Source of the DNA: Alphaproteobacteria bacterium
Lineage (GTDB): Bacteria; Pseudomonadota; Alphaproteobacteria; UBA828
Length of the DNA stretch: 64,000 nucleotides
Assembly (NCBI GenBank): GCA_965237415.1
Contig: CBDEFM010000002.1
Span: 1,664,001 to 1,728,000, forward strand
Direction of reading: 5' to 3'
Of this stretch, positions 1 through 64,000 are shown one piece after another. A program made the position numbers and the translations under genes. The notes below the pieces were generated by a model, which was not told the DNA's origin, did not search any database, and was given only the letters and a program-made list of their open reading frames with translations. Position 1 is the stretch's first letter. Every line of letters starts with the position of its first letter.

Positions 1-1021
1 GGCCCTTGCTGATGAGCCCGCCGCTCGGGTTGATCGGCATGCGGCCTTCGAGCGCAGTGACGCCATCCCTGAGCAGCCCGACGGCATCGCCGGGGGGACA
101 GAAACCGAGCTGCTCGGAGAGCATCAGCTCCGCCGGCGCGGCGGCGTCATGGATCTCGGCTACGCTGATGTCCTCGGGCCCGAGCCCCGCCGTCTCGTAG
201 GCGGCCCGCGCCGCAACTTCGGCCACCGGCGGCGCCTCCGGATCGTCGCCCTGGCCGGAGCGCAGCTCGCTGGCGAGCACCGCGACAGGGTTCACCGCCT
301 TGCGCTGGGCGTAGTCCTCGCTCATCAGCACCAGCGCGGCGGCGCCGTCGCCGATCGGCGAGCACATCATCAGCGTAAGGGGCTCCGCGATCATGCGGCT
401 CACCAGCACGTCCTCGACCGTGACCGCCTCCTGAAACTGCGCCTTCCCGTTGAGCGCACCGGCCCGGCGCTGCTTGACCGAGACCCGCGCGTAATCGGCA
501 GGCGTCGCGCCGGTCCGCTCCGCAAAGTCCCGAGCGAGGTTCGAATAGAGATCCATGAAGACCGAGCCCGAGCCGGCACCGCCGGGGGCGATCCGCTTCT
601 TGAGTTCCTCGAACTCGTCGCGGTCCGCCGCCGCCTCCAGTGCCTTGAGCGGCACTGTCCTGTCCTCGTTGCTCATCTTCTCGGCGCCGACCGCGAGCGC
701 CACATCGCACTGGCCGGAGCCCACGGCCAGCACCGCCAGATGAAACGCGGTGGATGACGAGGCGCAGGCGTTCTCGACATTGACGATCGGCTTGCCGAGC
801 AGCCCGGTATGACGCAGCGCGACCTGGCCGCGCACGCATTCCTGCGCGCCGAGCAGCCCGCCCGCCGCATTGCCGAAGAAGACTATGCCGACCTCGTCGG
901 CCGCGGTGTCCGCGTCGGCAAGTGCCGCCGTCGCGGCTTCTGCGGCGAGCGCGCGCAGGTTCGTCTCCAGGAACTTGCCGAACCGGGTCATCCCGGTCCC
1001 GCCGATCATCACCTTGCGCAT
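1..1021 (-). CDS. SCP2/lipid-transfer-type thiolase family protein (3' end runs off window)
   Basis: Own translation from ATG at 1021: MRKVMIGGTGMTRFGKF...VENACASSSTA...CSPIGDGAAALVL...EIHDA...NPSGGLISKG; absent from the ORF track because there is no stop inside the window. Confidence 0.9.
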   Translation of the reverse strand, partial: MRKVMIGGTGMTRFGKFLETNLRALAAEAATAALADADTAADEVGIVFFGNAAGGLLGAQECVRGQVALRHTGLLGKPIVNVENACASSSTAFHLAVLAVGSGQCDVALAVGAEKMSNEDRTVPLKALEAAADRDEFEELKKRIAPGGAGSGSVFMDLYSNLARDFAERTGATPADYARVSVKQRRAGALNGKAQFQEAVTVEDVLVSRMIAEPLTLMMCSPIGDGAAALVLMSEDYAQRKAVNPVAVLASELRSGQGDDPEAPPVAEVAARAAYETAGLGPEDISVAEIHDAAAPAELMLSEQLGFCPPGDAVGLLRDGVTALEGRMPINPSGGLISKG

Positions 1022-1058
1022 GTCATTCCTCCGAAAACGCTGCCCGCGACGGCACGCC

Positions 1059-2051
1059 TCAGGCCGTAAAGCCGAGAGAGGCGCGGAAGGCGCTCGCCGC
1101 GCCCCTGGCCTGCTCGGCGGCGTTCGCGTTGTCGGGCAACGCGGCGCAATAGGCGCCGATGGCGGCATCGCCGAGCGGTGCCCATTTGGCGACCCAGTCC
1201 GCCATCGTGGCCGCGTTGCCTTCCGTCCCGCGCGCGAATTCGACGAGCGCGCCGGTCCAACGCCGAGACCGCTCGCTGTCCTCCCACTGGGCATCCAGCA
1301 TCTGGGCCAGCAGCGTGTCGCGGCTAGCCCGTGCCGAGCGGACGAGCTGGCGGATGCACGCCTCGTCGAAGGCCGGTTTGGCGACGATGTTGAGGGCGAT
1401 GAAGTGCTCCGCCCAATCGTAGGTGGCGAGGACACGCTCCAGCAGTTCGCGGAAGCCCTGCCAGCAAGGGGCCTCCTCCCACGCCTTGCACTCGCCCGTG
1501 ACGAAGCCCGCATCGGCGTGGGCGTTGGCAAGTTCCCTGGTGCGGTAGGCGACTCGCGAGACCCAGCGGAGCTGATCGGCGGCCTGGAACATGGTGCAAT
1601 TCTCGATCGTGCTCGCCGGCACGATCTGCACCAGGTAGGCCGAGCCCATCTGCAGGCAGTGGAGCGGATAGCGCGTTGGCGTGTAGAGCCGCGCCAGCGC
1701 CGCCACCCAGTCCGCGTCCAGGCTGCCGTCGTGGGCGTTCTTCGCATGATCGCGGAGCAGGCCGTCGACATAGGTCTCGTGCCCGTCCTGCATTACGTTG
1801 TAGGAGCGGTAGACCACCTCGTCCGGGTCGCGGAAGGCGTCCCAGTCGTCGTGCTTGAGCGGCGAGTTGTTGCGGTATCGGAGATACCACTTGTTCATGT
1901 CGATGTCGGGCGAGAGCGCCCACGGCATCTCGTCGTCGGTGCTCCAGAGCAGGTTGGTCGAGACGATCTCGTACTCGCTCGGCCTGCGCCGCTTGCCGGC
2001 GAGGTGGCTCCAGGTCTTCAACGGCTTCAACAGGTCGGACTGATCGCTCAT
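1059..2051 (-). CDS. Soluble di-iron (toluene/aromatic/alkene) monooxygenase hydroxylase beta subunit, TmoE/TouE-like
   Basis: N-terminus KPLKTWSHLAGKRRRPSEYEIVS, plus WDAFRDPDEVVYRSY and FQAADQLRW, resemble TmoE-type beta subunits; start taken at MSDQ (2051). Confidence 0.85.
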   Translation of the reverse strand: MSDQSDLLKPLKTWSHLAGKRRRPSEYEIVSTNLLWSTDDEMPWALSPDIDMNKWYLRYRNNSPLKHDDWDAFRDPDEVVYRSYNVMQDGHETYVDGLLRDHAKNAHDGSLDADWVAALARLYTPTRYPLHCLQMGSAYLVQIVPASTIENCTMFQAADQLRWVSRVAYRTRELANAHADAGFVTGECKAWEEAPCWQGFRELLERVLATYDWAEHFIALNIVAKPAFDEACIRQLVRSARASRDTLLAQMLDAQWEDSERSRRWTGALVEFARGTEGNAATMADWVAKWAPLGDAAIGAYCAALPDNANAAEQARGAASAFRASLGFTA

Positions 2052-2298
2052 GGGATGGTCACCGTCGCCGTGGCTTGTTCGCCGCGTGGGCGCGCGCCGG
2101 GCGTGGCGATTGTCCCCATCCGCCCGGACGCACGCAAGGCTGCTTCCATGGGCCGAAGCGGAGGAAGCGATTCGCACCTGTTCGCTATAAGAGATAATTA
2201 TAGATATCCAACACAAATACTCATTGGTCTCTTACTGGATGTATCGCCTATATGGATTGCGTCCGGCTTCTCAAGACGCCCATTTTCGGAGGAGAGGG

Positions 2299-3327
2299 AT
2301 GAGCCTTACGAAGATTGCCGGAGCCCTCGCGGTGGCCGGCGCGGTGACGTTTGCGGCCGGGCTTCAGAGCCAGGCCGCAACGCTCGACGATGTGAGGGCC
2401 GACGACCGGCTCAGATGCGGCATCAATCCGGGTCTGCCGGGCTTCTCCCATACCGACGACAGGGGCAGGTGGTCGGGATTCGAGGCGGCTTATTGCCGGG
2501 CGCTGGCCGCCGCCGTGCTGGGCGATGCGGAGAAGATCTCGTTCGTCACCCTGACCGGGAAGACGCGATTCCCGGCCTTGGCCTCCGGAGAAGTCGACAT
2601 CCTGTCGCGCAACACCACATGGACCTACTCGCGCGATGTCGACCTCGGCTTCACCTTCATCGGCATCAACTACTATGACGGCCAGGGCTTCCTCGGCCGC
2701 CGGGAGCTCGGCGTGGAGAGCGCCATCGAGCTCGACGGCGCCTCGGTCTGCATCCAGACCGGCACGACCACCGAGCTCAACCTCGCGGACTTCTTCCGCG
2801 TCAACGGCATCGGCTACGAGCCTGTGCCGCTCGAGACCAATGCGGAGGCCCGCGCGGCCTACGAGGCGGAGCGCTGCGATGTCTACACGACGGACGTTTC
2901 GGGCCTCGCGGCGACGAAGTCGACCTTCGACGACCCGGACGCGCACGTGATTTACCCGCAAATCATCTCGAAGGAGCCGCTGGGTCCCCTGGTACGCCAG
3001 GGCGACGACCAGTGGGCGGACATCGCACGCTGGGTGCTGAACGCGCTGATCACGGCCGAGGAGCTCGGCGTGACCCAGGCGAACGTGGCGGAGATGGCGA
3101 AGGGGACCGACCATCCCGAGATCAACCGGATGCTGGGGACGGAAGGCTCGCTCGGCGAGATGCTGGGCCTCGATGCCAAGTGGGCGGTGCGCGCGATTGC
3201 GGCGGAGGGCAACTACGCCGAGATCTTCGAGAAGTACCTTGGCGCCGGCAGCCCGCTCGGCCTGCCGCGCGGCTTCAGCGCCCTCTACAGCGACGGTGGC
3301 ATCCTTTACTCACCCCCGTTCCGCTAA
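2299..3327 (+). CDS. aapJ: General L-amino acid ABC transporter substrate-binding protein (AapJ/BztA-like)
   Basis: Signal peptide; RFPALASGEVDILSRNTTWT, YYDGQGF, ISKEPLGP and GGILYSPPFR motifs; GGAGAGGG RBS before ATG 2299. Confidence 0.88.
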   Translation: MSLTKIAGALAVAGAVTFAAGLQSQAATLDDVRADDRLRCGINPGLPGFSHTDDRGRWSGFEAAYCRALAAAVLGDAEKISFVTLTGKTRFPALASGEVDILSRNTTWTYSRDVDLGFTFIGINYYDGQGFLGRRELGVESAIELDGASVCIQTGTTTELNLADFFRVNGIGYEPVPLETNAEARAAYEAERCDVYTTDVSGLAATKSTFDDPDAHVIYPQIISKEPLGPLVRQGDDQWADIARWVLNALITAEELGVTQANVAEMAKGTDHPEINRMLGTEGSLGEMLGLDAKWAVRAIAAEGNYAEIFEKYLGAGSPLGLPRGFSALYSDGGILYSPPFR

Positions 3328-3353
3328 AAGGCGACGCCCACCGGGCGGTGCGC

Positions 3354-4732
3354 TGTCGAGAACAATCTGAGTTGGCCGGTTTATGTACCATATGGATTGA
3401 CCGCTTCTGTTGCGGTTGCTGGCCCTGTGGGGAAGTGCTCGGGCGCGGCGCGGCTGTCCACTTGTCCACAGGGCATCGGCCGGTCGCGTCGAAGCGTCTC
3501 ATGCGGCCTGCCGGGTTGGGGTGTCGATCGGTTGGCCATCGGCGTGGTATCGCGCCAGACATCGCGGTCCATGGAAGACGGCCATTGTGCCGTCGGGGTA
3601 TTCGTGGACGCGGATCCTGGCCTTGACGTAATGGCGGCGGTGGCGGCCGGCGGGGATCTGAAGTTCCAGGCGCTTGTAGCGCACCGTGTTGTCGTTCGAG
3701 ACGGTGCGCTCCTCGTGGATGCAGAGGATGTCGTCGAGCGCGCCTGCGAAGGGCACGAAGGCGCTGCCCTGGTCCTCGGCCGGGGCCGCGAAGCGGGCGT
3801 TGTGTTGTGGCAGGAAGAGCTCCTTGAGGAAGCGGTTGGCCTCGGCGATCTCGGTGATGCCGGCGAGCCTGAGTTCCTGGGGCAGGCGTTTCTGCAGGGT
3901 CCCGAACATGCGCTCGGAGCGCCCCCTGGCCTCGGGCGAATAGGCCGCGATCAGCTCGATGTCGAGCTGCTGAAGCGCACGGCCGACCTGGGTCGGGGTG
4001 TCCTTGTCCACCGTGCCGCCGGCCTCGGGCGTGTTCCAGTAGTGGCTGGCGCGGTCGGCGTAGAACGAGCAGAACAGGCCCTTGGCCCGGATCGCCTCGG
4101 ACACCCCCTGGAAGCTCGACATGGTGCCCTCTTCGGCGACGAAGAAGGCCGAGTAGATATCGCCGGTCGCATCGTCCATGGTGACGATCAGGTCCCACCA
4201 TCGACCGGGGACCCACGCGTGGCTCGAGCCGTCCTGATGCAGCATCATGCCGGGGAGCGCACGGCGCGGCCGCTTGCGCCGGTGCGCCCCACGCCTGGGC
4301 GCCGCGCGCCTGCGCCCGTGGGCTTGCAAGCTCAGCCGCAGCCAGTTGTAGCTGCGCTTGAAGCCGTGATCGGCCACCAGCTTCTCGTGGAAGTGCTTGG
4401 CCGTGAAGTCCCAGTAGCGGGTGTCGAACAACTCCAGCACCCGCGCCACCTCGTCCGCCGGCGCGCGCCGCGCCGAGAGGCGGCCCAGGCGGCGGTCGTA
4501 GAGACCCTCCGCGCCTTCCGCCTCGTAGCGATCGCGCCAGCGCCGGAAGGTGCGCTCCGAGACACCCAGAACCTCCGCCGCCTCCGCCTGGCTCAAGCCA
4601 CCCCGATGGGTGCGCCCGTAAACCTCCTCGAACTTCATCAATCTCAGTCCCTGTACCTGCTCCGTCCGACGCATCGCCGCCCTCCATGGCTTGGAGGCGT
4701 TCTAAAACCGGACAGATCGCGTGTTACCGACA
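3354..4732 (-). mobile_element. ISNCY/IS1202-like insertion sequence
   Basis: Ends TGTCGAGAACAATCTGAGTTGGCCGGTTT (3354) and, in reverse complement, TGTCGGTAACACGCGATCTGTCCGGTTTT (4732) form imperfect IRs around the transposase; no clear TSD. Confidence 0.75.
3499..4674 (-). CDS. ISNCY/IS1202-like DDE transposase
   Basis: N-terminal HTH (LSQAEAAEVLGVSERTFRRW); DDE core LHQDGSSH, MDDATG, FYADRASHY, SPEARGRSERMFGTLQKRL. Confidence 0.9.
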   Translation of the reverse strand: MRRTEQVQGLRLMKFEEVYGRTHRGGLSQAEAAEVLGVSERTFRRWRDRYEAEGAEGLYDRRLGRLSARRAPADEVARVLELFDTRYWDFTAKHFHEKLVADHGFKRSYNWLRLSLQAHGRRRAAPRRGAHRRKRPRRALPGMMLHQDGSSHAWVPGRWWDLIVTMDDATGDIYSAFFVAEEGTMSSFQGVSEAIRAKGLFCSFYADRASHYWNTPEAGGTVDKDTPTQVGRALQQLDIELIAAYSPEARGRSERMFGTLQKRLPQELRLAGITEIAEANRFLKELFLPQHNARFAAPAEDQGSAFVPFAGALDDILCIHEERTVSNDNTVRYKRLELQIPAGRHRRHYVKARIRVHEYPDGTMAVFHGPRCLARYHADGQPIDTPTRQAA

Positions 4733-4749
4733 GCAGCGAGGACCGCCGC

Positions 4750-4778
4750 TTGACCCTGTGTCGCCGCCTCCCTATCGT
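4750..4778 (+). promoter_or_regulatory. Putative sigma70 promoter of tRNA-Lys
   Basis: TTGACC-17 bp-TATCGT just upstream of the tRNA. Confidence 0.5.
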
Positions 4779-4791
4779 TTCGCGCCGCGGC

Positions 4792-4866
4792 GCGCCCGTA
4801 GCTCAGTGGTAGAGCATCTGACTTTTAATCAGAGGGTCCCTGGTTCGAACCCAGGCGGGCGTACCA
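4792..4866 (+). tRNA. tRNA-Lys(TTT)
   Basis: GCGCCCG/CGGGCGT acceptor stem, anticodon loop CTTTTAA, GTTCGAA T-loop, encoded CCA. Confidence 0.97.
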
Positions 4867-4914
4867 ACAAATTCAATCATTTCGCGGATTTTCAGGAGAG
4901 TCGCAAAGCGACCA

Positions 4915-4936
4915 TGTCAGCACGGTGTCAGCACGG
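4915..4936 (+). repeat. Tandem direct repeat TGTCAGCACGG x2 downstream of tRNA-Lys (possible integrase arm-type site)
   Basis: Perfect 11-bp duplication about 50 bp after the tRNA 3' end, following an AT-rich AAATTCAATCATTT tract. Confidence 0.5.
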
Positions 4937-5056
4937 CGCGGCCATCCTGCGGAACGGGGATCACGGGCAACACGGCAGCGGATCCTTCCTTACCTAGCCG
5001 CAACCCGAGGTTCGCCGCCCGGGCGCCGCTATGCCAAGCAATTGGAGCGGCGACTA

Positions 5057-5871
5057 GGGCCTGTTCACACTAACGCAGTGCATCGCATATGAGCGCGAAG
5101 AGGATGAACCCGAGGAAGATCACGTCGAGCTTCTCGAATCGAGAGAAGATTCGGCGGAAGCCCTTGAGGCGTCGGAACAGGCGCTCGATTTCGTTGCGCC
5201 GCCTGTACATCTCCCGGTTGTATACCCAGGGGTCGCGCCGGGTCTTGAGCGGCGGAACCACGGGTGTGAAGCCGAGGTCGAGCGCCAGTTGGCGTGTCTC
5301 GTTGCCTTCGTACGCGCGGTCCATGATCAGACAGGGCTGGTGCGGTTGCGCGCCGAGGCGCTGGAGCAGCTTGCGCCCTTCGGGAGCATCGTGGGCCTGT
5401 CCGGGCGACAGCGAGAACGTTATGGCCGTCCGGGCATCCGCGGCAACCATATGAAGCTTGGTGGTCCAGCCGCCTCGGGATCTGCCGATCGACTGCGGTC
5501 CGTTTTTTTTAGCGCCCCAGTCCCGTCGGGATGCACCTTGACGATGGTGCTGTCCAGCGACAGCGCTTCGAGCTTGATGCGCACGATCTGTTCTCGTTGC
5601 AGCTGTTCGAAGACCCGGTCGAGGACGCCGTTCTTCGACCAGCGGTTCATGCGCATGTAAATGGTGTGCCAATTGCCGAAGTGACTGGGCAAGCCGCGCC
5701 ATTTGCAGCCATGCTCCGCCACGTACAGGATGGCGTTGAGCACCTGCAGGTTCGACAGGCTGACGTTGCCGCGTTGCACCGGAAGGTACGGGGCAATGCG
5801 AGCGTATTGGGCTTCCGTGATCTCCATCCGAGAATGATAACACGATTCGCATAATTAGCGTGAACAGGCCC
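5057..5871 (-). mobile_element. IS5 family (IS427-group-like) element with two overlapping ORFs
   Basis: IRs GGGCCTGTTCACACTAA / TTAGCGTGAACAGGCCC, each flanked by TA within CTAG. Confidence 0.9.
5070..5827 (-). CDS. IS5-family transposase (orfA 5420-5827 plus orfB ending at 5070; probable programmed frameshift at the A8 run near 5503-5510)
   Basis: orfA LNAILYVAEHGCKWRGLP...GNWHTIY..DSTIVKVH; orfB IGRSRGGWTTKLH, MDRAYE, YRRRNEIERLFRRLKGFRRI. Confidence 0.88.
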
Positions 5872-6976
5872 TAGACGAGGCCGCGCCGGGTCGATTGCAT
5901 GGCGGCTGTGAACAATAGTATCGGACGTCACCAAGCGCGTGACGTTGCAGGACGGCCCGGACGGTTCGAGTTGATAACCACCAGTCAACCCCGTCGGGAA
6001 CCTCGCGCGTCCCATGAACCGCGCGGAGTGAAGAGCCGGGGCGCCCGACCCTACCTCGATCCAGCCTCCCGCCTCCCCTGCATCTCAGGGGCCTCGCCAG
6101 GTCACCTCAACCGTGGCGGCGTCGCCACCGCTCCTTCTACGCTCAGACCCCACCACCCCGTGCGGGCAGGTCAACCGAGGCGGCAGCGTGGGCTAAACGT
6201 CGTCTCGTTACAGTTACCCGGACAACGCCCACCACTCACATAATGATTTAGACCCCCAAGCGGCCTTCATACCTTACTACATTATCCCACCAAGGAGTTG
6301 TTTTACTGGACGCCAGCCCAGCAGACCTTACCATTCGCCAAACTGAACTAGGGCCACTCTCCCCAATATACATGTCGCAGAGGAGAAAAACCGCCCTATT
6401 TGGGAAAACGACGTGTCGAGAGCCGTATTACTACTATCCCGTTTGGCCGATACTGGCCAGTACTCAGACGACTCAGGTCTGCGTTATTTCGGTACACCAA
6501 CGATGCTCTATACTCAAGAGCTTCCCCTTTTGTTAGTGCAGTACTATAGACCCGATCGAATATCCGTATTTGTCATTACAATATCATAACATGTCCTCCA
6601 TAACTCTCAATGTCTCGCTACTGTCAGTCAGTTACACTTGACCTATCTCACTTTCGTACATACCGTAACTGCGCGTATGGTTGGACATGCTTCTCTCTTT
6701 CGGTGGGTTACAATGCCCCGAGACACCGTGCGTCCTAAGTTACTAAGCTACACATCTGGTGAATTGTCCGACACGGATATGAAAACATATATTGGATTAT
6801 TGTGCCGACACATTCAACCACATTACGCCGAAAACGACAATACCCAATTATCCTGAGATTTTGAAAATAACCAAAGGACGGAGACAGGCAGCCGTAAACA
6901 ATCGAACTCCTCAGGCTTTTCGTGCGAGTCTCAATGTCACTGTTCGCCCGCATGTACTCAGAGAAAACTCCTACAA

Positions 6977-7843
6977 ATGCCTGTTAACGTAAGCGGTCCT
7001 TTGGTAAGCATAATCGTGCCGGTCCACAATACGGCCGCTTCCCTTCACAGGGCACTGAGGTCCGTGCTTAGCCAGACACTGACTGATTATGAACTCATAT
7101 TAGTGGATGATTGCTCTGCAGACGAGAGTATTAGAATGTTAAAGAAGTATGGCGAGCTCGATGAGCGAGTGAGGCTTTTTTCGACCTCCAGGAACAGCGG
7201 CCCTGGGGCAGCGCGTAACGTCGGTCTCAAGAATGCACGTGGACGGTACATCGCGTTTTTGGATGCAGATGATTTTTGGGTGAGCAACAAACTAGAACTG
7301 CAAATTCGATCCTTTGAAGACGATAAAGTAATATTATCTCACACAAGAGTGGTCCTTCTTAACACACGGGGCGATATAGTGGGAATTGTAAACGGCCGGA
7401 AGAAAATGCATTTGTTTGACATGTACGTTGGAAATCGCGTTACCATGAGCAGTGCAATGATTCGGAGAAACGTGGTTGGCGGGCAAGAAATGCCAAGACT
7501 ACGAAACCGTGAGGATTATGCGTATTGGATATCTCTACTGCAGCGTAACGATGGTTATATTACGTGTGTTCCTGAAGTCTTGGTTGGGTATGTCAAAATG
7601 CCAGGGTCAGTATCGTCGAATATTTTGCGGAACGTCGTGGATACTTACCGAATGTACGTCTCAGAAGTGGGCATGAGTCCGGTAAAGGCTGTGATGTTGG
7701 TGGTGGTATTCTCCTGCTTTAAATTTTATAAGGAGGTGAAGGCGAGATTTAATTGGATGCTTTTATCGCAATACGAGAAAATGAATCTAAAGACGTCTAT
7801 TGACCTCTATTGGAATTGGGATAAGCAAGGAGAAAGGCCATAG
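6977..7843 (+). CDS. Glycosyltransferase family 2 (TuaG-like)
   Basis: VSIIVPVHN, ILVDDCSAD, GAARNVGL, IAFLDADDFW, REDYAYW; visibly AT-richer than the surrounding genes. Confidence 0.92.
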   Translation: MPVNVSGPLVSIIVPVHNTAASLHRALRSVLSQTLTDYELILVDDCSADESIRMLKKYGELDERVRLFSTSRNSGPGAARNVGLKNARGRYIAFLDADDFWVSNKLELQIRSFEDDKVILSHTRVVLLNTRGDIVGIVNGRKKMHLFDMYVGNRVTMSSAMIRRNVVGGQEMPRLRNREDYAYWISLLQRNDGYITCVPEVLVGYVKMPGSVSSNILRNVVDTYRMYVSEVGMSPVKAVMLVVVFSCFKFYKEVKARFNWMLLSQYEKMNLKTSIDLYWNWDKQGERP

Positions 7844-7995
7844 CCGAGTGTCTGCGCTGTTCGAAGAAATCTGGACGATGGCGGCCTCAAGGAAGTGTGC
7901 AGAGATAGCGTCTATAGCGGTGGTGTGTATAGAGATGGATATCACCTGACATTGCCGCCCCTGTGTAGCCGGTTTGCGGCCGCAGCGCCCCAACT

Positions 7996-8751
7996 CTATG
8001 CCGCGTTCTTATATTCCTGCAGCACCTCGTCGATCGGCCCGCGAGCCTCGACTCTTCCCGCGTCGAGCAGGACGCCCGTGGTGCAGACGCGCTGGAGAAG
8101 GCCTACATTCTGGGATGCGAGCACCAAAATTCCGGCACACTCTACGAACTCCTCGAGCCGGCGCTTTGCTTTCTCGACGAAGGCGCGGTCGCCCATGCCC
8201 AACCATTCGTCCATCAACAGGATCTCGGGCTCGAAGCAGGTGCAGACGGCAAAGGCGAGCCGCAGCCGCATACCCGCCGAATATGTATGCACCGGCATCG
8301 CCAGATAGTCGCCAAGCTCGGTGAACGCCGCGATCTCGTCCATACGCTCGCGCACCTGCTCCGGCATCAGTCCCAGGAAGAGCCCCCGGGTCATGATGTT
8401 CTCGTAGCCCGTCGCTTCCGAATTGATACCGAGCGACACGCTCAGCAGCGAAGCCGTTCGGCCGTGTCGATAAACGCGACCGTGCGCGGGTTCATAGGCA
8501 CCCGCGAGCACGCGCAGCAGCGTCGTCTTGCCAGCGCCGTTGGGGCCGACAAGACCGACCCGATCACCGTGCTTGAACGCGAGACTCACGTCTTCGAGCG
8601 CACGCACCCACAGCCGTCTGCCGGCGCCGCGCGCGATGCGCCCGCCCGTGCCGTGATGCAGCAATCGATTCTTCAGCGAGCGCGTATTGGTGCTGTAGAC
8701 GGGGAAGTCGACCGTGACCGACTCGAGCCGAAGGCTGACCGCGGCGCTCAT
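7996..8751 (-). CDS. wzt: Polysaccharide export ABC transporter ATP-binding protein (Wzt/RfbB-like)
   Basis: GPNGAGKTT, YSAGMRLRLAF, ILLMDEWLG; start MSAAV overlaps the wzm stop. Confidence 0.9.
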   Translation of the reverse strand: MSAAVSLRLESVTVDFPVYSTNTRSLKNRLLHHGTGGRIARGAGRRLWVRALEDVSLAFKHGDRVGLVGPNGAGKTTLLRVLAGAYEPAHGRVYRHGRTASLLSVSLGINSEATGYENIMTRGLFLGLMPEQVRERMDEIAAFTELGDYLAMPVHTYSAGMRLRLAFAVCTCFEPEILLMDEWLGMGDRAFVEKAKRRLEEFVECAGILVLASQNVGLLQRVCTTGVLLDAGRVEARGPIDEVLQEYKNAA

Positions 8752-9704
8752 ACCCAGTAGGCGATCCGCCAGCGATAGCGGCGGAAGAACGCGAACGCCA
8801 AGACCCAGCCCCCGATCGTCATGCTCAGCACCGCGATCCAGGAGGAGAGCCCCGGCACCTCCCCCAGCAGCGGCGCCCGCACCACCTCGACCAGATGGTA
8901 GAAGGGGTTGAATTCCAGCACCATGGCGCGCTGCGGGACGAGCTCCGGCATCCAGATGATCGGAGTCACAAAGAAGCAGATGCGTACGATGCTCGCCACG
9001 ATCGGCGGCACGTCGCGGAAGCGGGCCGAGACGATGCCGAACAGCAGGACCGCCCAAATGCCGTTGAGGCAGAGGAGCACGAGACCCGGCAGGGCGAGAA
9101 GGCCGGCCCAGCCCGGCCAGACCCCGAAAACAGCGGCCACGACGACGAAGACCAAGGCATTGTGAAAAAGGATGAGGAGGTTACGCCAGAGCAGGCGATA
9201 CACGTGGACGGAGAGCGGCAACCCCACTTGCTTGATTATGCTCTCCGCATTGATGAACACTTGGCAGCCGTCGGTGATGACGCCGGAGATCAGCGCCCAT
9301 ACGATGAAGCCGAGCGCGAGGAACGGCACATACTCCGCGATCTCGACCTGGAGCAGCATTCCATAGAGAAAACCCAGCGCGCTCACCAACGCGCCCATGC
9401 TCAGCGTCAGCCAGAACGGTCCCAGCACGGAGCGCCGATAGCGCTGCCGGATATCTCGCCAGCCGAGCAGGTACCACAGGTGATGCGCTCGCACGCCCTG
9501 TACGAGATCGAAGAGAGCTAGCGCGGTCTGCGACGGAGCCGGCGCCAGGCTCGATTTCGAGGCATCGTCGAAGACCTGCGCTGCCGCTTCCTCGCCCGCC
9601 CCCGCCGGACGAGCGCCCGCATCCACTCGCGATGTTGGCAATGCCGCCCCTCTCACTGCCGCGCGGGACCGAGGCCGCGACCACCCCGTCGGCCCCTTCC
9701 ACAC
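8748..9704 (-). CDS. wzm: Polysaccharide export ABC transporter permease (Wzm-like); start uncertain
   Basis: DIRQRYRRSVLGPFW, ARFRDVPPIV, FFVTPIIW, NPFYHLVEVVRAPLLG. Confidence 0.88.
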   Translation of the reverse strand: MWKGPTGWSRPRSRAAVRGAALPTSRVDAGARPAGAGEEAAAQVFDDASKSSLAPAPSQTALALFDLVQGVRAHHLWYLLGWRDIRQRYRRSVLGPFWLTLSMGALVSALGFLYGMLLQVEIAEYVPFLALGFIVWALISGVITDGCQVFINAESIIKQVGLPLSVHVYRLLWRNLLILFHNALVFVVVAAVFGVWPGWAGLLALPGLVLLCLNGIWAVLLFGIVSARFRDVPPIVASIVRICFFVTPIIWMPELVPQRAMVLEFNPFYHLVEVVRAPLLGEVPGLSSWIAVLSMTIGGWVLAFAFFRRYRWRIAYWV

Positions 9705-9905
9705 GCTCTCGGAGACCTGCTGCGCCGCGGACTCTAGCGAAACCGCTTATCGTATCAAGCGTGCATGCATGCTTTGGCGGTGCCCAAGCGCGAGAGGTTG
9801 GTTCCCAGCAGGGCTGGCCCGGTCTATCGATCAGAAGAGACGGGGCTCGACGGGGAGCCCGCACGTTGGCCAGTCGGAATGGCCTTCGGCACCCACGGCG
9901 AACAT

Positions 9906-9950
9906 CCCCCCGCTCCTCCCGTGGGACGAGAGGGCCGGCGTGAAGGGGGG
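9906..9950. repeat. Degenerate palindromic intergenic repeat, related to the element at 57431-57543
   Basis: GAGAGGGCCGGCGTGAAGGGGGGG resembles the reverse complement of CCCCACCTCACCCCGGCCCTCTCC. Confidence 0.4.
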
Positions 9951-9957
9951 GCGTCGC

Positions 9958-10971
9958 TCAGCCTGCGGCTTGAGCCTTCTTTTCTTCGAGGGCGCGGAGG
10001 ACGACCTCGGGCGTCACCGGAATCTCGGTGATGCGCACATCGAGCGCGTTGTTGATGGCGCTCACGATGGCCGGAATCGGGCCGTTGGTCACCATCTCGC
10101 CCACGCCCTTGCCCCCATAGGGGCCGCTCTCGGCCGGGTATTCCAGCACCTCGCAAGTGACCTCGGGCATCTCCGCCGCCCCGGGCTGCAGGTAGTTCTG
10201 GAAATCGACCGGCGCCGGATCGATCGCCGGATAGCCGGGCGCGGTGGTCTCGTAGAGCGCGTGGCCGATGCCCATCCACGAGCCGCCGACGATCTGGCCC
10301 TTCACGAGGTCGGGGTTCACCTGCTGGCCCACCTCGTAGACGCTCTTCACGTCCAGCACCTCGACCATCCCGGTCTCGGTATCGACCTCGACCTCGACGA
10401 CGGTGCAGGCATGGGCCTGGGTCGAATCGGGATCGCACTCCCCGGTCTCCGGGTCCATCGGGCTCGGCGGCTTGAGATAGGCGCCGCGTCCGGCAATGCT
10501 CTTGCCCTGGGCGAAATGGGCGGCACCGGCGACCTCGCCGACCGAAACGCACTTCTCGGCCACGCCCTTGATGTGGATGTTGCCGTCGCCGTCGGTCTCC
10601 AGATCCTCCGGGCTCGCCTCCAGCAGCTCGCCGGCCACCTCCAGCATCGCCTTGCGCGCCTCCTGCGCCGCCATCACCACCGCATTGCCGGCGCGGTGAG
10701 TGGTGCGGCTCGCGAAGGTGCCGGTGCAGTGGGGGCCGGTGTCGGTATCGGCGGTCTCCACCACGATGCTCTCGTAGGGGACGCCGAGGGCCTCTGCCGC
10801 GATCTGCGCAAGCACGGTGCGGAGCCCCTGGCCCAGGTCGACGCTCGCCATGGTGACGACGAAGTCTCCGGCCGGCGTCATGTGGATCAGCGATTGGGTG
10901 GGATCGCCGCCGAGATGCATCCCGGTCGGATAGTTCACGGCTGCGAAGCCGGTGCCCCTTACCTTGGCCAT
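9958..10971 (-). CDS. Xanthine dehydrogenase family molybdopterin-binding subunit, C-terminal half (NdhM-like)
   Basis: DLGQGLRTVLAQ, GTFASRTT, VEVEVDTETG, GQIVGG, GPYGGKGVGE; start MAKVRG at 10971. Confidence 0.88.
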   Translation of the reverse strand: MAKVRGTGFAAVNYPTGMHLGGDPTQSLIHMTPAGDFVVTMASVDLGQGLRTVLAQIAAEALGVPYESIVVETADTDTGPHCTGTFASRTTHRAGNAVVMAAQEARKAMLEVAGELLEASPEDLETDGDGNIHIKGVAEKCVSVGEVAGAAHFAQGKSIAGRGAYLKPPSPMDPETGECDPDSTQAHACTVVEVEVDTETGMVEVLDVKSVYEVGQQVNPDLVKGQIVGGSWMGIGHALYETTAPGYPAIDPAPVDFQNYLQPGAAEMPEVTCEVLEYPAESGPYGGKGVGEMVTNGPIPAIVSAINNALDVRITEIPVTPEVVLRALEEKKAQAAG

Positions 10972-12317
10972 CAGCTTGCCTTTCTGTCCCAGGAGGTCAT
11001 CGCTTGGTATTCCGCCGGCAGCTCGTGGCCCGCAAGCCGCGCCGCGGCCTGGATGGTCTCCACCATCGCCGCGTCCTCGTTCACCTTGCGATGCGCCCGC
11101 ATGTCGCCGTTGCGGTAGGCGTTGAGCAGCCGGAGCTGCCACGGGTCCATGCCGATGGTCTTGGCGATCTTGTCCATCTGCAGCTCGATGGCGAACGACG
11201 CGGCCATGACGCCGAAGCCCCGCATGGCGCTCGACGGCGGCCGGTTGGTGAAGACCACCCGCGCGTCGACCCACACGTTGGGAATCGTGTAGGGCCCCGG
11301 CATATGGCCGGCGTGCTTCATCGAACCGTAAGAGCTGAAGCGCAGATAGGCGCCGGAATCCTGATATGAGGTGATCTTGCGGGCGACGATGCGCCCGTCG
11401 TTCATCACCCCGTCCTTGACGTAGAGGCGCCAGGCCGAGCGGGTGGAGGACACCTGCATCTCCTCTTCCCGCGTGTACTTGAACTTGACCGGGCGCCCGG
11501 TCCGCATGACGGCCAGCACCGAGATCGGCTCCACCGCCACGTCCACCTTGCCGCCGAAGCCGCCGCCCACGGTGCCGCCGAGGAAGCGCAGCTTGCCCGG
11601 CGCAATCCCAAGGATGGCGGCGGTGTTGTCGCGCGCGAAGTGCACCGCCTGGGTGTTGGTGTGCACCGTGATGCGCCCGTCGCCGCCGGGCTTGGCGATG
11701 CAGCCGTTGGTCTCCATCGGCGCCTGCTCGATGGGGCTGGTCTGGTAGCGGTCCTCGACGATGTGGTCGGCCTCGGCGAAGCCCTCCTCGACATCGCCGA
11801 AGCGGATCTGCGCGGCGCCGTGATCGTCCGGGTAGATGTAGTGGTTGCGCGGCCAGTGGGCGGTCAGCGCCGGCACCGAGCCCGAGATCGCCTCCTCCAC
11901 GTCGAACACGCCGGGCAGCGGGTCGTAGTCCACCTCCACCTTGGCGGCGCCGGCGCGGGCGGCCTCGGCGCTCTCGCCCAGCACGGCGACGATGGGCTCG
12001 CCCCGCCAGCGCACCTTGTCGAAGGCGAGGACGGGCTCGTCCTCGGGCCCGACGCCGACGGCAGCAAGGCCGTTCCACACCTTCTTACCGGGAAGGTCCT
12101 CATGGGTGAGCACGCAGACGACACCGGGGCTTGCCTCCGCCGCGCTGGTGTCCACGCGCGTAATCCGGGCGTGGGGCTCCGCGCTCCGGTGCATCTTGAG
12201 ATGCAGCATGCGCGGGTAATAGTTGTCCTCGTAATAGGTCGTCTGGCCGCGCGTGTGGCTATCGAGGTCGCGCTGTCCGACGTTCCGGCCGACGACGCCG
12301 AGTTCCTTCATCGACAT
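10971..12317 (-). CDS. Xanthine dehydrogenase family molybdopterin-binding subunit, N-terminal half (NdhL-like)
   Basis: VRWRGEPIVAV, EQAPMET, VGGGFGGK, SSAMRGFG. Confidence 0.9.
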   Translation of the reverse strand: MSMKELGVVGRNVGQRDLDSHTRGQTTYYEDNYYPRMLHLKMHRSAEPHARITRVDTSAAEASPGVVCVLTHEDLPGKKVWNGLAAVGVGPEDEPVLAFDKVRWRGEPIVAVLGESAEAARAGAAKVEVDYDPLPGVFDVEEAISGSVPALTAHWPRNHYIYPDDHGAAQIRFGDVEEGFAEADHIVEDRYQTSPIEQAPMETNGCIAKPGGDGRITVHTNTQAVHFARDNTAAILGIAPGKLRFLGGTVGGGFGGKVDVAVEPISVLAVMRTGRPVKFKYTREEEMQVSSTRSAWRLYVKDGVMNDGRIVARKITSYQDSGAYLRFSSYGSMKHAGHMPGPYTIPNVWVDARVVFTNRPPSSAMRGFGVMAASFAIELQMDKIAKTIGMDPWQLRLLNAYRNGDMRAHRKVNEDAAMVETIQAAARLAGHELPAEYQAMTSWDRKAS

Positions 12318-12808
12318 TAGCTCGCCTCCTCCCCGGTATCCGAGAGCACCTGCGCAGCCTGCTGCACGGCGCGGACAATGGGCGCGAACCCGGTGCAGCG
12401 ACAAAGATTGCCCGAGAGCCCCTCCACGATCTCATCGCGGCTGGGCGCAGGATTGCGGTCGAGCAGCGCCTTGGCCGCCATGACCATGCCGGCGGTGCAG
12501 TAGCCGCATTGCGCCGCGTAGTTCTCGACGAAGGCCTGTTGCAGCGGCACGATCGCGTTGGTCTCGTTGAGGCCTTCGAGGGTGGTGACCTCGGCCCATT
12601 CGGCGCGCTCGGCGAGCGTGAGGCAGGAGAGGTGAAGCTCCCCATCCACGAGCACCGAGCAGCTGCCGCAGCCGCCCTGTCCGCAGCCGCTCTTGACCGC
12701 ATTGAGCTGCAGCGAATCCCGCAGCACGTCCTGCAGCGTCGCCAGCGGTTGGATCACCACCGCTTCGTCACGGCCGTTGACCGTGAGGCGTATCAGCTTG
12801 TCTTCCAT
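12317..12808 (-). CDS. Xanthine dehydrogenase family 2Fe-2S subunit
   Basis: GCGQGGCGSCSV..SCL, QCGYCTAG, GNLCRCTG. Confidence 0.95.
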   Translation of the reverse strand: MEDKLIRLTVNGRDEAVVIQPLATLQDVLRDSLQLNAVKSGCGQGGCGSCSVLVDGELHLSCLTLAERAEWAEVTTLEGLNETNAIVPLQQAFVENYAAQCGYCTAGMVMAAKALLDRNPAPSRDEIVEGLSGNLCRCTGFAPIVRAVQQAAQVLSDTGEEAS

Positions 12809-12830
12809 CCTTGCCTCCCGCTCAACGTCG

Positions 12831-13646
12831 TCAGGCGAGCGCCGCCAGCACCCGTCGGACGAACACGCCGGTCATGCGCCGGCGATACCATTCGCTCGCG
12901 ACAGCATCGGTCTGGGGCGTAACGGCGCTCTCGGCCGCCTGGGCCGCCGCCGTCACCGCCGCCTCGTCGAGGCTGGAGCCGATCACCGCCTGCTCCGCTT
13001 CGGCGCAGCGGAAGGGGTGCGCGCTCGCCCCGCTGAGCGCGATCCGCGCGTCGCTCACCGTACCGCCATCCTTTTCCACGCAGGCGGCGACCGTGACCAC
13101 CGACGGGGTCGAATAGCGGCGCCGCGCGCACTTCATGTAGGCGGCGGCGCCTGTCGGCGCGTCGATCTCGATCCGGGTCAGCAAGCCTGTGCGGGGCGGC
13201 GTGCCGTCGGACCAGCCGGCGTAGAAGGCTTCGATCGGTTGGGTCTCCTCGCCGTCGGCAGTCGCGAAGACGAGCCGCGCGCCGAGGGCGAGAAGCGCCG
13301 GCGCGAGATCGCCGAAGGGGGCGCGGGCGAACAGGTTGCCGCCGACCGTCGCCATGTTCTGCACCGCCGGGCCGCCGATCTCGCGGGTCGCGGCCTGGAG
13401 TGCGGCAATCGGCACGGCCTCGCGCAGCACGCTCAGCGGGACCGCGGCGCCGACAGACCAGCCGCCGTCGCGGCTCACCACCCGGTCGAGGCCGAGGCGG
13501 TCCACCCCGATCAAGTAGCCCTCGTCCGACGGATAGGTCTCGCGCATCAGGCTGGTGCCGCCGGCGAGCACTGCCGCCGCGGCACCGTGGCGCGCGATCA
13601 GGTCGGCCGCCTCGTCGATCGAGCCGGGCCGAAGAAACTCTGGCAT
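12831..13646 (-). CDS. Xanthine dehydrogenase family FAD-binding subunit
   Basis: LAGGTSL, IGGPAVQNMATVGGNL, ASEWYRRRM; start MPEFLRP at 13646. Confidence 0.9.
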   Translation of the reverse strand: MPEFLRPGSIDEAADLIARHGAAAAVLAGGTSLMRETYPSDEGYLIGVDRLGLDRVVSRDGGWSVGAAVPLSVLREAVPIAALQAATREIGGPAVQNMATVGGNLFARAPFGDLAPALLALGARLVFATADGEETQPIEAFYAGWSDGTPPRTGLLTRIEIDAPTGAAAYMKCARRRYSTPSVVTVAACVEKDGGTVSDARIALSGASAHPFRCAEAEQAVIGSSLDEAAVTAAAQAAESAVTPQTDAVASEWYRRRMTGVFVRRVLAALA

Positions 13647-13777
13647 GGACGCCGTCCTCCGACCGTTGAAATACCGCCCGCGCCCGTCCGGCCCATGTCG
13701 TGCACCGGCGGCGCGCGGCGCGCATCCTAACGCAGCAACGCTCGGATCACACCCGCATATCCGCGCCGGGTAGTGTC

Positions 13778-14659
13778 TCAGTTTGAAATTTCGCGCTTGC
13801 GGTAGGTCGCAGGCCGCTTGGGCTTCGACGCTCGCGCATCGATCAGCCCGACGATCCACTCCATGTCCCTCAGCGTGTCGGACACGCCAGCGGCCATCGC
13901 GGGCGACATGCGCAGGCTCTTATGCATCCGGCAGAAGTTGTAGTGCACGAAGTAGAGCGACAGCATGTGAAGGTGATTCTCCAGCTTCTTGGAGAAGGCA
14001 TTCGTGAGCCGGGTGAAGCGGCGCATCCCCATCCGCATAGTCAGGTTTGACCGTTCGACGTAGGACGTGCTGACGGCCTCAGGATCGGAACTGCCCTCGA
14101 CCCGGCGCCGCTTCGTCCCGATGCATGTGGCGGGGCTGTAACGCTTCTCAGCGCCCGGCGCCTCGCCGTAGAGCTTGATTAGCTGGGCATAGTCCACATC
14201 GCCACCAAAGGCGCCCTCGACGGCTTCCAGATACGCCTTGTGGCCGTCGGTGGTCAGTTGAACGCGGTTTGCCAGCCGGGCGCGCAGGTCGTCCATGAAC
14301 TCGATAGCCGTGGCGCCTGAGCGGTCGCCAACTTCCCACGAGATGATCAGTTTGGAGTCGGCTTCAATCGCCGTCCACGTCCACACGTCGCCGGCGCCCT
14401 TCGGGGCAGCCTTGGCACGCGCGACGTTCTTTTCCTTCGCGTAGCAGAAGGACCAAATCTCATCGCACTGGACGCGGCTGGCAGACACGTCGCGCACGGC
14501 CTCATCGTGATAGGCCGCGCACGCCTCGCCAGCCTCGACCATGAGCTTGGAGACCGTGTTGATTGAAACGTCCATAACACGACTGACCGAGCGCATGGAC
14601 ATGCCCTCGACCAACATGTTGAGGATTTGGACTCGCTTGTCAGTTGGCAGCCGGTTCAT
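13778..14659 (-). CDS. IS1-family DDE transposase (ISMhu11-like)
   Basis: N-terminal HTH, VQCDEIWSF, QLTTDGHKAY, STSYVERSNLTMRMGMRRFTRLTNAFSKK, HYNFCRMH. Confidence 0.9.
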   Translation of the reverse strand: MNRLPTDKRVQILNMLVEGMSMRSVSRVMDVSINTVSKLMVEAGEACAAYHDEAVRDVSASRVQCDEIWSFCYAKEKNVARAKAAPKGAGDVWTWTAIEADSKLIISWEVGDRSGATAIEFMDDLRARLANRVQLTTDGHKAYLEAVEGAFGGDVDYAQLIKLYGEAPGAEKRYSPATCIGTKRRRVEGSSDPEAVSTSYVERSNLTMRMGMRRFTRLTNAFSKKLENHLHMLSLYFVHYNFCRMHKSLRMSPAMAAGVSDTLRDMEWIVGLIDARASKPKRPATYRKREISN

Positions 14660-14665
14660 ACCCCT

Positions 14666-14694
14666 GATATAGGGGCGTATTCACTTGTTGTCAA
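14666..14694 (-). promoter_or_regulatory. Putative promoter directly upstream of the IS1 transposase (near-leaderless)
   Basis: Minus strand TTGACA-17 bp-TATATC followed by AGGGGT ATG. Confidence 0.45.
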
Positions 14695-14894
14695 GCATTA
14701 CTTTCATCTTGGGGCGGGTTAGGAGCCCTTACCGGAGTTAATTCGACATTGCCATTTCCCAATGGATGAATCGCAATGCGCTCATTCCATGGCATCCCTG
14801 TCTTCTCCCGCACAACCCTTGTTTGGCAAACTGGAATATCCTTCACAGAAAATGCAAACTTCAGCTCGATGTTTATGAAATTTTGAAAAACCAT
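14691..14894 (-). CDS. Hypothetical passenger protein (67 aa)
   Basis: ORF tiled 5 bp after the upstream cargo gene, same strand, AT-richer composition. Confidence 0.5.
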   Translation of the reverse strand: MVFQNFINIELKFAFSVKDIPVCQTRVVREKTGMPWNERIAIHPLGNGNVELTPVRAPNPPQDESNA

Positions 14895-14899
14895 GGGAC

Positions 14900-15172
14900 T
14901 TACTCACCCACATAATAGAAATACAGCTCTCCATCTGCACGCTTAACCGCCACGAACCACCATTCCATGAAATGAAAGGGATACGGCTCATTGGCATGCA
15001 TGAGGTGCGATGAAATCTGTAGCGACTCGCCATTCCCAAGAAAGGGCGATCTTACGGGTGGCACTGCAACGCCTTGATAAGCGCCAACTTCAGAAACCGC
15101 CCAGCCCTGTTGTTGAGACATTGTGGCAAGAACGCCTCGTGTGGTCACAGCGTCTTGCTCCTTCATGAGCAT
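14900..15172 (-). CDS. Hypothetical passenger protein (90 aa)
   Basis: Starts 2 bp after the upstream stop, with GGAGG RBS; aromatic-rich C-terminus. Confidence 0.6.
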   Translation of the reverse strand: MLMKEQDAVTTRGVLATMSQQQGWAVSEVGAYQGVAVPPVRSPFLGNGESLQISSHLMHANEPYPFHFMEWWFVAVKRADGELYFYYVGE

Positions 15173-15174
15173 GG

Positions 15175-15483
15175 CTACTGAACCTCCCCGTCGATGTTGG
15201 ACTCCGGCCCGCCACTGACAGACACTTGCACTTGGTGCCTCACGGCAACTTCTGGATCACCGTCCGCTGTAAATGCTGGATTCCCGTCCTTATCGAGGAC
15301 GCGAAATATCTTGTGAACGACGACTTTGATCCGCACATTATCACCGCTCGCAAGACTATACTCATTCCAGCGCTCTTTATCGGCATCAAACGACTCTTCG
15401 CGGACGTTCCGGGTCTGCCCATCAATTTCCATTTCCCGGATATTATAATTTCGGCTCTTAGGCACGGCTATGCTCCAGGCCAT
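15175..15483 (-). CDS. Hypothetical passenger protein (about 100 aa)
   Basis: Protein-like sequence (ERWNEYSLASGDNVRIKVVVHKIFRV...GDPEVAV) overlapping the upstream gene end. Confidence 0.65.
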   Translation of the reverse strand: MAWSIAVPKSRNYNIREMEIDGQTRNVREESFDADKERWNEYSLASGDNVRIKVVVHKIFRVLDKDGNPAFTADGDPEVAVRHQVQVSVSGGPESNIDGEVQ

Positions 15484-15692
15484 CTGGTAGTTGCGGCCTT
15501 GCGCGCGATCGCGCTGCGCTCATCCGGCGTCAGGGACGCCTGGCGCGCGCGTGCGCCAGCATGGCCGGCTCGCACCTTGTTCGGTTGCTTGTATTGTGTG
15601 TCCTCAATTTCGCCAGTTGCTATCCTGGCGACGTGTACGGCGCACCCAACCACGTCAGCCGGGCGCTTCTCTCCTCGTGGCCCCTTGGGCAC
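15468..15692 (-). CDS. Small basic IS-associated protein (PKGPRGEKRPADV...LTPDERSAIARKAA..RW type)
   Basis: Pattern I recall from small proteins annotated as RNA-binding/histone-like beside IS1/IS1595 transposases; not verified by search. Confidence 0.7.
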   Translation of the reverse strand: MPKGPRGEKRPADVVGCAVHVARIATGEIEDTQYKQPNKVRAGHAGARARQASLTPDERSAIARKAATTRWPGA

Positions 15693-15756
15693 GGCTAGCG
15701 CCGTTCCACGTCGGGCACTCGCTCCACTCTGTTCGCCATGCTCATCTCCGCTCCCC

Positions 15757-15841
15757 CTCTAGGTTCCCTAGGTTCCCCAGGTTCCCCAGGTTCCCCAGGT
15801 TCCCCAGGTTCCCCAGGTTCCCCAGGTTCCCCAGGTTCCCC
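15757..15841. repeat. 9-bp tandem repeat: 7 perfect CCCCAGGTT units plus 2 variant units
   Basis: Directly visible: CTCTAGGTT CCCTAGGTT (CCCCAGGTT)7 CCCC. Confidence 0.97.
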
Positions 15842-16113
15842 GTGTCCCACATGGTATCACAGGATATCCCATGTCAAGCCCAGTCTGGGCCAGCGGACCC
15901 CCAGTGCCCGTTCAAGCATACCGTTTCCCGGCAACCTTATGCCCGTCTCAGATTCTCGCCAGCGGTAAAGCTGGCAAGCGGACGGCACTGGAGCATGACC
16001 GTCAAGGGGCGACCGATTTCAAACTGAGTCACTACCCCGCGCCGACATAGCTGGCGTGCCGCTCTGACCTTGCCGCGCCGCCGGCAGGGCGGCTATCGTC
16101 CGCCGCGCAATCG

Positions 16114-17466
16114 ATGGCGAGGCGCGCTATGGCAACGAGGCCCGACGCGGTCGGCCGGAATCTCGACCTGGAGAGCGCGGTCGACGAGGTGACGGCGCGC
16201 TATGCGGCGGCCAATCCCGGCAGCCGGGCGCAGTACGAGCGCGCACGCGAGAGTATGCCGGGCGGCAACACGCGCACCGGCATGTTCTACCCGCCCTTCC
16301 CGCTCGCGATCGAGAAGGCGGCCGGCGCGACGCTGACCGACGTCGACGACCACACCTACACCGATTTCGTCGGCGACTTCTCTGCCGGTCTCTACGGCCA
16401 TTCTCACCCGGTGATCCGCGAGGCGGTGCAGGCGACGCTGGATTCCGGGATGGCCTATGGCTCGACGAGCCCCTACGAGGCGCGGCTTGCGGCGCTCGTC
16501 TGCGCGCGCTTCCCCTCTATCGAGCAGGTGCGATTCACCACCTCCGGCACCGAGGGCAACATGCTGGCGCTCGTCACCGCCCGTGCGGTGACCGGCAAGG
16601 ACTCGATCATGGTGTTCGAGGGCGCCTATCACGGCGGCACCATCTACTTCGGCCGCGAGGCCGCGCCCATCGTCGTGCCCTTCCCTTTCGTGATCGCCCC
16701 TTACAACGACGCGGAAGAGGCGCGGCGCCTGATCAGGGAGAACGCACACCGCCTCGCCGCGGTTCTGGTCGAGCCGCTCCAGGGCGCATCCGGCGCGATT
16801 CCGGCCTCGGTTGAATTTCTCGCAGCGTTGCGCGAGGCCTGCAGCGCCCACGACGTACTGCTGATCTTCGACGAGGTGATGACCTCGCGGGTCGCGCCGG
16901 ACGGGCGCCAGGGGCAACTCGGCATCGTCCCCGACCTGACCACGCTCGGCAAGTATATCGGCGGCGGCTTCTCCTGCGGTGCCCTCGGCGGCCCCGCGGA
17001 GATCATGAAGTGTTTCGACCCCTCCAGACCCGACTCCTTCGTTCACCACGGCACCTTCAACAACAACGTGTTCATGTTGATCGCCGGCGCCGCGGGCCTG
17101 GAGAAAATCTTCACACCGCCGGTGCAGATTGCGCTGAATGAGGCCGGCGATGCGCTGCGCGACGCCCTCAATGGGCTTGCCGCCCGCCACGGCGCCTCGT
17201 TCCAGGTGACCGGGCTCGGCTCGATCATGACGATGCATTTGCAGCGTGAGCCGATCCGCTCGATCCGCGACATTGCGCCGCGAGATTCACGCCTGCGCCA
17301 GCTCCTGCATCTCGACCTGATCGACAAGGGCTTCTTCACTGCCCGGCGCGGCTACATGGCGCCCTCGCTCGCCATTGCGGGGACGGACTGCGACGGCCTG
17401 ATCGAGGCGGTCGACGAATTCCTGACCCACCACGGCCATCTTCTGGACGCCGCGCCGGACGGATGA
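16114..17466 (+). CDS. Class III aminotransferase, glutamate-1-semialdehyde aminomutase-like
   Basis: MPGGNTR, VRFTTSGTEG, LIFDEVMT, PDLTTLGKYIGGG, HGTFNNN. Confidence 0.9.
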   Translation: MARRAMATRPDAVGRNLDLESAVDEVTARYAAANPGSRAQYERARESMPGGNTRTGMFYPPFPLAIEKAAGATLTDVDDHTYTDFVGDFSAGLYGHSHPVIREAVQATLDSGMAYGSTSPYEARLAALVCARFPSIEQVRFTTSGTEGNMLALVTARAVTGKDSIMVFEGAYHGGTIYFGREAAPIVVPFPFVIAPYNDAEEARRLIRENAHRLAAVLVEPLQGASGAIPASVEFLAALREACSAHDVLLIFDEVMTSRVAPDGRQGQLGIVPDLTTLGKYIGGGFSCGALGGPAEIMKCFDPSRPDSFVHHGTFNNNVFMLIAGAAGLEKIFTPPVQIALNEAGDALRDALNGLAARHGASFQVTGLGSIMTMHLQREPIRSIRDIAPRDSRLRQLLHLDLIDKGFFTARRGYMAPSLAIAGTDCDGLIEAVDEFLTHHGHLLDAAPDG

Positions 17467-17520
17467 CCGATCGGTCCAGGCCGGCGTCCGCCGGTGCCAA
17501 CGCTCAATGAGGGAGAGAGA

Positions 17521-17919
17521 ATGACCGATAACGAACGCCGCAATCTCGCGGTGATTACCGAGGTTTGCGATGCCTTCAACCGGCACGATGTGGAAGGCAT
17601 CCTCCGACACTTCACCGACGATGCGGATTGGTTGCTCTCGCGGGGCACGCCACCGGAGGGCGATCGCGTGCAGGGGATGGAGGCCATCCGCGCCATGCTG
17701 CGGCGGCGCTTCCGCACCATTCCCGACATGGCTTGGGAGATACATAGCCACTGGGTCGGCGGCAACCGGGGCTGCTCGGAGTGGACCGTCTCCGGCACCG
17801 AGACCAACGGCAACAAGATCAAGTGGCTCGGCATCGACGTGTGGGAGCTGAACGACGACGGCAAGGTCGTCACCAAGGACACCTACTGGAAATTCGCGGG
17901 CGACGAGGCGCCGGAATAG
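17521..17919 (+). CDS. SnoaL/NTF2-like protein
   Basis: DAFNRHDVEG, FPD-like IPD, SEWTVSG, KDTYWK; GAGGGAGAGA RBS. Confidence 0.85.
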   Translation: MTDNERRNLAVITEVCDAFNRHDVEGILRHFTDDADWLLSRGTPPEGDRVQGMEAIRAMLRRRFRTIPDMAWEIHSHWVGGNRGCSEWTVSGTETNGNKIKWLGIDVWELNDDGKVVTKDTYWKFAGDEAPE

Positions 17920-17995
17920 TCACCGCGCACTGCTGTTGACAGCGTTCCGGCCGGCTCTCTAAATAAGCATGGCGCAACCGGCGCGGGACGCTGCC

Positions 17996-18088
17996 GGAGG
18001 GATGGCCGAGTGGTCGAAGGCGGCGGTTTGCTAAACCGTTGTACGGTGACAAGCCGTACCGTGGGTTCGAATCCCACTCCCTCCGCCA
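17996..18088 (+). tRNA. tRNA-Ser(GCT)
   Basis: GGAGGGA/TCCCTCC stem, loop TTGCTAA, long variable arm, CCA end; TTGACA at 17936 upstream. Confidence 0.97.
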
Positions 18089-18127
18089 CTTCCTTGTAGT
18101 AATCCATTGTAATAGAACGACAATTAG

Positions 18128-18158
18128 AGGGGGCTTCGGTCGATGCCCCCTATTTTCT
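18128..18158 (+). terminator. Putative intrinsic terminator after tRNA-Ser
   Basis: AGGGGGC...GCCCCCT hairpin followed by ATTTTCT. Confidence 0.5.
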
Positions 18159-18969
18159 ACCTTATTTGAGACGCGATTTCACGGCACGCCCCAGAAACCC
18201 ACCGGACAATTGGCCCTCTCGCCAATCGCGCACCGACGGTGCTGAGACCGCCTATGGGCCCCGTTCCTCGGCTACACCGATGATCGCGAGTAACGCGTCA
18301 CGGTCGGTGCCGCAAGTCGCGAACCTTGCGTTTAGGCATCGATGAAGCCAGGAGCCGCCGACCGAGGATCCCATCAAGCTCCAAGTCATCAACGCGACGT
18401 CCATGGCAAGGGCGCCTACTCAAGGATGTCTCTATGCATGTCGTAGAGGATTTCGCCCGGATCACCGGGCAGCGTCTCGACCCTATCGAAGATCAGGGGC
18501 AGCGTCGACCTAAGCAGCTCCTCAAGAACGGGCTAGTAGAGTTCGCCTAGCGAGGTCGGGAAATCGGCTGGTTTGTAGGCCGGGTCGTGCAGATCCCAGG
18601 GACGGGCCCGGATTCCCGATGCGAACCAGCCTTATGGGGTATCGAAGGAGGGGCAGCAATCGGGCACGCGGAAGTGCGTCCCCGCGACCGTGCCGGCGGC
18701 TTCATCCCAAATGATTGTGCGGAGCTCGTCACTGCGCTTTCCGTCCGGGAGAATGATCACATTGACAGCCAAGACAACGATTGTGGCCTCGCTTCAGCCC
18801 GTCGTCCGCTGCCCGTCGAATTGCCGCCGCTGTCACCATCGCGCCAACCGTGAGAGGCATGCTTCCACCGCCCGGTTTCGGGAGATGCCCGATCCGGCAT
18901 CCGAGGGTCTGACCACCGAAATGCCGAATTCATACACATCCAAACACCCCACTGGTGTCGCACCTACAT

Positions 18970-19203
18970 GATCGGAAGGACACCATCGGGTTCGCGATCA
19001 TCCTCACCGCCGGGCTCAGCTTCGTCGGCGCAGGCGTCCGCCCGCCCACGCCTGAATGGGGCAGCATGATCGCGATCGGCGCGCAGCAGCTGATCCTGGG
19101 CGAGTGGTGGCCCTCGGTCTTTCCCGGCGCCGCCATTTCGCTGACGGTGCTGGGCTACGCCTTCGTCGGCCACACCATCGAAGCAGAGTTCCGCGAGACA
19201 TGA
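18970..19203 (+). pseudogene. C-terminal fragment of a DppC-type ABC permease
   Basis: AIILTAGLSFVGAGVRPPTPEWGSMI...WWPSVFPGAAI is the typical DppC end; the N-terminal part is absent. Confidence 0.85.
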
Positions 19204-21155
19204 GCGCCGAGGCACTGCATGCCGATTCGGGAGGCGACGACATCCTCTCGGTGCGCGGCCTCACGGTGGCGTTCGCCGGGAGCGAGGGCACTGAGCACGT
19301 CGCGGTGAACGACTTTTCCCTCACCATCGGCGCCGGCGAGTTCGTCGGCGTCATGGGCGAGCCGGGCTGCGGCAAGTCGACGGCGGCGATTGGCATGATG
19401 GGCCTGGTGCGCCCACCCGGCCGCATCGTCTCGGGCGAGGTGCACTATCTCGGGCGCGACATGCTGGCCATGAATGATGCGGAGCTCGATGCGATCCGCG
19501 GCAAGGACATCGGCCTGATCGTGCAGAGCCCGCGCACCTCGCTCCATCCCATGCTGACGGTCGGCCGCCAGATCGAGAACGTCTACCTTGCGCACAACCG
19601 CGTGAGCCGCAAGGCAGCCCGCGCCAGGGCCATCGAGATGCTGCAGCTCGTCGGCATCAACGACCCCGAGCGGCGGGTGAAATCCTATCCTCACGAGCTC
19701 TCCACAGGCATGACCCAGCGCGTACTGATCGCCATGGCCATGAGCTCCGGCCCGAGGCTCCTGATCGCGGACGAGCCGACCAGCGGCCTCGACGTCACGA
19801 TCCAGGCGCAGTTCCTCGATCAGATGTGGGAGACGGCGAACCGCCTCGAATATATCGAGGTCGTCGCCGGGTTCTCGGCGATGGGCGCGGCGGTCGCCAC
19901 GATCAACACACGACTCGCGGCGAACGAGCTCGAGGCGATCTGCCGCGATTGCGGGCCGCGCGTGCTGGTGGTCGATCAGGCCTGCGAGGAACTCGCCCGG
20001 AGCGCCGCGCTGGACGGGATCGAGCGCGTGCTGGTGATCGGCGGCAGTTACGACGAGTGGCTCGCCCGCGCGACACCCGAAGAGCCGGACGAGACGCCGG
20101 AAGAGTGGCAACCCTTCGCCATCTCCTACACCTCGGGCACCACGGGCACGGCGAAGGGCATCGTGCTCTCCCACCGCTCGCGGGTCCTCTCATGCTTCGG
20201 CATGGCGGCGGAATATGGCTGCTACGGGCCGGACGACACCCACCTTGCGTTCGCGCCGCTGTTCCACGGCGGCGGCTTCGTCTTCGCGCTGGCCGCCGTC
20301 TTCTTCGGGGGCTTCTGCGAGCTGCTGCCCCGGTTCGACCCGGAGGCGGTGATGAAGCGACTCTGCGACGGCCGCTTCACCGGCACGTTCATGGTGCCGA
20401 CGCACTTCCACGCCATCCTTAACCTGGGCGAGGGTGTTCTCGCGGGCTACCGCGACCACGGGCTGACAGCGCTGGTCTCCAACGCGGCGCCTCTGCCGCA
20501 AGTCACCAAGGAGAAGATCGTCGCCCAGTTCGGCGAGGGCGTGCTGCACGAAACCTACGGATCGACCGAGGCCGGCATCGTCACCAACCTGCGACCGCCC
20601 GATCAGCTCCGCAAGAAGAGCTGCGTCGGGCTCCCCTTCGTCGGCAACCGCATCCACCTGCTCGACGACGAGGGGAAGGAGGCCGCACCCGGCGAGGTAG
20701 GCGAGCTCTTCAGCACCTCGCCCTATCTCTTCAACGGCTACTGGAACAAGCCGGATGAGACCACGGCGACGATGCGGGACGGCTGGGTCTCGGCCGGCGA
20801 CATGGCGCGGCGCGACGAGGAAGGCTACCTCTATATCGTCGACCGCAGGAAGGACATGATCATCTCCGGCGGGGTCAACGTCTATCCGCGCGAAGTGGAG
20901 GACGCGCTCTCGCGGCATCCGGCGGTGCGCGAGGTGGCCGTGGTCGGCGTGCCGGACGAGTATTGGGGCGAGCGGATCAAGGCGTTCGTCGTCCCGCTGG
21001 CGAACGCGCAGCCCTTGCCCGAGGAACTGATCGCCTACGGCAAGGAGAACCTTGCCGGCTTCAAGGTCCCCAAAGAGGTCGATTTCATCGACGCGCTGCC
21101 GCGCAATCCGGGCGGCAAGGTACTGAAGCGGGTGCTCAGGGAGACGGGCGCGTGA
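19200..21155 (+). CDS. Chimeric ORF: DppD-type ABC ATPase N-part fused in frame to an N-truncated acyl-CoA synthetase
   Basis: [34 protein letters not shown], then NRLEY..., [45 protein letters not shown]. Confidence 0.8.
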
Positions 21156-24100
21156 GCGGCGGCACCGACACGATCGAGCATCGTTTCGTCGCTTACGGCG
21201 AGCGCCGGGTCATGGTGCGCCGCGCCGGCAGCGGCCCGCCGGTCGTGCTGCTCCATGAATCGCCCCGCTCGTCGGCGGCGTTCATCCCCATGATCGAGGC
21301 GCTGGCCGAGCGCTTCACCGTCATCGCGCCCGACACGCCCGGGTATGGCGGCTCCGATCCTCTGGAGCTGCACCGGCCACAGATCGCCGACTACGCCGAC
21401 GCGCTCAAGGAGGTGGTGGACGCCCTCGGCCTGGAGCGCGCAGCCCTCTTCGGCCGTCACACCGGTGCCGCCATCGCGATCGAGTTCGCGAACCGCTATC
21501 CGGCGCAAGTCAGCGGCGTCGTGCTGGAAGGCTGCCCGGCCTTCACGCCTGAGGAGATGGAAGAGCTCGTGGCGAGCTACCTGCCGCCCTTCCGCCCAGT
21601 CTGGGACGGCGGCCATGTCGCCTGGCTCTGGTCCCGCATCCGTGACCAGTTCCGCTTCTTCCCCTGGAACCGCCAGGGGCCCGCGTCAAGGCTCGCCATC
21701 GACATGCCCCCCGACCCTCGATACTGAATCGGATCGCCACGGACCTCCTGCTGGCCGGCGACGGCTACCGAGTCGCCTATGAGGCGGCGTTCCGCTACGA
21801 CGGCGCCGCGGCCGCGGCGGCCGCGCGCGTGCCGGCCCACTACATGGCGACCGAGACCGACGTCCTCTTCCCCCACCTCGACCGCCTTCATTCGCTCCCG
21901 GACAACGCGGAGATCCACCGACTGACGGACGCGGAGCGGTTGACCGCGATCGGCGACTTGCTGAGCGCCTGCGCCGCCGGGTTGGCGCCGGCACCGCCGC
22001 CGCCGAAGGAGGCGGGCACGCGCCGCTTCGTCCAGGTGGACGGCACATCGCTCATGGTCCGACAGTGGGGCAGCGACGGCGCGCGGCCGCTGCTGCTCGT
22101 CGCCGATCTGCCGGGATCCACGCAAGGCCTCGGCCCCATCGCCGCCCATCTGGCGAAGGGGCGCCGGGTCATCGCCATCGATCCCCCCGGCCACGGCCTC
22201 TCCTCCCCCCGCTCCGGCCGGCACGACCGACGGCGGTGTCGAGAGCGTGGCCCGCGCGGTGGCATCCCTTGGGCTCGGGCAGATCGCTGTCGCCGGCATC
22301 AACAGCGGCGCATGCTGGGCCGCGCACCTCGCCGCGCACCTCGGGGCAGGCTGCGGCCGTCTGGTTCTGATCGACCCGCCGACCGACCCCGCGGCCCTCT
22401 CCGACCGGCTGCCCGCAACCGCGCTTGCGCCCTGCTGGAGCGGCGCTCATCTGCTCACCACCTGGCACCTGGCGCGCGAGTCCTTGCTCTACAGGCCCTG
22501 GTTCACGCCCACGAATGGCGCGCGGATACCGGTCGAGATCGGGTTCGACGTGGACCTCCTGCATCAGCGCTTCGTCGATACGGTCATCGCCGGCGAAGCC
22601 TTCCCCGAGACAGTGCAGGCGGTGTGCGAACAGCCATGGCCGGCCATGCTCGCGCCGCTGGCGGGACGGGTCGCGGTGGTGACCGGCGAAGGAATGCCGG
22701 ACGCGGCGGAACGCACCTACTACGCCCACGACATCGCAGGCCCGGCGTCGCACGCGCCCGAGCTCGTCGTGCGCCCGCCGAGCGTGGGCGCGACCGTCGC
22801 CTGCGTCGCCGCGATCACCGGTGCGGGCCATGCGCTCACCGTGCGGGGCGGCGGCCATTCCTACACGGGCGGGTACGGACCCACACGGCCTGGCACGGTC
22901 ATCCTCGACATGAGCGCGCTCGACCGGGTGGTCGAGATCGACGAGGCCGATGGCTGGGTGACCACCGAGGCCGGCTGCACCTGGCGCACGCTCCACGACG
23001 CGCTTGCGGCGGTGGGCCGCCGCACCCCGTTCTTCGGTCCTCTCTCCGGCATTGTCGCGACGGTCGGCGGTGCCGCATCGCAGAACGCAGCGTTCTTCGG
23101 CTCGGCGCGGCACGGCCCGATGTCGGCGAGCGTGCTGGGCCTCGACGTGGTGACAGCAGACGGCACCCTGATACGGCTCGGGAGCGTCGGCGATAAGGGG
23201 TTCGCTCGGGACTTCGGGCCCGATCCCGTGGGGCTCTTCTTAGGCGACAGCGGCGCCTTCGGCGTGAAGGTACGCATCACCATGAGGCTCGTTGCCCTGC
23301 CCGCGGCGGTCCGCTTCGCCTCGTTTGCGTTCGAGAGCTTCGAGGCCGTGATCGATGCGCAGATCGCCTTGGCGGGCTTCGACGCGATCGCCGAGAGCTA
23401 TGGCTTCGATGCCGAGACTCACGAGAACCTGCGCCGCGCCGGCTTCACCATCGGCGAGGGGGCGGCGGCGCTCCGTGACGTTGCGCAGGCCGAGCGCGGG
23501 CGCGCCAGCGGCATTGCGGCGGCGGTCAGGACCGCGGCAGGGATCCGGCGCGCCGTAGGCGAAACGCGCAACTCGCTTCACCTCGTGATCGAGGGCGCGA
23601 GCGAAGCGGCGGCGGTCGAGGCCGCCGACGCGATCGCCGCCTGCGCCGGTCGCCACGGCGGCACCGAGATTCCAGACACGATCCCCCGCATCACCCGGTC
23701 GCGGCCCTTCCGCCCACTAAGATCGCTGCTCGGTCCCGACGGCGAGGCCTGGCTGCCGATGCACGGCCTGCTCCCGCTTTCCCGTGCACGCGCCGGCTTG
23801 CAGGCGGCAGAAGACCGCCTCGCGGCCCATGAGGCCGAGATGCGCACGCTCGGTATCCGTGTCACGCGGCTGACGACCATGGTCGGCGACCGGCTGCTGC
23901 TGGAGCCGCAGTTCTTCTGGCCGGATGCCCTCTCGCCCTTCCATCTGCGCGCCGTCACCGACGCGCAAAGGGCGCACTTCGGGGATCGGGCGCCCAACGA
24001 GGCTGTGCGGGCACGGGTTCACGCCTTGCGCGCGTCCCTGGTCGAGGCGCTCGCGGCCCACGGCGCGACCCACTACCAGATCGGCACATACTATCCCTAC

Positions 24101-24199
24101 CTGGAGCGTATCGATCCGGGTCAGCGCGCACTCATCGAGTCGGTCAAGCGGGCGCTCGACCCGAAAAACCTGATGAGCCCTGGCGCGCTCGGGCTCTGA
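21152..24199 (+). pseudogene. Tandem alpha/beta hydrolase domains running into an FAD-linked oxidase (GlcD/VAO-like); frameshifts near 21710 and 22205
   Basis: LLHESPRSS, PDTPGYGGSD, GRHTGA; second domain IDPPGHGLS, GINSGA; oxidase VRGGGHSYTGG, ATVGG, GDSGAFG, LDPKNLMSPG. Confidence 0.75.
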
Positions 24200-24403
24200 C
24201 ACACCGGCGATAAAATCAATTCAACTGGAGACAAGGCCGGACATCATCTAACATCCCCATAACGCGGGGCACCCTGAGGGGCTGATCAGGGTCTTGGGCG
24301 CCATACTGCCAACCCGGACTTCGCCCCTGGTCAGGCCACCTCGGTGTCCGGCACATTTGCGGACAACGTCGCGCCGGCATCGGTGCGAAGCAAGGGGAAT
24401 GCA

Positions 24404-25984
24404 ATGACCATCGAGCAGAAATTGCGGGAAATGGCGACGAAGAGCGGCATCACCCGTCGCGGGTTCATGCAGCGGGCGCTGGCCTTGGGTGCCACGATGG
24501 CGCTCGCGACGACCCTCGCCGACCAAGCCTTTGCGGAAGCGAAGCAGGGAGGCCGCTTCCGTTGCGGACTGGGTCACGGAGCGACCTCGGATTCGCTGGA
24601 TCCGGCGACGTTCCTCGACCTCTACATGCAGACCGTGAACGCGTCCTCACGGAACAACCTGACGGAGATCGCCCAGGACGGCAGTCTGATCCCCGAATTG
24701 GCCGAGGGAATCGACACCGCCGACGCCATGACGTGGAAGTTCACCCTGCGCCAGGGCGTCACGTTCCACAACGGCAAGACAATGGACGCGAACGACGTCG
24801 TGGCGTCGCTCAACCACCATCGCGGCGAGGATTCGAAATCGCCTGCCAAGGAGCTGCTCAAGGCCGTCGTCGACATGCAGTCGGACGGTGCCAACGCGGT
24901 CGTCATCACCCTAAGCGAGGGCAACGCCGACTTCCCGGTCGTCTTGAGCGACTACCACATACCGATCATGCCGGCGGACGGCGACGGGGTGGACTGGCAG
25001 TCCGGCACCGGCACCGGCGCCTACGTGCTCGAGAGCTTCGAGCCCGGCGTGCGCACCACGCTGAAGCGCAACCCCAATTTCTTCAAGACCGGGTTCGGGC
25101 ACTTCGACGAGGTGGAGATCATCACCGTCGCCGACGTGGCGGCGCGCACCAACGCGCTGACCACCGGCGAGATCGACGCCATGGACCGGGTCGATCTCAA
25201 GACCGCGCACCTCCTCGAACGCCAGGAAGGCGTCAGGCTGGTCGAGACAAGCGGCACGCAGCACTTCACCTTCACGATGCGCTGCGACACGCCGCCCTTC
25301 GACAACGTCGACGTGCGGCTGGCGCTGAAGCACGCCATCGATCGCGACGCCATCGTCAGGACGATACTGCGCGGTCACGGCACCCTCGGCAACGACCATC
25401 CGATCAGCCGGTCCAACCGCTATCACGCGGGCAACCTGGAGCAGCGCGCCTATGACCCGGACAAGGCCATGCACCACCTCAAGAAGGCGGGCATGGAGGG
25501 TCTGTCCATCGACCTGAGCGCCGCTGATGCGGCGTTTGCGGGCGCGGTCGATGCCGCGGTGCTCTACAAGGAGCACGCGGCCGCAGCCGGCATCAACATC
25601 AACGTGGTCCGCGAGCCGAACGACGGCTATTGGTCCAACGTGTGGATGGTCAAGCCCTACTGCGCCGTGTACTGGGGCGGCCGGCCGACCGAGGACTGGA
25701 TGTTCTCGACCGCCTATGCGGCGGACGCGGCGTGGAACGACAGCTTCTGGAAGCACGACCAGTTCAACCAGTTGCTGCTCGCGGCCAGGTCCGAGCTGGA
25801 CGAGGCGAAGCGGCGGAGCATGTACGAGGAGATGCAGTCGATCGTCAGCGACGACGGCGGCGTTCTCATCCCCATGTTCGCCAACTACGTCATGGGGCTC
25901 TCCGATAAGATCGGCCACGGGCAGATGGCGGCGAACTGGGCGATGGACGGCTTCAAGTGCGCGGAGCGCTGGTGGTTCGTCTAG
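24404..25984 (+). CDS. Peptide/nickel ABC transporter substrate-binding protein with Tat signal
   Basis: TRRGFM twin-arginine motif, LRQGVTFHNG, GTGAY, PFDNVDVRLALK, ERWWF. Confidence 0.92.
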   Translation: MTIEQKLREMATKSGITRRGFMQRALALGATMALATTLADQAFAEAKQGGRFRCGLGHGATSDSLDPATFLDLYMQTVNASSRNNLTEIAQDGSLIPELAEGIDTADAMTWKFTLRQGVTFHNGKTMDANDVVASLNHHRGEDSKSPAKELLKAVVDMQSDGANAVVITLSEGNADFPVVLSDYHIPIMPADGDGVDWQSGTGTGAYVLESFEPGVRTTLKRNPNFFKTGFGHFDEVEIITVADVAARTNALTTGEIDAMDRVDLKTAHLLERQEGVRLVETSGTQHFTFTMRCDTPPFDNVDVRLALKHAIDRDAIVRTILRGHGTLGNDHPISRSNRYHAGNLEQRAYDPDKAMHHLKKAGMEGLSIDLSAADAAFAGAVDAAVLYKEHAAAAGININVVREPNDGYWSNVWMVKPYCAVYWGGRPTEDWMFSTAYAADAAWNDSFWKHDQFNQLLLAARSELDEAKRRSMYEEMQSIVSDDGGVLIPMFANYVMGLSDKIGHGQMAANWAMDGFKCAERWWFV

Positions 25985-26007
25985 GCTAGTCGTCGCCGCA
26001 TGGCGGC

Positions 26008-26964
26008 ATGAGCCAAATTCTTATCATGGTGGCCCAGCGCTTTGCGCTGGGCCTCCTCACCCTTTTTGCCGTCTCACTGATCATCTTCCTCGGTGTCGAG
26101 CTGCTACCGGGAGACATCGCCCAGGCCCTCCTGGGCCAAGGAGCGACCGAGGAAACGGTCGCCGCGTTTCGCAGAGAGTTGGGGCTCGACCTCCCGCCGC
26201 ACGAGCGCTACATCGCCTGGCTCGGCGGCATGGTGCAGGGCGATTTCGGCCAATCTCTCGCCAACAAGCGCGAGATTGCCGAACTCATCGGCGTGCGGCT
26301 GGGGAACACGCTGTTCCTCGCCTTCATCGCCGCAGTCATCTCGATTCCCCTGGCGCTCGGCTTGGGGATTCTGGCGGCGCTCTACCGCAACACCCTCTAC
26401 GACCGCGCGGTCAACGTCCTCACGCTGTCCTCGATTTCCTTTCCCGAGTTTTTCGTCGCCTACATCCTGATCCTCGTTCTGGCGGTCCAGCTCGGGTGGT
26501 TCCCGAGCATCTCAAACATCGGCCAGGAGCTTGGGTTTTGGGAGCGGGTCTACCGTACCGTCCTCCCGGCGCTGACGCTGACGCTCGTGGTGGTCGCACA
26601 CATGATGCGGATGACACGTGCGGCGATCATCAACTTGTTGGCGAGCCCCTATATCGAGATGGCGACTCTCAAGGGGCTCTCGCGGGGGCACATCATCGTC
26701 AAGCACGCGCTCCCCAACGCGCTCGCACCGATCATCAACGTGGTGGTCATCAACCTCGCGTACCTGGTGGTGGGCGTGGTGATCGTCGAGGTTGTCTTCG
26801 TCTATCCGGGGCTGGGGCAGCTGCTCATCGACGCCGTGCGTGCGCGCGACCTTCCGGTGGTGCAGGCCACGGGTCTGCTCTTCGCCGCCGCTTACATCCT
26901 GCTCAACCTGACCGCGGACGTGCTGTCGATCATGACGAATCCGCGGCTCTTGCATCCGCGATAG
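26008..26964 (+). CDS. Peptide ABC permease DppB-like
   Basis: GDFGQSL, HALPNALAP, EVVFVYPGLG, RDLPVVQ. Confidence 0.92.
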   Translation: MSQILIMVAQRFALGLLTLFAVSLIIFLGVELLPGDIAQALLGQGATEETVAAFRRELGLDLPPHERYIAWLGGMVQGDFGQSLANKREIAELIGVRLGNTLFLAFIAAVISIPLALGLGILAALYRNTLYDRAVNVLTLSSISFPEFFVAYILILVLAVQLGWFPSISNIGQELGFWERVYRTVLPALTLTLVVVAHMMRMTRAAIINLLASPYIEMATLKGLSRGHIIVKHALPNALAPIINVVVINLAYLVVGVVIVEVVFVYPGLGQLLIDAVRARDLPVVQATGLLFAAAYILLNLTADVLSIMTNPRLLHPR

Positions 26965-26986
26965 GGAGAGCGGCAAGGCGACAGCG

Positions 26987-27817
26987 ATGCGGGAAGCCCT
27001 CAAAATTCTTCTAAAGTCGCCGTGGAGCGCCCGGTTCGGGATTCTCGTCGTTACCTTCTACGTGTTCGTCGCGATCTTCGGGCCCGTGCTGACGCCTTAT
27101 GGCGAATCCGAAATCGTCGGTTTCGAATACGAGCCCTGGGGCGCCGAGTTCCTGCTCGGCACCGACAATCTGGGTCGGGACATGCTGACCCGCCTCATCT
27201 ACGGCGCCCGCAACACCATCGGCATCGCCTTCCTCACGACCGTGCTGGCGTTCTTCGTCGGCTGCGTGGCGGGCTTTCTGGCAGCAACGGTGGGCGGCTG
27301 GACCGAGCAGGCGATCAGCCGTTTCAACGACATCCTGATGGCGATCCCGCAGCTCATCTTCGCACTGCTGATCCTCACCATCGCCGGCACGTCGGTCCCG
27401 GTGCTGATCGTGGTCATTGCCGTGCTCGACTCCACCCGCGTCTACCGCCTGGCGCGGGCAGTCGCGATGAACATCGTGGTCATGGACTATGTGGAGGTCG
27501 CGCGCCTTAGGGGCGAGGGGCTATGGTGGATTATGCGGAGCGAGGTGCTTCCCAATGCGCTGCCGCCGCTTATCGCCGAGTTCGGGTTGCGATTCTGCTT
27601 CGTCTTCCTGCTGCTCAGCGCGCTCAGCTTCCTCGGCCTCGGCATCCAGCCGCCCACGGCCGATTGGGGCAGCATGGTGCGCGACAACGCCACCCTGATC
27701 ACGTTCGGCGACTTCACGCCCATCCTGCCGGCGGCGTCCATCGCGCTGCTCACCATCGGCGTGAACTTCATCGTCGACTGGCTCCTCCACAAATCGTCCG
27801 GGCTCAAGGATGCATAG
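26987..27817 (+). CDS. Peptide ABC permease DppC-like
   Basis: LGTDNLGRD, LSFLGLGIQPPTADWG. Confidence 0.92.
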   Translation: MREALKILLKSPWSARFGILVVTFYVFVAIFGPVLTPYGESEIVGFEYEPWGAEFLLGTDNLGRDMLTRLIYGARNTIGIAFLTTVLAFFVGCVAGFLAATVGGWTEQAISRFNDILMAIPQLIFALLILTIAGTSVPVLIVVIAVLDSTRVYRLARAVAMNIVVMDYVEVARLRGEGLWWIMRSEVLPNALPPLIAEFGLRFCFVFLLLSALSFLGLGIQPPTADWGSMVRDNATLITFGDFTPILPAASIALLTIGVNFIVDWLLHKSSGLKDA

Positions 27818-29501
27818 CGGGGAAACATCCGGCGGCCCCCGCGAGCCCCTGCTCACGATGACGGGGCTGCGCATCGAAGGGCAGGCCGACGACGAGTGGC
27901 ACGAGATCGTGCACGGCGTCGACGTGGTGCTTCACCGTGGCGAAATCTTGGGGCTGATCGGCGAGTCAGGCGCCGGCAAGTCCACCATCGGGCTCGCGGC
28001 CATGGGCTACGCCCGGCCGGGCTGCCTGCTCACCGGCGGCGATATCGTGTTCGACGGCGTGGAGCTGCGCGGTGCCCCGCGGGATCACACGCGGGCCCTG
28101 CGGGGCGCGCGCATCGCCTATGTCGCCCAGAGCGCGGCGGCCGCCTTCAATCCGGCGCACCGGCTGATCGACCAGTTCTCCGAGGCGCCGGTGCGTCACA
28201 AGGTCAAATCCCGCGCCGCGGCGGAAACAGACGCCAAGGACCTCTACAAGCGGCTTCAGTTACCCGAGCCCGAGAAGATCGGCTACCGCTATCCGCACCA
28301 GGTCTCCGGCGGCCAGCTTCAGCGCGCGATGGTCGCCATGGCCATGTCATGCCGCCCCGACCTCATCGTCTTCGACGAGCCGACGACGGCGCTCGACGTC
28401 ACCACCCAGATCGAGGTGCTCGCCGCGATCAAGGACGTGGTCAGGCAGTTCAATACGGCCGCCATCTATATCAGCCACGATCTCGCAGTCGTCGCCCAGA
28501 TGGCCGACCGCATCATGGTGCTGCGCCACGGCAACCTTGTGGAAGAAGGAACGGCCGACCGCATCGTCAATCACCCGACGCAGGACTACACGCAGAAGCT
28601 TCTCGCCGTACGCTCCTACCGCAAGCCCACCGCAGAGCCCCCGGCGGAGGAGCCGCTGTTGCGCGTAGACGGCGTGTCCGCGCGCTACAGGCGATCCGCG
28701 CGTGTCCTGGAGAGCATCGATCTCGCAATCGGCCGGCAACGCACGGTCGCGATCGTGGGCGAGTCGGGCAGCGGCAAGAGCACGTTGGCGCGCGTCGTCA
28801 CCGGATTGCTGCCGCCGGAGGAAGGCAAGCTCGTCTTCGACGGCGAGGCGCTGGCACCCGCGCTCGCGCGACGGCCGCGCGAACAACTTCGTCGTCTGCA
28901 AATGATCCATCAGATGCCGGACACGGCATTGAACCCGCGCCACCGCACGCGCGACGTCATCGGCCGGCCGCTCACGTTCTATTCCGGATTGCGCGGACGC
29001 AAACGCGAGGACCGGGTGCGCGAGCTCCTGGACATGGTCGAGCTCGATCCCGACGAATTCATCGACCGCTACCCGGCCGAGCTTTCGGGCGGTCAGAAGC
29101 AGCGGGTGTGCATCGCCCGCGCTCTGGCTGCTCAGCCGGACCTGATCATCTGCGACGAGGTGACCTCGGCGCTCGACCAGCTGGTTGCCGAGCGAGTCCT
29201 GCAGCTCCTGCAGCGCCTTCAGGACGACCTGGGCGTTTCCTACATGTTCATCACCCACGACTTCGCCACGGTGCGGGCCATTTCCGACGAGATCGTGGTC
29301 ATGTTCCAGGGGCGCATCGTCGAACAAGGCGCGAGGAACGAGGTGCTGACGCCGCCGCATCACGCGTACACGGATCTGCTGCTCTCGTCGGTGCCGGAAA
29401 TGAAGATCGGCTGGCTCGACCAGACGCTGGCCGGGCGGGGGGAGCGCCAGGCGGGTGGCGATGAGGTTTTAAAGAAAGGCGTGCCGCCCGCTCATGGTTA
29501 A
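27810..29501 (+). CDS. Peptide ABC transporter ATP-binding protein with two NBDs
   Basis: Two Walker A motifs (GESGAGKST, GESGSGKST) and two signature motifs. Confidence 0.93.
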   Translation: MHSGETSGGPREPLLTMTGLRIEGQADDEWHEIVHGVDVVLHRGEILGLIGESGAGKSTIGLAAMGYARPGCLLTGGDIVFDGVELRGAPRDHTRALRGARIAYVAQSAAAAFNPAHRLIDQFSEAPVRHKVKSRAAAETDAKDLYKRLQLPEPEKIGYRYPHQVSGGQLQRAMVAMAMSCRPDLIVFDEPTTALDVTTQIEVLAAIKDVVRQFNTAAIYISHDLAVVAQMADRIMVLRHGNLVEEGTADRIVNHPTQDYTQKLLAVRSYRKPTAEPPAEEPLLRVDGVSARYRRSARVLESIDLAIGRQRTVAIVGESGSGKSTLARVVTGLLPPEEGKLVFDGEALAPALARRPREQLRRLQMIHQMPDTALNPRHRTRDVIGRPLTFYSGLRGRKREDRVRELLDMVELDPDEFIDRYPAELSGGQKQRVCIARALAAQPDLIICDEVTSALDQLVAERVLQLLQRLQDDLGVSYMFITHDFATVRAISDEIVVMFQGRIVEQGARNEVLTPPHHAYTDLLLSSVPEMKIGWLDQTLAGRGERQAGGDEVLKKGVPPAHG

Positions 29502-29550
29502 TATGACTCGGCCAGTCTGATTGGCCGTGTTTGTAGAAGGAGGTCTCGCC

Positions 29551-30660
29551 GTGAATCGTGCTGTTAAATTGGCCGAAGACACAGCCGCTACGACCGATGC
29601 GCGCATGAATACGTCGACGGTGTGGACGCTGCCCGCCCGCTGGTACGCGGATCCCGAGATCTACGAGGCCGAAAGGCGTCGCATCTTCTCGCGCCACTGG
29701 CTCTGGATCGGGCGCGAGGCGGAGGTCGCCGAGCCGGGTCAGTATGTGACGGCCGCCCCCGCCGGCTTCCCGCTCTTCGTACGCCGCTCCGAGGACGGCA
29801 CGTTGCGCGCCTTTCACAATGTCTGCCGGCACCGAGCCTCCAAGCTTCTGACCGAGCCGAGCGGGCACTGCAATATCATCGAATGCCCCTATCACGGCTG
29901 GCGCTATCGCCCGGACGGCGCGCTCGACCACACGCCGCTGTTCGGCGAGGCAGCGGACTTCCCGAGGAGCGAGCTCTCCCTGTTTCCCGTCGCCGTCGAG
30001 GTCTGGCGCGGTCTCCTCTTCGTCTGCCTGGCCCCGGAGGCGCCGCCGCTCATCGAGTGGCTCGGCCCGATAGAGGAGGCGGTCGGGCGGACTGCACCGG
30101 AGCGGGTCAACTTCGGGCGGGAAGTGACGTTCATGGTCGATTGCAACTGGAAGACCTACATCGACAACTATCAGGAGGGCTATCACATCCCGACCCGGCA
30201 CCCCTCGCTGCACCGGGATCTGGATTGGACGCGGTACCGGGTCATCAATTTCGAGGGCGGCAGCCTCCATGACGCGCCGCAGAAGGGACGCTCGACCCAT
30301 CCCGGCAGCTACGGGTGGCGCTTTCCCAATTTCACGTTCAACTCGTACCCGGACGGGGTTTCCTTCTTGCGGATGGAGCCGGTCGGTCACGGGCAGACAC
30401 ACCTTGTCTATCAATTCTGGGTGCCGGACGGGGCGAGCGCGGCGGAGTTGGAAGCAACGGCGGCCTACGGCACCCAACTGGCCGAGGAGGACATAGGGAT
30501 CGTGGAGGTGGTCCAGGGAAATTTGAGCACGGGCGTCTACGAACGCGGGCCGCTGAGTCCGCGCCACGAGAACGGCCTCTTTCACTTCCACGAGATGGTG
30601 CGCGAGGCCGTCGACTCGGCGCCGCCGCGGGCCGCGACCGCGGTAAGAGTTTCGGATTAG
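29551..30660 (+). CDS. Rieske oxygenase alpha subunit (choline monooxygenase/CntA-like); start uncertain
   Basis: NVCRHRA...CPYHGW Rieske motif; NWK..DNYQEGYHIP..H mononuclear Fe site. Confidence 0.88.
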   Translation: MNRAVKLAEDTAATTDARMNTSTVWTLPARWYADPEIYEAERRRIFSRHWLWIGREAEVAEPGQYVTAAPAGFPLFVRRSEDGTLRAFHNVCRHRASKLLTEPSGHCNIIECPYHGWRYRPDGALDHTPLFGEAADFPRSELSLFPVAVEVWRGLLFVCLAPEAPPLIEWLGPIEEAVGRTAPERVNFGREVTFMVDCNWKTYIDNYQEGYHIPTRHPSLHRDLDWTRYRVINFEGGSLHDAPQKGRSTHPGSYGWRFPNFTFNSYPDGVSFLRMEPVGHGQTHLVYQFWVPDGASAAELEATAAYGTQLAEEDIGIVEVVQGNLSTGVYERGPLSPRHENGLFHFHEMVREAVDSAPPRAATAVRVSD

Positions 30661-31762
30661 AGCGCGCTGGCCTGATGGACTGACTTCTCCAGCCATTCTG
30701 GGCGAATCGCGATCCCCCATCCGGGGCCGCCCGGAATCTCGACCTTCCCGTCCCTCGCGACCGGCAGCTCGTCGTAGATGCCGTACTGCCAGGGATAGAA
30801 GCCGGCCCCCTCGATGGAGAACTCCACGTAGGGCCCCGCGTTCTCCAGCGCACCCATCAGGTGCAGGGTGAATATCGTGACCAGAGAGAGATTGGCGGCG
30901 TGCGGCGTGACCGCCATGCCGGCATCGCGTGCCATGCGCGCGACGCGGAGGAAGCGGTCGCCCCGCCGACGTAGCAGACATCCGGCTGCGCCACGTCCAT
31001 CGTCCCGCTGTCGATCAGGTATTGCCAGAGGGTGAGGTTGTTGTCCTGTTCGCCGCCCGTCACGTCGAGATCGAGCGCCTCCTTGACCGCCCGCGTCCAT
31101 TTCGGCTTCCAATAGGGACAGGGCTCCTCGAAGTGGCACACCGCGTTCTCTTCCAGGAGCCGGCCGAGCGCGATCGCCTGCTCGGGCGCGTAGCAGCTGT
31201 TTCCGTCGACCAGCAGGGCAACGTCATCGCCGAGCGCGCGGCGAACCTCCCGCACGATCGCCTCAGAGCGGCCCGGCCACTGGTCCTGCCCGCGGCCGCA
31301 TTCCGCGCCCACCCGGAACTTGAAGGCGTCGTACCCGTGGCGGTCGCGCAGCCGTAGGAAGCGCTCCGCCTCCGCCTCGGGCGTGATGTCCCGACTCATG
31401 CTGGAGGCGTAGACGCGAAGCGGTCGCGGGGTGCCGCCCAGCAGTTCGCACACGCTCTTGCCCTCGAGCTTGCCGTGCAGATCCCAGATGGCGGTATCGA
31501 GGCCGCCGAGCGCCCGGCACAGATGGGAGCCCGGAAACTTGTGCTCCCTCTCGCAAATCCGATCGAGCAGATCTCCCAGTCCGTCGAGCGACGAGATGTC
31601 CTGGCCGAGCGCCCAGGGCGCGACCTGCCGGTGCAGCACGGTCGCGGAGATGTCGGCATGGTAGGTCGAAACCTGTCCCCATCCTTCCGCGCCGTCGTCG
31701 GCGGTGATCCGCGTCAGCCCGACCTCGCGGGTGCAGAACGTCTCGATCTTTTGAATCTTCAT
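30657..31762 (-). pseudogene. Mandelate racemase/muconate lactonizing enzyme family, frameshifted near 30960
   Basis: DTAIWDL, FKFRVG, VDGNS, FEEP, GGEQ; after YVGGAT the continuation RFLRVARMA...TPH...EFSIE...PGWG is in another frame. Confidence 0.82.
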
Positions 31763-31792
31763 CGACTTGTGCTCACAGTTGTCGAACCGCGG

Positions 31793-32047
31793 TCAGTCCG
31801 GAAAGACGATGACATGGCGCAGACCCTGGGAGCGCCGCGCGTGCGCGATCGCCTCGTTGATCTCGGCCAACGGTCTGCGCGATGCGACCAGCTCATCCAG
31901 CTTGAGCCGGCCCGAGCGGTAGAGCCGGAACAGCCTCGGCGCGTCGACGCGGAGCCTCGCATCGCCCACCCGCACGTTCGCGGTGTTGATGGCCGCGCCG
32001 AAGCCGCGGCAGACCGCGGCGCGAATCTCGATCATGTCTGAAGCCAT
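31793..32047 (-). pseudogene. Internally deleted Zn-dependent alcohol dehydrogenase remnant
   Basis: IRAAVCRGFGA (N-terminus), GFGAAINTANVRVG (middle) and DAPRL..LYRSGRLKLDELV..PLAEINEA..RHVIVF (C-terminus) joined in frame. Confidence 0.75.
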
Positions 32048-32179
32048 GGTCTGCATCGTCTCCGAGGCTGAAGGGCCGGTCATCGCTCCCCGATTGTCCG
32101 ACACTTCCATCGCCGGTGGAACGCTGCGCCGGATCGGAGTATCACTGCGGGCGCGGGCTGCAGCGCGGGAGCGAGGAGC

Positions 32180-32629
32180 ATGAAACGCGTCCACATCAAC
32201 ATCACGGTGACCGACCTCGACCGCTCAATCGGCTTCTACACGACCCTCTTCGGCACCGGGCCAACGGTGCTGAAGGAGGACTACGCGAAGTGGATGCTTG
32301 AGGACCCCCGTCTCAACCTCTCGATCTCGACAGGCTGCGGCGCCGCCGGCGTGGACCATCTCGGCATCCAGACAGAGACGGCCGATGAGCTCGGCGCCCT
32401 CGCCGGGCGGCTCAAGGCGGCGGGCGAGCGCCACGTCGATCAGGCGGATGCACACTGCTGCTATGCGCGCGGCGACAAGACCTGGGTCTTCGACCCGGAG
32501 GGCGTTGCCTGGGAGACTTTCCACACCACCGGCGCCATCACCCGTTACGGTGAGGACCTTGGGCCTGAAACAGGCACGGGCAAGCCGGCCACGGATGAGC
32601 GGATCGCCGCGTCTGCGCCCCAGTCCTGA
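32180..32629 (+). CDS. ArsI/CadI-family VOC metalloenzyme
   Basis: MKRVHI...FYTTLFG..DYAKWMLEDPRLN..HLG..CCYARGDKTWVFDPEGVAWETF. Confidence 0.88.
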   Translation: MKRVHINITVTDLDRSIGFYTTLFGTGPTVLKEDYAKWMLEDPRLNLSISTGCGAAGVDHLGIQTETADELGALAGRLKAAGERHVDQADAHCCYARGDKTWVFDPEGVAWETFHTTGAITRYGEDLGPETGTGKPATDERIAASAPQS

Positions 32630-32662
32630 ACACGCATCTTCGTATCTTCCAGGGAGTTCCCC

Positions 32663-34066
32663 ATGTCCCAGTCGAATCCGGCCTTTCTCACCGCGACCGA
32701 AGCGGCCGAGGCGATACAGGCGGGGCGGCTCAGCCCTGTCGAGCTTATGGAAGCCTTGCTCACCCGGATCGACGCGTACGACGAGAGGCTGCACGCCTTC
32801 GCCGCGGTCTACCGCGAGGACGCGCGGGCCCTCGCCGAGGCGGCGCACAAGGCGATCCGCGCTGGCCACGCGGTCGGCCCCTGGCACGGGGTACCGATCG
32901 CGCTGAAGGACATCATCGACATCGAAGGCCGCGTCACCACGATCGGCAGCAAGCATTGGGAGAACCGCATCTCGCCCACGACGGCGACGCTCGCGCGCCG
33001 GCTGATCGAGGCCGGGATGATCGTCATCGGCAAGGCCAACACCGTGGAATTCGCTATGGGCGGCTGGGGCACCAACCAGCACATGGGGACGCCGCGCAAC
33101 CCGTGGGATGCCGAGGTGCACCGTGCCCCCGGCGGCTCGAGCAGCGGCTCCGGCGTCTCCGTCGCCGCGCGCCTCGTACCGTGGGCGATCGGCACCGATA
33201 CCGGCGGCTCCGTGCGCATTCCGTCCGCCTGGTGCGGTCTGGCCGGCCTCAAGGTGACGATCGGGCAGGTCAGCGCTGCCGGCGTGGCGCCGCTCTCGCA
33301 CACGCTCGACACGCCCGGCCCCATGACGCGCTCGGTGGAAGACACCGCACACCTCTATACGGTGCTGCAGGGCCCCGACCCGGCCGATCCCTCGACGCGG
33401 CGCCATGTGCCCGCCGACCCGTTGCCGACGCTGCGCCGGGGCGTCGCCGGGCTTCGCTTAGGAATCCTGACCGACTCCGAGCGTCGCGGCGTGGATGGCG
33501 ACGTGCTTGCGGCCTACGACGCGGCCGCAGAGGTGCTGACCCGGGCCGGCGCGCATGTGGAGACCCTGGCGCTGCCGCGCTCTGCCGCCGCGTACGGCAC
33601 CGACGTGGGCCGGTTGATCGGCACGGAAGGCTACTTCCACGTGGGCGCGCTGGCGGACGATGAGTCGCTCCCCATCGACGAAGACGTACGCCCCCGCATC
33701 TGGCTGGGTCGGGGCGTCTCGGCGGCCGACTACCTCGCCCTGCTGCGCAGCCGCGAGGACGACAAGCGGGCGGCGATGGCGGCGATGGAGGGCTTCGACG
33801 CCCTGCTCACGCCGGGCACGCTGACTGCGGCGCCGGCCGTGGACGCGATCGACCAGAACAAGACGCCCGCCCACTTCACGCGCCTCGCCAACTGGCTGGA
33901 GTGGTGCGCCCTGGTGGTGCCCAACGGCGCGACCGAGGGCGGGCTGCCAACGTCGCTGCACATCATCTGCCGAGAACGCGACGAGGCGATGGCGCTCCGC
34001 ATCGGCTGGGCCTACGAGCAGGCCACCGACTGGCACCAGCGCGTGCCCCCTGGCTTGGAGGCGTAG
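32663..34066 (+). CDS. Amidase signature family protein
   Basis: GVPIALKD, PGGSSSGS, GTDTGGSVRIP. Confidence 0.93.
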   Translation: MSQSNPAFLTATEAAEAIQAGRLSPVELMEALLTRIDAYDERLHAFAAVYREDARALAEAAHKAIRAGHAVGPWHGVPIALKDIIDIEGRVTTIGSKHWENRISPTTATLARRLIEAGMIVIGKANTVEFAMGGWGTNQHMGTPRNPWDAEVHRAPGGSSSGSGVSVAARLVPWAIGTDTGGSVRIPSAWCGLAGLKVTIGQVSAAGVAPLSHTLDTPGPMTRSVEDTAHLYTVLQGPDPADPSTRRHVPADPLPTLRRGVAGLRLGILTDSERRGVDGDVLAAYDAAAEVLTRAGAHVETLALPRSAAAYGTDVGRLIGTEGYFHVGALADDESLPIDEDVRPRIWLGRGVSAADYLALLRSREDDKRAAMAAMEGFDALLTPGTLTAAPAVDAIDQNKTPAHFTRLANWLEWCALVVPNGATEGGLPTSLHIICRERDEAMALRIGWAYEQATDWHQRVPPGLEA

Positions 34067-34118
34067 CCTCCCCGCTCCGCCCCTCTCTGTGCGGAGTTAC
34101 GTGCGATAGCGTGTGTAC

Positions 34119-35264
34119 CTACAGGCGAAGGCCCGCTTGCCGCATCAGCGGCATCACCTTCTCGCCGAAGTATTTCAGCTCCTCGTAGTAGTCGAGCCAC
34201 GAGAGGATGAAGCCCTCGATGCCGATGTCGGCGATGGCCACCATCTTCTCCACCACCTGCTCCGGCGTGCCGACCAGGGGGTAGCCGCCCCAACCGGCAA
34301 TAAAGCGCTCGCCCATGGCCCGAATCTCCTCTTTGTTCGAGCCATAGGAATAGTTCTCGCCCAGCATGAGCTCGATGATCGTGTTCGTGGCACCCCAATC
34401 GCCCTCGTCCACGATGCGCTGGTAGAGCGCCTTGGCCTCCTCTTCGGTATCGCGGCAGCACACGAGGCCGTAGCTCATGACACCGCAGCGGCGCCCGTGC
34501 TTCGCGGCACGCGCGTGAATGTCCTTCACGATCTTTTCCGCCTTCTCCATCGTCGTGATCGAGAGGAAGTTGAAGTCGGCGAGCTTGGCGGAGAACTCAC
34601 GGCCGGCCGGCGACGAGCCCGCGTTGATGACGACCGGATGGGGCCGCTGGATCGGCTTCGGTGCCAAAAAACCCTGGTTGACCTTGTAGTACGTGCCCTG
34701 ATGGTCGAAGTCGTCCTCGGCCCAGAGCCGCTTCACGATGGAGAGCCATTCGTCGGCCATGACATAGCGCTCGTCATGGTCGAGCTGGTCCATGCCGAAC
34801 ATCTCGATCTCCGGCTTGAACCAGCCGCAGACGACATTGAGACCGAATCGCCCGCTGGAAATGTTGTCGATGGTCGCGGCCTGCTTTGCGGCGAAAATGG
34901 GATGCACCGTCGGCACGTGCGAGGTCGCGAAGACCATGATGTCCTTCGTGTGGCAGGCCATCGCAGCGGCCCAGGTGTAGACCTCCAGGTTATTTCCGTT
35001 GAACTGGGTCGATCCGCCGAAATGGCGCCAACGTCCGACGGGCACCAGCAGCTCGAAGCCGAGCCTGTCAGCAAGCTGGCTGATCTTCACACTATGCTCG
35101 TAAGTCGGCTCGAAGGTCGTTTCCGCATGCGTGATCGTGCAGCCGTTGGAGCAGTTCTGCCCGAACACGCCGAGCTTGAAGCGGTTGTCGTTGAAGACCG
35201 GCACGTTGCGTGCGCGCCAGTCGGCTGCGTCGTCAGGATGCATTGTCGCCCCTTCGGTGGACAT
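34119..35264 (-). CDS. LLM-class flavin-dependent monooxygenase
   Basis: GFELLVPVGRW, AAKQAATIDNISSGRFGLNVVCGW, NAGSSPAG, LVGTPEQV. Confidence 0.9.
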   Translation of the reverse strand: MSTEGATMHPDDAADWRARNVPVFNDNRFKLGVFGQNCSNGCTITHAETTFEPTYEHSVKISQLADRLGFELLVPVGRWRHFGGSTQFNGNNLEVYTWAAAMACHTKDIMVFATSHVPTVHPIFAAKQAATIDNISSGRFGLNVVCGWFKPEIEMFGMDQLDHDERYVMADEWLSIVKRLWAEDDFDHQGTYYKVNQGFLAPKPIQRPHPVVINAGSSPAGREFSAKLADFNFLSITTMEKAEKIVKDIHARAAKHGRRCGVMSYGLVCCRDTEEEAKALYQRIVDEGDWGATNTIIELMLGENYSYGSNKEEIRAMGERFIAGWGGYPLVGTPEQVVEKMVAIADIGIEGFILSWLDYYEELKYFGEKVMPLMRQAGLRL

Positions 35265-35407
35265 GGTCGCGTACCTCTAAGCATGCTGGGAAATGTGTCA
35301 ACGGCGACGGAATCGTATGCGAGCGGGGCGGCACTTGGTCGACACCGGTTGTCAGCGCCCACGCGCTCTCCTAGTCTCCGCGCCAATCAAGCCGAGAGGA
35401 GGTCGCG

Positions 35408-36313
35408 ATGGCCAAGAAGGAAATCTTCGTGGGGATCGGCGTGGACGTCGATTCGGTGGCGGGGCAGATCGGCTCCTATGCCGGCGGCGATTCGCCGAGC
35501 GACATTTCACGGGGCGTGTTCGCCTCCGAAGTCGGGACCCCCCGCATGCTCAAGCTCTTCGACCGGGTGGGCATCCAGACCAGCTGGTTCATCCCCGGCC
35601 ACTCGATCGAGACCTTCCCCAAGGAGATGAAGGCGGTCGCGGCGGCGGGGCACGAGATCGGGCTGCACGGCTACACGCACGAGAACCCGATCGCGATGAC
35701 GCCCGAGCAGGAGGCGGACGTCCTCGACAAGACCCTGGAGCTGGTTACCAAGCTCTACGGCAAGGCGCCCACGGGCTATGTCGCGCCGTGGTGGGAGATG
35801 AGCGCCTACACGCCCCAGCTCCTGATGGAGCGCGGCATCAAGTACGACCACAGCCAGATGCACAACGACTTCGAGCCCTATTGGATGCGGATCAACGAGG
35901 AGTGGACGTTGATCGACTATTCCAATCCGGCGAAGACGTGGATGAAGCCGATGAAGAAGGGCTCCACCTTCCCCATCGTGCAGATTCCGGGCAGCTGGTA
36001 CCTCGACGACCTGCCACCGATGATGTTCATGAAGAAGGTGCCGAACTCCGGCGGCTGGACCAACCCGCGCGACATCGAGGATTGGTGGCGCGATCAGTTC
36101 GACTGGGTCTATCGGGAGATGGACTACGCGGTCTACACGCTCACCATCCACCCCGACATCTCAGGCCGGCCGCAGACGCTGCTCATGTTGGAGCGGATCA
36201 TCGCCCACATCAGCGCCCACGAAGGGGTGATCTGGGCGACCTTCGACGAGATCGCCGACGACTTCATCAAGCGCCGGCCATTCAAGGGCAAGAGGCAAAC
36301 CAAGAAGAAGTAA
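35408..36313 (+). CDS. Polysaccharide deacetylase family protein (PuuE/HP0310-like)
   Basis: [45 protein letters not shown]. Confidence 0.9.
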
Positions 36314-36328
36314 AGCCGCAGGCCCGCG

Positions 36329-36691
36329 ATGTGCGCGCTCTGCGGCGTGCTCACCGACGGCCCGCATTGGACTGAGGCAGGCACCGATGCGGGCCGGAGC
36401 ACCGCGGCGCCGACCGGCCGGGATCGCCACCTGGAGCGCACGCGCCGCCTCGCGCTGCTCAACCGCGTGCTCGCGGCTTACGGTTGCACCGCCGACGACT
36501 GGGCGGGCGCGCATTACATGGTGCACCGCCGGAGCGGCGGCGCGACCGAGTTGGCGACCGACCTGCCCGGGCTCTGGGTCGCGGTCGAAGGGCTGGTCGG
36601 GCGCGCGCCGGACCCGCTCGACCCCGCCCTGGTCGCGCAGCTGGAGAGCATGCCGCCAGCTAGGCCCAAGCCGCCCCGGCGGCAGGCGTAA
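36329..36691 (+). CDS. Small hypothetical protein with N-terminal CxxCG motif
   Basis: MCALCGVL...HW...DPLDP; sits tightly between the deacetylase and cobW. Confidence 0.75.
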   Translation: MCALCGVLTDGPHWTEAGTDAGRSTAAPTGRDRHLERTRRLALLNRVLAAYGCTADDWAGAHYMVHRRSGGATELATDLPGLWVAVEGLVGRAPDPLDPALVAQLESMPPARPKPPRRQA

Positions 36692-36696
36692 GGCCG

Positions 36697-37740
36697 ATGG
36701 TCGACTACGCTCGGCTCACCCCCGTCATCGTCGTCACCGGGTTCCTCGGCAGCGGCAAGACGACGCTGCTCAACCACATGCTGCGCCACCCCTCCCTGGC
36801 CGATGCCGCGGTGCTGGTCAACGAGTTCGGCGCCGTCGGCCTTGACCACTTTCTGGTCGAAGCGATGGACGAAAACACGGTGCTGCTGGAGAGCGGCTGC
36901 CTCTGCTGCACCATTCGCGGCGACCTCAAGGATTCGATCATCGCTCTCAACAGCCGGCGCGCCCGGGGCGAGATCCCGCCTTACCGGCGGCTGATCGTCG
37001 AGACCACGGGGCTCGCGGACCCGGCGCCGATCCTCTTCACCCTCAGCGCGGACACGGTGCTGAAGCACCACTACCGCTTGGGCTCGGTGATCACGACGGT
37101 GGACGGCGTGAACGGGCTCAGGCAATTCGACCGCCACCCGGAGTCGGTCAAGCAGGCGACGGTCGCCGACAGGATCGTGCTGACCAAGTCCGACATCGCC
37201 GACGCCGACACCCTCGCCCGGCTCCGCGCCCGGCTGACGCGGATCAACCGCTCGGCTGACCAGATCACCGCGGTGAACGGCAAGGTGGACGTGCCGCGCG
37301 TGCTGCGCGCCGATGTCTACGACGCCCGCACCAAGGGGGCCGAGGTGCGCCGCTGGCTCGCGGACGAGGCCGAGAAAGAGGCAGACGACGGCCACGCCCA
37401 CGGGCACGACGTCTCGCGGCACGACGAGCACATCCACTCCTTCACCCTCAGCTTCGACGGCGCGCTCGACTGGACCGCCTTCGGCATCTGGCTGACCATG
37501 CTGCTCCACACCCACGGGGAAAAGGTGCTGCGCGTGAAGGGCATTCTCAACGTCGCCGGCACGCACGCGCCGGTGGTGGTCAACGGCGTGCAGCACGTCG
37601 TCCACCCGCCGATCCATCTCGCCGCCTGGCCAAGCGACGACCGCCGCTCGCACATCGTCTTCATCGTCGACGACCTGCCGCGCGAGGCCATCGAGCGCTC
37701 GCTCGCCGCCTTCAACAGCATCGCCACCGAAGCGGCTTGA
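36697..37740 (+). CDS. CobW/COG0523 metallochaperone GTPase
   Basis: TGFLGSGKTT, VNEFG, GCLCC, VETTGLADP, His-rich stretch, LRVKG. Confidence 0.93.
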   Translation: MVDYARLTPVIVVTGFLGSGKTTLLNHMLRHPSLADAAVLVNEFGAVGLDHFLVEAMDENTVLLESGCLCCTIRGDLKDSIIALNSRRARGEIPPYRRLIVETTGLADPAPILFTLSADTVLKHHYRLGSVITTVDGVNGLRQFDRHPESVKQATVADRIVLTKSDIADADTLARLRARLTRINRSADQITAVNGKVDVPRVLRADVYDARTKGAEVRRWLADEAEKEADDGHAHGHDVSRHDEHIHSFTLSFDGALDWTAFGIWLTMLLHTHGEKVLRVKGILNVAGTHAPVVVNGVQHVVHPPIHLAAWPSDDRRSHIVFIVDDLPREAIERSLAAFNSIATEAA

Positions 37741-37750
37741 GTAGATCCTT

Positions 37751-38695
37751 ATGCCCGACAAGATTGCCATCGTCGGCACCGGCCTGGTCGGCAGCGCCTG
37801 GGCGATCGTCTTCGCCCGTGCCGGCCACCGGGTCGCGCTCTACGACGGGACGGAAGGCCAGTGCGAGGCCGCGATCGCGCGCATCGAAACCAACCTCGCG
37901 GCGCTCGAAGGCCACGGGCTGATCGACGACCCAAACGCCGCACGGGCGCGTATTTCCATTTCAGCCGGCCTCGCCGATGCGCTGGATGGCGCGGCCTACA
38001 CACAGGAGAGCGTGTTCGAGCGTGCCGACGTGAAGCGCGAGGTCTACGAGCAGATCGACCACATTGCGGGCCCCGAGCTGATCGTGGCGTCCTCCTCCTC
38101 CGGCATTCCCGCCTCCACCGTCACGGAAGGCCTCGGCATCGGCCCGCGCTGCCTGATCGCCCATCCCATCAATCCGCCTTACGTCATCCCCCTGGTCGAG
38201 ATCGTGCCGGCGCCTTGGACCGAGGAGGAGGCGGTCTCACGCTGCTGGGCGCTGATGGAGGCCGCCGGCATGGAGCCGGTCAGACTCACGCGGGAGATCG
38301 ACGGCTTCATCGCCAACCGGTTGCAGGCGGCGTTGCTCTGGGAGGCCTTCCGCCTTCTCGAAGGCGGTTACGCCACGGCGAAGGACATCGACACGGCAAT
38401 CTCGGCCGGCCTCGGCCGCCGCTGGTCTTTCATCGGGCCGTTCGAGACCATCGACCTGAACGCGCCGGGCGGCCTCGCCGACTTCTGCGCCCGCCTGGGC
38501 GAAGGCTTCTACGAGTTCATCAAGCAGAGCGAGCCCGCCCAGCCCTGGTCGGACGCAGTCGTGGCCAAAGCGCACGAGGAGCGCCGCGGGCGGCTGCCGA
38601 TGGCGGAACACGGCGACCGTCAGGCGTGGCGGGACCGGCGCCTCATGGGCCTCGCCGCGCACCTCCGCGACGCAACGCGAGACATCGGAGACTAA
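37751..38695 (+). CDS. 3-hydroxyacyl-CoA dehydrogenase family (lambda-crystallin/carnitine dehydrogenase-like)
   Basis: GTGLVG, QESVFE, ASSSSG, AHPINPP..PLVE, GFIANRLQ, GPFET. Confidence 0.9.
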   Translation: MPDKIAIVGTGLVGSAWAIVFARAGHRVALYDGTEGQCEAAIARIETNLAALEGHGLIDDPNAARARISISAGLADALDGAAYTQESVFERADVKREVYEQIDHIAGPELIVASSSSGIPASTVTEGLGIGPRCLIAHPINPPYVIPLVEIVPAPWTEEEAVSRCWALMEAAGMEPVRLTREIDGFIANRLQAALLWEAFRLLEGGYATAKDIDTAISAGLGRRWSFIGPFETIDLNAPGGLADFCARLGEGFYEFIKQSEPAQPWSDAVVAKAHEERRGRLPMAEHGDRQAWRDRRLMGLAAHLRDATRDIGD

Positions 38696-38720
38696 GCCGG
38701 GCGCTCCCGCCCACCGACAC

Positions 38721-39566
38721 TTAGTAGCGATAGCCCGTTAGCGTCTCGCTCAGCTCCCACAAGCGCTGAGCGGTGTCCTCGTCGCGGGACGCGAGCGAGC
38801 TCGTGGCCTCACAGCTCTTGTCGAAATAGCGGCCAGAGACTCCTTCGACATCGGCGCTGGTCGCGACATGGACGCTGGTGCGCGCGCCGGCCTCCACGTC
38901 GATCGCGGAAAGCCGCATCAAGGCCTTCAGAAACGTGGCGAAGAGCCAACCGTTGTTCTGACCGAACCTGCTGGCGACGAAGCCGGGGTGCAGGCAGTTG
39001 GCCGTGACCGGCGTCCCCTCCAGCATTGCCGCGAGGCGATAGGTGAAGAGGATGTTCGCGAGCTTGCTCTGACTGTACGCGCGCCAACCGCGGTAGCGCC
39101 TCGTGCGCTGCGGGTCCTCCAGGTCCATCCGCCCGCTGCGATGGGCCTCGGAGGCGACGTTGACGATGCGGCCTGCGCCGCTCGCCTTCAGGCTCTCCAG
39201 CAACAGCCCGGTCAGCAGAAAGTAGCCCAGGTGGTTGAGGGCGAAGGTCATCTCGATTCCATCTGCGCTCTCGCGCCGGCGGGTGAATATGCCACCGACG
39301 TTGTTGACCAGCACGTCAATGGCCGTGCCGCCGGCGGTGAGGCGCTCCGCCAGCGCCCTGATCTCGGCCTGGCTGGACAGGTCAGCCTGCTCGAAGCGCA
39401 CGCGGTTGTTGCGCGACGAGCGGTGGATCGCCTTGCAGACCTCCGCACCCTTGGCCGCGTTGCGCCCGACGAGGACGACGTCAGCGCCCCGCTCGGCCAG
39501 TGCTCGCGCCGTGACGCGGCCGATCCCGTCCGTCGCGCCGGTGACGACGCAGAGCTTGCCTTCCAT
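38721..39566 (-). CDS. SDR oxidoreductase (retinol dehydrogenase-like)
   Basis: TGATDGIG, NHLGYF, YSQSKLAN, HPGFV. Confidence 0.92.
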   Translation of the reverse strand: MEGKLCVVTGATDGIGRVTARALAERGADVVLVGRNAAKGAEVCKAIHRSSRNNRVRFEQADLSSQAEIRALAERLTAGGTAIDVLVNNVGGIFTRRRESADGIEMTFALNHLGYFLLTGLLLESLKASGAGRIVNVASEAHRSGRMDLEDPQRTRRYRGWRAYSQSKLANILFTYRLAAMLEGTPVTANCLHPGFVASRFGQNNGWLFATFLKALMRLSAIDVEAGARTSVHVATSADVEGVSGRYFDKSCEATSSLASRDEDTAQRLWELSETLTGYRY

Positions 39567-40275
39567 CGCTCGTCTCCCCCTCCACCGTCCCTGCCGTTTT
39601 CCCTAGCTTGGCAGCCGGAGGTGGCGGGTCAAGCCGCGCACGCGTCTTCGGGAGCGTTCACCTACCTTGCGTCGCCGTGGTCATCTCCGCCACCATCGGC
39701 CTCGCGCCACGGGCTCCACCACCGGCCTCGCGTCGCCGTCATTGTTGAGGGCGTTGGGGTGTGGCCGCGGCATCGTCCCATGCGGACGCACAGGCATCGG
39801 CAGAAGGAAGGCTCGAGATGGTCCGTTACGGAAAACGCGTCTGGATTTTGTATCAAGTGTCAATGGCGATGGGATCGTAGCAGGGTATGGAGTCGGCTAG
39901 CGATAACGCCTTAGGCGTGGTGAGTGGGCGAGGGATTTTTTGACCGCACTTTCTCGCGGCTCACCCATTGCCTCAGCGTCTGATCGCGGAGAAACGGTCG
40001 CTGCTACAAAACGCTCGCCGGTAATGTAATCGCGATCACACAGCTCCGTATTCCGCAATTGCCTCGACATGGCGTTGAACGAATCGCCTAATGATGCTGG
40101 TCCACTGACCAGATGAAGCATTAGAAATTCCTATACGGACAGGCGCTCGGGATATATCAAAGTCGATGTCATTCCCGATATTGAGTATGCGCCACTTGAT
40201 ATGCCACAATATATGTCTCAGCAGGACCACACGGAAACATTTTACATTTGGATCACAAAAGTATACCACACTGAT

Positions 40276-41196
40276 ATGAGCAGCCGAGGGCCATATCGGA
40301 TACCGCCGACGAGCGTCTTGGTCGCCTTCGAGAGTGCCGCTCGGCACGGCAACTTCTCTCGAGCCGCTCGTGAGCTGCGCACGTCGCAATCCGCCATTAG
40401 CCGCCACATTGCCAGCCTCGAGAGGCAACTTTCGACACGACTGTTCGAACGGTCCCGGACCGGGGTGAGCCTGACCGACGCTGGAAACCGCTACCGTGAT
40501 GCCGTCGCCATCGGGCTCGGTGCCATCCATGCGGGTGCCGCGGAGGTCGCCGAACTATCGACTGAAGAACAGGTGGAGGTGGTGATCGCTTGCTCGGACG
40601 AAGCATCGCACCTCTTCTTGATGCCGCGATACGGTGCGCTCCAGAAAGCGCTCGGCGACCGGGTCCAGATACGCGTGCTGACCTATCAACACGACATACA
40701 GTATTTGCCCCCGCTTCCGCGTGCCGATGTCATCCTGAGCTGGGACTCTGAGCAGGCCGCCTCCGACGACCGCGTGGTTGTTATCGAGGAAGAGGTGAGG
40801 CCGCTTTGCTCGCCAGGCTATGCCGCCTTGCATGCCGACGTGTTGAACGGACCCGTGACAGGCTGGGGCGGGCTGACATTTCTCGGTGTCTCGCGGCCCA
40901 ATGAAGGCTGGTCGTCGTGGGAGGATTGGTTCGATGTTGTCGGACATCCGGTCCCCGCCCCCCGGCAATCGAGCTACGACAGCTATACATATGTGCTGGA
41001 ATCGGCCGCCGCAGGACACGGTATTGCCATAGGCTGGCGTCACTTCATAGAGCGCTATCTTGAGTCCGGGGCGCTGGTCGCTCTCACCGACGGGTTTCTG
41101 AAGACCGAGAATTGCTTATACGCCGTTGTCACCGAGAAAGGGCGACAAAGGTCCATCGCACGCAAATGCCTAACCATCTTCGAACGATTTGTGTAG
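40276..41196 (+). CDS. LysR-family transcriptional regulator (GcvA-like)
   Basis: FESAARHGNFSRAARELRTSQSAISRHIASLE HTH. Confidence 0.92.
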   Translation: MSSRGPYRIPPTSVLVAFESAARHGNFSRAARELRTSQSAISRHIASLERQLSTRLFERSRTGVSLTDAGNRYRDAVAIGLGAIHAGAAEVAELSTEEQVEVVIACSDEASHLFLMPRYGALQKALGDRVQIRVLTYQHDIQYLPPLPRADVILSWDSEQAASDDRVVVIEEEVRPLCSPGYAALHADVLNGPVTGWGGLTFLGVSRPNEGWSSWEDWFDVVGHPVPAPRQSSYDSYTYVLESAAAGHGIAIGWRHFIERYLESGALVALTDGFLKTENCLYAVVTEKGRQRSIARKCLTIFERFV

Positions 41197-42172
41197 CGCA
41201 CCGGATATTGCGCAGGCAACGGCCCGTCGATCATCTCAAGCTGGAGCGATCTTCTAGGACTACAAGAGAGTATTTGTGACGTTCAATATTCCATTCACGG
41301 CGACGACGCGTGGCTTCAGACGCCAAGCAATCGAAAATTCAAGCGCAAATAGGCGACGTTGATGTTCGGCACGCGTATGGATGTCGAGCTTTTGGGTAAA
41401 CCGGTTATCATGAACAAGCAGACGCGGTGGACAATGGACCGCATCTTCTGAAGAGTGTCAGAAAAGTCGCGCAACCCCTTTGGTGACGTGCGATTCCCAG
41501 AGGAGGTTGGAGGCAAGGTAACGGTGCAGCCGGCAATCAGCATCGCCGCTACTGCAGAGACGCTCATTTTCGAAGCCGTGTTGCGTTTGGGCTAGAATGC
41601 TCCGGCGAACGGAGGGCAATGAGGACGGGAAGAAATTCAGCCGGTCCATATATGAGCTGCGTTGGAGGTTGAGGAACGACTCGCTCGCCCAGGACCTGAT
41701 GAAGGTCGCCCCCAGCATTGCGCCGGATGCGATTAGCGCCGCCGGTGAAAGGCTCTTAATGCCGAACTGGCACTCAATGGCAAAACGCGATGGAATGTCC
41801 CAGTGGCACTTAACCAGTCGGTGCACGTCGGAGAAAAAGGGACAACGCTGCCCGCAGGACCGGCAGGAGGGGCGCCGCGGCAATCAAGAGGGCCGGTCTC
41901 GGAATCGCCGAACAAAGCCGACCGGAAGGCATTCTCGCGAACGGTATGCGCCACCATCGGCGTGCCGAGCGGATGCGAGCTCTTGCGGATATTCCAGAAC
42001 GCGTACCCGTGTATGGGGCTGACCGCTGCACGCGCGTCGTCCGCGACGAAGCGAATTGCTTGCCGCGCACCCGACGCGATCGCCGGGCAGGACAGTCATC
42101 GTCAAAATGCCGGAGCCGAGGACGCCCGCTCCGGTCAGCGCAGGGCGGACGTGCCTCCCCGTAGCGCTCCGC

Positions 42173-42598
42173 TCAGCTCGGGGAAGCGCCGTGAATGCGG
42201 CCGAGCAACGGACTCTGATGCCAACAGACCTGAAGCCACTTGCCGTCGCTGTGGTACCAGGTTTGAGTGAAGCCCATGAACCGCTGCCTGAAGCCCGCGT
42301 CGCGTGGCTTGCCGCGAAAGGTCGAGAAGCCGCTGACATGGCCGGTGGTTCCCCAGACCCTGAAATTCAGCTCGCGCGGGATCCACTTGAAGTGCTCCCA
42401 CAGGCCGTCGCCGCCGGCGTGGAAGTCGATATGGTCCACGAACTCTTCTTTGGTCATCCGCCAGGGATAGTCCTCGTCCAGAATCTCGGCGCCGTCGTCG
42501 ATCGCGCTCCAGAAGGCATCGAGATCGCCTTCGTTGAGCCCGCGCGCCCATGCGTGAAAGGCAGCCTCCAACCCCGCCGCCGTGGCGTCCTGCGTCAT
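42173..42598 (-). CDS. NTF2/SnoaL-like protein
   Basis: Ends W..VCWHQS; GGAGGAG RBS before ATG 42598. Confidence 0.75.
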   Translation of the reverse strand: MTQDATAAGLEAAFHAWARGLNEGDLDAFWSAIDDGAEILDEDYPWRMTKEEFVDHIDFHAGGDGLWEHFKWIPRELNFRVWGTTGHVSGFSTFRGKPRDAGFRQRFMGFTQTWYHSDGKWLQVCWHQSPLLGRIHGASPS

Positions 42599-42765
42599 CG
42601 CTCTCCTCCTCCGGCCGTATGGCGTCACTGCCAGCGCACCTCACCATATCCGCGGCTGAAACGCCATTGCCGCCGCCATCCACTATTCGTTTCCGGCCCG
42701 CCCCCGACGCACGCGTGTACACGCCGAAGGCGGGGCGTCGGGGAGCTCGGCAACGCGGAAGCACA

Positions 42766-43374
42766 ATGACCGGGAAGGAGGTTATCGTCCTGACGGTAGG
42801 GCACTCCAATCATCCGCTGGAGACCTTCCTGGCGTTGCTGCGGCAGCACGGTGTCACCGTTGTCGCCGACGTGCGCTCGGCTCCCTACAGCCGCTTCAAC
42901 CCGCAGTTCAACCGCAAAGCCCTCGAAGACCGCCTGGAGACAATCGGCATCGAGTATGTGTTCTTGGGACGCGCCCTCGGTGGGCGCCCCGAAGACCGCT
43001 CCTGCTACGAGGACGGGCGGGTTCGCTACGACCGCCTGGCTCGAACGCCGCTCTTTCGCGAGGGGCTCGAACAGGTTGCCGAGGGCGCGGGGCGCCAGCG
43101 CATCGCACTGATGTGCGCGGAGAAGGAACCGCTGGACTGCCACCGCACGATCCTGGTGGGCCGCAGCCTGGTCGAGCGCGGGGTCGCCGTAGCTCACATC
43201 CTCGCCGACGGCTCGCTCGAGCCCCACGACGAGACGATGGACCGATTGCTGGACTCCATGGAACTGCCGAAGGGGGATCTCTTGCAATCGAGAGAGGAAC
43301 TGATCGAGGAAGCTATTGCCCATCGAGAGAGGCGGATCGCCTTTGCGGGCAAGACTGCCAAGGCGCGTCGATAA
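42766..43374 (+). CDS. DUF488 family protein
   Basis: TVGHSNH, DVRSAPYS, LGGRP, ALMCAE.EP..CHR. Confidence 0.9.
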   Translation: MTGKEVIVLTVGHSNHPLETFLALLRQHGVTVVADVRSAPYSRFNPQFNRKALEDRLETIGIEYVFLGRALGGRPEDRSCYEDGRVRYDRLARTPLFREGLEQVAEGAGRQRIALMCAEKEPLDCHRTILVGRSLVERGVAVAHILADGSLEPHDETMDRLLDSMELPKGDLLQSREELIEEAIAHRERRIAFAGKTAKARR

Positions 43375-43449
43375 CGGTGGGGCGACCTGCCGGCCCGGCG
43401 GCCGCAGCGCTTGCGGGGGCCGGGGCAGGCTCCTATTGTCGCGACGTGG

Positions 43450-43523
43450 GCGGGTGTAGCTCAATGGTAGAGCAGAAGCTTCCCAAGCTTACGACGAGGG
43501 TTCGATTCCCTTCACCCGCTCCA
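43450..43523 (+). tRNA. tRNA-Gly(CCC)
   Basis: GCGGGTG/CACCCGC stem, loop TTCCCAA, TCCA end. Confidence 0.97.
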
Positions 43524-43634
43524 TACCGCGCCCGGCCGATGTCGCGGATGCGGTTCGGTCCCCGGTCCCGGCAAACCGGCGAAACGTGAGGGCTGCCGGG
43601 GGCGCCTCGCCGGCGACCTGCGGCTGAGGACGCG

Positions 43635-44840
43635 ATGTCCGACCGTTCCCGCATTCTCTTCATCAATGTCGGGCACGGGCTCGACCATCTGTTCCTGCTT
43701 CTCTACCCCACGGTGGTGCTCACCCTCGAAGGGGTGTTCGGCCGCTCCTATGGCGAGCTTCTCTCCCTCGCCGTTCCCGGTTTCATCGCCTTTGCCGCCG
43801 GCACGCTGCCGGCCGGCTGGCTCGGCGATCGCTGGAGCCGGCCGGCCATGCTCGCGGTGTTCTTCGTCGGCGTCGGCGCATCGGCCATCCTCACCGGGTT
43901 CGCCCGCACGCCCTTCGAGCTCGCGGTCGGGCTCTCGCTGGTCGGCCTCTTCGCCTCGATCTATCACCCCGTCGGCATCGCCATGCTAGTCGAGGGGCGG
44001 GAGAAGGTCGGCAAGCTTCTCGGAGTCAACGGAGTCGCCGGCAATTTCGGCCTCGCGGCGGCGGCGATCGTCGCCGCGTCGTTGAGCGAGGCGATCAGCT
44101 GGCGCGCGGCATTCTTCGTGCCGGGCGCGGTCTCGCTGCTCGTCGGGCTCTGGTTCATCGCGGTTTGCCGGCAGTGGCGCAACGTCGCGGCAACCCCCTC
44201 CCGCCCCTCCGTGGGAAAGGCGTGGGGCCGGCCGTCGCGCACCATGCTGCGGGTGGTGCTGGTGATCGGCCTGGCAACGACGCTGACCGGCTTGACGTTC
44301 CAGACCACGACCATCGCACTGCCCAAACTCTTCGACGACGGGCTCACGGGAATCGCCGACGGCGCCCTCGGCGTCGGCGGGCTGGTCTCCCTCGTCATCG
44401 CCGTAGCCGCCTTCTCCCAGATCGGAGTTGGCTGGCTGATCGACCGCTACCCGACGAAGCCGGTCTGGATTGCGGTGCTGTTCGCCCAGGCGCCGCTTGT
44501 TGCCGCCGCCGGCCTGCTCGCGGGCCACGGGCTGATCGTCGTGGCCCTCGCAATGATGATGGTGGTGGTCGGCGAGATCCCGATCCAGGATGCGCTGGTC
44601 ACCCGCTACACCGCAGAGAGCTGGCGGGCGCGTATCTTCGGCGTCAAGTTCATGCTGGGCCTCGGCGCGAGCGCTGTGGCGGCGCCGCTGGTCGCGGGCC
44701 TGCATGGCGTCTCCGGCGGATTTCTCTGGCTTTTCGTCGGCCTCGGCGGGTCGGCGGCGCTGGTCGCAATCGTCGCCTTCTGGCTGCCGGGCGAGCAAGC
44801 GAGGGCGCCGCAGCAGGCCGTCGCCAAAGTCGAGGCCTGA
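43635..44840 (+). CDS. MFS transporter
   Basis: About 12 hydrophobic segments, GWLGDRWSR, ASIYHPVG. Confidence 0.9.
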   Translation: MSDRSRILFINVGHGLDHLFLLLYPTVVLTLEGVFGRSYGELLSLAVPGFIAFAAGTLPAGWLGDRWSRPAMLAVFFVGVGASAILTGFARTPFELAVGLSLVGLFASIYHPVGIAMLVEGREKVGKLLGVNGVAGNFGLAAAAIVAASLSEAISWRAAFFVPGAVSLLVGLWFIAVCRQWRNVAATPSRPSVGKAWGRPSRTMLRVVLVIGLATTLTGLTFQTTTIALPKLFDDGLTGIADGALGVGGLVSLVIAVAAFSQIGVGWLIDRYPTKPVWIAVLFAQAPLVAAAGLLAGHGLIVVALAMMMVVVGEIPIQDALVTRYTAESWRARIFGVKFMLGLGASAVAAPLVAGLHGVSGGFLWLFVGLGGSAALVAIVAFWLPGEQARAPQQAVAKVEA

Positions 44841-44986
44841 CGCAGCAACGGGTCGGCTTTGCTGTTGCGTTCCGTCCGCTGCCCTATGCTAAGCTTGCAT
44901 CAACAACTTCAAGACGCGGTCGGCGCGGCTCCCCGCCCGCCGGCAGTCGCGCGACCCTCGAACCAAACGCAATGGGAGGCGGCTCG

Positions 44987-46387
44987 ATGGAGTGGTTTCA
45001 TAAACGGAAGCAGACCAAGAAGCAGAAGTTCGACGAGGAGATCAAAGCCTCTGGCGGCATCGTCGATCCGCTGAACCCGTCGCGGCGCGGCTTCATGTCG
45101 ATGGCCGGCACCGCGGCCATCGGCGCGATGGGCGTGGCCGGGGCCAACACCCTCGTCGCGCTGAACAACGGCGCCAAGGCCGACGGCGAGCCGATCCCTG
45201 TCGGCGCCATGCTGCCCTACACCGGTTGGGGCGCGGAGGATTCGCGCAACTTCGAGGCCGGCATCAACTTGGCGGTCGAGGAGATCAACTCCTTCGGCGG
45301 CATCAACGGCCGGCCCATCGAGGTCCATTTCGAGGACACCAAGGGGATCACGGCCGAGACCGTGACCTCGGCCGCGCGGCGCCTGATCGACCGGCACGAG
45401 GTGCATGCCATCGTCAATGGCTACAACTCGCTCTCGGTGCGGGCCGAGTACGACACCATCGCGGATGCAGGCATTCCCTACATCCACGACAACACCCAGT
45501 ACGGCCACCAGTTCGCGGTCAGAGACAACATGGATCGCTACTGGTGCTGCTTCCAGGACGATCCGTCCGAGTACTATTACGGCTCGGGCCTGATCTACTT
45601 CCTGGACGAGCTGGAGAAGCTCGGCAAGTGGAAGCGGCCCAATAACCAGTTCGTGCTCTTCTCGGGCAGCATCGACTATGCAATCACCATCGCAGCGGCG
45701 ATCCGCGACACGGCGCCGCAGTTCAACTGGGAGCTCGCGATCGACGACGTCGTGACCCAGCCGGTCGACGACTGGGGGCCGGCACTGGTGCGTGCGCGGG
45801 AGGTCAAACCCGCCATCATCGCCGCGACTCACGGCTTCCCGACCGATCAGACGGGCCTGGTCACCGGCTTCGCCGAGAACCCGACCAACAGCCTGGTCTA
45901 CGTGCAGTACGCGCTGCAGCAGCGGGCCTTCCTCGACATCGTCAAGGAGACCGGCCAAGGCGTGTTCTGCTCGACCACGATCGGCACCCTGCAGGACGAG
46001 ATCGGCAACGCCTTCTCGCGGAAGATTCGCGAACGCTGGGGCGAGGACATGACCCCGATGGTCGCGGGGCAGGTCTACGATTCGTACTACCTGTGGGCGA
46101 TCGCGGCCTGCCGCGCCGGCGGCTCGGGCGTGCCCTATGACGGCATCGAGCAAAACAAGAAGGTCTGCCACTTCATCCGCGAATCGATCTATCGCGGCGT
46201 GGTCGGGACCATCAAGTTCATGTGGGGGCAGGCGGCGCAGCCCTATCCGGCGGAGACCAACGACCCGTCGCTCGGCATGCCGACGATCATGATGCAGTGC
46301 CAGGATTGGACCAAGGACGTGGTCTTCGTCGGACCGTCGCCTTACGACACGGCCGACTGGATGACCCCGCCGTGGACCACCGGCTAG
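44987..46387 (+). CDS. Branched-chain/amide-type ABC substrate-binding protein with Tat signal
   Basis: SRRGFM, AVEEINSFGGINGRPIE; GGAGG RBS. Confidence 0.88.
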   Translation: MEWFHKRKQTKKQKFDEEIKASGGIVDPLNPSRRGFMSMAGTAAIGAMGVAGANTLVALNNGAKADGEPIPVGAMLPYTGWGAEDSRNFEAGINLAVEEINSFGGINGRPIEVHFEDTKGITAETVTSAARRLIDRHEVHAIVNGYNSLSVRAEYDTIADAGIPYIHDNTQYGHQFAVRDNMDRYWCCFQDDPSEYYYGSGLIYFLDELEKLGKWKRPNNQFVLFSGSIDYAITIAAAIRDTAPQFNWELAIDDVVTQPVDDWGPALVRAREVKPAIIAATHGFPTDQTGLVTGFAENPTNSLVYVQYALQQRAFLDIVKETGQGVFCSTTIGTLQDEIGNAFSRKIRERWGEDMTPMVAGQVYDSYYLWAIAACRAGGSGVPYDGIEQNKKVCHFIRESIYRGVVGTIKFMWGQAAQPYPAETNDPSLGMPTIMMQCQDWTKDVVFVGPSPYDTADWMTPPWTTG

Positions 46388-46439
46388 GCCCCATCACCCC
46401 GGAGGCATAAGAACAAGAGCCGGGATCACGGTCCAGCCG

Positions 46440-47246
46440 ATGGCTTCTGGGGAACGTGCACCGCTGCTGGCGTGCCGTAACGTCTTCAAGTATTTCGACG
46501 CGCTGGCGGCGGTGAACGACTTCGATCTCGACGTACACGCAGGCGACGTGGTTGGCATCGGCGGCCCGAACGGCGCCGGCAAGACCACCTTTATCGATGT
46601 GATTTCGGGCATCAACCCGGCCACCAGCGGCGAGATCAAGCTGGACGGGCGGGACATCTCCAAGGTCCGCCCCGATCTAATCTGTCATCGGGGGATGGCC
46701 CGCACCTTCCAGCTCAACGCAGGCTTCGATTCGCTCACGATTCGCGAGAATGTGCTGATCGGCTCGGCCTTCGGCCTCGGAGACCGCGGCGTGCCGGCGG
46801 TGACCTTCTCACGGGCGATGCGCGAGCGGGTGGACCGCGCCCTGGAGCTATGCCGGCTCACCGATCGCGCGGAGGCGGTCGCCCGCGACGTGCCTGTGCT
46901 CGAGCGCAAGCTCCTGATGCTGGCGAGCGCGGTTGCGACCGACCCCAAGCTGCTCCTTATCGACGAGCCGGTGGGCGGCCTAAACCCGCACGAAGTCGAC
47001 GACGTGATGGAGATCGTCCAAGGCCTCGCCGCCGAGGGCATGACGATCATCCTGATCGAGCATGTGATGCGCTTCCTGCTCCAGATTTCGACGCGGGTCG
47101 TCATCATGCATCACGGCGAGAAGATTTATGAGGGCAACACCCAGAGTCTGCTGAGCGACCGGCGCGTCGTCGAGGTCTATCTCGGCGAGGGCACGGCGGA
47201 TCGCCTGCAGCACATGCTGGCAGACCGGGCGACCGCCAATGGCTGA
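46440..47246 (+). CDS. LivG-like ABC ATPase
   Basis: GPNGAGKTT, ARTFQ, IDEP, IEH, VYLG. Confidence 0.92.
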   Translation: MASGERAPLLACRNVFKYFDALAAVNDFDLDVHAGDVVGIGGPNGAGKTTFIDVISGINPATSGEIKLDGRDISKVRPDLICHRGMARTFQLNAGFDSLTIRENVLIGSAFGLGDRGVPAVTFSRAMRERVDRALELCRLTDRAEAVARDVPVLERKLLMLASAVATDPKLLLIDEPVGGLNPHEVDDVMEIVQGLAAEGMTIILIEHVMRFLLQISTRVVIMHHGEKIYEGNTQSLLSDRRVVEVYLGEGTADRLQHMLADRATANG

Positions 47247-47955
47247 GCCGCTCCTCACCGTTCAGAACCTACATGCGGGCTACGAAGGGCTGAGCGTCCT
47301 CAGGGACGTGTCATTCGACGTGCCCGAAGGAGGGCTCATCACCCTCCTCGGCCCCAACGGGCACGGCAAGACCACACTGCTGCAGTGCATCGCCGGTCTC
47401 CTCAGGCCGAGCGCCGGCCGGATTGAGTTAGCGGGACGGCGGATCGAAGGCGCCGAGGCGGAGACCGTCGTCGGACTTGGCGTCGTCCTGATCCCGCAGG
47501 GCGACATGCTTTTCCCGGACATGAGCGTCTACGACAATCTCAAGATGGGAGCCTACCTGCCCCGGGTGCGCAAGACATTCGAGCAGGAGGTCGAGAAGAT
47601 CTACACGATCCTGCCCCGGCTGAAGGAGCGCACGACGCAGCTCGCGCGCACCCTCTCGGGCGGTGAGCGCCGGATGCTCGCCATCGGCCGCGGCCTGCTC
47701 TCGGGCGGGCGCATCCTGATGATCGACGAGCCCTCGCTGGGCTTGGCCCCAATCGTCATCGACCAGATCTACGAGATCATCTCCGACCTCAAGGCATCGG
47801 GGCGCACGATGCTCCTGGTGGAGGAGAATGCGAGCCGGATCATCGACATCGCCGACCGCATCCATCTGCTCGACACGGGCCGGATCGTCTGGGCCGGCGA
47901 CGGCGAGGAGCTGCATTCGAACCAACAGATCCTCGAGACCTACCTCGGCGGCTGA
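47239..47955 (+). CDS. LivF-like ABC ATPase
   Basis: GPNGHGKTT, LSGGERRML, DEPSLGLAP. Confidence 0.92.
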   Translation: MAEPLLTVQNLHAGYEGLSVLRDVSFDVPEGGLITLLGPNGHGKTTLLQCIAGLLRPSAGRIELAGRRIEGAEAETVVGLGVVLIPQGDMLFPDMSVYDNLKMGAYLPRVRKTFEQEVEKIYTILPRLKERTTQLARTLSGGERRMLAIGRGLLSGGRILMIDEPSLGLAPIVIDQIYEIISDLKASGRTMLLVEENASRIIDIADRIHLLDTGRIVWAGDGEELHSNQQILETYLGG

Positions 47956-47973
47956 CGGCATCGGCGGCGCACA

Positions 47974-48867
47974 GTGAACTTCTTTATCCAGATCATCGTG
48001 AGCGGCCTCACTTTCGGCGCCATGTATGCGCTGGCCGCGGTTGGGCTCGCCCTCGTCTGGGGCGCGTTCAACATGCTCAACATGAGCCACGGCATCATCA
48101 TGACGCTCGGCGCCTACTTCGTGCTCGTCTGGGCCGAGGGGTGGGGATTCCCTCTCTGGTTCGCGGGCCCCTTCGCGTTCATCGCCGGCGGGCTCCTGGG
48201 TGTGGCGATCTATTTCGTCTCGGCGCACTGGATGCTGCGCCAGAAGAATTTCGAGGTGACGATCATCATCGCCACCTTCGGCCTCGGCATGGCGCTGGAA
48301 GCGGGTCTGATGAAGATCCTGCGCGAGTGGTTCCAGGCCTCGCCCTACGCGCAGCCGCTCTCCATGGGCGCCGATTCGTTCCTCGTCGGCGACGTCCCGG
48401 TCAGCTATCAGCGCATCATCATCTGGGCTGTGGCCGTGGTGCTCATCGTCCTCGTCGGGCTCTTCCTGACCCGCACCACCATGGGCCGCGCCATCCGCGC
48501 GACCGCGCAGAACCGCGACGCCGCGCGCCTGGTGGGCGTCAAGGTCAAGCGGATCTATGTCATGGTGCTCGCGCTCGCGAGCGCGCTTGCGGGCGTCGCC
48601 GGCATCATGCTGACCTCGTTCAAGGACGTCGTGCCGCTGATGGGCCAGACGCCCATGCTGAAGGCGTTCATCGTCATCGTGCTCGCCGGCCTCGGCAACA
48701 TGACCGGCGCGCTCTATGCCGCGCTCCTGATCGGCATGGTGGAGGCGGCGGTCAAGGTGCTCCTTGCCGACAAGTGGGGCTTCCTCGCCATGCTCGTCGT
48801 GGTGGTCATCGCGCTCATCTGGCGCCCCGCCGGGTTGTTCGGCAAGCACCAGGTCGCACGGCAATGA
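47974..48867 (+). CDS. LivH-like ABC permease
   Basis: YALAAVGLALVWG..NMSHG, GRAIRATAQN, WRPAGLFG. Confidence 0.92.
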   Translation: MNFFIQIIVSGLTFGAMYALAAVGLALVWGAFNMLNMSHGIIMTLGAYFVLVWAEGWGFPLWFAGPFAFIAGGLLGVAIYFVSAHWMLRQKNFEVTIIIATFGLGMALEAGLMKILREWFQASPYAQPLSMGADSFLVGDVPVSYQRIIIWAVAVVLIVLVGLFLTRTTMGRAIRATAQNRDAARLVGVKVKRIYVMVLALASALAGVAGIMLTSFKDVVPLMGQTPMLKAFIVIVLAGLGNMTGALYAALLIGMVEAAVKVLLADKWGFLAMLVVVVIALIWRPAGLFGKHQVARQ

Positions 48868-48877
48868 CGGCAGCACG

Positions 48878-49936
48878 ATGAAGAGCCGCGACTACATCCT
48901 CTTCGCCATCCTGCTGGCGGCGGCGGCGGCGTTCCCCTTCATGGGGATCCCCCGCTACATCATCGCGAGCGCGCTCCTGCTCTTTTGCTACGCGACCGTG
49001 GTCAGCCAGTGGAATCTGGTGTTCGGCGTCGCCGGCATCTTCTCGCTGGCGCAGCTCGCGATCTTCGCCTTCGGCGCCTACACGACGGCGCTGATGGGCC
49101 GCTACCTGGACTGGAGCCTGTGGCCCACCTTCCCCGTGGCCGGTGCCGCCGGCGTCGTGTTCAGCATCTTCATCGGCCTCGCCTGCCTGAGAATGCGGGG
49201 CATCTATGTGGCGCTGCTGACGCTCGCCATCTCGCAGACCATGTTCGTGCTGATCCAGACGGATTCGAACTGCAGCGCGCTCAACAAGGCGATCAATCCG
49301 TCAACCTGCGTCTCGTTCACCGGCGGCGCGCAGGGGTTGGGAGACTTCGGCAACTTCGGCTGGCGCGAGGTGCTGGGCGGGCGCAACTGGATGATAGGCG
49401 ACTACTACTCCATGCTGGGCCTGCTCATCGTCGCACTCGTCTTTACGGCGGCGATGACTCAGAGCCGCATCGGGCTTGCCTTCAAGGCGCTGCGCGACAA
49501 TGAGGAGCTGGCCACCTCGCGCGGGGTGAGCGTCTTCAAGTACCAGCTCATCGTCTTCGCGGCCTCGGCCTTCCTGACCTCCATGGCTGGCAGCTTCTAC
49601 GCGGCACACTTCGGCTCGGTCGGCTCCAACCTCGTGTCCTTCCCGCTCCTTCTATTCCTGATCTCGATGCTCGTGGTCGGCGGCATCGGGCGCACCTGGG
49701 GGCCTCTCCTCGGCGCAGGGCTGCTGATGGTCGCCGACGAGTTCTTCAAGGAGTTCTCCGACCTCAGGAATGTCGGCCTTGGGCTGGTGGTCCTGATCTT
49801 CATGATCTTCCTGCCCGAAGGCGTCGCCGGCGCGATCGAGTCGGTCAGCAAGTTCCTCCAGAGACTGGCATTTGTCCGATACATCCAACGGCGATTGGCC
49901 GGGGCCCTGCGACGAGACTCGGCCACGCCTGACTAG
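48878..49936 (+). CDS. LivM-like ABC permease
   Basis: WNLVFGVAG, RMRGIYVALLTL, ALRDNE, LPEGV. Confidence 0.9.
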   Translation: MKSRDYILFAILLAAAAAFPFMGIPRYIIASALLLFCYATVVSQWNLVFGVAGIFSLAQLAIFAFGAYTTALMGRYLDWSLWPTFPVAGAAGVVFSIFIGLACLRMRGIYVALLTLAISQTMFVLIQTDSNCSALNKAINPSTCVSFTGGAQGLGDFGNFGWREVLGGRNWMIGDYYSMLGLLIVALVFTAAMTQSRIGLAFKALRDNEELATSRGVSVFKYQLIVFAASAFLTSMAGSFYAAHFGSVGSNLVSFPLLLFLISMLVVGGIGRTWGPLLGAGLLMVADEFFKEFSDLRNVGLGLVVLIFMIFLPEGVAGAIESVSKFLQRLAFVRYIQRRLAGALRRDSATPD

Positions 49937-49957
49937 GCTCACCGCGGAACGGACGCG

Positions 49958-51610
49958 ATGACGCGCCGAGAGAACCGCGTACACCCCGCTGCCACGCTTC
50001 TGGCCCTGCTCCTGTGGGCAGCCGGAACACACGGTGCCAGCGCGGCCGACCCGCAAGCGTTGCGGTTCGTCGATGTCGCCCTGGCGGCCGGGGTGGAGCA
50101 CGCTTATACCGGCGACTGGACGCACTATGTGGGCGGCGGCGTTGCCGCCTTCGATTGCGATCTCGACGGCGATTCCGATCTCTTCTTCGCAGGCGGCGCG
50201 TCCCCTGCCACGCTCTATCGCAACGACAGTGCGCCGGGCACGCTCCGCTTTTCGGCAGTGGTCGGCAGCGCGCTCGTCGAGACCGGCGTAACCGGCGCCT
50301 ATCCGCTGGACATCGACGGCGACGGCAACATGGACCTCGCCGTGCTGCGGCTCGGCGCAAATAAGCTTTACCGGGGGCTCGGCGAGTGCCGCTTCGCCGA
50401 CGCAGGCGAGGCCTTGGGCGTTCCCCGCGGCAACGCCTGGACCACCGCCTTCAGCGCGGTTTGGGAAGGCGACAACCGGCTACCGACTCTCGCCTTCGGC
50501 AACTACGTCGATCGCGACCTGTGGGCCGCCATGCACACGCCCTTCGGCGACTCAGGCACCGGCGCAGCGCCGACGCCGGCCTGCCCGGACAATCTCCTGT
50601 TCCGCCCGGCAGACGTGGATGCGGCAACTTACGCGCCGGCGATACCGCTCAGCCCCGGCCATTGCCCGCTCTCGATGCTCTTCTCCGACTGGAGCCGCGC
50701 GGGGCATCCCGACCTCCGGGTCAGCAACGACCGCTTCTATCATGAGGACACCGGCGAGGAGCAGCTCTGGCACATGGACGCCGAACCCCGGCTCTACGGA
50801 CGCGCCGACGGTTGGCCGCGGCTCAGGATCTGGGGCATGGGGATCGCGAGCCACGACCTCACCGGCGACGGGTTGCCTGACTACTTCCTCTCCAACATGG
50901 GTGCGAACCGGCTGCGCACGCTCGCCCTCGGCAGCATCGCTGGCCCCGAATTCCGCGAAATCGCCTTCGATCACGGTGTCGAGGCCAGGCGCCCGCACGC
51001 GGGCCTCGACGAGCGGCCCTCCACGGCGTGGCATTCGCAGTTCGCCGACGTGAACAACGACGGCTGGATCGACCTCTTCGTCGCCAAGGGCAATGTGGAG
51101 GAGATGGAGGAGGCCGCGGCGGACGATCCGAACAACCTGCTCCTGGGCGGCCCCGACGGGCGTTTCCGCGAGGCCTCCGTGGAGGCAGGCACGGCCAGCA
51201 TGCGGCGGAGCCGCGGCGGCGCCGTGATCGACCTCGACCTGGACGGCCTGCTCGACATCGTCGTCGTGAACCGTATGGCCAATGTCGAGATCCTGCACAA
51301 CCGGAGCCGCGACGGCGGCCACTGGCTTCAGGTCATGTTGCGCCAGGACGACGCCAATCGGAACGCCATCGGCGCATGGATCGAGGTGCGCGCCGCGGGC
51401 CGCATCCAGCGCCACGAGGTCGCGGTCGGCGGCGGCCATGCGAGCGGACAGGCCGGATGGATTCACTTCGGACTGGGCGCGGCCGATGCCGTCGAGATTC
51501 GTGTCCAGTGGCCCGATGGGAGTTGGAGCCCGTGGCGGCGCAGTGCCACCGATCGCTTCCTGCTGATCGAGCGCGGGCGTACACTGGCTGGCGTACGCCA
51601 GACCGGGTGA
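49958..51610 (+). CDS. Secreted CRTAC1/ASPIC-UnbV family FG-GAP repeat protein
   Basis: Signal peptide, repeated DxDGDGxxD motifs, C-terminal N..AIGAWIEV...GGGHASGQ..HFGLG...VQWPDG. Confidence 0.88.
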   Translation: MTRRENRVHPAATLLALLLWAAGTHGASAADPQALRFVDVALAAGVEHAYTGDWTHYVGGGVAAFDCDLDGDSDLFFAGGASPATLYRNDSAPGTLRFSAVVGSALVETGVTGAYPLDIDGDGNMDLAVLRLGANKLYRGLGECRFADAGEALGVPRGNAWTTAFSAVWEGDNRLPTLAFGNYVDRDLWAAMHTPFGDSGTGAAPTPACPDNLLFRPADVDAATYAPAIPLSPGHCPLSMLFSDWSRAGHPDLRVSNDRFYHEDTGEEQLWHMDAEPRLYGRADGWPRLRIWGMGIASHDLTGDGLPDYFLSNMGANRLRTLALGSIAGPEFREIAFDHGVEARRPHAGLDERPSTAWHSQFADVNNDGWIDLFVAKGNVEEMEEAAADDPNNLLLGGPDGRFREASVEAGTASMRRSRGGAVIDLDLDGLLDIVVVNRMANVEILHNRSRDGGHWLQVMLRQDDANRNAIGAWIEVRAAGRIQRHEVAVGGGHASGQAGWIHFGLGAADAVEIRVQWPDGSWSPWRRSATDRFLLIERGRTLAGVRQTG

Positions 51611-51614
51611 CGAC

Positions 51615-52580
51615 ATGGACGACTGGATCGCGCGCAAGGACCTGATCGAGGCGCCGCGGCTCAAGGCGCTGTCGCGGCGCTCGGACCTCCTGGGCTGGCT
51701 CCAGACGCTGAGCCAGCTCGGTGCCGCGGGGCTCACGGGCTACGCCATCCATGCGCTCTGGGGGAGCTGGTGGGTGGTGCCGGCGTTCCTGTTGCAAGGT
51801 GTCATCCTCTGGGGCTTCTGCTATGCGGGCCAGCACGAGTTGGGACATTGGACGGTCTTCCGCAACCGGACCCTCAACGACGCCTTCGGCCACCTGGCGA
51901 GCTTCCTGCGCGTCTACGCCCACAGCTATCAGCGCTTCTTCCATTTTGCCCATCACCGGCACACCAAGGTCGCCGGGCACGACCCTGAATTGTTGGCGCA
52001 GAAGCCGTGGACGCTCTGGGGCTACCTGAAATTCGTGGCCGGCCCGGCCTACTGGATCGCGCAGGTCCGCAAGACTGTGGAGCACGCCTTCGGCCATGCG
52101 ACCGAACCCTTCCTCCGGGAGAAGGAGCGGCGCATCGTGATCCGCGAAGCGCGTCTCTACCTGCTCGGCTATGCGGTCGTCGTCGCGCTTTCGGCCTATT
52201 TCGAGAGCTGGGCGGCGCTCATCTGCGTATGGGGGCCGATGATGGTCACGACGGCGTTCTATCGCCTCTATGTCGCGGCCGAGCACCACGGCATGCCCAA
52301 CGGGCGGGGCGTGATCGGGAGCACGCGCACGACCCGCGCCGGGCCGCTTCTACGCTGGTTGATGTGGCAGATGCCCTACCACACCGAGCACCATCTCTTC
52401 CCCGGCGTGCCATTTCATAAGCTCGGTGCGCTCTGCCGGGAGCTGCGCGCGGGGCCGGACTCCAAGCTCGCCGGGATCAACGAGGTCGCGCCGGGCTATG
52501 TCGCCGTGAACCTCAAGCTCCTCGCCATGCTCCGCCGCGGGGAGGACCCCACCTTCCTGGCCGAGGCAGCGCGGGCGTAG
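51615..52580 (+). CDS. Membrane fatty acid desaturase family (MocD-like)
   Basis: His boxes HELGH, HFAHHRH, HTEHH. Confidence 0.9.
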   Translation: MDDWIARKDLIEAPRLKALSRRSDLLGWLQTLSQLGAAGLTGYAIHALWGSWWVVPAFLLQGVILWGFCYAGQHELGHWTVFRNRTLNDAFGHLASFLRVYAHSYQRFFHFAHHRHTKVAGHDPELLAQKPWTLWGYLKFVAGPAYWIAQVRKTVEHAFGHATEPFLREKERRIVIREARLYLLGYAVVVALSAYFESWAALICVWGPMMVTTAFYRLYVAAEHHGMPNGRGVIGSTRTTRAGPLLRWLMWQMPYHTEHHLFPGVPFHKLGALCRELRAGPDSKLAGINEVAPGYVAVNLKLLAMLRRGEDPTFLAEAARA

Positions 52581-52602
52581 AGGGCTAACGCGAGTCGAGA
52601 CG

Positions 52603-54387
52603 ATGGACGGCGTCCAGCTTGCGATCCTGAACAAGCGCTTCGAGGCCATCTGCCGCAAGATGGCCAATACGCTCTTCCGCACCGGGCGCTCGGGCGTGCT
52701 CAACACGGCGCGCGACTTCTCCTGCTGCATCGTCACCGCCGACTGCGAGCTGCTGGCGACCGCCGAGAGCCTGCCGATCCACGTGCTGAGCGGCCCCGAC
52801 CTGATGGCGGCCTCGATGAAGGAATTTCACCCCGACCTCGAACGCGGCGACGCCTTCCTGCACAACTCGCCCTATCACGGCTGCTCGCACCCGGCCGATC
52901 ACACGATCCTGGTGCCGGTGATCGACGATGCGGGCGTGCACCGCTTTACCGTCGTCGCCAAGGCGCATCAGGCCGATTGCGGCAATTCCATCGCCACCAC
53001 CTATCACGGCTCGGCGCGCGACGTGTACGAAGAGGGCGCGCTGATCTTCCCGGCGGTACAGGTGCAGCGCGGCTACGAGACGATCGAGGACATCGTCCGC
53101 ATGTGCCGGATGCGCATCCGCGTGCCGGACCAGTGGTGGGGCGACTTCCTCGCCATGCTGGGCGCCGCGCGGGTGGGCGAGCGGGAGCTGCTCGCGCTCG
53201 CCGAAGAGGCCGGCTGGGAGACCCTGGATCGCTTCTCGGCCGAGTGGTTCGACTACAGCGAGCGACGCATGGTCGATGCGCTCGAGGGACTGCCCGCCGG
53301 CAGCCTCACGGTCGCCAGCACCCACGATCCGATACCGGGGGCGCCGGAAGGTGTGACCGTGAAGGTCGCCGTGCGCGTCGACCCGGCCGCTTCGCGGATC
53401 GAGATCGACCTCCGGGATAACGGCGATTCCCTCCCCTTCGGCCTCAACATGAGCGAGGCCTGCGCGTGCACATCCGCGATGGTGGGCATCTTCAACGCGC
53501 TGCCCCACACCGTGCCGCCCAATGCCGGGGCCTTCCGCCGTATCGAGGTGAAGCTCAGGCGGGGCTGCGTCGTGGGCATCCCGGAGCACCCGACTTCCTG
53601 CTCGGTGGCCACCACCAACGTCGCCGACCACATCGCCAACGGCGTGCAGCGCGCTATCGCGGAGCTCGGCGACGGCCACGGCATGGCCGAGGTGGGCGGC
53701 GTGATTCCGCCGAGCTGCGGCGTGATTTCGGGCACGGATCCGCGCAGCGGCGCGCTCTTCGTGAACCAGATCTTCCTCGGCTTCGGCGCGGGCGCAGCGG
53801 CACCCGAAACCGACGCCTGGATCACCATCGCCCACGTGGGCAATGCCGGCCTCTGCTACCAGGATTCCATCGAGGTCGACGAGATGGTCTTCCCCCTCAC
53901 CGTGAAGGGGCGCCATTTCATCACCGACAGCGGCGGCGCCGGGCGCCAGCGCGGCGGAGCCGGAGCCTTCGTGGAATTCGGGCCGGTCGAAGGATGCCTG
54001 CTTGAGGTGGGCTACGTCAGCAACGGCGGGGTCAATCCCGCGAACGGCGCCCGTGGCGGCGGCAGAGGCGCCCTCGCCGGCCAGTACCGCCGCAAGCACA
54101 ACGGCGAGCTGGAGGCGCTCGCGGCGTGCGCACAGGTGGCGGTGGCGCCGGGGGAGACGATGGTCTCCATCTCCGCCGGCGGCGGCGGCTACGCCGAGCC
54201 CTGCGCCCGCGAGCCGGCGCGTGTGGCCCATGACGTGCGGGAGCGCTGGGTCTCGCCGGAGGCCGCCCGCGACATTTTCCGCGTGGCCCTCGATGCCGCC
54301 GGCAATGTCGACGAAGCCGGGACCCGCCGGCTCAGGGCAGACGCGCCTGCGGATGCAGGGGTCAGGGTGCAAGACGCCGCGGAGTGA
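52603..54387 (+). CDS. Hydantoinase B/oxoprolinase family protein
   Basis: RDFSC, HNSPYHGCSH..D, HQADCG, DSGGAGRQRGG, AGGGGY. Confidence 0.92.
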   Translation: MDGVQLAILNKRFEAICRKMANTLFRTGRSGVLNTARDFSCCIVTADCELLATAESLPIHVLSGPDLMAASMKEFHPDLERGDAFLHNSPYHGCSHPADHTILVPVIDDAGVHRFTVVAKAHQADCGNSIATTYHGSARDVYEEGALIFPAVQVQRGYETIEDIVRMCRMRIRVPDQWWGDFLAMLGAARVGERELLALAEEAGWETLDRFSAEWFDYSERRMVDALEGLPAGSLTVASTHDPIPGAPEGVTVKVAVRVDPAASRIEIDLRDNGDSLPFGLNMSEACACTSAMVGIFNALPHTVPPNAGAFRRIEVKLRRGCVVGIPEHPTSCSVATTNVADHIANGVQRAIAELGDGHGMAEVGGVIPPSCGVISGTDPRSGALFVNQIFLGFGAGAAAPETDAWITIAHVGNAGLCYQDSIEVDEMVFPLTVKGRHFITDSGGAGRQRGGAGAFVEFGPVEGCLLEVGYVSNGGVNPANGARGGGRGALAGQYRRKHNGELEALAACAQVAVAPGETMVSISAGGGGYAEPCAREPARVAHDVRERWVSPEAARDIFRVALDAAGNVDEAGTRRLRADAPADAGVRVQDAAE

Positions 54388-54415
54388 CCCGGCTTTCAGC
54401 GAGAGGAGGGACAGG

Positions 54416-54820
54416 ATGAAGGCGCACGGCGCCTGCTTTTGCGGGCAAATCACCTACGAAGCGGAGCTCGATACCGACCGCATCCTTATCTGCAACTGTA
54501 CGGATTGTCAGACGCTCTCCGGCTCGGCCTTCCGCACGGTGGCATTCACCACGGAGAACGGCTTCACCCTGCTCTCCGGCGAGCTCAAGGTCTACGTCAA
54601 GATCGCGGACAGCGGCAATCGGCGCCAACAGGCCTTCTGCGGCAACTGCGGCTCGCCCATCTACGCGACCTCGGACCCGGCCGGGCCCTTCTACGGCCTC
54701 CGCGTCGGCACCATCGCCCAGCGCGATCAACTGGTCCCGAAGGTCCACATCTTCAACCGCTCGAAGCAGCACTGGCTCGACGAGATTCCGTCGCTCCCCA
54801 CCATCGAGGGCATGCCCTAG
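54416..54820 (+). CDS. GFA (CENP-V) family protein
   Basis: GACFCG, CNCTDCQ, FCGNCGS. Confidence 0.92.
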   Translation: MKAHGACFCGQITYEAELDTDRILICNCTDCQTLSGSAFRTVAFTTENGFTLLSGELKVYVKIADSGNRRQQAFCGNCGSPIYATSDPAGPFYGLRVGTIAQRDQLVPKVHIFNRSKQHWLDEIPSLPTIEGMP

Positions 54821-56193
54821 CGGACGAAGCGCTCGTCGATCACCGTGAGCGATGCGTCGAGCGCGTCGGTCGCGATTTCGATTTCCTCTTGGGTGATGGT
54901 GAAGGGTGGGCCCAGCTTGATCGTGTTCGGCGAGAATCCGCTCATATAGACGCCGCGCTTCGCGTTCTCGGCCGCGACGATGGCGTTGGGATGCGCGCTG
55001 AGATCGCCGGTGAAGGGCGAGTAGCGGTCCTCGGGCACGATGGGCTCGCCGTTCCCGTTCACGAGATCGACCGTGTAGAAGAGGCCGCGCCCCGACACAC
55101 GGCCGACACAGGGGTGCCTCCCCCCGAGCGCGTCGAGCCGATCCTTGAGGTAGGCGCCGCGCTGGCGGACCTGCTGCATGATGTCGTGGGCCAGCAGGTA
55201 TTCGAGGTTGCCGACGATGGTCGCGCAGACGAGGGGATGGCCGTCCCAGGTGCTGCCGGTCCACCACCGGGCCTTCTCGAAATAGTCGGCGATCGGCGCG
55301 CTCGCGATCACCGCGCCGACCGGCAGCGCCGAGCCGTTGATGCCCTTGCCGGCCGCCATCAGGTCCGGCTTCACCCCCGGCCAGTGCATGTAGCCGAACC
55401 ACTCGCCGAGCCGGCCGAAGCCCGTGATCACCTCGTCGTCGATCCAGAGGAAGCCGTACTTGTCGCAGAGCGCGCGGAGGCCCGGCATGTAGTCCGCATG
55501 AGGGAAGGTGCCGCCCGCGCCCAGCATGGGCTCGGCGACTACCGCCGCGATGTTCTCGGCCCCGAGCGCGCGCACGATGTGCTCCGTCGCCTCAAGCGAG
55601 GGCAGCCGCCCGTTGCCCGCCCAGTCCTCATGCTCGGGCGGGGGAATCGGGATGTAGCCGTGCGGCGGGAAACCCGGCACATCCGCGACATCCCCAAAGC
55701 CGGCGTCGGTCGAGATGTTGTTGCGGTAGCCCCGCATCATCGTCGCGCCCACGGTCATGCCGTGGAAGGAATGGGCCTGGGTCAGGATGACGCTGCGCCC
55801 GGTGTAGAGCCTGGCCATCATGATGCAGCTCTCGACCGCCTCGGTGCCCGACGGCAGGATGCGGAGCCGCCCGGCCCACTCCTCGCTGCCCAGGACATCC
55901 GCGATCACGAGCTTCGCGGCCCGCGCGCGATACTCGTTCGCCATCGTATAGGTGACGTGGCCGTAGCGCTCCATGGCCTCGGCAAGCGCGCCATGGATCG
56001 CCGGATGGCGGTGGCCCAGGTTGTCCGAGATCAGCTGGCTCATGAAGTCGAGCAGCCGCGTGCCGTCGGCGAGCACGAGGTAGTTGCCCTCGGTCGCGTC
56101 GACGCCCGTGAAGCTGTGCTCGGCCTCCGCCTGCAGCCCGTGCAGATAGTAGGCCCGATCCCAGCGTTCCAGTTCGTCCCAATCGCGTGTCAT
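54817..56193 (-). CDS. Class III aminotransferase (taurine/omega-amino acid-like)
   Basis: SGTEAVE, SFHG, DDEVITGFGRLG, PDLMAAGKG. Confidence 0.9.
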   Translation of the reverse strand: MTRDWDELERWDRAYYLHGLQAEAEHSFTGVDATEGNYLVLADGTRLLDFMSQLISDNLGHRHPAIHGALAEAMERYGHVTYTMANEYRARAAKLVIADVLGSEEWAGRLRILPSGTEAVESCIMMARLYTGRSVILTQAHSFHGMTVGATMMRGYRNNISTDAGFGDVADVPGFPPHGYIPIPPPEHEDWAGNGRLPSLEATEHIVRALGAENIAAVVAEPMLGAGGTFPHADYMPGLRALCDKYGFLWIDDEVITGFGRLGEWFGYMHWPGVKPDLMAAGKGINGSALPVGAVIASAPIADYFEKARWWTGSTWDGHPLVCATIVGNLEYLLAHDIMQQVRQRGAYLKDRLDALGGRHPCVGRVSGRGLFYTVDLVNGNGEPIVPEDRYSPFTGDLSAHPNAIVAAENAKRGVYMSGFSPNTIKLGPPFTITQEEIEIATDALDASLTVIDERFVR

Positions 56194-56343
56194 GACGCCC
56201 CCTCCAGGCCGGTCGCGGTACGCCTTCAGGTTAGCCCACCCGTGCCTGTCGCCCTACCCGCCCGCCGATTTGACCGCTCGGGCCTGCTGCATATCATGCG
56301 CGCCGTCCGGGCGCGGCCCGCAGAACGATGAGGAGATCAAGGA

Positions 56344-57399
56344 ATGGCGAAGGGTAAGGCGGTCGTCGTCGGCGGCCTCGGTATGATCGGGCGCAACATC
56401 ATTCAGGCACTCGAGGCCGAAGGCGGGTGGGATATCGTCGGGCTGTCGCGGCGGCCGGCGAACTTCGAGACCGAGGCCACCTTCATCTCCGTCGACCTGT
56501 TGGACGATGCCGGCGCCAAGGAGAAGCTCGCGGGGCTCACCGACGTCACCCACATCTTCTACGCCGGGCTCTCCGGCGGCGTCGAGGCCGAGAACGTGGA
56601 GGGCAACCTCGCGCTCGTGACCAACTCGGTCGGCGTGATCGAGCCCATCTCGCCCAGCCTGGAGCGGGTGCTGCTGGTGCAGGGCGGCAAGTACTACGGT
56701 GTCCACCTCGGCCCGCACAAGACGCCCTCCAAGGAGACCGACCCGCGCCACCTGCCGCCCAACTTCTACTATAACCAGCAGGATTTCATCGCCGACCTGC
56801 AGCAGGGGAAATCGTGGAACTACACCATCCTACGGCCGGAGGCGGTGGTCGGCTTTGCCGAGGGCATCCCGCTCAACACCGCCTCGCTCGTCGCGGTCTA
56901 TGCGTGCGTGTGCAAGGCCATGGACGTGCCGCTCAACTATCCGGGGCCGGAGGCGGCGTTTACCGCCTTCAACAAGTTCGTCGATGCCCGGCTGCTCGGA
57001 CGCTGCGCCGCCTGGGCCGCATCCAACCCCGCCTGCGCCGGCGAGGCGTTCAACGTGACCAACGCCTCGGGCATGCGCTGGTGCAACCTGTGGCCGGCCT
57101 TCACCGAGTATTTCGGCTGCCGGCCGGGCGTCTTGATGCCGATGAAGCTCGCCGACTTCATGGCGGACAAGGGCCCCGTCTGGGACGAGATCGCGCGCAA
57201 CCACCAGCTCAAGACGATGGCTTACTCCGACCTCGGCGATTGGGGCTTCGCCGACTGGAACTTCGGCCGCACCTGGGACACCATTCTCGAAGACACCAAG
57301 CGCCTGCAGTACGGCTTCACCGAAGCCATCGACACCGAGCAGAACTTCATCGAGATCTTTGACGACATGCGCGCCGCGCGCGTGATCCCGGCGGGCTAG
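56344..57399 (+). CDS. PRISE-like SDR (progesterone 5-beta-reductase/iridoid synthase-like)
   Basis: GLSRR, GGKYYG, PNFYYNQQD, EAFNVTN, DTEQ..RVIP. Confidence 0.88.
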   Translation: MAKGKAVVVGGLGMIGRNIIQALEAEGGWDIVGLSRRPANFETEATFISVDLLDDAGAKEKLAGLTDVTHIFYAGLSGGVEAENVEGNLALVTNSVGVIEPISPSLERVLLVQGGKYYGVHLGPHKTPSKETDPRHLPPNFYYNQQDFIADLQQGKSWNYTILRPEAVVGFAEGIPLNTASLVAVYACVCKAMDVPLNYPGPEAAFTAFNKFVDARLLGRCAAWAASNPACAGEAFNVTNASGMRWCNLWPAFTEYFGCRPGVLMPMKLADFMADKGPVWDEIARNHQLKTMAYSDLGDWGFADWNFGRTWDTILEDTKRLQYGFTEAIDTEQNFIEIFDDMRAARVIPAG

Positions 57400-57430
57400 A
57401 GAAATCGTGGTGGGGCCAAGCCTAACGCCG

Positions 57431-57543
57431 CCCCCACCTCACCCCGGCCCTCTCCTCTCCTGGGAGGAGAGGGAGAATAGGCGGCGCCGTCTACGTCCCC
57501 TCTCTGCCTCTTGGGGGCGGAGAGGGATAGGGAGAGGTGGGGG
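57431..57543. repeat. Palindromic intergenic repeat element (REP/CIR-like) between convergent genes
   Basis: CCCCCACCTCACCCCGGCCCTCTCC...GGAGAGGG and its inverted partner CCCCTCTC...GGAGAGGGATAGGGAGAGGTGGGGG. Confidence 0.7.
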
Positions 57544-58422
57544 TTAGCCTCGGAAGCGGGGCTCCGGCAGGCCGCGACAGCCCGTGCCGGTGACGGCGAA
57601 GATGCTGCCGGCCTGCTCCTGCCCCGCGAGCGCGTCCTCGCTCAGGTTCACACGGGCGCCGGTCACATAGAGCACATCGAGGTCGGGGCCGCCGAACATC
57701 GGGCAGGTGACCTGCTGGAAGGGCATCTCGACGGTGCGATCCAGCGTGCCGTCCGGCGCGAAGCGGGCAACGCACCAGCCGTTCCAGCGCGCGTTCCAGA
57801 CGTAGCCTTCGGCATCGACGGTGGAGCCGTCGGGGATGCCGGGTGCGCTGCCGGGGCCGGCGAAGACTCGCTTGTTGGAGATCGCGCCGGACGCGGTGTC
57901 GAGGTCGTAGGCCCAGATCACATCCTGATCGAGATCGGCGAAATACATGGTGCCGCCGTCGGGGCTGAAGGCAATCGAGTTGGAGACGACGATGCCGGTC
58001 TCGGTCTTGTGCAGGCTGAGGTCGTGATCGAGCCGATAGAGGGAGCCGAGCGGGCGGCCCACCATCGCGTCGTCCATGCTGCCGGCCCAAAAGCGGCCTT
58101 GCCGGTCGCAACGCCCGTCGTTCATGCGGCTGTCGGGCACGTCCGTCTCGACCTCGTGGATGGTCTCGACCGCGCCGGTCTCCGGATCGAAGAAGCGGAA
58201 GCCGCCGTAGAAGGCGACCACCATGCCGCCCTGCTCACGCAGCACAAGGCAGCCCGGCTGTTCGTCCACCGGCACCTGCCTATATTCGCCTGTCCCCGGC
58301 GTAAACCAGCTGATCGACTGGCCCTTGATGTCGAGCCAATAGAGCCGCTGATCGACCGGGCACCAGACCGGGCTTTCGCCGAGCTCGTCCCGGCAATCGA
58401 CCACGAACGCGACCTCGACCAT
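57544..58422 (-). CDS. SMP-30/gluconolactonase family protein
   Basis: LGESPVW, RMNDGRCDRQGRFWAG, SNSIAFSPDG, PDGSTVDAEG. Confidence 0.93.
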   Translation of the reverse strand: MVEVAFVVDCRDELGESPVWCPVDQRLYWLDIKGQSISWFTPGTGEYRQVPVDEQPGCLVLREQGGMVVAFYGGFRFFDPETGAVETIHEVETDVPDSRMNDGRCDRQGRFWAGSMDDAMVGRPLGSLYRLDHDLSLHKTETGIVVSNSIAFSPDGGTMYFADLDQDVIWAYDLDTASGAISNKRVFAGPGSAPGIPDGSTVDAEGYVWNARWNGWCVARFAPDGTLDRTVEMPFQQVTCPMFGGPDLDVLYVTGARVNLSEDALAGQEQAGSIFAVTGTGCRGLPEPRFRG

Positions 58423-58495
58423 CGCTCTCGCTCCCGATGAGTTGCCGCCGAACGGCATCGTTGGACCGCCGCATCGCGGTGCCGGCAGGCCGGGC

Positions 58496-58570
58496 TGGTG
58501 GGCGCTGCTGGATTTGAACCAGCGACCCCCGCCGTGTGAAGACGGTGCTCTCCCGCTGAGCTAAGCGCCC
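58496..58570 (-). tRNA. tRNA-Val(CAC)
   Basis: Reverse complement GGGCGCT...TTCACAC loop...AGCGCCCACCA. Confidence 0.96.
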
Positions 58571-58749
58571 GCCCGGCAGGCGATTAGAGAAACCGCGCCG
58601 GCCGCTGTCAAGGCGCCACGGACGATTCACGCCGGCGCAAGCCGGACGGCCGACAGTGCACGCGATGCGGCGAGACTACCCTTGGGCGGCGTTTCCCGAT
58701 ATTGAATGCGGCCGGGCCGTATGTGCCGATGTGTTCCAGGGAAGACGCA

Positions 58750-61473
58750 ATGCGCGATCGTTTCGAATTCGACCGGGTGGCCCGCGTGCCGGCAGAGGTC
58801 GACAATGTCGCGATCGCGACGCGACGCCTCGAGGCCGGCACCTCCGTTGCCGACGGCGGGGGCGAATTCCGCCTCCCCCATACCATGCTCGAAGGGCATC
58901 GCTTCGTCCGCGTGCCCGTCGAGGAGGGTGGGCGGCTCACCTCCTGGGGCCTCCCGTTCGGTGTCGCGACCCGTGCTCTGGAGCCCGGCGAGTACGTCTG
59001 CAACGACAGGATCCTGACTGCACTGGCGGCACGCGACATCGACTTCGCGCTGCCCGAAGCCGCCAACTTCGTGGACACTATCGAGACCTATGCGCTGGAT
59101 GAGGCTTGCTTCGCGCCCGGCGAGCAGGTCGCGCCTGCCGCTACCGGCGCGACCTTCGACGGCTTCCGCCGCCCCGGCGGACGCGGCGCCGGCACCCGGA
59201 ATTTCGTCGTGGTGCTGGCCACCACGTCTCGCGCCAACGGGTTCGTGCGCGCGGTCGCGGACCGGGCGGCGGCCAAGGCGCCCGCCGGGATCGACGGCGT
59301 GGTCGCGGTGACCCATACCGAAGGCGGCGGCAGCGGGCGGCTGAACAATCTGAGCCACGTGCTCAGGGTGCTCGCAGGCTTCATGGTGCATCCCAACGTG
59401 GGCGCGGTGCTTGCGGCCGACGACGGCGCGGGCGCCTACGGCAACGACGACGTGCGGCGGTTCATGGAGGACCGCGACGACCCGCTCGGCCACGTGCCAC
59501 ATGCGTTCTTTCGCATCGAGCGCGGGTTCGAGGAGGAGGTCGCCCGCGCATCCGAGCTGGTCGACGGCTGGCTGCCAGAGGTTGCCGCCGCCAAGCGCAC
59601 GCCCGAACCCGTCGGCGACCTCCGCCTCGCCCTGCAGTGCGGCGGCTCGGACGCGTTCTCCGGTGTCTCCGGCAACGCGCTCGCCGGCTGGGTGGCGAAG
59701 GAGGTCATCCGGCATGGCGGCTCCGCGAACCTGGCCGAGACCGACGAGCTGATCGGCGCGGAGCCCTACGTGCTGGAGAACGTGCGCGATGCCGCCACTG
59801 CCCGCGCGTTCCTGGAGAAGATCGAGAACTTCAAGCGCTACGCGGCGAACCACGGAGCCACAGCGGAAGGAAACCCCACGGGCGGGAACAATTTCCGCGG
59901 GCTCTACAACATCGCGCTGAAGTCTCTCGGCGCCGCCCGCAAGAAGGCCCCTGAGGTCCGGCTCGACTACGTCATCGACTACGGCGAGCCCATGCGCGCG
60001 CCCGGCTACTACTTCATGGACAGCCCGGGCAACGACCTGGAAAGCATCGCGGGCCAAGTGGCGGCAGGCTCCAACCTCATCCTCTTCATCACCGGGAACG
60101 GGTCGATCACCAACTTCCCCTTCGTGCCGACGCTCAAGTTCGTGACCACCACCGGCCGCTTCGAGTTGCTGGCGAACGAGATGGACGTGAACGCCGGCCG
60201 CTACAACGACGGCATGGAGATGGATGCGCTCGGCGCGGAGACGTTCGAGCTCGCGCTCGACATCGCCTCCGGCCAGCGCAGCAAGGGAGAGCTCGCGGGC
60301 CACGCCCAGGTCTCGGTCTGGCGCGACTGGCCGCGCACCGGCAAGGACGGGCTGGAGGAGATCGCCGGGCAGCCCGTCCCCGAGGGCCACCCGCTCACGG
60401 TGCGCGACGCCCCGCCTTTCGACCTCGCCTTCGATGCGGTGGTCACCGAAGAGGGCATCGCATCGGATCAGATCGCTCTGGTGATGCCGACGAGCCTCTG
60501 CTCCGGCCAGGTGGCCCGCCTCATCGCCGAAGAGCTCGATGCGAACCCGCCACCCTGGAGCGACGTGTCGCGCTTCGTCGCCCTCGTGCACACCGAGGGC
60601 TGCGGCTCGGCCAACGGCGCCGGCCTCTATCTCGACACGCTCACAGGCCATCTCGCGCATCGGAGCGTGCGCCACGCGGTCCTGCTGGAGCACGGCTGCG
60701 AGATGACCCACAACGACGCGGTGCGCAACCACCTCGCCGCGCGGGGCGTTGCGGCGGACCGCTTCGGCTGGGCGAGCGTGCAACTGGACGGCGGAATCGC
60801 CAGCGTGCAAGAGAAGGTGACCCGGCAGCTGGAAGAAATGGCGGCGGCCCGCGCTGGGAACGGCGACGGCGCGCCGGATGCGCCCGCCTTCGAGAGGCAA
60901 CGCGTGGGCGCGGCCGAGATACGCGTGGCCCTCGCCGCACACGGGCCGTTGGCGCCGGCGATGGGGGAGGCGTTCGGCCGGCTCGCCGTGGGCCTCGTCG
61001 CGGCCGGCGCAACCGTAGTCGTGCCCGACAACGAGGGCTTGCTGGGCAACGACGGGTTCCAGCAGGCGGTGTTCCCGGAGGGCGCCGTGCCCTCCGCCTC
61101 GCTCGCCTTCGGCCGGCCGGCGGAGCACGCCGGGTTCCACGTCATGGAGACCCCGACGGAGAATCCGGTGGAAGCGTTCGCGGGGCTGGGTGCCACAGGG
61201 GTCGACCTGATGCTCTGCCACATCGGGCAGACCCCGCTTCAGGGGCATCCCATGCTGCCCCTCGTCCAGGTGACCGCCGAAGCGGATATTGCCGCCGTGT
61301 ACGGCAGCGACCTCGACCGGGTTCTCGAGCCGCAACGGGGCATCGACGCTATCGTCGCCGAGCTCGCGGCGCTCGTGGCCGACGTTGCGTCCGGCCGCTA
61401 CCGGCCGACGCTCTGGTCGCGCGGGGTCACCGAGTTCCAGCTCACCCGCGGCCGGCTCGGCCTTTCGATGTAG
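58750..61473 (+). CDS. UxaA/GarD-family dehydratase with SAF domain and a duplicated C-terminal region
   Basis: DNVAIA, GTRNFV, HPNVGA, LQCGGSDAFSG, ETDELIGAE, GNPTGGN..GGL-like, MDSPG; second HTEGCG motif in the tail. Confidence 0.85.
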   Translation: MRDRFEFDRVARVPAEVDNVAIATRRLEAGTSVADGGGEFRLPHTMLEGHRFVRVPVEEGGRLTSWGLPFGVATRALEPGEYVCNDRILTALAARDIDFALPEAANFVDTIETYALDEACFAPGEQVAPAATGATFDGFRRPGGRGAGTRNFVVVLATTSRANGFVRAVADRAAAKAPAGIDGVVAVTHTEGGGSGRLNNLSHVLRVLAGFMVHPNVGAVLAADDGAGAYGNDDVRRFMEDRDDPLGHVPHAFFRIERGFEEEVARASELVDGWLPEVAAAKRTPEPVGDLRLALQCGGSDAFSGVSGNALAGWVAKEVIRHGGSANLAETDELIGAEPYVLENVRDAATARAFLEKIENFKRYAANHGATAEGNPTGGNNFRGLYNIALKSLGAARKKAPEVRLDYVIDYGEPMRAPGYYFMDSPGNDLESIAGQVAAGSNLILFITGNGSITNFPFVPTLKFVTTTGRFELLANEMDVNAGRYNDGMEMDALGAETFELALDIASGQRSKGELAGHAQVSVWRDWPRTGKDGLEEIAGQPVPEGHPLTVRDAPPFDLAFDAVVTEEGIASDQIALVMPTSLCSGQVARLIAEELDANPPPWSDVSRFVALVHTEGCGSANGAGLYLDTLTGHLAHRSVRHAVLLEHGCEMTHNDAVRNHLAARGVAADRFGWASVQLDGGIASVQEKVTRQLEEMAAARAGNGDGAPDAPAFERQRVGAAEIRVALAAHGPLAPAMGEAFGRLAVGLVAAGATVVVPDNEGLLGNDGFQQAVFPEGAVPSASLAFGRPAEHAGFHVMETPTENPVEAFAGLGATGVDLMLCHIGQTPLQGHPMLPLVQVTAEADIAAVYGSDLDRVLEPQRGIDAIVAELAALVADVASGRYRPTLWSRGVTEFQLTRGRLGLSM

Positions 61474-61480
61474 CGGTCGG

Positions 61481-63103
61481 GTGGCGAAACGCGTGGCAGA
61501 CCCCGCGCCGCTCGACGGCCGCTACGACTACATCATCGTCGGCGCCGGCACCGCCGGCTGCGTGCTCGCAAACCGCCTCACCGAAGATCACGGTGTCAGC
61601 GTGCTCTTGCTGGAGGCCGGCCGCAGCGACGCCTACCACTGGGTCCATATTCCGGTGGGGTATCTCTACTGTATCGGCAACCCCCGCACCGACTGGATGA
61701 TGAAGACGGCGCCGGAGCCCGGCCTCAACGGGCGCAGCCTCGTCTACCCCCGCGGCAAGGTGCTGGGCGGCTGCACCTCGGTTAACGGCATGATCTACAT
61801 GCGGGGCCAGGCGGCGGACTACGATCACTGGCGCCAGCTCGGCAACCTCGGCTGGGGGTGGGACGACGTCCTGCCCTACTTCCTGAAGTCCGAAGACCAT
61901 TACGGCGGCGCGAGCCCGATGCACGGCACCGGTGGCGGCTGGAAGGTCACCACGCAACGGCTGCGCTGGGAGATCCTCGAAGCGGTGCAGGAGGGCGCGA
62001 AGGAGTTCGGCATCCAGCCCCGCGCCGACTTCAACGACGGCGACAACGAAGGCTCGGGCTTCTTCGAGGTGAACCAGTGGAAGGGCGTGCGCTGGACCAC
62101 GGCCAGGGGGTTCCTCAGGCCGGCGATGAAGCGGCCCAATCTGCGGGTGATCCTTGAGGCCGAGACCGAGCGGCTGATCCTCGAAGGCCGCGAGGTGCGC
62201 GGCCTCGTCTACCGGCACAAGGGGGCCCGCCGCGAGGCGCGCGCCGATGGCGAGGTGCTGCTGGCCGCAGGGTCGATCAACTCACCCAAGATCCTGGAGC
62301 TTTCCGGCATCGGCCAGCCCGAACGGCTCGCCGGCCTCGGCATCGACGTGGCCCACGAATGCCCCGGCGTGGGCGAGAACCTGCAGGACCACCTGCAGAT
62401 CCGCACGGTCTTCGGCGTGCAGAACGCGCGGACGCTGAACACGCTCGCGAACAGTACCTGGGGCAAGGCGGGCATCGTGCTCGAATACGCGCTCAGGCGG
62501 AGCGGCCCGATGTCGATGGCGCCGAGCCAGTTTGGCATGTTCACGAAGTCCGACCCCGCGCTCAGCACACCCGATCTGGAGTATCACGTGCAGCCGCTTT
62601 CCACCGACCGGCTCGGCGATCCGCTCCATCCCTACCCCGCCATCACGGTCTCGGTCTGCAATTTGCGCCCCGAAAGCCGGGGAACCTGCCACGTGACCAC
62701 CACCGAACTGGCGGCGCAGCCCGAGATCAAGCCGAACTACCTCTCGACTGCGCACGACCGCCACATCGCGGTCAGCTCGGTGCAGCAGGCCCGCCGGGTC
62801 ATGACGGCGGACGCGCTGAAGCCATACGCGCCGAAGGAGCTTCTTCCCGGCCCCGAGGTGCAGTCCGACGGCGACCTCGTGAAGGAGGTCGGTAACATCG
62901 CGACCACGATCTTTCACCCCGTGGGGACGTGCAAGATGGGCCAGGACGCCGACGCAGTGGTGGACGCGGACCTGCGCGTGCACGGACTGAAGGGTCTTCG
63001 GATCGTGGATGCCTCGATCATGCCCCGGATCACGTCGGGCAACACCGCGTCCCCGGTCATCATGATCGCGGAGAAAGCCGCCGACTTGATTCGCAGGCCG
63101 TAA
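61481..63103 (+). CDS. GMC oxidoreductase (choline dehydrogenase-like)
   Basis: YDYIIVGAGTAGC, PRGKVLGG.TSVNGMIYMRG, GENLQDH, FHPVGTCKMG, GNTASP. Confidence 0.93.
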   Translation: MAKRVADPAPLDGRYDYIIVGAGTAGCVLANRLTEDHGVSVLLLEAGRSDAYHWVHIPVGYLYCIGNPRTDWMMKTAPEPGLNGRSLVYPRGKVLGGCTSVNGMIYMRGQAADYDHWRQLGNLGWGWDDVLPYFLKSEDHYGGASPMHGTGGGWKVTTQRLRWEILEAVQEGAKEFGIQPRADFNDGDNEGSGFFEVNQWKGVRWTTARGFLRPAMKRPNLRVILEAETERLILEGREVRGLVYRHKGARREARADGEVLLAAGSINSPKILELSGIGQPERLAGLGIDVAHECPGVGENLQDHLQIRTVFGVQNARTLNTLANSTWGKAGIVLEYALRRSGPMSMAPSQFGMFTKSDPALSTPDLEYHVQPLSTDRLGDPLHPYPAITVSVCNLRPESRGTCHVTTTELAAQPEIKPNYLSTAHDRHIAVSSVQQARRVMTADALKPYAPKELLPGPEVQSDGDLVKEVGNIATTIFHPVGTCKMGQDADAVVDADLRVHGLKGLRIVDASIMPRITSGNTASPVIMIAEKAADLIRRP

Positions 63104-63131
63104 CCGGTGGAGAGAAGCCTCGGCTAATCGT

Positions 63132-63636
63132 CTACAAGGCGGCGCCGCCGTCCAGGTTGATGGCCTGGCCGGTGACGTGAGGGGCGTTCACGAGATAGAG
63201 GGCGAGCGCGGCCATATCTTCCTCGGTCTGGGGTGTGCCCTGGGGAATGAAATGGTCGATGGCGCGCGCATAGACCTGCTCCGGTGTCTCTCCCGGTTCC
63301 GCAAAGGCATCGTTGAGATGTGTCCACATCTGCGTCCCCACGATGCCGGGGCAGATGCAGTTCACCGTGATGCCCTCGCGCGCGACCTCCTTGGCAAGCG
63401 CATTGGAGAATCCCACGACCGCGAACTTGGAGGCGCAATAGTGCGTGAGCGTCGCGGTGCCGAACTTGCCCGCGACCGACGAGATGTTGATGATCCGGCC
63501 GCCTCCGCCTTGCGCGCGCATCTGGATGACCGCCGCCTTGTTCACGAGGAACGTCCCCTTGGCGTTTACATCCATGATGTTGTCCCACTCCGCCTCGCTC
63601 ATCTCCTCGATCGGGCGGGCGGTGATGCCCCACATT
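63132..63636 (-). pseudogene. 5'-truncated SDR oxidoreductase
   Basis: W..MDVNAKG, IINISS, YCASKFAV, CPGIV, VTGQAINLDGG present; the Rossmann TGxxxGxG N-terminus is missing. Confidence 0.8.
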
Positions 63637-63732
63637 GCGCTGCGCCCCGTTCCTACTCTGTCGGCCGGACAGCGCCGCGCAGACCATGACCTTGGTGAGA
63701 AATGCGGGCTAAGGTTCGGAGAAAGAGAGAAT

Positions 63733-63910
63733 GAAGTGGCCGACCGCATCTGCCGGTTCGTGAATGCAGTCGGCGACCGCGCGCGCGATCGCCGGTTGCG
63801 ACTGCGGCTTCTCGACCTTCGCCGGCTGGGTGATGGTGCCGGCGGACGTGGCGTGGAAGAAGATGCAGATGCTCACGGACGGCGCCTGCCGGGCAAGCGA
63901 TCGCCTCTAG
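63733..63910 (+). pseudogene. C-terminal fragment of a cobalamin-independent methionine synthase II (MetE-like) family protein, frameshifted
   Basis: Own translation: EVADRICRFVNAVGDR..(shift)..IAGCDCGFSTFAGWVMVPADVAWKKMQMLTDGA..ASDRL*. Confidence 0.7.
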
Positions 63911-64000
63911 TGAACACGCGACGCTCGAATCGGGCCGGGTAGCCGATGGACGCGAGAGTGCTCGAACCATAGATTGGCGGCTTGGCGGAGACGGCCGACA

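Follow-up and report, generated by a model that had tools for sequence, protein, structure and literature searches.

The segment from 13769 to 16036 of the window (the whole 64-kb stretch of DNA analyzed here) is one intact transporter insertion sequence (tIS), probably a recent insertion, which belongs to the IS1 family, single-ORF type. Together with four plasmid relatives (L001-L004) it defines, on the sequences compared, a transporter insertion sequence family of IS1 type. The anatomy of the element, its membership of this family, the conservation of its cargo genes and the variability of the slot that holds them are established here.

The element measures 2,268 bp and is bounded by 21-bp inverted repeats and an 8-bp duplication, CCGCGCCG, with all of its genes on the minus strand (Table 1). 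The repeat far from the transposase reads GGTAGTGACTCAGTTTGAAAT, which is the reverse complement of GGTAGTGTCTCAGTTTGAAAT with one mismatch (20/21 matching), and the repeat sequence is found twice in the 64-kb window against 0 matches in 100 shuffles. From the outer end of IRR to the transposase stop codon there are 9 nt, as there are in L002 and L003. The original prediction had described repeats of 21 bp with a single mismatch, a perfect 8-bp duplication, a 2,268-bp element and an 882-bp transposase, all bounded as one element; each of these was re-read at 13769-16036, and the duplication flanks the entire unit. An arrangement that is not one unit, in which a plain insertion sequence sits beside unrelated small genes and a stray repeat, would have a single point in its favor, the unusual size for an IS1-type element. 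This account is already contradicted by the identical 8-bp duplication outside both repeats, by the same architecture with its own duplications in three relatives, and by a small gene that always adjoins the far repeat, and we give it practically no credence. The insertion site is a spacer of about 190 bp between two divergent metabolic genes, not a defence island.

Table 1. Features of the element and its borders, in window coordinates.
Feature	Position	Strand	Remarks
Target-site duplication, copy 1, CCGCGCCG	13761..13768	.	Read directly; identical to 16037-16044
Terminal inverted repeat, transposase end (conventional IRR), GGTAGTGTCTCAGTTTGAAAT	13769..13789	+	Transposase stop codon inside
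Transposase, 293 aa (882 bp), N-terminal helix-turn-helix and DDE domain	13778..14659	-	D66, D138, E202
Candidate transposase promoter, CTTGAC-N17-CTATAT	14667..14695	-	Only exact match in window
Cargo gene 3, 67 aa, pI 6.5	14691..14894	-	Stop codon inside -35 box of transposase promoter
Cargo gene 2, 90 aa, pI 5.2	14900..15172	-	N-terminal half variable, disordered; C-terminal half a conserved beta domain (residues ~40-90)
Cargo gene 1, longest ORF 102 aa, probably 96 aa from GTG 15465, pI 4.95, all beta	15175..15483	-	
Small basic protein of the family, 74 aa, pI 10.6	15468..15692	-	Backbone gene
Leader region	15695..15850	-	51-aa open frame largely of the 9-bp repeat, or 16-codon mini-ORF from ATG 15742
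Tandem repeat, nine copies of 9-bp unit GGGGAACCT (coding strand)	15761..15841	-	TRF score 155, 98% matches
Weak candidate promoter for small gene and cargo operon, CTTGAC-N16-TACCAT	15851..15878	-	Read from the sequence; consensus scan 0 sites
Terminal inverted repeat, far from transposase (conventional IRL)	16016..16036	-	
Target-site duplication, copy 2, CCGCGCCG	16037..16044	.	Read directly

The assignment to the IS1 family, made originally from the sequence alone, receives mixed support from family models of the transposase. Pfam DDE_Tnp_IS1 matches at 28.3 bits, above its gathering cut-off of 24.1, over a span of only residues 198-237, and the best NCBIfam family is IS1 (NF033558) at 73.2 bits, below its own cut-off of 100. 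The protein is also 61-72% identical to proteins annotated in RefSeq as 'IS1 family transposase' on four plasmids, and its D66, D138 and E202 are invariant in an alignment of five transposases. A search of PDB sequences with the transposase alignment profile gave nothing below E = 0.5. Terminal repeats of the IS1 family are short and carry a GGnnnTG motif, and the target-site duplications of the family measure 8-9 bp. The 21-bp ends of the window element begin GGTAGTG and fit this type, as does the length of the duplication, which is 8 bp here and in three of the four relatives.

Classical IS1, with its insA/insB' pair and programmed -1 frameshift, is ruled out because one ORF of 293 aa encodes the whole transposase, helix-turn-helix included; the element can at most belong to the single-ORF groups, which we take to be the 'ISMhu11' subgroup of ISfinder. 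The name 'ISMhu11' was not found in the literature searched. The likeness to the single-ORF type comprises the IS1-signature DDE transposase, repeats of about 21 bp of the form GGT...TG, the 8-bp duplication and the N-terminal helix-turn-helix, whereas the window family differs from the IS1 family in having no insA/insB' pair or frameshift, an extra small basic gene and variable slots. Transposases of the IS1595 family combine an N-terminal zinc ribbon with an IS1595-type DDE domain. This family was rejected as a candidate, the transposase here scoring 23.9 bits against NF033547 (cut-off 75), with no Pfam IS1595 match and no cysteine pairs at its N-terminus.

The candidate transposase promoter is a perfect match to the alphaproteobacterial sigma-70 consensus, CTTGAC-N17-CTATAT (PMC2873474). 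This motif occurs exactly once in the 64-kb window and not at all in 100 shuffles, with 7 nt between the end of its -10 box and the transposase ATG, so that the promoter of its own with which the transposase had been credited is matched by a predicted site. A -10 box this close to the ATG implies a leaderless or nearly leaderless mRNA, and the transposase is probably made from its own promoter as a leaderless transcript, promoter and mRNA both being deduced from the DNA. In all five elements a -35-like motif precedes the transposase ATG by a similar distance, as TGCTTGAC in the window element, L003 and L004 (preceded by A in the latter two, (A)TGCTTGAC), as TGGTTGAC in L001 and as TGCTTGCC in L002. 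A generic promoter and terminator scan returned 0 sites.

The four plasmid relatives end in nearly the same repeats as the window element, with 0-3 mismatches per 21-mer and about 15 bases fixed, even though the transposases within the family are only 58-75% identical. A perfect 8-bp duplication surrounds the whole cargo-bearing unit in four of the five complete members (the window element, L001, L002 and L004). Between the window element and its relatives, DNA similarity is confined to the ends, the transposase region and a portion of the small gene. A stretch of related cargo is additionally common to L003 and L004. The comparison of cargo between the repeats of homologous transposases that had been suggested thus found slot contents that differ among relatives, and the predicted layout of a small basic first gene, a cargo slot and a transposase with its own promoter is shared by all four, with different genes in between. 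The slot of L001 (Hoeflea) holds RosmerTA (RmrT 1e-97, RmrA 3e-191 in PADLOC), and those of L003 and L004 (Methylocapsa and Mesorhizobium) hold an Xre-peptidase like PD-Lambda-2 B (PD-Lambda-2_B at 4e-40 and 1e-49), together with a partner gene. An SDH-type Clp-fold protease, and nothing that PADLOC recognizes, occupies the slot of L002 (Acidiphilium), and that of the window element is filled by three genes (96/102, 90 and 67 aa) that are AT-richer and translationally coupled. Both RosmerTA and PD-lambda-2 have been described in the literature as phage defences of the toxin-antitoxin type. Across the family the slot measures 0.8-1.9 kb and the cargo lies in either orientation; all five complete members carry cargo, with no empty form among them.

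A tIS is defined (PMC9330008) as an IS-sized element with one transposase and with passenger genes between the repeats that are moved as a unit. Three non-backbone genes inside the repeats and a duplication outside both, with the relatives built likewise, fit this definition, but the cargo is not made up of resistance or metabolic genes, being orphan small proteins in the window element and phage-defence toxin-antitoxin modules in relatives. Tn7-like transposons, in which defence systems abound among the variable cargo (PMC8649781), differ wholly in machinery and scale, the window family having one transposase, a length of 2-4 kb and no target-selection proteins. Integron cassettes resemble the arrangement in that a variable slot lies beside conserved mobile-element genes and some cargo is promoter-proximal, but the window family has no integrase and no attC-like sequence, and its cargo lies in either orientation; with no shared sequence at the slot borders either, an integron-like cassette mechanism was rejected. 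Our search of the literature for IS1-type elements with defence cargo found none, and the window element may already be registered in ISfinder.

The original prediction spoke in its title of an operon of four small unknown genes. The four co-oriented ORFs (74, 102, 90 and 67 aa) are indeed packed as described, the 74- and 102-aa ORFs overlapping by 16 nt and the following gaps measuring 2 nt, 5 nt and, before the transposase, 31 nt, but the cargo amounts to three genes. Homologues of the 74-aa protein, 42-54% identical, occupy the same position in all four complete relatives, and the gene is present in all five complete elements and in both truncated remnants, each remnant lying beside the same repeat. 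Its conservation across the family makes it part of the backbone rather than cargo, and the pairwise identities of the small basic proteins track those of the transposases. The protein has no Pfam, NCBIfam or PDB match (nothing below E = 0.5 in the PDB profile search); we guess that it acts as a regulator that binds DNA or as an accessory factor.

The three distal ORFs had been called visibly AT-richer, and their composition (GC 0.44-0.53, GC3 0.43-0.59) agrees with this when set against the transposase (GC 0.62, GC3 0.81) and the flanking genes (GC3 0.87-0.90). A GC3 so far below that of backbone and host points to a foreign origin. The same feature weighs against the view that these genes are transposition accessory or regulatory factors rather than passengers. 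Their orientation, which is that of the backbone genes, and their position directly upstream of the transposase would suit such a role, but they are absent from all four relatives with the same ends and transposase, they differ in composition from the backbone genes, and they show no recognizable DNA-binding domain; we consider it very improbable.

Metagenomic homologues were found for all three cargo proteins, on few contigs; the original prediction had treated a lack of homologues as telling against it. The 102-aa protein has ten, at 60-90% identity with 32 invariant columns, of which five are 96 aa long and start at the position of its codon 7. These shorter homologues, together with a GGAG 7 nt upstream of the GTG at 15465, indicate that cargo gene 1 probably starts there, 2 nt past the stop of the 74-aa gene. 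Its AF2 model has five strands and a pLDDT of 67. The family of the 90-aa protein numbers 14, its own sequence included, and a profile search extends its conserved C-terminal domain to 66 representative clusters at E<=1e-3. A Pfam scan of 59 of these clusters gave none at cut-off and one TrfA match below threshold; of the other seven, two were already in the alignment and five are shorter than 60 aa. The AF2 model of the 90-aa protein has a mean pLDDT of 66, and the ten-residue blocks that make up residues 41-90 score 77-90. The 67-aa protein has two homologues (81% and 72% identical by BLASTP) that define a conserved 40-residue core.

Co-occurrence of the three genes elsewhere, which had been put forward as a check, was seen for two of them. 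In five of the ten clusters of the 102-aa family the longest contigs are equal in size to those of a cluster of the 90-aa family (1539, 10351, 169365, 282258 and 985), which indicates that these two genes travel together; the contigs of the two 67-aa homologues have sizes (981 and 13128) common to neither other family.

With frames and lengths kept in diverged copies, the cargo genes are, on this comparative evidence, real coding sequence. At 51-90% identity the homologues do not differ in length, and W, G, P, F and Y columns are invariant among them; the genes themselves have tight start/stop spacing and ribosome-binding sites. Hitch-hiking or decaying DNA without present function would be consistent with the great rarity of the families, which are absent from plasmids, phages and (in the 90-aa scan) the representatives of 185,579 species, with structure models of moderate confidence only, and with a 67-aa ORF that has just two homologues and takes its stop codon from the backbone promoter motif. 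It accords poorly with the 10 and 13 other protein clusters in which frames and lengths are kept at 51-90% identity, with the many invariant structural residues, with the spacing and ribosome-binding sites, and with a 90-aa C-terminal domain that extends to 66 clusters, and we regard it as improbable.

Database and structure searches gave the cargo no name. None of the three proteins has a PADLOC match at E<=1, a PHROG match or a Pfam or NCBIfam family, the sole trace being soxD at E = 0.058, far below cut-off. The alignment profiles of the 102- and 90-aa proteins found nothing below E = 0.5 among PDB sequences, and a profile comparison of these two families found them unrelated. The Foldseek comparison that had been recommended revealed no known fold for either model, there being no match at E<=0.001 for both against the PDB or for the 102-aa model against BFVD; in the ESM Atlas the best scores of the two proteins were 0.88 and 0.86, below lead level. 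Searches by tblastn with all three proteins against plasmids (72,556 records) and phages (50,697) produced nothing else beyond one match, of the 102-aa protein within a 637-aa Bacillus phage endonuclease (E = 0.04), which we treated as chance, and megablast of the whole element against plasmids gave no match. The 90-aa alignment scan of representative genomes of 185,579 species yielded six pattern matches, two of them confirmed by tblastn, at one locus (L005); this was set aside as spurious, the match covering only 9 residues with no other element gene present. Complex prediction for the 102- and 90-aa proteins scored 0.01 and 0.00, which counts neither way.

The cargo could instead confer another benefit such as anti-defence, with small acidic proteins that block restriction or immunity and so aid the element's plasmid or phage carriers. 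In favor of this, each of the three proteins is small with an acidic or neutral pI, all are orphans whose short genes form a compact operon within a mobile element, and they have no toxin-like or regulator domain. We nevertheless consider anti-defence unlikely, in view of the failure of the proteins to resemble any known family of anti-defence proteins or any viral fold, the lack of any match in the 50,697 phage and 72,556 plasmid records bar the chance-level one, and the defence-type rather than anti-defence cargo in the slot of relatives.

The explanation that we favor, and hold to be reasonably probable as a whole, is a tIS built of a backbone and a slot, with the cargo as a toxin-antitoxin-like, abortive-infection or addiction module. 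The backbone consists of the two 21-bp ends, a promoter-proximal leader, the 74-aa small basic gene and the helix-turn-helix-DDE transposase, which would cut both ends, insert the 2.27-kb unit and duplicate 8 bp of the target. The small basic gene and the transposase promoter border the cargo slot, which is filled here with genes for three small, acidic or neutral, beta-rich proteins that may be co-transcribed with the small basic gene. Such a module might offset the cost of the element to its host, through protection against phage or through a penalty on loss of the element, like the cargo of the relatives.

That the window cargo in particular is a toxin-antitoxin-like or defence module is a tentative proposal, drawn by analogy. 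Relatives carry known defences in the same slot, which makes the three genes a lead for a new anti-phage system, the analogy resting on four relatives. RosmerTA and PD-Lambda-2 share with the window cargo the slot itself (in L001 and in L003 and L004, respectively) and the form of small, tightly packed operons, but the window proteins have no detectable sequence or fold in common with them and include no Xre-peptidase; membership in either system is not supported. No helix-turn-helix antitoxin or regulator is found in the window cargo, unlike that of relatives, and none of its three proteins is basic or resembles a known toxin. The position of the element among metabolic genes rather than in a defence island also speaks against the proposal, as does the slot of L002, in which PADLOC recognizes nothing.

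A bolder and rather doubtful extension of this proposal is that the IS1-type lineage is a dedicated shuttle for immune modules and that the window cargo is a new three-protein system (96, 90 and 67 aa). Three beta proteins without known folds would then kill or arrest the cell upon phage infection or loss of the element, and the family-specific small basic protein would tie expression of the cargo to control of the element. Defence systems ride on large mobile elements, and a one-transposase insertion sequence family that moves modules as 2-4 kb units would, if this is true, be among the smallest vehicles known. It would also supply a rule for discovery, whereby whatever occupies the slot bounded by the small basic gene and the transposase promoter counts as a candidate system, with the three orphan genes as the first test of the rule. 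In the family itself the IS1-type backbone is joined by one further conserved gene, and the transposase mRNA is apparently leaderless; were the cargo inert, the element would remain a clean example of a transporter insertion sequence.

Ahead of the small basic gene lies the leader region, whose frame ends 2 nt before that gene. The corresponding position in all four relatives is taken by a different, non-homologous small ORF, whose stop overlaps the start of the small gene as TGATG or TAATG in three of them; the overlap of the two ORFs in L001 spans 17 nt. We infer an operon promoter just inside the far end that may serve both the small basic gene and the cargo. The 51-aa (GEP)n frame starts directly after the candidate -10 box and was dropped as a real gene. 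The 9-bp tandem repeat occurs in none of the four relatives, and a long hairpin results when the repeat region is folded (z = -3.3).

We regard the window's element, with high confidence, as an intact IS1-family transporter IS. The near-perfect 21-bp inverted repeats and flanking 8-bp duplication described in the original prediction were both seen at its ends, and the repeat sequence matched just twice in the window, compared with no matches in 100 shuffles. The transposase and the co-oriented ORFs of 74, 102, 90 and 67 aa do all lie on the minus strand, and the distal three are AT-richer as claimed (GC 0.44-0.53, GC3 0.43-0.59, against a GC3 of 0.81 for the transposase, 0.67 for the 74-aa gene and 0.87-0.90 for the two flanking host genes). 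The insertion site lies between these divergent host genes, in a spacer of about 190 bp without the element.

Features of the element and of other parts of the window (window coordinates)
Feature	Position	Strand	Remarks
tRNA-Lys	4792-4866		
IS4/IS5-type DDE_Tnp_1 transposase ORF	5070-5852	minus	after tRNA-Lys
Low-GC stretch	6001-8000		GC 0.47-0.52; next after IS4/IS5-type ORF
Family-2 glycosyltransferase	6977-7843		inside low-GC stretch
CO-dehydrogenase-type flavoprotein subunit	12831-13649	minus	flanking gene
Target-site duplication	13761-13768 and 16037-16044		CCGCGCCG; abuts both ends
Inverted repeat	13769-13789		GGTAGTGTCTCAGTTTGAAAT; direct reading of sequence
Transposase	13778-14659	minus	293 aa
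Candidate transposase promoter	14667-14695	minus	CTTGAC-N17-CTATAT; consensus match
67-aa ORF	14691-14894	minus	
90-aa ORF	14900-15172	minus	
102-aa ORF	15175-15483	minus	
74-aa ORF	15468-15692	minus	
Tandem repeat	15761-15841		nine copies of 9-bp unit GGGGAACCT (coding strand); element leader
Weaker candidate promoter	15851-15878		CTTGAC-N16-TACCAT; deduced from sequence
Inverted repeat	16016-16036		reverse complement of GGTAGTGTCTCAGTTTGAAAT with one mismatch; direct reading
Class-III aminotransferase	16114-17466	plus	flanking gene

The transposase is a single ORF with a helix-turn-helix at its N-terminus. It passes the gathering score of Pfam DDE_Tnp_IS1 over residues 198-237 (28.3 versus 24.1 bits). 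Among NCBIfam models IS1 ranks first with 73.2 bits, short of its cut-off of 100, and IS1595 reaches just 23.9 bits. The IS1 family has a GGnnnTG end motif and target duplications of 8-9 bp. The name ISMhu11, which we take to denote an IS1 subgroup of single-ORF type, did not occur in the literature searched. Searching 72,556 plasmids with the transposase by tblastn gave 32 records, four of which are 61-72% identical to the query and span 96-100% of it. These belong to complete elements in Hoeflea sp. IMCC20628 (L001, 4,224 bp), Acidiphilium multivorum (L002, 2,634 bp), Methylocapsa polymorpha (L003, 3,125 bp) and Mesorhizobium loti (L004, 3,370 bp), each delimited by an inverted pair of the window's 21-bp sequence with 0-3 mismatches. 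L001, L002 and L004 have their own perfect 8-bp duplications and none was found for L003; four of the five complete elements, the window's included, thus bear the mark of having transposed as a whole unit. An alignment of the five transposases shows D66, D138 and E202 without variation, and three elements (the window's, L002 and L003) have their transposase stop codon within the repeat, 9 nt from its outer end. The family-level picture is drawn from these five complete elements and two truncated remnants.

At the DNA level the window element resembles its relatives only at the ends, over part of the small gene and in the transposase region; L003 and L004 additionally have a stretch of related cargo in common. 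The 74-aa protein is basic (pI 10.6), and all four relatives have a homologue with 42-54% identity in an equivalent position, as the first conserved gene inside the transposase-distal repeat. This gene also adjoins the distal repeat in both remnants, L006 (Mesorhizobium sp. B1-1-8), where it is annotated 'RNA-binding protein', and L007 (Bradyrhizobium sp. Ash2021), which is interrupted by an IS3. Pairwise identities of the small basic proteins track those of the transposases (window, L001 and L002 versus L003 and L004); the 74-aa gene is therefore part of the element. Of the four small unknown genes in the original prediction, this one is small, basic and first as described, but it is not cargo. 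Its product has no relative in Pfam, NCBIfam or PDB; RefSeq calls it 'histone H1' or 'RNA-binding protein'.

Three regions vary across the family: the leader between distal repeat and small gene (A), the main slot from the small gene to the transposase promoter (B, 0.8-1.9 kb) and the stretch between transposase and near repeat (C, 902 bp in L001 and 280 bp in L004). Each relative has a different, non-homologous small ORF in its leader. In three of the four its stop and the start of the small gene share bases in a TGATG or TAATG; in L001 the two ORFs overlap by 17 nt. The leader ORFs of L001 (1649-1837) and L003 (1806-2063) encode small, zinc-ribbon-like proteins with two cysteine pairs and no detectable homology to each other, and those of L002 and L004 are different again. 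Since the slot borders had no sequence in common among the complete elements compared, and cargo lies in either orientation, no cassette-type recombination site was seen.

When cargo was compared among the elements of homologous transposases, the same ends and small basic gene were accompanied by different cargo in the slot. PADLOC profiles recognised RmrT (1e-97) and RmrA (3e-191), together RosmerTA, in slot B of L001, and a PD-Lambda-2_B-like Xre-peptidase in that of L003 (4e-40) and L004 (1e-49), where the adjacent 159-164-aa protein had no match. Both RosmerTA and PD-lambda-2 are published phage defences of toxin-antitoxin type, and PMC9519451 portrays PD-lambda-2 as an abortive-infection system resembling toxin-antitoxin pairs. 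A recognised defence-type protein thus occurs in the slot of three of the four relatives. The L002 cargo, an SDH-type Clp-fold serine protease and a 68-aa ORF, contained nothing recognised by PADLOC. L001 may carry two toxin-antitoxin-type modules, as a 201-aa protein in its region C has a weak PD-T4-9_A match (8e-6, PADLOC); together with a 78-aa gene it forms a second pair between transposase and near repeat (4931-5769).

The 102-, 90- and 67-aa proteins of the window had no meaningful match in Pfam, NCBIfam, PADLOC or PHROGs, and were absent from the plasmids and phages searched and from representative genomes of 185,579 species. Among 5.8 billion proteins, the 102-aa protein had 10 homologues (60-90% identity), the 90-aa protein 14 members including itself (51-100%) and the 67-aa protein two homologues (81% and 72% by BLASTP); in the alignments lengths are preserved and many aromatic, glycine and proline columns are invariant. 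The longest contigs of five clusters are identical in size for the 102-aa and 90-aa families (1539, 10351, 169365, 282258 and 985 bp), indicating that these two genes co-occur. Co-occurrence of all three cargo genes was therefore seen in part: the 67-aa homologues lie on contigs of other sizes (981 and 13128). Small ORFs frequently go uncalled. Homologues P0001 and P0003 have an N-terminal extension, 'MVWGI..', as expected from an overlapping small-basic-gene end (...RWxGx-stop) in that frame, P0025 ends '..NA-stop', as supplied by the promoter motif in the window, and several homologue contigs are IS-sized (1.5-2.5 kb). Judged from protein sequences, these are indirect hints that some of the homologues may belong to elements of this type.

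Searching 1.84 billion proteins with a 90-aa family profile retrieved 66 representative clusters at E<=1e-3 (nine at E<=1e-10), nearly all of 70-125 aa and with the C-terminal domain of about 50 residues in common; a Pfam scan of 59 of these reached no cut-off. Confidence in the AF2 models is moderate; they show five strands in the 102-aa protein (pLDDT 67) and, in the 90-aa protein (overall pLDDT 66), disordered residues 1-39 followed by a C-terminal beta domain at 77-90 per ten-residue block. At E<=0.001, Foldseek returned nothing in PDB for either model and nothing in BFVD for the 102-aa model.

We tentatively propose that the three cargo genes form a toxin-antitoxin-like, abortive-infection or addiction module, because the sister elements hold such modules in the same slot, because the genes combine a foreign composition with tight coupling and conservation, and because such cargo would explain an IS keeping 0.8 kb of extra DNA. 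Against this, the searches made revealed no likeness to any known system, the cargo includes no regulator and no basic toxin-like product (the three products being acidic or neutral), metabolic genes surround the element and few relatives were sampled. Rival explanations are that the cargo confers anti-defence or another benefit, that it supplies transposition accessory factors, or that its genes are inert hitch-hikers.

In each of the five elements a -35-like motif precedes the transposase ATG by 30-38 nt (TGCTTGAC in the window, L003 and L004, TGGTTGAC in L001, TGCTTGCC in L002). The candidate transposase promoter corresponds to the sigma-70 consensus that PMC2873474 reports for Sinorhizobium meliloti and is the sole exact match in 64 kb, with none in 100 shuffles; a generic E. 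coli-type promoter scan of the window gave no sites. With 7 nt between the -10 box of this candidate and the ATG, we infer that the transposase mRNA has no leader or almost none. The candidate's -35 hexamer contains the 67-aa stop codon (14691-14695), so that the last cargo gene takes its end from backbone sequence. The weaker candidate promoter could, judging from its sequence, drive the small gene and cargo. The 9-bp repeats, in frame as (GEP)n within a 51-aa open frame, lie in a region with a predicted long hairpin (z = -3.3) and have no equivalent in the four relatives; changes in their copy number could alter small-gene and cargo expression.

Gene starts are tightly spaced, and the stop-start word TAGCC(G/A)TG recurs at three successive borders (15690-15697, 15463-15470 and 15170-15177). 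GGAG-like ribosome-binding sites precede two starts, the ATG of the 90-aa gene and the GTG from which the first cargo gene probably yields a 96-aa form. This 96-aa form and the 74-aa gene have about 17 nearly identical nt around their starts. Such similarity may be a trace of cargo joining to backbone, or chance.

IS1-type transposases are well known, and transporter ISs are presented as an established category in PMC9330008. Within the limited literature searched, three things look new: the way the family is built (with a further conserved basic gene, a leaderless-type transposase promoter and three regions that vary), the defence-type cargo of an IS1-type family, and the orphan three-gene module.

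Elsewhere in the window, a second GC dip (0.57-0.58, 40001-42000) holds a LysR-type regulator ORF (40201-41196) as well as ORFs with no Pfam match, and positions 4792-8000 look like a small acquired islet. Among the relatives, the L002 insertion point seems to lie in, or right at, the end of a RES-Xre toxin-antitoxin locus (4880-5721), in which an annotated RES-domain toxin gene (4883-5371, minus) ends within the element repeat and an Xre-type antitoxin gene comes next. The neighbourhood of L003 on plasmid pRX1 (455-8888) is defence-island-like, with a Shedu nuclease gene, an IS5 and a UvrD-helicase/AAA-ATPase pair.
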